DNA of 27,196 bases from an uncultured virus (IMG/VR IMGVR_UViG_3300025070_000023) (lineage: Duplodnaviria; Heunggongvirae; Uroviricota; Caudoviricetes), in the IMG/VR virus record IMGVR_UViG_3300025070_000023; one strand, written 5' to 3'. Shown here one piece after another: positions 1 to 27,196 of this stretch. A program made the position numbers and the translations under genes. The notes under the pieces are model-generated. The model saw nothing but the letters and a program-made list of their open reading frames with translations, made no database searches and was not told the DNA's origin. The stretch's first letter is position 1, and every line of letters begins with the position of its first letter.

Positions 1-476
1 TTGACCGGAGGTGGAGTCATCAGTGGGATATCTCCATCCATTTCGCCATTCCAACGACCTTCCTTATATCCAGTCACTAGATTTTTGTATGCTTTTGCCG
101 CATACTCTTTGGCAATAGCGTCCATGTCTTTGTATGCGCCACCAGTTCGTCCGTGTGGTAGTATTGTAGCCAAAATGATTTGTGGGTTAGTAAGTGAAAC
201 AAAGGCAGTATAAACCGCATTCATTACAGATGTAGCATTTGATTCCATTTCGTCGGGTAATGCAGACTCTCGACCTCTTCTCGCTTTTGGGAAATCGTCA
301 AAAACGCTCCCAATAGACCGAATAGCCGTCCAGTATGTAGACCTAACTTCATCGCTTTTACAATTGTTTCCAAGGGTAATTGATAATTCAATCGCTTGAC
401 CCTCATCGCCTCTATCTTCTAGGTTTAGCCAGTTTGCGACTTCACCAATATTCTTATTCCAGTTTTCTATCTTCAT
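1..476 (-). CDS. Unknown-function protein, paralog 1 of a 3-member family (3' end runs off the window; absent from the ORF track)
   Basis: Manual translation from ATG at 476 (GAGGTGA RBS just upstream): MKIENWNKNIGEVANWL...RSTYWTAIRSIGS...ARRGRES...PHGRTGGAY...KEGRWNG...; open to position 1; these blocks recur in 2302..2817. Confidence 0.9.
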   Translation of the reverse strand, partial: MKIENWNKNIGEVANWLNLEDRGDEGQAIELSITLGNNCKSDEVRSTYWTAIRSIGSVFDDFPKARRGRESALPDEMESNATSVMNAVYTAFVSLTNPQIILATILPHGRTGGAYKDMDAIAKEYAAKAYKNLVTGYKEGRWNGEMDGDIPLMTPPPV

Positions 477-571
477 AATATTTCACCTCAAAAAATTGTG
501 ATTTTCCAAAATTACTCACACAAGCAATAGAACAGATGTGGTTCCGGATAAGGTTGTTATCAAGACGAGGG

Positions 572-606
572 CAAAGCCATAACAACCATATGGTTGTGTA
601 ACTTTG
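572..606. repeat. Palindromic element copy 1 (CAAAG-N9-CCATATGG-N8-CTTTG)
   Basis: CAAAG 572-576, CCATATGG 586-593, CTTTG 602-606. Confidence 0.9.
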
Positions 607-616
607 TGTTGCAGAC

Positions 617-628
617 GACCCGAAGGCC
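617..628 (-). terminator. C(UUCG)G tetraloop hairpin downstream of 642..782
   Basis: Minus strand GGCC-TTCG-GGTC; its role (terminator or 3' stabiliser) is inferred. Confidence 0.45.
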
Positions 629-641
629 GAATTTGTGGATA

Positions 642-782
642 TTATATCCAACCTCTTAAAGAGGCTTTAAACTCATAATAAGCATCCCAAGATATGTAAC
701 ACTTACAAGTTGGACACTCAAAACTTTCATTCAATCCATTAGATACCATAGGCTCATCACAATCATCACACCATGCCGACAT
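642..782 (-). CDS. Small Zn-ribbon protein, 46 aa (not in ORF track)
   Basis: MSAWCDDCDEPMVSNGLNESFECPTCKCYISWDAYYEFKASLRGWI; two CxxC motifs; CCTTATA element about 21-27 nt upstream of ATG. Confidence 0.75.
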   Translation of the reverse strand: MSAWCDDCDEPMVSNGLNESFECPTCKCYISWDAYYEFKASLRGWI

Positions 783-824
783 GGTAATACTCTAATAGAA
801 AGTATAAGGTTGCTTAATGCGAAA

Positions 825-859
825 CAAAGTTTCAAGCAACCATATGGTTGTAGACTTTG
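825..859. repeat. Palindromic element copy 2
   Basis: CAAAG 825-829, CCATATGG 840-847, CTTTG 855-859. Confidence 0.9.
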
Positions 860-1170
860 GTAATGAAATGTAAACCCTATCCCCATGCAAAACTCCGGCT
901 ACTCGTTCAAAGCAAGTGAACACGCTGATACTTGGTAGGTTTGATGAGAGGTCACTAATTAACTAGTATTTAGATAACTTCAATCTCTTTCCATATCCTT
1001 CCGAATTACATTTTGAACTTTGACTTTCGCCTTCGTTTCACAATGGGGTTATGGCCACTAATAGCCATTGGAATAGGAGGGTTGTTCAACTAACATATAA
1101 TATCGCTATATGCTCACCCCCGCACTACCTCTAGTGAAGGTATTGGTATTCGTCGAACTACCCGTGACAA

Positions 1171-1461
1171 TTATTCTTCTTCATCTTTATTCCAAAAGAC
1201 AAATACTTCTTGTCTGTATAAATTGAAATCTACATATTCTTGAATCTCAATTTCATTAGTGTTAAAATTCATGGTTTTAATTTCGTCTTCTTCCCAAGCC
1301 ATGCTATCCCAAAACAGAACCATATTGGATGCTGTATCGAATCCTATGGTCATTTTTTTAGCAATAGTTCCATCGGAATAAACAGTGGTTCCAAAACGGG
1401 TTTCTGAATTTACTACTCCTTGTTCATTGGTTGTTGGTAATTTATCATCCATATCAATCAC
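1171..1461 (-). CDS. Hypothetical acidic protein (start may be ATG 1452)
   Basis: ORF abutting the upstream minus-strand gene; acidic C-terminus like neighbouring genes. Confidence 0.7.
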   Translation of the reverse strand: MIDMDDKLPTTNEQGVVNSETRFGTTVYSDGTIAKKMTIGFDTASNMVLFWDSMAWEEDEIKTMNFNTNEIEIQEYVDFNLYRQEVFVFWNKDEEE

Positions 1462-1673
1462 AACTCATTATTTTGAATAATAGTAGTAACTACCCTTTCA
1501 CCGTCTAAAACTTTGTTCAATGCGCTAAGGCTAATTCTTAATGCAACATATGTTTGACCATCCGAGGTTGTGTATTTTCTACACTCTTCAAACGCATCAA
1601 CATTAACTGATACTTTGATTTCACTACCTGCATTACTTCTTCTAACATATCCAACCAATCTACTTTGATTCAT
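1458..1673 (-). CDS. Small beta-rich hypothetical protein (MNQSRLVGYVRRSNAG...), possibly of host origin
   Basis: ATG at 1673 lies 37 nt from palindrome copy 3; the LVGYVRxSNxG pattern recalls small uncharacterised Thermoplasmata proteins (from memory, unverified). Confidence 0.7.
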   Translation of the reverse strand: MNQSRLVGYVRRSNAGSEIKVSVNVDAFEECRKYTTSDGQTYVALRISLSALNKVLDGERVVTTIIQNNEL

Positions 1674-1709
1674 GTCTAAATAATATGATTTAGGATTAGG
1701 GTTCGGCCT

Positions 1710-1741
1710 CAAAGATGCCTTACCATATGGGTGATACTTTG
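1710..1741. repeat. Palindromic element copy 3
   Basis: CAAAG 1710-1714, CCATATGG 1723-1730, CTTTG 1737-1741. Confidence 0.9.
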
Positions 1742-1747
1742 ATAATA

Positions 1748-1759
1748 GCCCCGAAGGGC
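1748..1759 (-). terminator. C(UUCG)G tetraloop hairpin just after the stop of 1763..2128
   Basis: Minus strand GCCC-TTCG-GGGC. Confidence 0.5.
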
Positions 1760-1762
1760 GGC

Positions 1763-2128
1763 CTATAGGCCAACTTCATGATATCCGTATAAGTCGAATA
1801 TTTCTTCCATTACATATCTGCCAGTGTCTCGGTCATAGTGTTTTAGGGCAAAATAAATTTGACCATCACAATCACTATTATGATTCATAGCGAATTCTGC
1901 TGCAATTTTCAATACCGAAGTCAGTGCTTGAGACAATCCAGTAACATAAATATAAATTGTATTATCAGGATTCCAAACCATTTCTAAAAATTCTCTAGCC
2001 TGTTTTTCTAGAGTTTCAAAATCATTTGGATTTTCAATAGGTTCGTCGAATATGAATAATTCGATTTTTTGTCCTTTGTCCTCAATTTCATGTCTTCCTT
2101 TGCACAATCCTGCTCTTACTACTACCAT
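1763..2128 (-). CDS. Hypothetical alpha/beta protein with GRH, YVTGL and HYD motifs
   Basis: 121-aa ORF; ATG lies 38 nt from palindrome copy 4. Confidence 0.8.
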   Translation of the reverse strand: MVVVRAGLCKGRHEIEDKGQKIELFIFDEPIENPNDFETLEKQAREFLEMVWNPDNTIYIYVTGLSQALTSVLKIAAEFAMNHNSDCDGQIYFALKHYDRDTGRYVMEEIFDLYGYHEVGL

Positions 2129-2165
2129 GTTTAATATATTTTAATCAAAATATATGTGGTATTCT

Positions 2166-2198
2166 CAAAGATACTACCATATGGTAACGCTTACTTTG
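2166..2198. repeat. Palindromic element copy 4
   Basis: CAAAG 2166-2170, CCATATGG 2177-2184, CTTTG 2194-2198. Confidence 0.9.
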
Positions 2199-2211
2199 GG
2201 CGTTACCTCAT

Positions 2212-2266
2212 AAAAAAAACGGGGAGGGGCAGATGCTAGAGAAAACAAAATTCTAACATCTACCCC
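2212..2266 (-). terminator. 15-bp hairpin followed by an oligo-T run downstream of 2302..2817
   Basis: Arms 2226-2240 and 2252-2266; both mismatches become G-U pairs on the minus strand; T8 at 2219-2212. Confidence 0.65.
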
Positions 2267-2301
2267 ATGAATATGGCGACTCAAGGGCTAAAACTTGAGC
2301 C

Positions 2302-2817
2302 TCACTCTTCTTCTAAACCTCCGTCTGCTTTAACTGCTGTGGGGGTTATTTGTGGAACACCGTTCTTATTAGCGGTAACTCCATCCCATCTACCTTCCTT
2401 GATGGATTTCATCATATAGGAATTAGCGGCTTTTTTGTAGTTATTTGTTAGAGAATCATAGTCGGAGTATGTTCCGCCAGTTCTTCCGTGTGGCACAATT
2501 ACAGTTAGTAAAGTTTCGTGGTATTCAGTAGGGATTGCCGCAAAAGCATTCGCGACAGCCATGTTCACATTGTCCACAACCATTTGCTGTTCTTCTGTTA
2601 GATTGCTCTCTCGGCCACGACGGGCGGTTGGAAAACCATCTTTTGTAGAACCAATTGAACGGATAGCCGTCCAATATGTGCTTCTTAATTCATCGCTACT
2701 AGCGTTATCCCCAAGTGTAAGGGATAGCATAATTGCTTGTACCTCATCACATGGGTCTTGGGATTCAGCCCAAGTCCTGACCTTATTTGTATTCATTATC
2801 CAATTTGCTTGCTTCAT
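2302..2817 (-). CDS. Unknown-function protein, paralog 2 (MKQANW...; alternative start 2868)
   Basis: GGTGA RBS upstream of ATG 2817; N-terminus aligns with paralog 1; shares RSTYWTAIRSIGS, ARRGRES, PHGRTGG and KEGRWxG. Confidence 0.9.
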   Translation of the reverse strand: MKQANWIMNTNKVRTWAESQDPCDEVQAIMLSLTLGDNASSDELRSTYWTAIRSIGSTKDGFPTARRGRESNLTEEQQMVVDNVNMAVANAFAAIPTEYHETLLTVIVPHGRTGGTYSDYDSLTNNYKKAANSYMMKSIKEGRWDGVTANKNGVPQITPTAVKADGGLEEE

Positions 2818-2902
2818 AATTTTCACCTTTTTAGATTGGTTTGACTCCGGTTTAGCCCTTGAAGTCATTATAATCTGCTGTATTCGGAAATAAGGTTGCG
2901 AA

Positions 2903-2937
2903 CAAAGACACGCAACCATATGGTAAGGTAGTCTTTG
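2903..2937. repeat. Palindromic element copy 5, at the point where transcription diverges
   Basis: CAAAG 2903-2907, CCATATGG 2916-2923, CTTTG 2933-2937. Confidence 0.9.
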
Positions 2938-2990
2938 ACTACAGTACCCTAATAGGAAATTAATTATATTAATCAAATGGTGAGGATAGA

Positions 2991-3137
2991 ATGACCACAT
3001 ATAAAATAATAAGATTTAGATTTGGAAGAGAAACGCAAACAATAAAAACGGGCTTAACACTAGAAGAAGCGCAAGCCCATTGTCAAGATGATGAAACAAG
3101 AGGAGATGGTTGGTTTGACGGTTACACTGAAGAATAA
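2991..3137 (+). CDS. Small phage-type hypothetical protein, 48 aa (not in ORF track)
   Basis: MTTYKIIRFRFGRETQTIKTGLTLEEAQAHCQDDETRGDGWFDGYTEE; GGTGAGG RBS at 2979-2985. Confidence 0.8.
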   Translation: MTTYKIIRFRFGRETQTIKTGLTLEEAQAHCQDDETRGDGWFDGYTEE

Positions 3138-3230
3138 ACTCATTAACATTGTATCGCTTGAATGTGCTAGAACTGACCACAGGCACAATTTGAAACATTG
3201 TAAGATTTGCATGAAAAAGAGGGAAAAGAA

Positions 3231-3476
3231 ATGACTAGAGATGACGAAATCCATTGGGAGGAGGAAATAGGAACAAAAAGGTGTGAAAACTGTATACAAC
3301 ACATTGGTAAATATGACGGATGGCAACCGCATATTAGAGTATATACCGAGAAATACAGAAACACGGCAAACCCCTTGACTGATTTTAAAGATATATGCGT
3401 TACTTGTCATGATAGACCTAGTGACATGAAACCACTAGGGAGAAAGAGAACATTATTTGATGATTTATTTGGGTAA
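3231..3476 (+). CDS. Small Zn-finger protein (CENC...CVTC)
   Basis: Two CxxC motifs; start 3231 or 3207. Confidence 0.65.
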   Translation: MTRDDEIHWEEEIGTKRCENCIQHIGKYDGWQPHIRVYTEKYRNTANPLTDFKDICVTCHDRPSDMKPLGRKRTLFDDLFG

Positions 3477-3546
3477 ATCCCACATCCTCCGCTTGTCCTA
3501 ACAAGTAAAAAAATAGGGTGGCTTTAGGGTCACTCCGTTTCATCCA

Positions 3547-3577
3547 CAAAGTTTCATGACCATATGGTTGGGCTTTG
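3547..3577. repeat. Palindromic element copy 6
   Basis: CAAAG 3547-3551, CCATATGG 3560-3567, CTTTG 3573-3577; hairpin 3516-3535 precedes it. Confidence 0.9.
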
Positions 3578-3614
3578 GCCAACCTAGTATTCATTATAAA
3601 ATAATACAAGTTGT

Positions 3615-3845
3615 ATGGCGTTTTGTAGTTGCGGTATTTGTAGAGCGAAGTTTAATGGTGATAAGGCTCATCATTATTCGGATAATGAGGGTTTAGACCA
3701 TCACCCTAAATGTAATCACATTTTGGAAAAAGAAATCCATAGAGAACAATACTATGACGAAGAATTACAAGATATAGTTATTTTGTATGAATGGTATTAT
3801 TGCACCTGTGACGAAGAATACGCTAAAGAGGAGGAAGAAGAATAG
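3615..3845 (+). CDS. Cys/His-rich small protein (probable Zn binder) with acidic tail
   Basis: CSCGIC, HHPKC and CTC motifs; ATG lies 38 nt from palindrome copy 6. Confidence 0.75.
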   Translation: MAFCSCGICRAKFNGDKAHHYSDNEGLDHHPKCNHILEKEIHREQYYDEELQDIVILYEWYYCTCDEEYAKEEEEE

Positions 3846-3864
3846 GCCGTGAGGCCACTAACCG

Positions 3865-3888
3865 CAAAGTTTCATGACCATATGGTTG
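3865..3888. repeat. Palindromic element copy 7 (right CTTTG arm missing)
   Basis: CAAAGTTTCATGACCATATGGTTG, identical to 3547-3570; preceded by GGCC-GTGA-GGCC hairpin at 3845-3856. Confidence 0.85.
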
Positions 3889-3999
3889 TAAAAGTGCAAC
3901 AAATCATTATTACAACACTATCAATCAAACATGAATAGGTACTGACTTACATAACCCACTACAAACCCTTATTCTATGAGTCCTTTCCAATTGGCCTAA

Positions 4000-4315
4000 T
4001 GAATATTAATATATTAATATAATAGAGTAGAACCTTCGAGTCGTCTCATGAGTTAGAAAAGTGAGATGAGACAACGAAGAGAAGAAACTAGAGGGTTGTG
4101 TAACACATCTATTATATTATATCATACTATCTCATTATCTCATTATCTCATAATAATAATGATGATGAGAGAGAGTGAGTGAAAAATACCCTATGAGGTA
4201 TATATTAGGATTCGATGAGACGAGATGAGACAACCCAAAAGTGCAGGTTTGGGGTAGTTTCTTTAAAGTTGTGTTACATAAGTCATTGTCTCATCATGAG
4301 ATAACTCATGAGAAT
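4000..4315. repeat. Non-coding cluster of ATGAG(A)/(T)CTCAT direct and inverted repeats; candidate replication origin
   Basis: GAGATGAGACAAC at 4063-4075 and 4222-4234; (TATCTCAT)x3 at 4128-4151; GTCTCATGAG 4043-4052; TTGTCTCATC 4286-4295; CTCATGAGA 4305-4313; A/T-only tract near 4002-4024; no long ORF. Confidence 0.7.
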
Positions 4316-4396
4316 ACCAAAGGGTCGTTTGACAGGGCGATTCTATTATGGAGATTAAATTCTAATATATTAATACTTGAGCGAAAAAGAATTAAT

Positions 4397-4413
4397 TAGA
4401 CTCCTTTAAATAT
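4397..4413 (+). promoter_or_regulatory. Archaeal-type promoter TAGACTCCTTTAAATAT (TATA box TTTAAATA)
   Basis: TATA at 4405-4412, 23-30 nt before ATG 4435 (leaderless spacing); identical 17-mer at 9506-9522. Confidence 0.75.
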
Positions 4414-4434
4414 GAAATAATTTATGGTTAATAC

Positions 4435-4905
4435 ATGATTGATGAAGTCGAATGGCAAAGTATGGTAATAGAAGTTAATGATTATTTGAAGGCAGACCCC
4501 ACATTAAATGATGGTTTGAAGCAGGTAATCCAACTTAATTTACAAATAGGGAACAATAATCCCGATGAAAGAATAGCGGCAAAGGGTGCATTGAAGGCTC
4601 TATTGAAAGGAAGAGATGGAACTCCCTTTAAGCGAGGGCAGAAATCTAGTGTTCCTGCCACAGTTAGAGTATCTATTGATAAGGCAATTTCTATTATAGA
4701 AATAGAGTCACTTAATTATTACAATTCACACCCAATAATGTCAAAGGTTCTTCGTAAGCATATTAAATCCGGTGGAGGAGATTATGCCAATGGAGAAGAA
4801 TATGCCCACATTGTAGGTAAGAGGATGAGAAATGCACTTGCTAAAAGATACAAGGATGGAGATTGGGATGGGAATTACGACTCTCTACTAACTACGACAG
4901 AATGA
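4435..4905 (+). CDS. Unknown-function protein, diverged paralog 3
   Basis: Aligns by eye with 2302..2817: N-terminal W, IxLxLxxGxN, DGxP..RG..S, GGxY, KxGxWDG. Confidence 0.85.
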   Translation: MIDEVEWQSMVIEVNDYLKADPTLNDGLKQVIQLNLQIGNNNPDERIAAKGALKALLKGRDGTPFKRGQKSSVPATVRVSIDKAISIIEIESLNYYNSHPIMSKVLRKHIKSGGGDYANGEEYAHIVGKRMRNALAKRYKDGDWDGNYDSLLTTTE

Positions 4906-4925
4906 TGGTGGTGCGTCATTCACTA

Positions 4926-5000
4926 GTGGGATATTAGGGTGTTTTCTTTTCTCTTTTTTTTAGGTACTTGCGTGTTTTCGATAATGCCCTAATATCTCAC
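4926..5000 (+). terminator. 18-bp stem with pyrimidine-rich loop in the 3' UTR of 4435..4905
   Basis: Arms 4926-4943 and 4983-5000, with three G-U pairs on the plus strand; the loop contains oligo-T. Confidence 0.6.
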
Positions 5001-5018
5001 ACCCCCTTGGTGATTAAT

Positions 5019-5534
5019 ATGAATAAAGTACCTCAAAATGAAGCACACTTACACGACTCTATCATGAAGTATATTTTTGAAAGAATAGATAAGGAGATTA
5101 ATGCTCCTTGTCATCAATGGATTGGGCCAACTAGTACCTCTCTTAAATTACCCTCACCAAGAGCAAAGAAGTTTGTTAATGGATATAGAAATAGTTTCAT
5201 GCCACATATTGTCATGTACAATTATCACAACTATCCTAATAAAAAAAGTCCGATAGATTGGAATAAGGGCAAAGGTCAAGAAATAAGAAGAAAATGTAAT
5301 AATCTAATGTGCGTAAACATTGATTGTTTAGTTTTAGGGGATAGAAGTAAAACCATTCAAGCCACAATAAATAGGGGAAAGACGGCCATCGGGAATGACT
5401 ACGGTGTTAAGTATGATGCTGATATAATTAGGGCTGACCATCAAGCAGGACTTTCCTATCGAGATATTATGAAAAAGTACAATATACCCAGTAAAGGAAC
5501 AATATCCTACATTATAAATAAAGCAAAAAGGTGA
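5019..5534 (+). CDS. HNH (His-Cys box-like) homing endonuclease-related protein with C-terminal HTH, probably degenerate
   Basis: CHQWIG and RRKCNNLMCVNIDCL resemble the phage CWxWxG and HxCDNxxCVNPxHL motifs; GLSYRDIMKKYNIPSKGTISYII is HTH-like; GGTGA before ATG 5019. Confidence 0.65.
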   Translation: MNKVPQNEAHLHDSIMKYIFERIDKEINAPCHQWIGPTSTSLKLPSPRAKKFVNGYRNSFMPHIVMYNYHNYPNKKSPIDWNKGKGQEIRRKCNNLMCVNIDCLVLGDRSKTIQATINRGKTAIGNDYGVKYDADIIRADHQAGLSYRDIMKKYNIPSKGTISYIINKAKR

Positions 5535-5538
5535 TATT

Positions 5539-5787
5539 ATGAGATTAATAGAAGAAGTATATATCAAGGCAGAAAAAGACGAAATATGCCAAAAATGCGG
5601 TGTAGATATACTGGAAGGCAGTAATTTTCTAATGGAAAGTTACATCCATAAAGGCAAATTATTATCTAACACTTATTGCTTGGCAAAGAAATGTAATCCT
5701 CCGAACAATGTTAGGTTAAGGTTGTTTTGGGGAACAATTATCGTAAGCATAAGTGCTTGGATTATTTACGGCATATACTTTAGATGA
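5539..5787 (+). CDS. Zn-finger protein with C-terminal transmembrane helix
   Basis: CQKC and CLAKKC motifs; hydrophobic LFWGTIIVSISAWIIYGIYF. Confidence 0.75.
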   Translation: MRLIEEVYIKAEKDEICQKCGVDILEGSNFLMESYIHKGKLLSNTYCLAKKCNPPNNVRLRLFWGTIIVSISAWIIYGIYFR

Positions 5788-5952
5788 TTCTCATTTAACT
5801 CTATAGATGCTCGATGACCCTGTGTCCACCCTTATATACGGATGCGGCAGGTTAGGTTGTATCAAGTGGTCGAGGTTTGCACAAACAAACATGCAAACAA
5901 CAAAGTTATGAAATAATTAATCTCTATAGAGATAAATGATACGCAATATCCA

Positions 5953-6048
5953 TGAGGGATAGCGAGCCAATGGCGACTCACAGAAGTAAATTTCGGTTAG
6001 TTCTCACCACTCTTTCATAATAATCTAACCGTGTGGCCGCATCCCTCA
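5953..6048 (+). ncRNA. Candidate structured RNA or leader in a ~300-nt intergenic region
   Basis: Nested pairings TGAGGGAT/ATCCCTCA, GCG/CGC, GCCA/TGGC, CGGTTAG/CTAACCG; strand not certain. Confidence 0.35.
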
Positions 6049-6083
6049 CCTATTCAATAAAGAGTAAAAATAAAGGTGAGAAC

Positions 6084-6245
6084 ATGACACATGAAAAATA
6101 TGAATATAATAGCAAGAGCCATATGATTATGGATTTAATGAAACATGAAGAATTGATGGAACTTCTTGGAGAGTTAATTCAACTTGACAAGACAGGACTC
6201 GTTGATGAAATAATTGATGATTTGGCATATGACTTAGAAAGGTGA
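6084..6245 (+). CDS. Hypothetical small acidic protein
   Basis: GGTGAG RBS before ATG 6084; stop overlaps the next start. Confidence 0.65.
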   Translation: MTHEKYEYNSKSHMIMDLMKHEELMELLGELIQLDKTGLVDEIIDDLAYDLER

Positions 6246-7534
6246 TGAAAATGAGAGAACTAGGAAATGGACATTGGGATAAAGCACTAATGAGAAACAT
6301 GGTGCATTTATCTACAGCAAATAACTATGAAGAAGCAAAAGATGAATGGCTAGCAACAGGTAATGTTTGGTGGGTCGGTAATGGCGAAACACCCGATTGG
6401 GTTGCTAATACAAACCACCAAGCAAAGTGCCTATGTGGTCATAATATCGTTTATCATTTTGAGATTCTAAATACTACAAATGGTGTAAGAGAATGTGTCG
6501 GTAGCGACCACATTAACTCCTATCTAATTATGAGACAAATTGCTCAAGAAAAGGGAATTGATATTTCCACAATTACTGAACAAGAAGTTGAAGATTGGAA
6601 AAAGAAAAGAGTTGGTTCTATGAAGGCTGAAGCATGGTGGAAAGAAAACGGAACTTCTTTCGATATGATGTTTGAAAAGGTCAAAGAAATTGATGTTTGG
6701 TTTAATGCTAGAATTAAATCTAGATGGTATAATTCAAAATTAAGGCTAATGGAAGAAACTAGAGAACTAAGAAAAAGAGCAGAAGGTACTTATGGCAACC
6801 CTGATTACCATATGGCTTCTGTCGTTTGGAGATGGAATAGCGAAAATAATCCAAAGGCTCAATTTAGAACAAGAGGCTATCCTAATGATAGACTGATGCA
6901 GGATTTAGCATTATTATTTATCAAATCCGAGCCGCTAATTAAAGAACTAGAAGCAATTAAACTTACTAAGAAATTAGCAGAAGAAGCCTATGAAGAAAGA
7001 GTAAGAATTCAACAAGAACAAAGACAGGCTAGAATAGAATCAAGAAGGGCTAGAGAAGCAGAAGAACAAAGAATTTGGAATCTACCGGAAAATGTAGAAA
7101 AAAGAAGACTAGCAGATGAAGAACGCCAAAGACAAAGAGAGATATATCGTGCTGAACAGGCTAGAAAGGCAGAAGAATTTAGACTTAGCAAATTAAAAGA
7201 AAGAAAAGCAACCTTTGCTTTAAAGAGTGAAGTCTTTGAAGATAGTTGCGATTACTATGGAATACCTGTCTATGATGAAACTTATGCACAAAACGATTGG
7301 TCTTTTGAGTTTTTAGCAGACATCAAAAAACAAATGATTAGCGGTAGGGGTTTGAGTGATAATCAATTAAATAGCCTAAGAAATATCCTCGAGCCCGCTA
7401 CATCAAAGCAAATAACATTTTTGCGTGATTTGGCTTATGAAGGCTCTATAGAAAACCTCACTAAAGGACAGGCAGGTTATTTAATTAATAAACATAAATA
7501 TCCCGAAAGTGAGAGGCATTCCGATGATAATTGA
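6242..7534 (+). CDS. Hypothetical protein: N-terminal Cys/His motif, central coiled coil, C-terminal PATxKQ...LTKxxA helical domain
   Basis: CLCGH...CVGSDH; E/R/Q-rich segment; PATSKQITFLRDL...LTKGQAGYLI. Confidence 0.85.
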   Translation: MMKMRELGNGHWDKALMRNMVHLSTANNYEEAKDEWLATGNVWWVGNGETPDWVANTNHQAKCLCGHNIVYHFEILNTTNGVRECVGSDHINSYLIMRQIAQEKGIDISTITEQEVEDWKKKRVGSMKAEAWWKENGTSFDMMFEKVKEIDVWFNARIKSRWYNSKLRLMEETRELRKRAEGTYGNPDYHMASVVWRWNSENNPKAQFRTRGYPNDRLMQDLALLFIKSEPLIKELEAIKLTKKLAEEAYEERVRIQQEQRQARIESRRAREAEEQRIWNLPENVEKRRLADEERQRQREIYRAEQARKAEEFRLSKLKERKATFALKSEVFEDSCDYYGIPVYDETYAQNDWSFEFLADIKKQMISGRGLSDNQLNSLRNILEPATSKQITFLRDLAYEGSIENLTKGQAGYLINKHKYPESERHSDDN

Positions 7535-7772
7535 CTGGATTAAACGGTTCTTTGTCACGGAAAAAAAAATAAAAAGTCCTAAGTGCAATATTTGTGGCTT
7601 AGGCGCAAAGTTCCATATGTTAGTTGAATTTCAAACAATGGAACTGGTAGAAATTGAAAATAAAATATTAATAAAAATATGTGGTGAATGTTATGAAGAA
7701 GTATATGAAAGATATAATCCCGAAAGAACACCACCGACAATACAAGTCGGGGTATTTGAATCGAGATTGTAA
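7524..7772 (+). CDS. Small Zn-finger protein
   Basis: CNIC...CGEC. Confidence 0.65.
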   Translation: MIIDWIKRFFVTEKKIKSPKCNICGLGAKFHMLVEFQTMELVEIENKILIKICGECYEEVYERYNPERTPPTIQVGVFESRL

Positions 7773-7872
7773 ACATGAAGAAAGAAGAATAAAAATATGT
7801 AAGCAATTAATTACTAAGGGTGTTAAGCACTATAAAGCATATGAAATCTCTCTAAGGAGGATGGAAATATGA
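7693..7872 (+). CDS. Hypothetical basic protein (overlaps the previous ORF)
   Basis: GGTGA upstream; stop overlaps the next ATG (ATGA). Confidence 0.5.
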   Translation: MKKYMKDIIPKEHHRQYKSGYLNRDCKHEERRIKICKQLITKGVKHYKAYEISLRRMEI

Positions 7873-8504
7873 ATATATTTGCATTATCAAAAGACCCAGT
7901 AGAATCAGCACAAGAGATGTTAGATAAGCATGTAGTTAAGATGCCGACTGAAACTTGTCAAATGCTACACACAAATGCACTATTCAATGAATTCGTTGAT
8001 AGATATGGCTATGAACCTTCTCTTAGAAGACTAAAAGAATACCACGAAGAAACAGATTCTATGCTAATGAAACCTGCTATGTTGAATCATCCTAGCACTA
8101 TTTGGGCTAGACAGAATATTCATAATACATTATGGTTGTATAATCATGGTATTGCTTTGTGCGGAGAATATACAGAAAGATATGATAAACAGCATGGAGC
8201 GTTTGAAAGAATGCTACAGACTCCTATTGAGTTTGATGCTGATACTACATTAGCAACTCCTGTATCAATCGCCATGTTCGATGAGTATAGAATACCAAAT
8301 GAATATGGTGAACATTGTTGGGATTATGTAATTGATTCTTATAGGCATTATTACTTAGAAGGCAAATGGCAATTTGCTGAATGGCCGGAAGGTAAAATGC
8401 CAAATTGGTGGCCTAAGAACCACAGGGCAAAAAAATACAATGTAGGTGTTAGAGCATATAATGCTACTAATCCTAGATTCCCAAAAGTATTAATGGAGGA
8501 ATAA
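7869..8504 (+). CDS. Pyrimidine-dimer DNA glycosylase / endonuclease V-like family protein
   Basis: MNIFxLxxDP..A...DKHVVKMPxExxQML, NHPSTIW and YRxYY...K motifs typical of this family. Confidence 0.8.
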   Translation: MNIFALSKDPVESAQEMLDKHVVKMPTETCQMLHTNALFNEFVDRYGYEPSLRRLKEYHEETDSMLMKPAMLNHPSTIWARQNIHNTLWLYNHGIALCGEYTERYDKQHGAFERMLQTPIEFDADTTLATPVSIAMFDEYRIPNEYGEHCWDYVIDSYRHYYLEGKWQFAEWPEGKMPNWWPKNHRAKKYNVGVRAYNATNPRFPKVLMEE

Positions 8505-8506
8505 AA

Positions 8507-8722
8507 ATGGATGAAGAAATATATAAAATAATAACAGATGCTTATGGAACTGTCTATGAACCTGCCCCTAGAGGGCAAATAGAATTGCATAAGAAACATG
8601 CAAGTGAGGGAATGGATATTGCCCTTTCTTATTTCAAGAAAAACCCAAGTGCAGAACATTTTAACTTGCTAAAAGTTGCTATGCTAACTTATCAGTATTG
8701 GGTTCATAAGAAGGTGATTTAA
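8507..8722 (+). CDS. Hypothetical protein
   Basis: GGAGGA RBS; tightly packed in the operon. Confidence 0.7.
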   Translation: MDEEIYKIITDAYGTVYEPAPRGQIELHKKHASEGMDIALSYFKKNPSAEHFNLLKVAMLTYQYWVHKKVI

Positions 8723-8832
8723 TGAAAATAAAATATAGATGTTTAAATTGTAATAAAGTAATTAGTAAAGACAGACATTATTGCTACGGTTGTTTTACCG
8801 AAGCAGAAGATAAGGTGAATAAAAATGAATGA
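8722..8832 (+). CDS. Zn-finger microprotein, 36 aa (not in ORF track)
   Basis: MKIKYRCLNCNKVISKDRHYCYGCFTEAEDKVNKNE; AGGTGA RBS; fills the gap between neighbours. Confidence 0.65.
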   Translation: MKIKYRCLNCNKVISKDRHYCYGCFTEAEDKVNKNE

Positions 8833-9142
8833 TTGTAAAATATGTAATGGAGCAGGTTTCTATAAACAAGCAAACCATAGATTAGAAATTCTAGAATGGG
8901 TTGAGTGTATAGAATGTATGCTAGAAGACCACTATAGAGAATCAATTGAATTTGATATACAGTTGCTACTATCTAAAACTAGTCCTCAAAAACTAGCACA
9001 AATTGTAGCACAACTATTAGTCAATTCGATGGATATGGAAGGCCAAGAGAGCCTTCAAAGATTAGATGATATAGCACAAGGGAAAGATGTAATGAATCTC
9101 CTAGTGCTTGCAGAAACAACAGTAAATGGAATAAAGAAGTGA
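8825..9142 (+). CDS. Protein with N-terminal Zn finger
   Basis: CKICNGAG...CIEC; GGTGA RBS. Confidence 0.75.
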   Translation: MNDCKICNGAGFYKQANHRLEILEWVECIECMLEDHYRESIEFDIQLLLSKTSPQKLAQIVAQLLVNSMDMEGQESLQRLDDIAQGKDVMNLLVLAETTVNGIKK

Positions 9143-9146
9143 TAAC

Positions 9147-9392
9147 ATGATAACAGAAGAAAAGACACAAGTAGAGTTTAGAATTATAAACACAGAAGAA
9201 ATGCCCCCTATTGTAATAACCCAAAGTGATAATGACAACCCTAAAGTGGTGTTGAATATTCATCACAAAATTTGGATTAGTCTACATAGGAAAGTGATAG
9301 CAGGTATTATTGAAAGCCTCCAAGATAAATTGGATTCAATATTAACCTCTTATTTAGCAGAACAAAGAGCATTTGAAAAGATGGATGAGTGA
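9147..9392 (+). CDS. Hypothetical protein
   Basis: ORF packed in the operon; AGTGA upstream. Confidence 0.75.
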   Translation: MITEEKTQVEFRIINTEEMPPIVITQSDNDNPKVVLNIHHKIWISLHRKVIAGIIESLQDKLDSILTSYLAEQRAFEKMDE

Positions 9393-9397
9393 ACAAA

Positions 9398-9508
9398 ATG
9401 ATAGGAAAAATATTAGAAAAAGTAGTAATAACAACGCTAGCAATAGGAACAGGAGCATTCATGCTCGGCTTTTTAGCCCAAAATGATGATTACGAGGATT
9501 TAGAATAG
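9398..9508 (+). CDS. Small membrane peptide, 36 aa (not in ORF track)
   Basis: MIGKILEKVVITTLAIGTGAFMLGFLAQNDDYEDLE; GAGTGA RBS. Confidence 0.55.
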   Translation: MIGKILEKVVITTLAIGTGAFMLGFLAQNDDYEDLE

Positions 9509-9522
9509 ACTCCTTTAAATAT
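9506..9522 (+). promoter_or_regulatory. Second copy of promoter TAGACTCCTTTAAATAT, upstream of the ubiquitin-like gene
   Basis: Identical to 4397-4413. Confidence 0.75.
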
Positions 9523-9561
9523 AGTATGAAGAATGAATAGAATATAACGGAAAGTGATAAG

Positions 9562-9768
9562 ATGATTAGATTAAGAATTATGAACGAAACAGGCCATACA
9601 GAAGTAATGTTGAGTAGTGACAGCATTATCGAACAAATTGACACACACCCAACCCATTGGTGTTTTATTGATGGGGAAATGGTAGCAAGAGAAGAAATTT
9701 CGAATGTTAATTGGGATGAAGTCCAAGCAGTAGACCTAACTCCTGCTATTGTTGGAGGATGCGAATAA
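9562..9768 (+). CDS. Ubiquitin-like / beta-grasp (ThiS/MoaD/SAMP-type) small modifier ending in GG-CE
   Basis: 68 aa; N-terminal beta strands, FIDG segment, terminal VDLTPAIVGG matching the ThiS/MoaD '...P.v.GG' end; E1 and JAB genes nearby. Confidence 0.75.
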   Translation: MIRLRIMNETGHTEVMLSSDSIIEQIDTHPTHWCFIDGEMVAREEISNVNWDEVQAVDLTPAIVGGCE

Positions 9769-9796
9769 TTACTATTCAATAATACTTCATACTTAC

Positions 9797-9834
9797 GGAG
9801 GAGGGCTATTTTCTCCTATTAATAGTCCTTCTCC
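9797..9834 (+). terminator. 14-bp hairpin after the Ubl gene
   Basis: GGAGGAGGGCTATT (9797-9810) pairs with AATAGTCCTTCTCC (9821-9834), including two G-U pairs. Confidence 0.6.
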
Positions 9835-9852
9835 ACCTATTTAGGTGATATT

Positions 9853-10230
9853 TTGAGAGGCTTTGAATCGTATCAAGAGTTTTTGACTACGGTTCTAGTT
9901 TTCTCACAACATCTATCTATTGATTCCCTTGAAAAAATTAATGATGCTAGGGAATACATATCGAATAATAGATGGATGACAAAAAAGGAAAAATATAATT
10001 ATTGGTGCAATACCATACATCTTTGTCTTTGGGAAATACCCCAAGCAATAGATATCGGATTCAACGCATATCTAAATGAGAAACTCTCTCATTATAGAGA
10101 TGCCTTAAGATATCATGATGAAAATTGTGATAACTACTATAACTGTAAAGTCTGTGAGTTAAAAACAGATATGATAAATAAAATGAGTGATTTAAATGAC
10201 AAAAGAAAAAGACCCGAAGTATGTTCTTAA
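9853..10230 (+). CDS. Hypothetical protein with C-terminal His/Cys cluster
   Basis: TTG start after AGGTGA; HDENC...CKVC. Confidence 0.7.
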   Translation: MRGFESYQEFLTTVLVFSQHLSIDSLEKINDAREYISNNRWMTKKEKYNYWCNTIHLCLWEIPQAIDIGFNAYLNEKLSHYRDALRYHDENCDNYYNCKVCELKTDMINKMSDLNDKRKRPEVCS

Positions 10231-10360
10231 TAAAAGAAAGAACAAAACAGTGGCAACATGCTGTAGAGTGTGTGGAGGTCAGTTGATGACAGCACAAGAT
10301 ATAGCAAAGGAAATACACGAAGAGTGTGATAGAGATAATAATAAAATATACATGATGTGA
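10196..10360 (+). CDS. Zn-finger microprotein, 54 aa (not in ORF track)
   Basis: MTKEKDPKYVLNKRKNKTVATCCRVCGGQLMTAQDIAKEIHEECDRDNNKIYMM; CxxC...HxxC; GAGTGA RBS. Confidence 0.65.
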   Translation: MTKEKDPKYVLNKRKNKTVATCCRVCGGQLMTAQDIAKEIHEECDRDNNKIYMM

Positions 10361-10364
10361 TAAT

Positions 10365-11531
10365 ATGGAAAAAATGGAAATACAAATTAAGAAACCAAAT
10401 GATAGTAATGAATATTATATAACATCAGTTTCCTGTAATGAAGAACAAGGAGTCTATTTTCCCACTAGGAGAACTGTTGTCTATGATATGACACATAAAG
10501 ACCCTGTTCATGCAGGTATTGTAAAATTATGGAAAGAGATTCTAGGAACTAGAAGAAGTTATTTTCCTAGCGATAGAGACTATAGCATAATGATTATGAT
10601 AAAATCTTGCCCTTTACTTATTGGTAGAAGCGGGAGTAGATTAAAACTTCAAGGGCAGTATGCTAGTCTTTCTACTATTGCCTCTATTTTAGCGAGGGTA
10701 ACTTACAAATCTTGTTTTGAAGATGACCCCGAAAAATTGATGTTAAGTGTTTATTCTACAATGAATTTACCCGAAGATGCTAGGTATTGTTTAGAAAACA
10801 GAATGCCATACCACTTTTACGAAGACTTTGAAAAGATAGAAGTTAGATTAAACTGTCAGCAAATTAGTGATACAGAATTAGCCGTAGAAATAACTGATGG
10901 TGTTTGGGGAACTATGAAAATAAAAGATGTTACAGCATATTGTAGTTTCTACTTACATAAAAATGAAAGAGGTAAGAAATGGAAACGGCTCTCACCTAAG
11001 AAATTGTATACTGTTCTAGTTGGTAAGAAACCAACAGATTCCCAATTAAAAGTAATGGCCGCCTTTCTAAAACAGAATAGAATGGGCGATATTGTAGAAA
11101 AGAGAGCCATGCAATTAGTAGATGATATGTTAGAACAACACCAAGAAAAACTAATACCGTTTTTCGATACAAATGGTGTTTTGAGAGATTTGGTTGTAAA
11201 AGGCAAACAACATGATTGGAGGCTTACATACCGAGGTTCCGGAGACTATAGAAGAACGACAGGTAGACAAAATGTTTCTACCTATATTCTTCAAGAAGTA
11301 ACTAGAGATGATGAATTAGTAAAAGAATGGAAAGGGCCGATATGTATAGATAACATGGCAGGAGGTTCTCCATTAGGCGACCAATATGCTGCTAGAGCAT
11401 TAGCCCTAATGAATGATACTCATACTATGAAAATAGTAAGCACAATTAGAAGTTACATTGTAAATGATAATAAAGATATAAGAGTGGATGAAAATGTATT
11501 GCGAAAATTGCGGGAAAGAGACTCCGAATGA
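10365..11531 (+). CDS. Hypothetical 388-aa protein; C-terminal GPICID cysteine motif (possible E2-like domain)
   Basis: The long ORF is certain; the function is inferred only from the motif and gene neighbourhood. Confidence 0.6.
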   Translation: MEKMEIQIKKPNDSNEYYITSVSCNEEQGVYFPTRRTVVYDMTHKDPVHAGIVKLWKEILGTRRSYFPSDRDYSIMIMIKSCPLLIGRSGSRLKLQGQYASLSTIASILARVTYKSCFEDDPEKLMLSVYSTMNLPEDARYCLENRMPYHFYEDFEKIEVRLNCQQISDTELAVEITDGVWGTMKIKDVTAYCSFYLHKNERGKKWKRLSPKKLYTVLVGKKPTDSQLKVMAAFLKQNRMGDIVEKRAMQLVDDMLEQHQEKLIPFFDTNGVLRDLVVKGKQHDWRLTYRGSGDYRRTTGRQNVSTYILQEVTRDDELVKEWKGPICIDNMAGGSPLGDQYAARALALMNDTHTMKIVSTIRSYIVNDNKDIRVDENVLRKLRERDSE

Positions 11532-12363
11532 GTTTGATGAAAGACTAGGAGAACACACTTGTTTAGATTGTGGCCTTGTTTTAGTTACAGAAATATTTGA
11601 ACAGACTGTTCATATTTTAGATAGTAGCGGAGAAGTAAGACATTCTATAGATAATAAATTAGGTTCAGTGAATGCCCCTAGTAAATTAAATAGACTAAAC
11701 AATCGTTCTATTTATTCTAAGAGTATTATCCAAGGATTGATTCATTGTAATATGGTTTTAGGCTCTATACAGCCCAACTCGCCACTAAAGGATAGAGTTG
11801 AAGAGTTTTACCTATACTGTAATAGAAAGGCAGTATTCGGTAAAACACAATACGAGGCTAGAGCAACCGCAGTAGTATATTATGTATTGAAAGAGAACGG
11901 AACTCCTCATCTATTGGCTGATGTAAATAGCGAATTTAATGCTAGGACAAAAACAGTAAAAAAACTATTGAGAAAGATGAATCAACTAAATAAAAACATG
12001 GTTAGTAGAAAACCTATCAATCCTCAATATCAATTAGAACAAGTATTAATGAAGATTAATGGTGGTTCTGTCTTCAATGAACAATGTTATGAAGTTTTAG
12101 AATATTTCGAAAGCGTTATTGTAAATAGCGACTTTAACAAAGGGCGTTCCTATTACGCCTGTATTGCGTGGATAGCGGCCAACTGTAATGTTAGAAAAGA
12201 CATACAACGGCAAATGATTTCTAAGAGAACGAAGTTTTCCGAATGGGTCATTTGGAACCAAACAAAAGCAATACTAAACCTAGTAGGAAAAGATAATGTA
12301 AACCAAATAAAAGGAAAGAAAATAACAATGGTGATTAAGAATGATAAAAGAAGAATGGATTGA
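11488..12363 (+). CDS. tfb: Transcription initiation factor IIB (TFB)-like protein
   Basis: N-terminal Zn ribbon CENCG...DERLGEHTCLDCGLVL, then two cyclin-like helical repeats (ATAVVYYVLK; ACIAWIAA). Confidence 0.8.
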   Translation: MKMYCENCGKETPNEFDERLGEHTCLDCGLVLVTEIFEQTVHILDSSGEVRHSIDNKLGSVNAPSKLNRLNNRSIYSKSIIQGLIHCNMVLGSIQPNSPLKDRVEEFYLYCNRKAVFGKTQYEARATAVVYYVLKENGTPHLLADVNSEFNARTKTVKKLLRKMNQLNKNMVSRKPINPQYQLEQVLMKINGGSVFNEQCYEVLEYFESVIVNSDFNKGRSYYACIAWIAANCNVRKDIQRQMISKRTKFSEWVIWNQTKAILNLVGKDNVNQIKGKKITMVIKNDKRRMD

Positions 12364-12538
12364 ATACTATGTGTATTTAGAAGAGTTAAGACAAAGTGGA
12401 GTAACCAATATGTTTGGTGCTACTCCATATTTGAGAGAAGAGTTTGGCTTAGGCCGAAGAGAGGCAATAAAGATTCTAGGTAGTTGGATGGATAACTATG
12501 CTGAATTGATAGAAAAAGGAATAATTAGGAGAGAATAA
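12341..12538 (+). CDS. Small phage-type helical protein (LRxSGxTNMFGAxPYL motif)
   Basis: Motif seen in small viral hypothetical proteins; GGTGA RBS. Confidence 0.75.
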   Translation: MIKEEWIEYYVYLEELRQSGVTNMFGATPYLREEFGLGRREAIKILGSWMDNYAELIEKGIIRRE

Positions 12539-12540
12539 AA

Positions 12541-13101
12541 ATGAAAAGAAAAATATTAATAATCGGAGCAGGCGGTATCGGGAGTTTCTTGTTACCGCTT
12601 TTAGATAAAGTAGAATTGTATAACATATCAGTAGCAGACCCCGATAAGGTAGAAAAGAAAAATCTACCATATCAAAACTTTAGTGCTGAGGATGTAGGAG
12701 AAAACAAAGCATCGGTTATGGGTAATAGATACCGTAGTGTAATGGGTGGTTCTCAATATCCTATTCTTAGTGAAAAACAAATGCAAGGATATGATTTGGT
12801 TATTTGTTGTGTAGATAACTTATCAGTTAGAAGAACATTATACAACACAACCGTTAAATGGCTTGACCTTAGAGCGCAAGGTAGAAATGCCGCACTTGTG
12901 TCGCATAAAGCAGACCCAAAGATGTATGATATGCTTTTAGCAGGTAAAGACGGTTCATTTAGTTGTCAAGGAGATTCATGGGATGGTTCAAACAAAGGAG
13001 TGCATTTTATGCAAGTTGCTATTGCAGGTTTGGGCGCACAATGGATTCAAAGATGGTTTAATGAAGAACAAGTACAAGAATATATGGTGGTGAACCTATG
13101 A
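12541..13101 (+). CDS. ThiF/MoeB/E1-family adenylyltransferase (minimal E1)
   Basis: ILIIGAGGIGS, DPDKVEKKNLPYQ, VGENKA, YDLVICCVDN...R. Confidence 0.9.
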   Translation: MKRKILIIGAGGIGSFLLPLLDKVELYNISVADPDKVEKKNLPYQNFSAEDVGENKASVMGNRYRSVMGGSQYPILSEKQMQGYDLVICCVDNLSVRRTLYNTTVKWLDLRAQGRNAALVSHKADPKMYDMLLAGKDGSFSCQGDSWDGSNKGVHFMQVAIAGLGAQWIQRWFNEEQVQEYMVVNL

Positions 13102-13400
13102 GTAAGAAATGGACAAGAGAAAAAGAAATGGATTTATTAGTTTATTTTTATGAACTAAGTATTGATGAAGCAAGAGAAAAATATGAAGCCTCCTATAAAA
13201 CAATAGCAGGTAGATTAGAAAAACTATTCGACGATGATTCCGAAGAAGGAATAGCATTGTTGTTAGAGGCTTCTGAGAGAGTGAGGCTGATTAAGAATGT
13301 GAACAACTTTGGAAAAGCAGACTTTACTTATAAGCAAAAAAGATTAGCAAAAAAGATACATAAATTACAAAGAAAATTAGACAAACTAAGAGGTGAATAA
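13098..13400 (+). CDS. Hypothetical protein, possible Myb/HTH-like N-terminus and basic coiled-coil tail
   Basis: KKWTREKEMDLL start; overlaps the E1 stop. Confidence 0.7.
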   Translation: MSKKWTREKEMDLLVYFYELSIDEAREKYEASYKTIAGRLEKLFDDDSEEGIALLLEASERVRLIKNVNNFGKADFTYKQKRLAKKIHKLQRKLDKLRGE

Positions 13401-13401
13401 C

Positions 13402-14022
13402 ATGGGAAGAATGAAAGATAAATATTTTAATGAAATAAATAGTGATGATGATGGTAATGGTGAATTTGAAGACCAATCCGAATTGAATTATTGGAGAAAA
13501 ATCGCTGAAAAGTATATTCATGATGCGTTTTTGACTGAAATGGAGTCGGTATGGAGTGGTTATGAAATTGAAGAGGGTGAGAATTTATCCGATATGGAAT
13601 GTGCTAAAATAGTAATAAAAAGCAAGGCGTTCTTTAAGGCTATATGGCATGCCTCAACAGAAATATTACCTAAGTTAGAAGTCCAAGTAGTTTTAGACGG
13701 TAGCGCAAAAATATTTGTTACTACAGGTTCATCAGGTTATGTTGAATTTGGATTACAACCACCAATAGGACTAAAATTACCTATCAAGTGTTGGATTCAT
13801 ACTCATCCATTTGCTTCTGCCTATTTTAGTGGAACAGATTGGATGACCGTTGGTAATTGGAAATCACTGATGGAAGAAGCCTATGTATTGGGTGGCGTAG
13901 AACATTATGGCCATTGGGTCAATACTAAGCCAAATAACTTGTTAATTAGATGGGTTGATAATAATGGTCTTGAAACATTTAAAGTGCAACAACAAAGACA
14001 AATAGAAGGTGAAGAAGAATGA
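13402..14022 (+). CDS. JAB/MPN+ (JAMM) metallopeptidase
   Basis: Upstream catalytic Glu (LEVQ) and WIHTHPFASAYFSGTD matching HxH-x7-S-x2-D; AGGTGA RBS before ATG 13402. Confidence 0.9.
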   Translation: MGRMKDKYFNEINSDDDGNGEFEDQSELNYWRKIAEKYIHDAFLTEMESVWSGYEIEEGENLSDMECAKIVIKSKAFFKAIWHASTEILPKLEVQVVLDGSAKIFVTTGSSGYVEFGLQPPIGLKLPIKCWIHTHPFASAYFSGTDWMTVGNWKSLMEEAYVLGGVEHYGHWVNTKPNNLLIRWVDNNGLETFKVQQQRQIEGEEE

Positions 14023-14237
14023 AAGCAGTAGGAGATTATGCATGTATTGAAATTGAAAACACTATCACTAGTAGTGGCATTCAAGTAAAGAACGATGGTA
14101 TTGGGGTTTGTTTATCCTGCCCATCTAAACCTGATTTGATAGATAAGCGAGTATTGTTTGACATAAATCAAAAGTTTTACGAATATGAATATATGATATT
14201 TATTGATAGTAAATTTATCATGGGGGTAATTGAATGA
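14019..14237 (+). CDS. groES: GroES-like co-chaperonin (short)
   Basis: MKAVGD...TSSGI...RVLF...IMGVIE follows the GroES pattern; directly upstream of GroEL. Confidence 0.75.
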   Translation: MKAVGDYACIEIENTITSSGIQVKNDGIGVCLSCPSKPDLIDKRVLFDINQKFYEYEYMIFIDSKFIMGVIE

Positions 14238-15730
14238 TATTGAATGGAGAAGAAGTTAAACAAAAATTATTGGAAGGAATTAATATAGTGGCAAATACTG
14301 TGAGTCCTACTTTGGGGCCACAAGCCAAAACTGTTATTTTACAAGGTAATCCTCCTATAATAATTAACGATGGTGTAACTATTACTAAGCACATTTCTAG
14401 TGATGACCCGTATGTTCAAATGGGAATACAACTGGTTCAAAATCTAGCAAGTAAAGCACAAGAAGGTAGTGGTGATGGAACAACTACCGCTTGTATTCTT
14501 GCTCAAGCATTATGTCAAAATATGCCTATTGGTGGGGATTTGAAACCGCATCAATTTAATCTTCTAATAGAATATCTAAAAGAAGAGGCCATAGGTTATT
14601 TCAATGCTATTTCCACAAAGGTAGAAAATGAAGACATACTTAATGTTGCCACTATAGCGGCTAACAATGATGCTGAAATGGGTAAATTAATACAAGAGGC
14701 ATTAAATGAAGTTGGTAGAGATGGCATAGTTACCGTTGAAGAATCAAATAACTATCAAACTAATCTAGTTGTTAGAGAAGGAATGGAAATAACCGAGGGC
14801 TATCTAAGTCATTTAATGTGCAATACTGATTCCGGTAGAGTAGAATATAATGACCCTCTAGTATTTATGTCAAATATTCCATTTAGAAACTTCAAGGATA
14901 TTATTCCTCTTTTAGAATATTCTTCTGCTAAGTCTAAGCCTCTTGTTATTATGTGCAAAGGCATGGAAGGTTCAGCGTTGAATAACCTCATAATGAATTT
15001 AATTAACCAAACAGTACAGTGTGCTGTAGTATTAGCCCCTAATTTTGGAGATGCTCAAATAGATGAATTAGGAGATATTCAATCTTTAATTGGCGGTAGA
15101 GTTTTCAATCACGAAAGTAAAGATGACCCTGCTTCTTTTACTGAACTAGATTTAGGAACCTGTAGTAAGTTGATAATTACTAAAGAAACTACAACCTTTA
15201 TTGGTGGTGAAGGAGAAACAGAAGAAAGAATCAAATCTCTAAAGGGAGCATTAGAAGGAATGAAGGGTCACGATGCCGCTAGAATCAAAGCAAGAATTGC
15301 TAGACTAAAAGGCGGTGTAGCCACTATTCAAGTCGGTGCTTCTTCATCTATTGAAATGAGGGAAAAGAAAGAAAGATTAGACGATGCTCTTAATGCTACA
15401 AAGGCCGCATTAGAAGAAGGCATTGTAGTCGGTGGCGGTATGCCATTTGTAAATTTCGCAAATGAATATAAAGAAAAGATACCGCATTGGTTTTATCAAT
15501 CTTTATTACAGCCTTGTAGACAACTACACTACAATAGCGGGCATCACCCTGTAGGAATAGAAGAATGGAAAGGTGAAACTGGATTTAATGCTCTAACAGA
15601 TAGAGTGGATAATCTAGCAATAGCGGGAGTTTATGACCCTGTTAAAGTAACCAAAAATAGTTTCTTAGCGGCTATGTCAATTGCTCAATTGTTTTATACA
15701 ACAGATGTAGCGGTATTGTTGGAGGAATGA
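14234..15730 (+). CDS. groEL: Group I chaperonin GroEL
   Basis: TLGP, NDGVTI, GDGTTT, VTVEES, APxFGD, RIARLKGGVA, EKKERLDDALNATKAALEEGIVVGGG, DPVKV. Confidence 0.97.
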   Translation: MILNGEEVKQKLLEGINIVANTVSPTLGPQAKTVILQGNPPIIINDGVTITKHISSDDPYVQMGIQLVQNLASKAQEGSGDGTTTACILAQALCQNMPIGGDLKPHQFNLLIEYLKEEAIGYFNAISTKVENEDILNVATIAANNDAEMGKLIQEALNEVGRDGIVTVEESNNYQTNLVVREGMEITEGYLSHLMCNTDSGRVEYNDPLVFMSNIPFRNFKDIIPLLEYSSAKSKPLVIMCKGMEGSALNNLIMNLINQTVQCAVVLAPNFGDAQIDELGDIQSLIGGRVFNHESKDDPASFTELDLGTCSKLIITKETTTFIGGEGETEERIKSLKGALEGMKGHDAARIKARIARLKGGVATIQVGASSSIEMREKKERLDDALNATKAALEEGIVVGGGMPFVNFANEYKEKIPHWFYQSLLQPCRQLHYNSGHHPVGIEEWKGETGFNALTDRVDNLAIAGVYDPVKVTKNSFLAAMSIAQLFYTTDVAVLLEE

Positions 15731-15732
15731 GA

Positions 15733-15825
15733 ATGGAATGTCCTAACTGTGGTAGAGATATGTCTAAGTATTATGCTAGAAGGTATAATGAGTGTAAGAT
15801 ATGTTTAGAAGGTGAAAGTAAATGA
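15733..15825 (+). CDS. Zn-finger microprotein, 30 aa (not in ORF track)
   Basis: MECPNCGRDMSKYYARRYNECKICLEGESK; GGAGG RBS; ATGA overlap with the next gene. Confidence 0.65.
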   Translation: MECPNCGRDMSKYYARRYNECKICLEGESK

Positions 15826-16037
15826 TAACAGCAGATGATTGGCAAGGGGAATATAGAGGAATAACATATGAAATATCCGCAGAAAATAAGGTTAGCAAAC
15901 CTTTTCTAAAGATATTATTTTATGAAGGAGATGACCCTTCTTTTGACATAGAACATCATGGCTATTGCCATACTCTAAGACAAGCACATAAAATCGCTAA
16001 ACAAATTATAGATGAAGAATTAGGTGATGAAGTTTGA
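15822..16037 (+). CDS. Hypothetical protein
   Basis: GGTGA RBS; overlapping start and stop codons. Confidence 0.7.
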   Translation: MITADDWQGEYRGITYEISAENKVSKPFLKILFYEGDDPSFDIEHHGYCHTLRQAHKIAKQIIDEELGDEV

Positions 16038-16432
16038 AAAAGAAAGCAATAACAGTAACACTACCTGCTCCACACAAATCACAAATCAAATGCCCTATTT
16101 GCGAGGGTAATAAGTGCCATGTTTGTAAAATGACGGGAACGCTAAAAATAGATGTAGCCCCGAAAATACCAATTCAAAGAGCGCATATTGTCAAGTATGT
16201 TGTAGATAATATTCATGACATAGCGGGGGAGATAACTAGGATGTATGGATTAGTTCCGGAAATCAACACACAAGAAGTAATTGTTGTTAATGAAGGGCAA
16301 TATGAGGTAGTCCAAGTATCTTCTTTAGGTGGAGCATGTTGGGTAGTAAATAGATTAGATTCTTTAGAATCACCAAGATACTTCAAGTCTAGGAGTGAAC
16401 TAGATAAATTCAAACAGGGGTGGATGAATTGA
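16034..16432 (+). CDS. Protein with DnaJ-like Zn finger
   Basis: CPICEGNKCHVCKMTG. Confidence 0.75.
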   Translation: MKKKAITVTLPAPHKSQIKCPICEGNKCHVCKMTGTLKIDVAPKIPIQRAHIVKYVVDNIHDIAGEITRMYGLVPEINTQEVIVVNEGQYEVVQVSSLGGACWVVNRLDSLESPRYFKSRSELDKFKQGWMN

Positions 16433-16623
16433 CTCTAGAAAAAATAGGTTCTATTATTAGAAATGAAAAGATAGAATATGTTGTTAAAAAAGGCAGATGG
16501 ACAATCTACGATGTAATAGACATAAGACAACATGAAAACGATAAACCCTCGGTAAGAGGTCTTCGCCTAAATAGAGACGAAGCAAAATTACTATTACAGA
16601 TATTAAAAGAGGAATTAGAATGA
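16420..16623 (+). CDS. PC4/p15-like ssDNA-binding protein
   Basis: VIDIRQH...KPSVRGLRLNRDEAKLLLQIL matches the PC4 DIR...P..KGI.L...E...L pattern. Confidence 0.7.
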   Translation: MDELTLEKIGSIIRNEKIEYVVKKGRWTIYDVIDIRQHENDKPSVRGLRLNRDEAKLLLQILKEELE

Positions 16624-16901
16624 CAGAAAGAGAGATACACAAAAGATTAAGTGAAGTACAAGCAAAGAAAAGTGTTCGTAAAGCAAACAAAGACCGACAA
16701 TATGCTCACGGAGCATTACCTAAATTTATAGGTTGTTCTAGTAAAATAGTAGATTTATTTGCTAAATATGTAGAACAAGAAATGAAAGTACCTGCCGGTG
16801 GCGGTAGGGGTTGTAGGGTTAAAGATACCCACATAGAGTTATGTTACGGTAAGTTTTACCAAGCCATGAGAGAATTTATGGATGGTGAACAAAATGAATA
16901 A
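16620..16901 (+). CDS. Hypothetical protein, possible divergent histone fold
   Basis: Short helix, loop, ~28-residue helix, GRGCRVKDTHIELCY ending. Confidence 0.55.
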   Translation: MTEREIHKRLSEVQAKKSVRKANKDRQYAHGALPKFIGCSSKIVDLFAKYVEQEMKVPAGGGRGCRVKDTHIELCYGKFYQAMREFMDGEQNE

Positions 16902-17250
16902 GTTATTTTTGATAACCACCAATGATAAGAAATTTCATGAGTGGGCTAAGAAAGCAAAGAAGACCCTAAAGGGGCAAGAGACTGCATTAGATGCCTTTAA
17001 TCAAGCATACGGAGAAGTCTCCGGTGGTAATTATTTAGTTAGGGCATCTTTTGTTTGTTATTGGGAAATATACACAAGTAACGACTTAGCAAGACTTGCA
17101 CCCGCTATTACTCAAGCAACTATGATTCATATGTTACACAGGTTCGCTGAACAAAATAAATTAGAAGAAGTGCAAGTAGTAGAACAACTGATATCGAACT
17201 TTATTCGCCTATTGGTTAATTTAGATGGTGAATCTAATGAAGAAGAGTGA
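16894..17250 (+). CDS. Hypothetical helical protein
   Basis: GGTGA RBS before ATG 16894. Confidence 0.75.
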   Translation: MNKLFLITTNDKKFHEWAKKAKKTLKGQETALDAFNQAYGEVSGGNYLVRASFVCYWEIYTSNDLARLAPAITQATMIHMLHRFAEQNKLEEVQVVEQLISNFIRLLVNLDGESNEEE

Positions 17251-17407
17251 ATGGATTTACTTAGCAAACGCTATGTGGACATATTCAGAAAAGAATGAAG
17301 GTGAGATATCCCGCCTTCTAAAAGAAGTGGTTATTAGATTAAATAAAAATATGGAAGTGATTATAGATGACATGGGAAATAATGAGCCGAATGTTAGAAT
17401 CAAATGA
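17237..17407 (+). CDS. Hypothetical small protein
   Basis: GGTGA RBS before ATG 17237. Confidence 0.55.
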   Translation: MKKSEWIYLANAMWTYSEKNEGEISRLLKEVVIRLNKNMEVIIDDMGNNEPNVRIK

Positions 17408-18899
17408 TTCTATCGCACAAACACAGCAAATAAATGGAATAGTTAGAAGTTTGAAAATGTCAGTATTGACTCCAAGTGGAGTATTGCCTATATTAGATAA
17501 AGATAATTTGCCAAGCAATAATATTGGATTATCTAGGGCAAAGAAATGGCTAGCAAAAATCTTTCAAGTCTTTGAAAGTGAAATTGATGGTCTTTATGCC
17601 GCACATAATTGCTTAGGTTCCGCTATTTATTATTTAGAGCCTTCAGCAGAATATAAAAAACAGTATTCTCTAAAACAGATATATAATTTATTAATAATGG
17701 ACACCGGAACGATTGATTCTAATTGCTTCAAACTACTAGAGGAAATACTACCGAATATGTCTGCTAATGCTAGACAATGGTTTGTTAGATATTGGATTAG
17801 GAAACCTAGAAATGGAATCAACGAGGGAATAGTAACTAAAATACTGGCCAAGCACTACAATAAACCTGTAAAAGAAGTTAAGAAACATCTTAATTTTAAT
17901 AGTTTAGATGTAGTGACATCTCATTACAATGCTTCGAGAAACCCCCCATGTAATTTAACACACGGTAAATTTGTAAAGCCAATGTTGGCCAAAGAAGTTC
18001 CTATGGACAAGTGGCCTACAAATAGAATTGTAGATTACAAATATGATGGTAATAGATATCAAATACATAAGCAAGGTGATAATGTAATTATCTTCAATCG
18101 GAAAGGTTCTATTGTTACACCACAGTTTCAAGATGTAGTAGAATCAGTTAGAGAATATTATGTTGATTGTATTCTAGACGGAGAGATTTATCCAATTAAA
18201 GATGATGGTTCACCTGCTGAACATAAACTAATGGGAACAAGAGTCCATTCTAAGAACCATGCAGAAGCAAGAGAAAGGGTCGCTGTTAAATGGGTTATTT
18301 TTGATTGCCTAAAAATCGGATTAGAAACTATAATGGAATTACCCTACTCTAAAAGAGTGCTAAAAATGTCTAAATTACCCGACCAAGCACACAGAATGGC
18401 CGAAGATGGTGACACATTAGCATTCTATAACCAAGCCATTAATGATGGATTTGAGGGCATCATAGTTAAAGATTCATCACTACCTTATGAAGCAGGAAAG
18501 CGAAGTATTGGATGGGCTAAGTATAAGCCACCTAGAATAAATCTTGATGTTGTGATTGTTAAGGCTAAATATGGCCAAGGCATTAGGTCAAATGTATTTG
18601 GAACATTTGAGATAGCAGTTAAGAATGATACTGAATTTGTTTCCGTCGGGAGTGTCGGTTCGGGATTTAGCGATGAAGATTTAATTAAACTAACAAATAC
18701 ATTAAGAAGAAATGTTATTTCGTTTGAGAATAAAACATTTGAGTTAGCACCTAAAGTTATTCTAGAAGTTACTGCTGATTTAGTTTCTAGAGATGAGAAC
18801 AATAACTTAGGATTAAGATTCCCAAGATGTATTAGAATTAGGGATGATAAGTTTGTTGCTGATATTAATACATTAAGAGATGTGGAGGCATTAGAATGA
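17367..18899 (+). CDS. lig: ATP-dependent DNA ligase
   Basis: KPMLA, motif I KYDGNRYQIH, ILDGEI, FDCL, EGIIVK, WAKYK, VGSGFSD, LRFPR...IRDDK. Confidence 0.97.
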   Translation: MTWEIMSRMLESNDSIAQTQQINGIVRSLKMSVLTPSGVLPILDKDNLPSNNIGLSRAKKWLAKIFQVFESEIDGLYAAHNCLGSAIYYLEPSAEYKKQYSLKQIYNLLIMDTGTIDSNCFKLLEEILPNMSANARQWFVRYWIRKPRNGINEGIVTKILAKHYNKPVKEVKKHLNFNSLDVVTSHYNASRNPPCNLTHGKFVKPMLAKEVPMDKWPTNRIVDYKYDGNRYQIHKQGDNVIIFNRKGSIVTPQFQDVVESVREYYVDCILDGEIYPIKDDGSPAEHKLMGTRVHSKNHAEARERVAVKWVIFDCLKIGLETIMELPYSKRVLKMSKLPDQAHRMAEDGDTLAFYNQAINDGFEGIIVKDSSLPYEAGKRSIGWAKYKPPRINLDVVIVKAKYGQGIRSNVFGTFEIAVKNDTEFVSVGSVGSGFSDEDLIKLTNTLRRNVISFENKTFELAPKVILEVTADLVSRDENNNLGLRFPRCIRIRDDKFVADINTLRDVEALE

Positions 18900-19333
18900 T
18901 AGAAGTAGGAGACATGACAATAATAGGCACAACAACATACCGTTGTATTAGAATAGATAGTGATAATAATGTCTATCTTAAAAACATATTACATGATAAA
19001 GGTAGACCGCTAGTACATATAAGAGAACTATGCCCTTACATTAAAGATAATGAGTTAGTTATTCCGGAACAACCAAAGAAGAAGAGAATGGTGACTAGAA
19101 TAAACATATCTAAGATTGTAAAAGAAAGCACTGAAATGACAGTATCGAATACAGCAAAGCGATTTTTAGTAGAATGGGTAGATACCGCAGTTGCTAATCT
19201 AATAGCAAACGGTGAGAAAAATGCTATAAGTCGTGGCAAGAAACGAATAACAGCCGCAGACCTTTTTTGGCTAGAAACAAATAATCTACCCGAAGGATAT
19301 TGGAAAGACAATGAAGTCTATTTTAAGGAGTAA
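18896..19333 (+). CDS. Histone-fold protein with an extra N-terminal domain
   Basis: ISKIVKESTEMTVSNTAKRFLVEWVDTAVANLIANGEKNAISRGKKRITAADL aligns with HMf-type VS..A...L...A..AGRKTIKAEDI. Confidence 0.75.
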   Translation: MIEVGDMTIIGTTTYRCIRIDSDNNVYLKNILHDKGRPLVHIRELCPYIKDNELVIPEQPKKKRMVTRINISKIVKESTEMTVSNTAKRFLVEWVDTAVANLIANGEKNAISRGKKRITAADLFWLETNNLPEGYWKDNEVYFKE

Positions 19334-19338
19334 TCGCC

Positions 19339-19698
19339 ATGTATGATGATGAAACTATCGTTGAATGGATAGATAGGTATGGTAATGCCACTAGTTTCAA
19401 CTTCATAGTTTATGGAATAATAAAAGATGAGGATATTAATATGTTAATGAGAGGAGTAATGTTTCAATTGTTAATGGACAAACAAAGTATCGCTGCCCCA
19501 TGGATTGTAACAGATGAAATTGATGAAGAAAAGGCTGTTGCTATGAAAACATTTCAAGGAATGAGCGTATCTTTTGTTTTCGGTGGGGAAGTTCTAATGA
19601 TAGAAGACACTATCAAGAAATTAGTTTCGGACGGGTTAGATTACTTGAGATTTAAGAACGAATATTTGGGATATCATTTGTGTGATAGTCATGTATAG
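19339..19698 (+). CDS. Hypothetical acidic protein
   Basis: AAGGAG RBS; packed in the operon. Confidence 0.75.
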   Translation: MYDDETIVEWIDRYGNATSFNFIVYGIIKDEDINMLMRGVMFQLLMDKQSIAAPWIVTDEIDEEKAVAMKTFQGMSVSFVFGGEVLMIEDTIKKLVSDGLDYLRFKNEYLGYHLCDSHV

Positions 19699-20086
19699 TA
19701 AAGATATGATAGTAGGAATTCTATTGAGTAAAGGTAATTTTTGCGTTTCTATCCAAGAAAACAAGAGATATTCCATAGGATATAAAATAAATCCTAGCAT
19801 AACAATAAGAGGAAACATAAGTTTCTTACAGGCGATTAGTCGTTCTTTGAAACAACATGCAATAGAGTCCAAGATAAAAGAAAGGGAATCTAACAACAGC
19901 CCAAGACCCATATTAAAAATAACTGGGTTAATTAACATAACAAACACAATAGTGTTAATTCCAGATTTACCTGACGCTAACGATAACTTAGAGGGTTTTA
20001 AACAAGCACTAAAAATCATAATTGAAGGCAAGCATAAACAATTAACTGGATTAGAATTAATAATGAAACTAAAGGGAGTTTTATAA
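19691..20086 (+). CDS. Single-motif LAGLIDADG-like protein
   Basis: IVGILLSKGNFCVSIQ...GYKINPSITI..., C-terminal KH...GLE.I..LK pattern of LAGLIDADG domains. Confidence 0.7.
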   Translation: MYSKDMIVGILLSKGNFCVSIQENKRYSIGYKINPSITIRGNISFLQAISRSLKQHAIESKIKERESNNSPRPILKITGLINITNTIVLIPDLPDANDNLEGFKQALKIIIEGKHKQLTGLELIMKLKGVL

Positions 20087-20955
20087 TGGGATTAAAAAAT
20101 ATAAATAAAATAAGAGCAATATTATTAGTAGGAAAAACAGGAACGGGTAAAACAACAAAAGCGAAAACATTTGTTAATGACCCTATTATTTTTTATGGTA
20201 GTGATGAAATAGATTTTGATTTAGGTTCATTTCCAGTGGACAGGGGAATCATCATAGAAGACATACATTACAAACCTCGAAAGGATATGATAAAGAATAT
20301 CATAAGACAGTATCGTGGTCAAGTGGTTTTAACTTCTATAAATAAAAAATCTGTTAAATGGGTTCACTCTATGTGTCAAGTAAAATTAGCAGGTTCTACT
20401 AAGTATTTAGAAAACGAAATAAAACAAGTAGCACCGAATAGTGAGCCTCCTATGCTTATGGAAAAGGGAGAGTTTGAATTAATCTATCCATTTATGAAAA
20501 GCAAGAATAGAGACAAGATTAAGGATTTGCTTCTTTACAATGAGCCGAAAGATTACAGCATACTAAATTTATTAGTCCAAGTATTACACCCGACTAGATT
20601 GATTTTGATAGACTCTACTGTAAAGAGAAGGTGGCATAAAAGATATTTTTATGAAATGTTAGCCTATTGCCATGAAGGTGGCGGTGTGGCAGTTATACCT
20701 AGAGGAAAACCTAGAACTGATAAAGCAAAGGAAGATAAAAGACTGAAAGATAACTTTCGTAGTTTATCTAGAAAACTGAAAGTGAAAGATGTTAGAGTCT
20801 TTCAGCAACTATGTAAAGATAATATGTTGAAAGACCATTTCAAGAAGACGCTATCGCATAGCGAATGTAGGCTTCTTAGTTTGGGAGAAAAGAAGAAGCC
20901 CAAAAAGAAACAAAAAATAAAAGTAAAACAAATGAGTATAGAGGAATTTTTATGA
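20086..20955 (+). CDS. rfcL: Clamp-loader large subunit (RFC-L)-like AAA+ ATPase
   Basis: Walker A GKTGTGKT, Walker B-like IIIED, Lys-rich tail ending in a PIP-box-like QMSIEEFL; next to RFC-S. Confidence 0.7.
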   Translation: MGLKNINKIRAILLVGKTGTGKTTKAKTFVNDPIIFYGSDEIDFDLGSFPVDRGIIIEDIHYKPRKDMIKNIIRQYRGQVVLTSINKKSVKWVHSMCQVKLAGSTKYLENEIKQVAPNSEPPMLMEKGEFELIYPFMKSKNRDKIKDLLLYNEPKDYSILNLLVQVLHPTRLILIDSTVKRRWHKRYFYEMLAYCHEGGGVAVIPRGKPRTDKAKEDKRLKDNFRSLSRKLKVKDVRVFQQLCKDNMLKDHFKKTLSHSECRLLSLGEKKKPKKKQKIKVKQMSIEEFL

Positions 20956-21197
20956 AAAATAAATGGATGCATATAAGAATAAAAGAAATGTTAAAAGATA
21001 AAGAATTAACCACAGGGCAAATCAAAGACAACCTTTGGAATGCCAAGACTAAGAAAGGCACTCCGGTAAAGAAAGGGATGCCATCTACACATCAATTACA
21101 AATGCTTCTTAGAATACATTATGAGAAAGCAGGATTTTGTAATCAAGTGACACAAACAATATGGAGGAATAGAAATGTTATGGACAGAAAAATATAG
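20952..21197 (+). CDS. Small basic winged-helix-like protein
   Basis: LTTGQIKDNL...PSTHQLQMLL...TIW pattern. Confidence 0.6.
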   Translation: MKNKWMHIRIKEMLKDKELTTGQIKDNLWNAKTKKGTPVKKGMPSTHQLQMLLRIHYEKAGFCNQVTQTIWRNRNVMDRKI

Positions 21198-22083
21198 ACC
21201 AAGTAAATTAGAACACATTATCGGACAAGAGCATTTTGTATTAGATGCTAAAACATGGGTAGAAGAAAACAATATGCCTAATGTTTTACTTTATGGTAAT
21301 GCAGGTAACGGAAAAACAGGAGCAGGAATAGTTTTAGGAAAAGAAATACTGAAAGATAGTTTCAAAGAAAACTTCTATGAAGTAAATGCTTCCGATGACA
21401 GAAGATTGGAAATGGTTAGAACTACTATCAAAGAAGTAGCGCAAAGCCGTTCAATAGGAGGTGTTCCTTTCAAAATTATGTTGTTAGATGAAATGGATGG
21501 AATGACCGGAGACGCACAAAATGCTTTGAAAAGAATTATGGAAAGATATTCGAATAATATTCGCTTTGTTATTACTTGTAATAATAGAAACAAAATTGTA
21601 TTTCCTATACAAAGTAGATGTGCTAATTATCATTTTAAACCATTAAGCAACAATTCGGTAAAACAAGTCTTAAAGTCTATTTTGTCAAAAGAGAACATTG
21701 ATAGGTTTTCGGATGAAGAATTAGACTCCTTTATATATGCTATGAATGGTGATATGAGGAGAGCGATAACCGAATTACAGGCCGCCAAGTCAAGTGGAAC
21801 TACACTCAAGAAACAAGTGTCGGCTTCACTAGATGACTTCAAAAAATTGATAATGAAAATGAATCAAAGAAATACTAGTGCATTAGGAGACATTCATGAT
21901 ATGATATACTACGGACTTTCAATGAAAGAAATATGTTTAGGATTACACGATGCTGTAATTGAAATGGATGAACTAGACAGCACTACTAAATTTAAATTCC
22001 TTAGAACTATAGGGGAAAGCGAATGGCGTTCCACTACTATGACCCCTAAAGTGCTAGCCTCATGGTTAGTTGGAAATATATAG
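21175..22083 (+). CDS. rfcS: Replication factor C small subunit
   Basis: WTEKYRP, GNAGNGKT, EVNASDDR, LLDEMD, AQNALKRIME, IQSRC, GDMRRAI. Confidence 0.97.
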   Translation: MLWTEKYRPSKLEHIIGQEHFVLDAKTWVEENNMPNVLLYGNAGNGKTGAGIVLGKEILKDSFKENFYEVNASDDRRLEMVRTTIKEVAQSRSIGGVPFKIMLLDEMDGMTGDAQNALKRIMERYSNNIRFVITCNNRNKIVFPIQSRCANYHFKPLSNNSVKQVLKSILSKENIDRFSDEELDSFIYAMNGDMRRAITELQAAKSSGTTLKKQVSASLDDFKKLIMKMNQRNTSALGDIHDMIYYGLSMKEICLGLHDAVIEMDELDSTTKFKFLRTIGESEWRSTTMTPKVLASWLVGNI

Positions 22084-22123
22084 AATTGGAGCAAAAAAAA
22101 AATAACACAAGGAGTGAAAATAT

Positions 22124-23341
22124 ATGAACGAAGATATGAAAAACGAAATAGCAAAAAGCGCACAATACATCGGTATGAGCGTCGAAGAAGCAGAAGCAAA
22201 GTTTGCAGAAGTATGCGAACAAAATGGTATTGAACCAACAAACCCTATAGCAAAGGGTATTTGGCGAAACTATGTTGCTAATGCAAGAAGAAGCCAAGAG
22301 ACGAAAGAAACCAAAGATTCGGGTGAATCATGGTATAAAGCGGCATTTGGATTCTTTGTTTCTTTAGACGCACCTAGAGATAGTATGGCATGGAACAGAA
22401 TGAAAGCACAAGAAGAATACCTAAGAAATGAAGATAATGCTTTAGAGAAAGGTATTGTTGCTGTTGCTGTAGAAAATGCATTAGGAAAATATACTGTATC
22501 TAGATACCATAATGGTGAATATAGAGAAAAGGTAATGCCGGAACTCCCCGAAGGGGCAGTAACATTAGAAGATGGAAGAATCTATATTCCACTTGATTCT
22601 ACTGAATCTTATATGAGTGGTGAAAAGAATCAAAACTATGGTAGACCTCTACCTGCTCAATTGATGAGAAGAAGTGGAATTTTCTTTGGCTCAATTGGAG
22701 TTAATGGTGAAATGAAACCATATTATTTCTCTTACAAAGGACAAGCGGGAGTTGATTTTGCTCCTAATACTTTTGAATGGGTGCATTTCCTTTGTGTAGC
22801 AAATGATAATGGAACAGACCTTTATGGTGCAAAGGACTTAACTGTTAATAGTTTGAGCCTAAATGGTGAAATGAATCCTGACAATGATTTGTTTAGAGAT
22901 ATGTCAAACTTTAGTTTTGAAGATTGTCTAAAAGAACATTTCAAGAGTAATCTAATACCGTTGGTTGATATGGACAAGGAACATATTGTTAGGCAATCTT
23001 TGCCTGTCAAAGAAAGATTCATTGTTACAGATGGAACAGTTTGTAATATGAATATGACTCCTACATCTAACGGTAATAGAATCATTAACCTTACAGACTT
23101 AGATGCTGAATTGGATTATGAAAGTGATTCGGGAACAACAACTTGTTGGATTCCGGAACATCTAACTTTAGATTTCGGCATAGGTTCTACAGTTATTGTT
23201 GTTGGAAGAACCAGTCAATCAATTAATGATGAAGGAACTCAACCTGCTACACTAAATGTTTCGGGGCTTTATTGCACTGAAAAGCATGGTTCAGCAATAG
23301 AAGTATCTCAACCAGTGGAGTCTAACTTTGATTGGTTTTGA
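22124..23341 (+). CDS. Probable OB-fold single-stranded DNA-binding protein (RPA-like)
   Basis: C-terminal OB-like strands (IVTDGTV...RIINLTD...GIGSTVIVVGRT), acidic/aromatic tail ESNFDWF, location in the replication cluster. Confidence 0.6.
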   Translation: MNEDMKNEIAKSAQYIGMSVEEAEAKFAEVCEQNGIEPTNPIAKGIWRNYVANARRSQETKETKDSGESWYKAAFGFFVSLDAPRDSMAWNRMKAQEEYLRNEDNALEKGIVAVAVENALGKYTVSRYHNGEYREKVMPELPEGAVTLEDGRIYIPLDSTESYMSGEKNQNYGRPLPAQLMRRSGIFFGSIGVNGEMKPYYFSYKGQAGVDFAPNTFEWVHFLCVANDNGTDLYGAKDLTVNSLSLNGEMNPDNDLFRDMSNFSFEDCLKEHFKSNLIPLVDMDKEHIVRQSLPVKERFIVTDGTVCNMNMTPTSNGNRIINLTDLDAELDYESDSGTTTCWIPEHLTLDFGIGSTVIVVGRTSQSINDEGTQPATLNVSGLYCTEKHGSAIEVSQPVESNFDWF

Positions 23342-23450
23342 TTAAATTCCGAAGGGCTTGAAATACCCTTTCATAACAAGTGTAAGTGTGAACTTGTGGG
23401 AAAAATTGATGCTCAACTAGGTGCGAAGCCTATCCTTATGAGGAATAAAC

Positions 23451-23936
23451 ATGATAGAAGAAGAAAATTTTATAGAGACAGAAAGAGCAATTACAGACAT
23501 AAATTGCGTCACGAATCTTTCTTGGAAATTTATGGGTGAACATTTGTATAATGTACAAATCCATTTTGATAGAGAAGAAGATTTTGTAACACAAGTTATG
23601 ACGAAAGAAAAACTACATTCACTTAAAGTCAAATTTAAGAGAAAAAGCCCCAAGACTAAACTAGTAGATAGACCAAAATCTAGTGCTAGTTTTACAACTA
23701 CTAGGCTATATTTCGATAGAAAAATAATAGAAAATGTTAGAATTAAAGATGGCTTTATTTTAACTAATACTAGAGTTGCAGACTTGTCGGCAATACAATT
23801 TATCACTTGGGTTCAAGATGAATTTAGTGATAATTTAATGGTTAAGTTACACACCATTGGTAAATTCATAAAGGTGTATCTAAAAAGCAAAGAAGAAATA
23901 GATGAAATAATAGAATTATGGAAAATGTATAGGTGA
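23451..23936 (+). CDS. Hypothetical protein, apparently two related small beta domains
   Basis: DINCVTNLSW...VQIHF resembles DLSAIQFITW...VKLHT. Confidence 0.7.
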   Translation: MIEEENFIETERAITDINCVTNLSWKFMGEHLYNVQIHFDREEDFVTQVMTKEKLHSLKVKFKRKSPKTKLVDRPKSSASFTTTRLYFDRKIIENVRIKDGFILTNTRVADLSAIQFITWVQDEFSDNLMVKLHTIGKFIKVYLKSKEEIDEIIELWKMYR

Positions 23937-23941
23937 TATAT

Positions 23942-24760
23942 ATGGGATTAACAAATAATATAAATAAAGAAATGATAGAAACAGCAGGAAATAACAGAAG
24001 AGTAGAGGCGTTTAGAGACAAACTAAAAACCCAAACAGAAGGTAGACTACAAAGAAATAGTCGCCTAGTATGCGGTATTTGGGGAGAACCTAAAACAGTC
24101 AAGAGTGGATTAGCATTAGACTTTCCCGATAAGAAAATTTATGTTTTAGATTGGGATGATGGTTGCGAACCAACATGGAGACAAAACCATGAAATGACTG
24201 ACAGGATTACTTTATGGAATCCGGAAGTAAGAAACCAAAATGGCGAACTAGATATACAAAAGTCCGAAGCAAACTCCGAGGATTTTGTTTTGTTTGTAAA
24301 AGAACAAATCGAAAAGGGAGAAAATGTTTTGTTTGTATTTGATGGAGTAGACAAATGGCTAGACTGTTGCACACTTCATGTTACAGGAAGTTCTAAGATT
24401 GGTAAGCCACAGAAAATGAAGTTTGAGTGGGGTAAAAGAAATGCACCATTTTATTCTTTATTGGCTATGTGCAAGAATCTTAATTGTGACCAAATTTACA
24501 TTACTCACGCTAAGGCTGATTATGGCGCAACAGGTGAAGTAATAGGAACAAAACCTAATTGGCACAATTGGGGAGATTTCTTACACCAAATAATCAACAC
24601 AAAAAGAATCCTAAAGAAAGGTGATGTAGCATACAAAGCGACTCTTATGAGTAGTAAAACAAATACATCCTTAGTCGGAACTTCTTGGGAAACTCTAGTT
24701 GTTGGTAGTGGCAAAGTAGAATGGAATGGAATTAAGGAATTAAGAGAGGGAGATATATGA
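23942..24760 (+). CDS. P-loop ATPase (RecA/Sak4-like AAA family), possible recombination or replication protein
   Basis: Walker A variant GIWGEPKTVKS, YVLDWDDG, Walker B FVFDG, IYITH; AGGTGA RBS. Confidence 0.75.
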   Translation: MGLTNNINKEMIETAGNNRRVEAFRDKLKTQTEGRLQRNSRLVCGIWGEPKTVKSGLALDFPDKKIYVLDWDDGCEPTWRQNHEMTDRITLWNPEVRNQNGELDIQKSEANSEDFVLFVKEQIEKGENVLFVFDGVDKWLDCCTLHVTGSSKIGKPQKMKFEWGKRNAPFYSLLAMCKNLNCDQIYITHAKADYGATGEVIGTKPNWHNWGDFLHQIINTKRILKKGDVAYKATLMSSKTNTSLVGTSWETLVVGSGKVEWNGIKELREGDI

Positions 24761-25548
24761 AATTTACAGTGGATAGTAAAATACTAAAAGAAGCAATTGA
24801 TAGCATACAAGTAAAAGGTAAATCTACAACCAACAACGGTTTTGGAAATACTAGTTTAGGTAATTATGCTCATATTATTTTGGCAGGAAATAACCTGCAA
24901 ATATGGAATGGGGATTCTACCTTTTGCGTTAAGATAAACTTAACAGTAGAAGGAGAAACAGATGGTCATTGTGTTGTTGATGTTAGTATGGTTATACCTT
25001 ACCTAAATTCTTTTGGTGAAAATACAATTGTAAATGTTGATGACTTTATGTCTTTGTCTAGTGGTAGAAAGAAGGCTTCTGTTCCTTTGATTACAAATCA
25101 TCCTAATGAACAGGCTTTAGAGACACTAAAGAATATGTTACTCCATATCAATTACACACCTAATCCAAATATATTATTTAACTTTGGTAAGTCTAAGTTT
25201 GAAGTAGCATTTACAATATCCCAAGAACAGTTGAATGATGCAATCAAAACTTGTGAACTTGTAAAAACAGGAGTCTACAAATTTGATTTTAATAAATCTA
25301 AAGAAGAACCATACACAGGAACACTTGAAGTTTCGTCTAGACAAAATGCTACAAACAAATATGATGAAATAATTACGCCAGTTTTTAGAACAGGTGATGG
25401 AGGGGCAACATTAGAATTTTCAAGCCCTATTCACAGGTTTTTCCAAAAAGGCCAAATGCTAAACATATACATGAAAGACGAATTCCCACTATTGATTGTT
25501 TCAAATGACAGACTACTATTGAAAGCACCTTTCGTTAGTGGTGATTGA
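24757..25548 (+). CDS. DNA sliding clamp (PCNA/beta-clamp-like)
   Basis: MKFTVDSKILKEAI start, repeated beta/alpha pattern, ...PLLI...LLLKAPFV end; lies between clamp loader and polymerase. Confidence 0.7.
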   Translation: MKFTVDSKILKEAIDSIQVKGKSTTNNGFGNTSLGNYAHIILAGNNLQIWNGDSTFCVKINLTVEGETDGHCVVDVSMVIPYLNSFGENTIVNVDDFMSLSSGRKKASVPLITNHPNEQALETLKNMLLHINYTPNPNILFNFGKSKFEVAFTISQEQLNDAIKTCELVKTGVYKFDFNKSKEEPYTGTLEVSSRQNATNKYDEIITPVFRTGDGGATLEFSSPIHRFFQKGQMLNIYMKDEFPLLIVSNDRLLLKAPFVSGD

Positions 25549-27196
25549 ATGATTATAAGTAGAACAAATGAAGGAGATAAGATATATCTTTCGTGGAGAG
25601 AGAATGGTAAGAAGGAACACAAGACTGTTTCCTTTGCCCCTTACTTTTATGTTGATGAAGATTCTAGAGAGCCTCCATCGTATAAAGCATCGAAATATAT
25701 TACTAGAGACTTTGAGTATGTTCGTGGTGATTGGGTAAATTTAAATGGTGATAAACTAAAGAAAGTAATAGTAGAATCATCATTTGATATTAGTAAAGCA
25801 AAGGGCATGTTCAAAAGAACCTATGAAGCCGATGTTCCTTTTCATTTTAGGTATGCAGTTGATTGTATTGATGATATGCCCGAATATGATTTAAGAAAAT
25901 GGTATTGGGATATGGAATGGCAACAAGGCGGAGAGCATCATGATAAGATTACTACTATTGTAGTGTATGATAATTATGATAAACAATATCATCAGTGGGC
26001 GTGGTTTCCTAATCACATAAATACAGGTGGAATATATTTTCATGACAAAGAAAGAGTATTTGATAATGAAAAAGATATGCTTGAAAACTTTATGACAACT
26101 ATGGTTGTAAAAGACCCCGATATGTTAATTGCATGGTTTGGTAACTTTGCTGATGTTCCTAAATTATTAGACAGGGCATGTGCTTTAGGATTAAACCCTA
26201 ACATAATGTCTCCAATTGGCACAATTAAGGGTGTTAAGAAGACCAAGAAAGGCCACAGTTTTGCTTATGCTGAAAAGGGATTCTCCCAAATAGAACAGCC
26301 CATAGGAGGCCGCATAACCCTCAATTTAGACTTGGCTTTTGAGCGACAATGGAATGATTCTCAAAGGGGTACGCTACCTTCTTTAGCACTTGATTATATT
26401 GGAGAAATAGCACTCAATAAAAAGAAATTAGTTTCTAAGAAGTTTAGCGATACAAATGAGTTCTATCGTAGAGGTTGGTTAGAAGATACAGAAACTTATC
26501 TTGAATATGCTCTAAAAGATGTAGAACTTATTGTAGAACTAGATGAAAAGAATTATTGTAGTGATGCCATTGTTTCTTTACAAAGACTACTAAAAGCACC
26601 ATTTGATGCTTGTTTTTATGCTAGCCATATGGGTTCTATTTATTTTATGAGAAATGCTTGGTGGAAAGCACCAACAGGACAAAGAGTAGAGAAAAGACAA
26701 GAATATGAAGGGGCTATGATTTACGACCCACTAAGTGAAGAAACAAATGGATTACATTTCAATGTAGCCGCTTTTGATTTTGCCGGACTATATCCTTCTA
26801 TGATGATAGCAAGAAATATATCTTGGGAAACTGTTAGCGAAGAACCAACAGCATTTGGTGTTAATATCCTAACACCTAGAGATTTTAGTGAAACAACTCA
26901 AGAACAAATGGTTTATTTCAAAACTGATAAGATGGGTTTATTGCCTAAAGCAGTATTAGAGTTGAAGGAACTTAGGAATGATTATAAAGCCAAAATGAAA
27001 GAGGCTAGAGGGAAGCCAAACGGTGAGTATATGAAATGGCATAATAATCAAATGGCAGTTAAGAGACTAATGGCATCTTTTTATGGCATTGTTGCATTTC
27101 AAGGATTTAGTTGGGCTAATGTTACTTTAGCCGCTAGTATTACTGCTAGTGCTAGAGAAGCAATTAGATTAGCCGCATTCAAGGCGAAGGAGTTGG
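25549..27196 (+). CDS. polB: Family B DNA polymerase (3' truncated by window; not in ORF track)
   Basis: Manual translation: PYFY, YEADVPF, ExoI WDMEW, ExoII AWFGNFADV, ExoIII YALKDV, YEGA, motif A FDFAGLYPSMM, motif B KRLMASFYG. Confidence 0.96.
   Translation, partial: MIISRTNEGDKIYLSWRENGKKEHKTVSFAPYFYVDEDSREPPSYKASKYITRDFEYVRGDWVNLNGDKLKKVIVESSFDISKAKGMFKRTYEADVPFHFRYAVDCIDDMPEYDLRKWYWDMEWQQGGEHHDKITTIVVYDNYDKQYHQWAWFPNHINTGGIYFHDKERVFDNEKDMLENFMTTMVVKDPDMLIAWFGNFADVPKLLDRACALGLNPNIMSPIGTIKGVKKTKKGHSFAYAEKGFSQIEQPIGGRITLNLDLAFERQWNDSQRGTLPSLALDYIGEIALNKKKLVSKKFSDTNEFYRRGWLEDTETYLEYALKDVELIVELDEKNYCSDAIVSLQRLLKAPFDACFYASHMGSIYFMRNAWWKAPTGQRVEKRQEYEGAMIYDPLSEETNGLHFNVAAFDFAGLYPSMMIARNISWETVSEEPTAFGVNILTPRDFSETTQEQMVYFKTDKMGLLPKAVLELKELRNDYKAKMKEARGKPNGEYMKWHNNQMAVKRLMASFYGIVAFQGFSWANVTLAASITASAREAIRLAAFKAKEL

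Follow-up and report, generated by a model that had tools for sequence, protein, structure and literature searches.

The DNA analysed here, a stretch of 27,196 nucleotides referred to below as the window, comes from a magrovirus, i.e., a virus of archaea of the order Poseidoniales. Magroviruses are abundant in the ocean, and the Poseidoniales are their likely host. Inside the block of replication and chaperonin genes, and on the same strand as these, the window holds a cluster (Table 1) with genes for a ubiquitin-like protein (Ubl), an adenylating E1 enzyme, a JAB peptidase and an E2-like candidate. The first three had been placed on one strand by the original prediction, at 9562-9768, 12541-13101 and 13402-14022; they do lie there, on the plus strand.

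Table 1. Genes of the candidate tagging cluster and their positions in the window.
Feature	Position	Strand	Basis or detail
Ubl precursor, 68 aa	9562..9768	+	beta-grasp model; C-terminal VGG followed by a two-residue tail, Cys-Glu
Conserved 125-aa protein between the Ubl and E2-like genes	9853..10230	+	synteny
Zinc-ribbon-like protein, 54 aa	10196..10360	+	stops 4 nt short of the E2-like gene
E2-like candidate, 388 aa	10365..11531	+	UBC-like domain at about residues 241-388 (nt 11085-11531), preceded by N-terminal domains
TFB/TFIIB-like protein, 291 aa	11488..12363	+	TFIIB zinc ribbon PF08271
Minimal E1, 186 aa, single ThiF/MoeB-type adenylation domain	12541..13101	+	Pfam ThiF PF00899
Helical 100-aa protein between the E1 and JAB genes	13098..13400	+	homologues in related loci
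JAMM/JAB metallopeptidase, 209 aa (start GTG 13393) or 206 aa (start ATG 13402)	13393..14022	+	JAMM motif

The Ubl was expected to end in PAIVGG-CE, and the codons of its gene spell exactly this, with Gly65-Gly66 as GGA GGA (9754-9759), the tail as TGC GAA (9760-9765) and a TAA stop (9766-9768). The anticipated beta-grasp fold is reproduced by an AlphaFold model (pLDDT 86.5) with the order b-b-a-b-b-3(10)-b, in which residues 66-68 have a pLDDT below 50, pointing to a flexible tail. VIA searches align 57 to 66 of the 68 residues, with modest scores throughout, to MoaD (Z 5.4), Fubi (5.2), BilA (8tyz_B, 5.1), ThiS (4.5) and SAMP1 (4.5), with ISG15 also among the nearest structures, and BubA and BubB appear among the matches of the Ubl and E2-like models. 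Foldseek lists ubiquitin, NEDD8, SUMO and ISG15 in its top rows, at a best E of 1.1e-2. The glycines are conserved as [IV]VGG in 119 of 120 homologues, and what follows them is two residues in 115, nothing in 2 and four or five residues in 2; these tails are hypervariable, with 29 variants. Such conservation of GG next to a variable tail exceeds chance. The family is set apart by an invariant G-H turn and has no match to Pfam ThiS/MoaD. Lysines are absent from the Ubl of the window and number one in 93 of the 120 homologues, and since they are so few, ubiquitin-style chains are unlikely.

The E1, predicted as a ThiF-type adenylyltransferase, is clearly recognized as such by PF00899 (E 2e-17; 63.6 bits, cut-off 28.1). 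It displays a Gly-rich loop, DPDxVExKN, K56 and D92-N93, and G9, G11, G14, D33, D35, K56 and D92 are invariant across 31 sequences, the family departing from the canonical pattern in having Tyr44 for the Arg of NLxRQ. Cys142 (nt 12964-12966), in S-F-S-C-Q-G, is at least 90% conserved, and its spacing alone would place it in the crossover loop; a distant relative (L065) has no Cys at the aligned position. Beyond its one domain the protein has no rhodanese or UFD domain or any other, and it lacks a zinc motif. Against the PDB, its profile matches MccB (5e-12), UBA5 (1.9e-11), Cap2 (9e-11), Uba1 (5e-10) and MoeB (1e-9), in alignments to solved E1s that cover only the first 100 or so residues. Likewise, the PADLOC models of CBASS E1-E2 proteins match its N-terminal part (E 3e-10), and nothing else in PADLOC does. 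Type II CBASS (Cap2/Cap3) resembles the viral cluster in joining an E1 adenylation domain to a JAB peptidase, but has no free Ubl: in Cap2, E2 and E1 are fused, and what it conjugates is the C-terminal end of a cGAS-like enzyme. The magrovirus set, for its part, is devoid of cyclase and effector. As for the viral JAB, the intact JAMM motif it was said to have is there (E96...H136-T-H138-x7-S146-x2-D149), its E96, H136, H138, S146 and D149 being invariant in all 30 aligned sequences. Pfam Prok-JAB matches weakly and below its cut-off (E 0.018), and the profile of the 30-sequence alignment matches AMSH-like JAMM deubiquitinases (AMSH-LP) in the PDB with an E of 5.9e-4.

A trimmed Ubl and an E1 may also serve sulfur transfer. 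In QbsE/QbsC/QbsD and CysO/MoeZ/Mec+, residues past the Gly-Gly of the Ubl are removed by a JAMM peptidase before adenylation by the E1, and the E1s carry rhodanese domains and lie in sulfur-metabolite clusters. A viral sulfur carrier of this sort, or of the ThiS/MoaD kind, would have its Gly-Gly exposed by the JAB and be adenylated by the E1 on the way to a thiocarboxylate, its sulfur, possibly supplied by host enzymes, going into a small molecule or a modification of tRNA or DNA. A beta-grasp protein with GG, a single-domain MoeB/ThiF-type E1 and a JAB make up the trio that Iyer et al. 2006 (PMC1779556) list for known sulfur-carrier clusters, MoaD is the structure closest to the Ubl, and the Ubl's few or absent lysines and its two-residue tail with a JAB at hand would suit a sulfur carrier equally well. 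Yet the viral cluster also contains an E2-like protein that is conserved and has an invariant Cys, the 186-aa E1 has no rhodanese domain, nor does the window as a whole have one or a sulfur-metabolite cluster, and the expected partners, i.e., a PP-loop ATPase of the TtuA/Ncs6 type, rhodanese and MoaE, are missing from the window and from all five complete relatives (PF01171, PF00581 and PF02391, each 0/5, with positive controls matched). In line with the original prediction, a Pfam scan of the 35 open reading frames of the window recovered no thiamine, molybdopterin or tRNA-thiolation gene. Tandem poly-Ubl genes and Ubl-E1 fusions, moreover, exist in the wider family, and the former are linked to conjugation-type clusters in Iyer et al. 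2006 (PMC1779556). An E1 that yields a thiocarboxylate and nothing else is disfavoured by the E2-like Cys, the poly-Ubl and Ubl-E1 fusions and the lack of sulfur partners, and we regard the sulfur-carrier explanation as unlikely.

The ‘possible E2’ of the original prediction is most likely the 388-aa protein, a choice made on fold and gene context and without sequence similarity. Its model (pLDDT 87.2) gives the C-terminal 150 residues a UBC-like fold, ordered a1-b1-b2-b3-b4-Cys loop-a2-a3-a4, and in a VIA-wide search residues 228-388 are the part aligned in 40 of 50 rows, at least 30 of these being titled E2/UBC, UEV or RWD; FANCL leads the matches (Z 5.6), followed by E2S (Z 5.1), and values of Z under 8, as are all those of the candidate (at most 5.6), may reflect a common arrangement alone. 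Cys327 (nt 11343-11345), in the loop G-P-I-C-I-D-N, occurs in every one of 36 sequences and has its equivalent in the host homologues described below. The model puts it right after the strand 317-326 and ahead of the helix 337-349, which would be the position of the E2 active-site loop. No HPN motif precedes it (the sequence there reads ...EWKGPICIDN), and bacterial class 6 E2-like proteins are likewise described without the classical His in Iyer et al. 2006 (PMC1779556). The protein has no match in Pfam and no sequence-level E2 match in the PDB profile search, Foldseek with its model returned no E2, and UQ_con scored 0/5 in the complete relatives, in a search whose positive control matched nowhere. 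On the strength of the modelled fold and the gene context, we consider it a probable E2-like conjugating enzyme.

The gene co-occurrence called for by the original prediction is observed among related viruses. The JAB gene is found at 62 of 63 related loci (those with at least 3 kb downstream), the E2-like gene is syntenic at 47 of 48 and the TFB/TFIIB-like gene at 49 of 50; JAB and E2-like genes keep to one strand, and so does the Ubl gene in 36 of the 43 relatives with enough flank, while in 3/3 complete records it was recovered just outside the flank. The wider family includes the fusions Ubl-Ubl-E1 (P0127) and Ubl-E1 (P0173), host proteins that keep Cys142 of the E1, and tandem poly-Ubl genes of two to three repeats, the latter also encoded in Poseidoniales genomes. 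The Ubl profile matches 45 of 81 such genomes. On one Poseidoniales chromosome a Ubl-Ubl-E1 gene lies beside a JAB gene, and in a second Poseidoniales MAG the E2-like, Ubl-Ubl-E1 and JAB genes form a series, with the E2-like gene directly upstream of Ubl-Ubl-E1. Viral and host E2-like proteins are connected by reciprocal HMMs (5/5 and 48/48), and the host HMM also matches the Ubl-X fusion P0162 (E 1.7e-5); between the viral 388-aa protein and the Ubl-X fusions, BLAST and hhalign gave nothing significant.

It could be argued that tagging proceeds in the style of SAMP/UbaA or Urm1, with the E1 alone conjugating the Ubl and the 388-aa protein acting as target or adaptor, or being an unrelated neighbour. 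The viral E1 does resemble the small MoeB-like enzymes of SAMP systems, the E2 assignment comes from Z scores that do not exceed 5.6, sequence searches having given no match, and one host genome has its E2-like genes apart from the Ubl-E1 and JAB genes. With SAMP/UbaA/HvJAMM1 the viral set further has in common the archaeal setting, a small Gly-Gly beta-grasp protein, for which SAMP1 is one of the structural matches, and a JAMM peptidase. Sampylation, however, works without an E2, and the viral Ubl forms a separate family, with its own invariant turn and outside Pfam ThiS/MoaD. In addition, SAMPs carry sulfur, and UbaA, a larger enzyme, has zinc-binding motifs. An idle 388-aa neighbour would leave its invariant Cys327 at the modelled active-site loop, its near-universal synteny at viral loci and its adjacency to Ubl-Ubl-E1 in the second host MAG hard to account for, as it would the tie between the host E2-like family and the Ubl-fused P0162, which recalls BubAB, a Ubl-E2 fusion (PMC11601596). 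E2-independent tagging thus seems improbable to us.

The presence of a homologous Ubl/E1/JAB/E2-like system in the host order would fit another interpretation, in which the viral genes mainly counter the host's Ubl system or proteases and constitute no tagging pathway of their own: the viral JAB could strip viral proteins of host Ubl, or the viral Ubl, acting non-covalently, could serve as a decoy or block an ATP-dependent host protease, in the manner of T4 PinA. Bacterial Bil systems defend by tagging phage tail proteins (PMC11601596), and 19 of 43 members of the Ubl family do match the Pfam PinA Lon-inhibitor weakly (best E 3.6e-5), besides the Ubl matching phrog_2167. Nonetheless, all PinA matches fall under the family cut-off, among 50,697 phage records tblastn gave no match to the Ubl, and neither a decoy nor a pure deconjugase needs intact E1 nucleotide motifs, an invariant GG and an E2-like Cys. 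Such a role as the main one appears to us very unlikely.

Four further genes lie in the cluster. The 125-aa protein occurs at 43 of 65 related loci, at the same position every time, matches nothing in Pfam or PHROG, and has only A65, G69, F70 and Y87 conserved at 95% or more. In the 54-aa protein, C23, C26, H41 and C44 are at least 95% conserved (39 sequences); host E2-like proteins have a Cys-rich ribbon at their N-terminus, and homology between the two is not significant. The TFB/TFIIB-like protein (PF08271, E 2.1e-6; 27.6 bits, cut-off 29) probably stands outside the tagging chemistry. Homologues of the helical 100-aa protein are found at 50 of 65 loci and are mostly 313-438 aa long; the window's version contains no Cys and has no Pfam match.

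Prokaryotic systems of Ubl, E1, E2 and JAB are already known as a kind, and it is the magrovirus form that is new; three papers on magroviruses make no mention of the Ubl/E1/E2-like/JAB gene set. Among the closest systems is Bil (BilA Ubl, BilB E2, BilC JAB and BilD E1; Iyer-Aravind class 6d), which has all four components in common with it, including an E2-like protein with Cys and without HPN and no recognisable E3, and whose BilA ranks high among the structures matched by the viral Ubl. The differences are that Bil defends bacteria against phages and the present set belongs to an archaeal virus and its host, that the viral E2-like protein has some 240 additional N-terminal residues, and that the viral E1 is a single ThiF domain of 186 aa, against the three-domain IAD-AAD-CYS architecture by which BilD is defined (PMC11601596). 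Bub operons (formerly 6E/DUF6527) are similar in having Ubls of one to three beta-grasp domains and in fusing the Ubl to the next enzyme for release by JAB, just as the wider family has Ubl-Ubl-E1 and Ubl-E2-like fusions. Their E1 and E2 are described as lacking a catalytic Cys and forming Tyr and Ser oxyesters, with a DUF6527 serine protease in the operon (PMC11601596); both viral enzymes, on the contrary, have a conserved Cys, and DUF6527 (PF20137) was found in 0/5 complete relatives, the control matching in one genome.

Our preferred reading, which we hold to be fairly likely, is that the viral cluster is a ubiquitin-like protein conjugation cascade, kin to the cellular system of the Poseidoniales, whose enzymes trim and activate the virus's own Ubl tag and probably transfer it to targets. 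The original prediction of a virus-encoded tagging pathway is thereby supported, with fold, GG conservation and gene co-occurrence each looked at and none of them contradicting it. In such a cascade, the JAMM peptidase would cut the two residues past Gly66 off the 68-aa precursor. By the chemistry of its family, the E1, presumably as a homodimer, would adenylate the exposed Gly-Gly carboxylate and the Ubl would next be loaded onto Cys142. From there it could be handed to Cys327 in the UBC-like domain of the 388-aa protein and moved on to lysines in proteins of the virus or the host, the choice of target possibly lying with the N-terminal domains of this protein, and perhaps with the small zinc-ribbon protein. 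The same peptidase could also remove the tag.

As to what such tagging would be for, we can but guess: during infection it might reprogramme the turnover of proteins or their quality control, and involvement of the proteasome, of sampylation or of counter-defence, put forward in the original prediction, are guesses of the same order. Beyond its purpose, the occurrence of kindred gene sets on both sides of the infection means that ubiquitin-like protein tagging may run in both the virus and its Poseidoniales host.

The genes for the ubiquitin-like protein (Ubl), the E1 and the JAB peptidase lie where the original prediction had placed them, and the Ubl reading frame terminates in PAIVGG-CE-stop. 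Searched against 5.8 billion clustered proteins, the Ubl had 146 matches, and among the best 120 of these [IV]VGG is kept in 119, as the predicted conservation of the Gly-Gly demands. In the same best 120, the tail beyond the GG is two residues long in 115, absent in two and four or five residues long in two, and it takes 29 distinct forms. An invariant Gly-Gly with a short, unconstrained tail is, as judged from these alignments, the signature of a precursor that would be trimmed. The fold came out as anticipated too, the AlphaFold model (pLDDT 86.5; built on 43 homologues, of which two, from loci L063 and L065, are more distant) having the beta-grasp order b-b-a-b-b-3(10)-b and a disordered C-terminal tail. 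With this model, all but one of the 50 Foldseek matches listed were ubiquitin, NEDD8, SUMO, ISG15 or Ubl domains, at weak scores (best E 1.1e-2, TM 0.35-0.49), and a scan of 48,161 chains that does not rely on Foldseek placed MoaD (Z 5.4), Fubi (5.2) and bacterial BilA (5.1) at the top, with MOCS2A, ISG15, ThiS, CysO, SAMP1 and BubA among its further top matches. For a modelled protein of 68 residues such scores seem modest but consistent. The family is not recognised by Pfam as ThiS, MoaD or ubiquitin, and tblastn with the Ubl found no match in 50,697 phage records. Separately, 19 of 43 Ubl members gave sub-threshold matches (best E 3.6e-5) to the PinA Lon-inhibitor family of T4 (PF10465 / phrog_2167), which may contain a related beta-grasp-like region.

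Features of the window in and around the gene cluster
Feature	Position	Strand	Length	Remarks
HNH-type endonuclease-like ORF	4968-5534	+		inside replication block
Pyrimidine-dimer DNA glycosylase	7869-8504	+		PF03013, E 3e-8; phrog_624, E 1e-46
Ubl	9562-9768	+	68 aa	
Conserved gene between Ubl and E1	9853-10230	+	125 aa	
Conserved gene between Ubl and E1 (small zinc ribbon)	10196-10360	+	54 aa	C23, C26, H41, C44 conserved
Conserved gene between Ubl and E1 (E2-like candidate)	10365-11531	+	388 aa	
TFB/TFIIB-like gene between Ubl and E1	11488-12363	+		zinc-ribbon score 27.6 bits (cut-off 29)
E1	12541-13101	+	186 aa	
Gene between E1 and JAB	13098-13400	+	100 aa	313-438 aa in most relatives
JAB	13393/13402-14022	+		
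Small ORF	14019-14237	+	72 aa	overlaps start of GroEL
GroEL	14234-15730			
HNH-type endonuclease-like ORF	19682-20086	+		inside replication block

With a profile run against 1.84 billion representatives, the Ubl family widened to 139 proteins (E <= 1e-3), which are of four kinds. There are single Ubls terminating in GG or in GG plus 1-3 residues; tandem proteins with three (P0122, P0124, P0125) or two (P0136, P0137, P0139, P0146, P0169, P0207) Ubl repeats, each ending in VGG; fusions of the forms Ubl-Ubl-E1 (P0127) and Ubl-E1 (P0173), whose E1 portion shares 31% identity with the E1 of the virus (E 3e-18) and has retained the SCQ cysteine; and Ubls joined to an extra domain of 240-320 residues (Ubl-X fusions P0129, P0140, P0150, P0162 and P0167). 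No relative of P0127 was found in viral_contigs, and P0162 was not located in genome_contigs or in viral_contigs.

The E1 is a clear member of the ThiF family (PF00899, E 2e-17), and the CBASS E1-E2 models of PADLOC match its first ~100 residues. Aligning 31 of the 56 family sequences shows the Gly-rich loop, DPDxVExKN, K56, D85 and D92 to be invariant and C142 of SFSCQG to be at least 90% conserved. Compared with textbook E1s it is very short and lacks a second adenylation domain as well as any zinc motif, rhodanese or UFD; Tyr44 replaces the Arg of NLxRQ (aligned to the Arg of MccB), and solved E1s align to its N-terminal half only. Since MccB, an unnamed ThiF-type protein (9egc), UBA5, Cap2, Uba1 and MoeB are retrieved about equally by its profile in the PDB (5e-12 to 1e-9), the family belongs to no single characterised E1 branch. 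The JAB matches its Pfam family weakly (E 0.018); its residues E96, H136, H138, S146 and D149 show no variation across a 30-sequence alignment (30 of 54 from the family, and one from the host), the profile of which leads to AMSH-LP, AMSH and Sst2 (E 6e-4 to 4e-3). The gene separating E1 from JAB shares with its homologues the N-terminal ~60 residues only, and one of its relatives gave a weak Myb/SANT-like match.

Scanning IMG/VR with the E1 yielded 65 loci, whose neighbouring genes were called by tblastn. The predicted co-occurrence is borne out, the genes lying on the strand of the E1 in every case: JAB in 62/63 loci (where at least 3 kb of downstream flank is available), the E2-like gene in 47/48 (at least 4 kb upstream) and the Ubl in 36/43 (at least 5.9 kb upstream). 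Some of the Ubl misses are flank effects, because the Ubl sits 2.5-6.0 kb upstream of the E1, and in all three complete records among them it was found just beyond the flank. GroEL is present in 58/60 loci (at least 5 kb downstream). A TFB-like gene occupies the middle of the cluster in 49/50 relatives (at least 2.5 kb upstream); a haloarchaeal TATA-binding protein is described as a sampylation target in PMC4895103. The single miss for JAB, E2-like and TFB-like genes alike is the distant locus L065, which belongs to a different virus (GC 0.46; region L065:3106-6546). Its E1, 30% identical to that of the window, lacks a Cys where the alignment would place one, its 71-aa Ubl homologue terminates exactly in GG, and none of the reading frames of this 9.6-kb locus contains a JAMM motif. 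As a single case, this arrangement fits a need for JAB where a tail would have to be trimmed. Between its Ubl homologue and E1 this locus carries two ~420-aa proteins with C-terminal zinc ribbons.

The original prediction had allowed for a possible E2, for which modelled fold and gene context now give a concrete candidate, the 388-aa protein. It finds no sequence match in Pfam, PHROG, PADLOC or the PDB; a Pfam scan of all 36 members of its alignment gave nothing relevant, and a profile search of the PDB gave 0 matches. Foldseek with its model (pLDDT 87.2; 36 of 48 family sequences) returned nothing meaningful. In a wide VIA scan, residues 228-388 are aligned in 40 of the 50 matches listed, at least 30 of those 40 bearing the title of an E2/UBC enzyme, a UEV or an RWD domain, among them E2S (Z 5.1), UBE2O, Ubc9, UBE2J2, Ubc13 and UBE2K. 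FANCL (Z 5.6) and BubB (Z 3.8) are in the list too, and Z values below 8 may mean a common arrangement. The modelled domain runs from a helix through four strands and a loop to three helices, which is the UBC order, and Cys327, the sole invariant cysteine of the protein, stands immediately past the last strand in G-P-I-C-I-D-N. Given the low Z values and the caution attached to them, an E2 (UBC) fold is therefore regarded as probable for this C-terminal domain. In the ESM Atlas, residues 235-388 gave a lead at 0.76 to an unnamed cluster, and the whole protein gave no usable match. The gene occurs once in the window and once in each of five complete relatives. For a complex of two E1 chains, the Ubl and the E2-like domain, prediction reached 0.01 and 0.02 where the mark is 0.32, and so counts neither for nor against it.

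The presence of JAB and of a tail beyond the GG is compatible with both a sulfur-carrier system and conjugation. A PP-loop ATPase, a rhodanese and MoaE, however, are found neither in the window nor in the five complete relatives (99-100% by CheckV), where the positive controls worked, and the cluster holds a Cys-bearing E2-like protein while the wider Ubl family includes poly-Ubl genes. We consider the sulfur-carrier explanation improbable, and retain it because host enzymes could still act on the viral Ubl.

The conjugation reading is strengthened by what is found in the host order, the Poseidoniales. Two metagenome-assembled genomes (MAGs; loci L069 and L070) carry the Ubl-Ubl-E1 fusion at 92-96% identity. 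At L069 it is surrounded by an ABC transporter, glycosyltransferases, a GDP-mannose dehydratase, a wyosine radical-SAM enzyme and a phosphate transporter, at a GC of 0.50-0.57 as opposed to 0.34 in the virus, and a JAB gene with the JAMM motif follows directly 3'. At L070, a locus with masked stretches, a Cys-rich-ribbon plus E2-like protein is followed by Ubl-Ubl-E1 and then by JAB. Each of the two genomes also has a stand-alone 72-aa Ubl terminating in LVGG-I, and two ~490-aa paralogues whose C-I-x...LPLGDQ...ALALxDD end resembles the viral E2-like protein (BLAST E 5e-6). In reciprocal searches, run on small databases so that E-values are relative, the HMM of the viral E2-like C-terminus matches 5/5 host proteins (1e-8 to 8e-5) and the host HMM matches 48/48 viral proteins (2e-9 to 6e-5), as well as the Ubl-X fusions P0162 (1.7e-5), P0129 (0.014) and P0167 (0.016). 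The host HMM is the only link between the viral protein and these fusions, direct BLAST and hhalign being not significant (E 0.13-0.36). The small viral zinc ribbon does not significantly match the N-terminus of the host E2-like proteins (HMM E 0.1-0.9). The Ubl profile matches 45 of 81 sampled Poseidoniales genomes; since these are MAGs, a miss does not count as absence. Poly-Ubl genes that string 2-3 repeats together within a single open frame are common in Poseidoniales (among genomes G011-G092; for instance G026:C4:89102-89713), and by analogy may be called reminiscent of polyubiquitin.

To our knowledge SAMP, the tested archaeal system, has no E2, and an E2-like protein sets the magrovirus system apart from sampylation. 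Iyer, Burroughs and Aravind 2006 (PMC1779556) list bacterial gene clusters that combine Ubl, JAB, E1-like and E2-like members, some having two or three Ubl domains in tandem, and Bil, CBASS type II and Bub are given in PMC11601596 as characterised since that listing. Bil's defining three-domain E1 is lacking here, and the defining features of Bub are likewise not found, since both the magrovirus E1 and the E2-like protein keep their Cys and DUF6527 is present in 0/5 complete relatives. Among these bacterial systems, Bil and CBASS are anti-phage defences and Bub has been proposed as one. The Ubl/E1/E2/JAB kind is already known from bacteria; here it is in an archaeal virus, with a diverged homologue in the chromosome of an uncultured host order. 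Bacterial loci L071-L077, considered as relatives on tblastn identities of 25-34%, were rejected, as at E 0.01 none was matched by the HMM for Ubl, E1, JAB or E2.

Among phages, 52 records, most of them crAss-like, contain E1-like genes (26-35% identity). In Bacteroides phage DAC15, DAC15_88, which is E1-like (E1 HMM, E 1.2e-19), directly follows DAC15_89, which has the HxH-x7-S-x2-D motif; Ubl and E2-like HMMs match none of the neighbours of DAC15_88. The adjacent JAMM-motif and E1-like pair of cultured crAss-like phages, DAC15 (L088, 76871-75859 region) and crAss001 among them, is annotated 'hypothetical' or 'thiamine biosynthesis protein', and may offer a tractable relative.

The window has a GC of ~0.34 throughout, carries every large ORF from ~3.6 kb on its + strand, and encodes a family B DNA polymerase, an RFC-like clamp loader, a sliding-clamp-like protein, an ATP-dependent ligase, GroEL, a pyrimidine-dimer glycosylase and a TFIIB-type zinc-ribbon protein, a content that agrees with the magroviruses as described in Philosof et al. 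2017 (PMC5434244). NCBI lists one Ubl homologue, as a hypothetical protein, under Poseidoniales virus YSH_150918, and no DNA-level likeness of the region to phages was found. The glycosylase gives this surface-ocean virus a gene for UV repair. The small ORF before GroEL has tblastn matches in 56/65 related loci; taken by eye for GroES, the short co-chaperonin, it matched nothing in Pfam or PDB profile searches and was rejected as such, and magroviruses are expected to lack GroES in Philosof et al. 2017 (PMC5434244).

Ubiquitin, JAB, ThiF and MoeB have 0 mentions in the main texts of the papers PMC5434244, PMC10160649 and PMC11706807 on magroviruses or Poseidoniales viruses, whose supplementary tables may list such genes under generic names. 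A full-text literature search, with most subscription journals outside its scope, found no report of ubiquitin in magroviruses or of Ubl plus JAB in archaeal viruses, and the Poseidoniales ubiquitin literature, judged by title and abstract, holds nothing on such a system.

In conclusion, a virus-encoded ubiquitin-like system, as originally proposed, is supported by predictions from folds, motifs and synteny, with an E2 candidate and a host counterpart now added. It seems quite possible, if somewhat short of probable, that Poseidoniales and magroviruses share a previously undescribed complete Ubl cascade, combining polyubiquitin-like precursors with a minimal E1, a Cys-dependent E2 from a new family and a JAMM enzyme for processing and removal, of which the virus holds a private compact copy that may tag host or viral proteins or compete with host tagging of the virus. 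If the system is active, archaeal viruses would be shown to use ubiquitin-like tagging of their own, the known repertoire would be enlarged by new Ubl and E2-like families and by a minimal E1 of 186 aa, and there would be a simple system in which to study the rise of E1-E2 cascades before eukaryotes. Poseidoniales count among the commonest microbes in the ocean and magroviruses among the most abundant surface-ocean virus groups; if the shared cascade is real, an archaeal virus and its host would be contending over ubiquitin-like signalling.

Follow-up and report, generated by a model that had tools for sequence, protein, structure and literature searches.

A candidate E2-like protein with a predicted UBC-type fold, encoded near Ubl, E1 and JAMM genes in a magrovirus-type replication module

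Gene content of the window and the candidate Ubl system

The window, as the whole 27.2-kb stretch of DNA analyzed here is called, carries from ~3 kb onward AT-rich genes that all lie on one strand (GC ~0.34). Pfam and PHROGs scans recognized a set of replication genes, among them those listed in Table 1, and a gene for a pyrimidine-dimer glycosylase is also encoded. Its gene content is that of a magrovirus-type replication module, from a virus of marine Poseidoniales archaea; magroviruses are head-tailed and have been assigned to archaea of Marine Group II (Poseidoniales), and for them a replicative module with a highly conserved gene order has been described (Philosof et al., 2017, PMC5434244). 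Neither the window nor its 388-aa protein, T388, had a match among 50,697 phage records searched by megablast and tblastn. A 72-aa ORF preceding the chaperonin gene was considered as a possible GroES, an identity that received no support from Pfam or PDB sequences.

Table 1. Positions of T388, its parts and neighboring genes in the window.
Feature	Coordinates	Strand	Basis and remarks
Putative ubiquitin-like protein (Ubl), 68 aa	9562..9768	+	Ends ...PAIVGG-CE; GG codons 9754-9759
125-aa ORF directly upstream of T388	9853..10230	+	Poorly conserved, no family; in 70-72 of 80 loci
T388, 388-aa protein	10365..11531	+	ORF; N-terminal ~220 aa without assigned fold, C-terminal UBC-like domain (predicted)
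T388 C-terminal domain, residues 222-388	11028..11528	+	Predicted (AlphaFold2): two helices, five-stranded sheet, Cys327, four helices
T388 motif KGPICIDNMAGGSP, residues 323-336	11331-11372	+	Candidate catalytic Cys327 (codon TGT, 11343-11345), then conserved LGDQ..RALAL.ND helix
TFIIB-type zinc-ribbon protein, 291 aa	11488..12363	+	Pfam Zn_Ribbon_TF 2.1e-6, 27.6 bits, just below the 29-bit cut-off
ORF between TFIIB-like gene and E1	12341-12538		ORF listing
ThiF/MoeB-type E1-like adenylating enzyme, 186 aa	12541..13101	+	Pfam ThiF 2e-17; Cys142 codon 12964-12966
JAMM/JAB metalloprotease, 209 aa	13393..14022	+	HTHPFASAYFSGTD (HxHx7SxxD), residues 136-149, nt 13798-13839
GroEL-type chaperonin	14234-15730		Pfam 1.7e-39, PHROG 7.9e-108
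ATP-dependent DNA ligase	17367-18899		Pfam/PHROGs scan
Replication-factor-C ATPase	21175-22083		Pfam/PHROGs scan
Family-B DNA polymerase	25549 to window end		Pfam/PHROGs scan

Three of the genes around T388 encode candidate components of a ubiquitin-like system. All 71 of 71 homologs of the 68-aa putative Ubl end in VGG (GG in divergent lineages) followed by 0–2 variable residues, and both glycines, G65 and G66, show no variation across 45 sequences; judged by sequence, a GG with a tail of 0–2 residues at the end of so small a protein is the signature of a putative precursor Ubl. Its profile found nothing among PDB sequences, and its nearest named cluster in the ESM Atlas is a ThiS-family cluster from Thermoplasmatota (score 0.84), which is a lead only. 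The E1-like protein carries GAGGIG, D92/N93, R97, R111 and, within S-x-S-C-Q, Cys142; GxGGIGS and the same residues are invariant in its family, in which mean column identity is 78%. Profile matches in the PDB were a ThiF-type protein, Cap2, UBA5, NAE, MoeB, ThiF and Uba4, and the protein also matched the E1 part of the PADLOC Cap2 'E1-E2' models. The metalloprotease ORF has a weak Pfam Prok-JAB match over its motif (E 0.018), and the motif, a canonical JAMM one, is kept across 70 distinct homologs.

Conservation and predicted fold of T388

The original prediction for this locus described a 388-aa ORF with a GPICID-type cysteine motif, an absence of the HPN motif and a surrounding pattern LVVKGK...ICI...GD...ALAL.ND; the ORF and motif were found at the positions given in Table 1, the pattern is present as written, and HPN occurs nowhere in the whole protein. 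Likewise, the family alignments contain no conserved His or Asn within the 15 residues preceding Cys327. When the window is translated in all six frames, the string G.IC[ILV]D turns up just once. The true start of T388 may be M1 or M4, since homologs start at the position of MKIxI.

That T388 is a genuine gene is borne out by its homologs: at E≤1e-3 they number 184, span 213–679 aa, and are all metagenomic and many of them marine, the best sharing 87% identity. On viral contigs from IMG/VR, many of them 92–98 kb long, 218 relatives were confirmed, whereas the genomes searched from 185,579 prokaryotic species yielded only two, each on a MAG contig resembling mis-binned virus. A profile search with the C-terminal domain against 1.84 billion representative proteins recovered only 154 relatives, which form one family save for a single false positive (P0220, a Cna_B-repeat protein matched through the summed score of its VSGxxYDWTIT repeats). 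Family members of 149–204 aa were considered as stand-alone genes of E2 size, and appear instead to be fragments truncated at the N-terminus.

All 81 sequences compared (the window protein and those of 80 viral loci) have Cys327, whereas the other T388 cysteines vary: among the four of six other positions that were tested, C193 is kept in 74/81, C117 in 61/81, C82 in 50/81 and C142 in 48/81. The same cysteine is retained in all 38 sequences of a divergent set, made up of the window protein and the 37 most divergent full-length members (20–34% identity to the window protein), so that the conservation in homologs proposed as a check was borne out. Apart from C327, this set keeps only W181, G280, Q302, Q340, R344 and T360 without exception, and across the alignments D339, Q340, R344, N350 and D351, all on the C-terminal side of Cys327, are invariant or almost so. 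Because Cys327 is invariant while other cysteines vary, and so few positions are invariant at 20–34% identity, the motif KGPICIDNMAGGSP is more than a chance occurrence and, judged by these alignments, under strong selection.

Searches by sequence and profile gave T388 no relatives of assigned function. In Pfam, no family was matched at E≤0.1 except DUF7053 (E 0.069, not meaningful), and 71 homologs of the C-terminal domain had no match at E≤10 to any family, including UQ_con (PF00179) and the Prok-E2 families. PHROGs gave only phrog_32800, of unknown function (E 0.005, not meaningful), and PADLOC gave no match. Among PDB sequences, phmmer with T388 and the C-domain profile returned chance matches only (Hsp40/Sis1 at E ~1, CorA at E 1), with no E2 among the matches to the profile. 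Alignment by hhalign with seven Cap2-type Prok-E2_B domains from bacterial genomes indicated no similarity (Prob 0.4%), and UQ_con was found in none of the 401 bacterial genomes searched. The C-terminal domain had no match above 0.75 in the ESM Atlas, and BFVD held three unnamed proteins of the T388 family and no other match. A DUF4132-like, non-UBC fold, which had been raised as an alternative for this region, drew no Pfam match either from T388 or from the 71 C-domain homologs.

The structure of T388 was predicted without templates by AlphaFold2, which gave a confident multi-domain model for the full-length protein (104-sequence alignment, pLDDT 83.5, pTM 0.53) and a separate model for residues 222–388 alone (71 sequences, pLDDT 84.5, pTM 0.76). 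In the domain model, helices at 225–239 and 241–258 are followed by strands at 263–267, 273–279, 284–289, 304–314 and 317–326 and, after Cys327, by helices at 337–349, 351–357, 359–364 and 376–385. The catalytic cysteine of E2 enzymes sits between the last strand of the sheet and the crossover helix; because Cys327 falls directly after strand 317–326 and before helix 337–349, it is, by the order of predicted secondary structure, topologically equivalent to the E2 active-site cysteine. In place of the HPN-bearing loop, T388 has a longer hairpin that is preceded by a variable insert of 0–60 residues.

Foldseek, which had been suggested for the C-terminal domain, found nothing in the PDB at E≤1e-3 with either the domain model or the full-length model; weak matches of the latter included BRE (6gvw_C, over 362 columns) and Mediator subunits. 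VIA-align was run against 48,161 representative chains, and its top lists consisted almost entirely of E2, UEV or RWD domains, at modest Z scores of 3.7–5.7 where, by the tool's calibration, values below 8 may mean a mere common arrangement. UBC-type matches to the whole model cover residues 238–377 and include UBE2S (Z 5.6, rmsd 3.6, 105 aligned), Ubc9 (Z 5.5), FANCL (Z 5.3) and UBE2O (Z 5.3), along with RWD domains. The best match of the domain model was the FANCL ELF domain (Z 5.5, rmsd 3.2, 86 aligned), with Ubc9 at Z 5.3 and UBE2J2 and UBE2F each at Z 5.0. By title, 35 of the top 50 rows for this model are E2/UBC or RWD; ten further rows (FANCL, Knl1/KMN, FTS, BRE, VPS37A, Pex4, ASFV I215L, UFC1) we take to be UBC-like, one is a bacterial BubCD-BubB-BubA chain (Z 3.8), and four are unclassifiable by title (two Mediator chains, one SEA-complex chain and one ribosome-complex chain). 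In a second look, catalytic E2s or UEVs by title made up 47/50 and 48/50 rows of the two lists; these matches aligned 105–132 residues of E2 cores of ~150 residues at rmsd 3.5–5.9 Å, with Z at least 5 in 22 chains and the best being Rad6 (7w76_A; Z 5.7, rmsd 4.0, 126 aligned).

Because the VIA-align lists are uniform and coverage of the E2 core is near-complete, the C-terminal domain of T388 (~238–380) very probably has a UBC-type fold, as judged from the predicted models. The N-terminal region had weak VIA-align matches to PsiB (Z 5.0), YkuJ, a DddI-type immunity protein and Csm1, which are not interpretable; residues 1–221 also give a hint of RWD-like domains in tandem. The proposal that T388 is an unconventional E2 was thus upheld as far as the predicted UBC/E2-type fold of the C-terminal ~150 residues and the invariant cysteine are concerned, whereas no sequence or profile link accompanied them.

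Genomic context, proposed pathway and alternative readings

T388 had been placed between the Ubl and E1 genes, and it does lie in that interval, but three other ORFs (the 125-aa ORF, the TFIIB-like gene and the ORF that follows it) lie there as well, and T388 directly adjoins none of the Ubl, E1 and JAB genes. The neighbor closest to it is the TFIIB-like gene, which shares 44 nt with the 3′ end of T388, an overlap of similar extent in the relatives inspected; between the TFIIB-like gene and E1, these relatives have 0–4 small, variable genes. Across 80 T388-anchored loci, the TFIIB-like gene was found in 80, E1 in 77, JAB in 76 and Ubl in 71, and each missing companion corresponds to a locus ending at a contig end on that side. 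In E1-anchored loci, for which the best 80 of 389 relatives were used, T388 was present in 60/60 with at least 4.5 kb upstream, JAB in 77/77 and Ubl in 51/52. The most divergent T388 lineages had all four genes in 10/10 loci, within ~9 kb, with the order somewhat altered in three. The original prediction tied the gene to the distribution of Ubl, E1 and JAB, and T388 was indeed never apart from them in the loci examined; however, these loci all belong to one syntenic virus lineage with a conserved gene order, and the counts of co-occurrence therefore do not represent separate events. The TFIIB-like gene, the 125-aa ORF and the chaperonin gene co-occur as faithfully as Ubl, E1 and JAB.

From its predicted fold and conservation, T388 is best described as a putative new, virus-restricted family with a UBC-type fold. 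An E2-like function is plausible and the best available reading, based as it is on a modest-scoring predicted fold, an invariant cysteine and a synteny that is not independent; we give an even chance to T388 being a new, virus-encoded E2-like enzyme, orphan in sequence, with a 220-aa N-terminal extension. Against the E2 reading stand the absence of HPN, the lack of a sequence or profile link to any E2 family, Z scores of no more than 5.7, the empty Foldseek result at E≤1e-3, and the position of T388 next to the TFIIB-like gene and not to Ubl, E1 or JAB; against a catalytic role in particular stands the fact that FANCL ELF, one of the best fold matches, and many others (RWD, UEV) are non-catalytic. 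The archaeal SAMP and bacterial TtuB systems function without an E2, and Ubl, E1 and JAB genes therefore require no fourth enzyme.

Given the UBC-like fold predicted for T388 and its invariant cysteine, these viruses may carry a complete Ubl-tagging system of their own. In such a pathway, the JAMM protease would remove the 0–2 residues beyond the Gly-Gly of the 68-aa Ubl, and might later strip the Ubl from its targets. The 186-aa ThiF-type E1 would adenylate the exposed C-terminus and possibly carry the Ubl on Cys142, from which the Ubl would move to Cys327 of T388 (G-P-I-C-I-D-N) to form a thioester; T388 would then hand it to lysines of host or viral proteins. The N-terminal ~220 residues might serve E1 docking or substrate choice, as in E2/E3 hybrids. 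We infer the chemical steps, their order, the N-terminal role and the targets alike. There are hints that the transcription machinery is a possible target, since the TFIIB-like gene overlaps T388 and host TBP is sampylated in Haloferax (PMC4895103).

The alternative that holds up best, although we regard it as rather unlikely, is that the T388 domain is a non-catalytic adaptor or scaffold of UBC, RWD or UEV type, binding for example the Ubl or the JAMM protein, with Cys327 in a structural role. There are precedents for both kinds of binding, since BRE/BRCC45 binds the JAMM protease BRCC36 and the ELF domain of FANCL binds ubiquitin. FANCL ELF, RWD, UEV and BRE chains score on a par with catalytic E2s (Z 5.5, 4.7 and 4.3, vs. 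5.0–5.3), the weak Foldseek match to BRE extends over 362 columns, and the want of HPN and of sequence similarity to catalytic E2s would suit an adaptor. However, non-catalytic UBC-like domains are by definition without an active-site cysteine, whereas T388 has a single cysteine that is invariant down to 20% identity and lies inside an E2-like local string, G-x-I-C-[IL]-D; a lone buried cysteine is seldom invariant while the other cysteine positions tested (four of six) vary.

A quite unlikely explanation is that T388 stands outside the Ubl system, serves transcription directed by the virus as a partner of the TFIIB-like protein, and lies near Ubl, E1 and JAB through inherited synteny only. 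The overlap of the T388 stop with the TFIIB-like start, the presence of that gene after T388 at every T388-anchored locus, its separation from E1 by variable small genes, and the Mediator subunits among the weak Foldseek matches are all in keeping with such a partnership. Yet in one divergent lineage (L081–L083) the ORF after T388 is not recognizably TFIIB-like, although Ubl, E1 and JAB lie close by there too, and we know of no role in basal transcription for a UBC-type fold with an invariant cysteine. Finally, it is very improbable that Ubl, E1 and JAMM form a sulfur-carrier pathway with a Ubl thiocarboxylate, as in QbsE/QbsD/QbsC or CysO/Mec+, in which Cys327 relays persulfide or accepts sulfur for nucleic-acid or metabolite modification: the trimming of two residues after GG by a JAMM protease has a precedent in the QbsE/QbsD sulfur-carrier system, the Ubl leads to a ThiS-family cluster and the E1 matches MoeB, ThiF and Uba4 besides UBA5, NAE and Cap2, but no rhodanese, cysteine desulfurase or thiolation enzyme was recognized when the 32 ORFs of the window were compared with Pfam, and no sulfurtransferase with a UBC-type fold is known to us.

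The E2-like reading can be carried further, to the tentative proposal that magroviruses hold a self-contained Ubl cascade, consisting of a precursor Ubl, a JAMM protease acting as maturase and isopeptidase, a minimal E1 and a new E2/E3-hybrid family, with which they would modify proteins of the host or the virus in the course of infection. An E2 step in Ubl conjugation is known from eukaryotes, from a few archaea and, recently, from bacterial anti-phage systems. If true, the proposal would put Ubl machinery on the side of the virus, in an uncultured and globally abundant group that ranks with the commonest archaeal viruses in surface seawater. It would also give archaeal viruses their first described complete conjugation system, and bring to light a family of UBC fold undetected by any sequence profile. 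The four proteins form a compact set (68, 186, 209 and 388 aa) that could be tested in vitro despite the uncultured host. The literature found so far notes only a ThiF/MoeB gene in archaeal viruses, where it has been called prevalent (RaFAH, PMC8276007), and E1-like genes have been reported in the Asgard virus Nidhogg (bioRxiv 10.1101/2021.07.29.454249). The full-text literature searched yielded no mention of magroviruses together with ubiquitin, and none together with ThiF, JAB, MoeB or JAMM among the matches listed. Ubiquitin, ThiF, JAB and TFIIB are all absent from the text and text-form supplements of Philosof et al. (2017, PMC5434244), though its other supplementary tables might name them, and a search for the same terms in a 2025 paper on Poseidoniales viruses (PMC11706807) returned none of them.

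Comparison with known ubiquitin-like systems

Canonical E2s (UQ_con, PF00179; Rad6, Ubc9, UbcH5, UBE2S) and T388 are alike in predicted fold over ~110–130 residues, and in the model T388 likewise has a single, essential-looking cysteine between the sheet and the crossover helix. The E2 active-site consensus is G-x-I-C-L-D-x-L, and the local string G-x-I-C-[IL]-D is common to both, T388 reading G-P-I-C-I-D-N-M; T388 is also encoded alongside an E1, a GG-ended Ubl and a JAMM isopeptidase, all of them candidates. Unlike canonical E2s, however, T388 has neither HPN nor detectable sequence or profile similarity, and it has an extra strand and a 0–60 residue insert before the cysteine, in addition to its 220-residue N-terminal extension. 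The viral ThiF-type E1, at 186 aa, is minimal and too short for a ubiquitin-fold domain.

The FANCL ELF/DRWD, RWD and UEV domains (Mms2, VPS37A, BRE/BRCC45) appear to have their fold in common with T388, but they are without the active-site cysteine, and T388 has an invariant candidate for it. E2/E3 hybrids of the UBE2O type, which appear in the fold lists at Z 4.7–5.3, resemble T388 in combining a UBC-like core with large extra domains; unlike in UBE2O, the extension of T388 is N-terminal only and unrelated in sequence.

Bacterial operons with E2-like proteins (Iyer classes 6c/6d, CBASS Cap2, Bil, Bub) have the same neighborhood of Ubl, E1, E2-like and JAB genes as T388, and the viral E1 matches Cap2 models in both PADLOC and the PDB. 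Bacterial E2-like families that lack the classical E2 histidine have been described, and T388 resembles them in this respect (Iyer et al., 2006, PMC1779556). The intermediates in Bub systems are oxyesters, not thioesters (PMC11601596). T388 differs from the Prok-E2 families in having no sequence link to them, and in belonging to an archaeal virus instead of a bacterial defense island.

Among archaeal systems, the Caldiarchaeum E2 is a recognizable UBC (PMC5654768). Unlike that operon, and unlike sampylation, which needs no E2, the system proposed here is viral and its candidate E2 is a sequence orphan; SAMP/UbaA/JAMM1 and the Caldiarchaeum Ub/E1/E2/RING/Rpn11 operon nevertheless have, as in these viruses, a small GG-ended modifier, a ThiF-type E1 and a JAMM protease.

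Conserved and variable genes downstream of T388

A gene predicted to encode a TFIIB-type zinc ribbon protein was located directly after the gene for T388, the 388-aa candidate E2-like protein, in all 80 related loci, and in the window it overlaps the 3′ end of T388 by 44 nt. The Pfam match of this protein falls just under the cut-off, and phmmer searches of the PDB sequences with the 291-aa protein returned no match; for a virus with an archaeal host, encoding a TFB-like factor of its own would make sense. Further downstream, the E1 and JAB genes are separated by a 100-aa ORF that matched no family; it is a short version of a protein spanning 160–410 aa in most relatives, with only part common to both. 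The 72-aa ORF upstream of the chaperonin gene was kept in 54–63 of the 80 loci; by eye it resembles a short co-chaperonin, an identity unsupported by Pfam and PDB sequence searches.

Positions and family matches of genes around the cassette (T388, Ubl, E1 and JAB) in the window and, where indicated, in the related locus L005
Feature	Position	Strand	Match or context
DenV-type pyrimidine-dimer DNA glycosylase, 211 aa	7869-8504	+	Pfam Pyr_excise 3e-8; phrog_624 1e-46
Putative Ubl, 68 aa	9562-9768	+	
TFIIB-type zinc ribbon protein, 291 aa	11488-12363	+	Pfam 2.1e-6; PHROG 20431
100-aa ORF	13098-13400	+	Between E1 and JAB genes
72-aa ORF	14019-14237	+	Directly upstream of GroEL-type chaperonin gene
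~127-aa ORF and ribonucleotide-reductase-like gene	L005:3227-5481		Equivalent place in many loci, e.g., L007, L016, L024, L030, L036, L053, L065, L075

Unusual contigs and a false positive

Two different copies of the entire cassette were present on one IMG/VR viral contig of 184,733 bp (L016, L060, L113), with T388 copies 48% and 40% identical to that of the window; this contig is about twice the usual ~95 kb and may be a chimeric assembly or a concatenation of two magroviruses. T388 and cassette-type E1 genes were also found on contigs of two bacterial MAGs labeled Balneolaceae and Maricaulis (loci L180 and L181, and loci L182 and L183 on contigs C122 and C24 of G001). G001 carries two E1 copies, each on a different contig; the contigs in question are most likely mis-binned viral ones. 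A 1617-aa Cna_B-repeat protein (P0220) matched the T388 C-domain profile with an E-value of 1.5e-21 and was rejected as a relative because its score is summed over ten repeats of a VSGxxYDWTIT-like string.

Genes upstream of T388

The place of the DenV-type glycosylase gene relative to the cassette differs among relatives. Between Ubl and the 125-aa ORF, many relatives have two additional genes, a ~127-aa ORF and one of ~620 aa that is ribonucleotide-reductase-like (Pfam Ribonuc_red_lgC, 4.9e-8); both are absent from the window and its closest relatives (L001–L004). The putative Ubl itself weakly matched PinA, the T4 inhibitor of Lon protease, in both Pfam (E-value 1.2e-4; 22.5 bits, under the 27-bit cut-off) and PHROG (phrog_2167, E-value 0.003), a resemblance that could be due to chance or could hint at a protease-related role.
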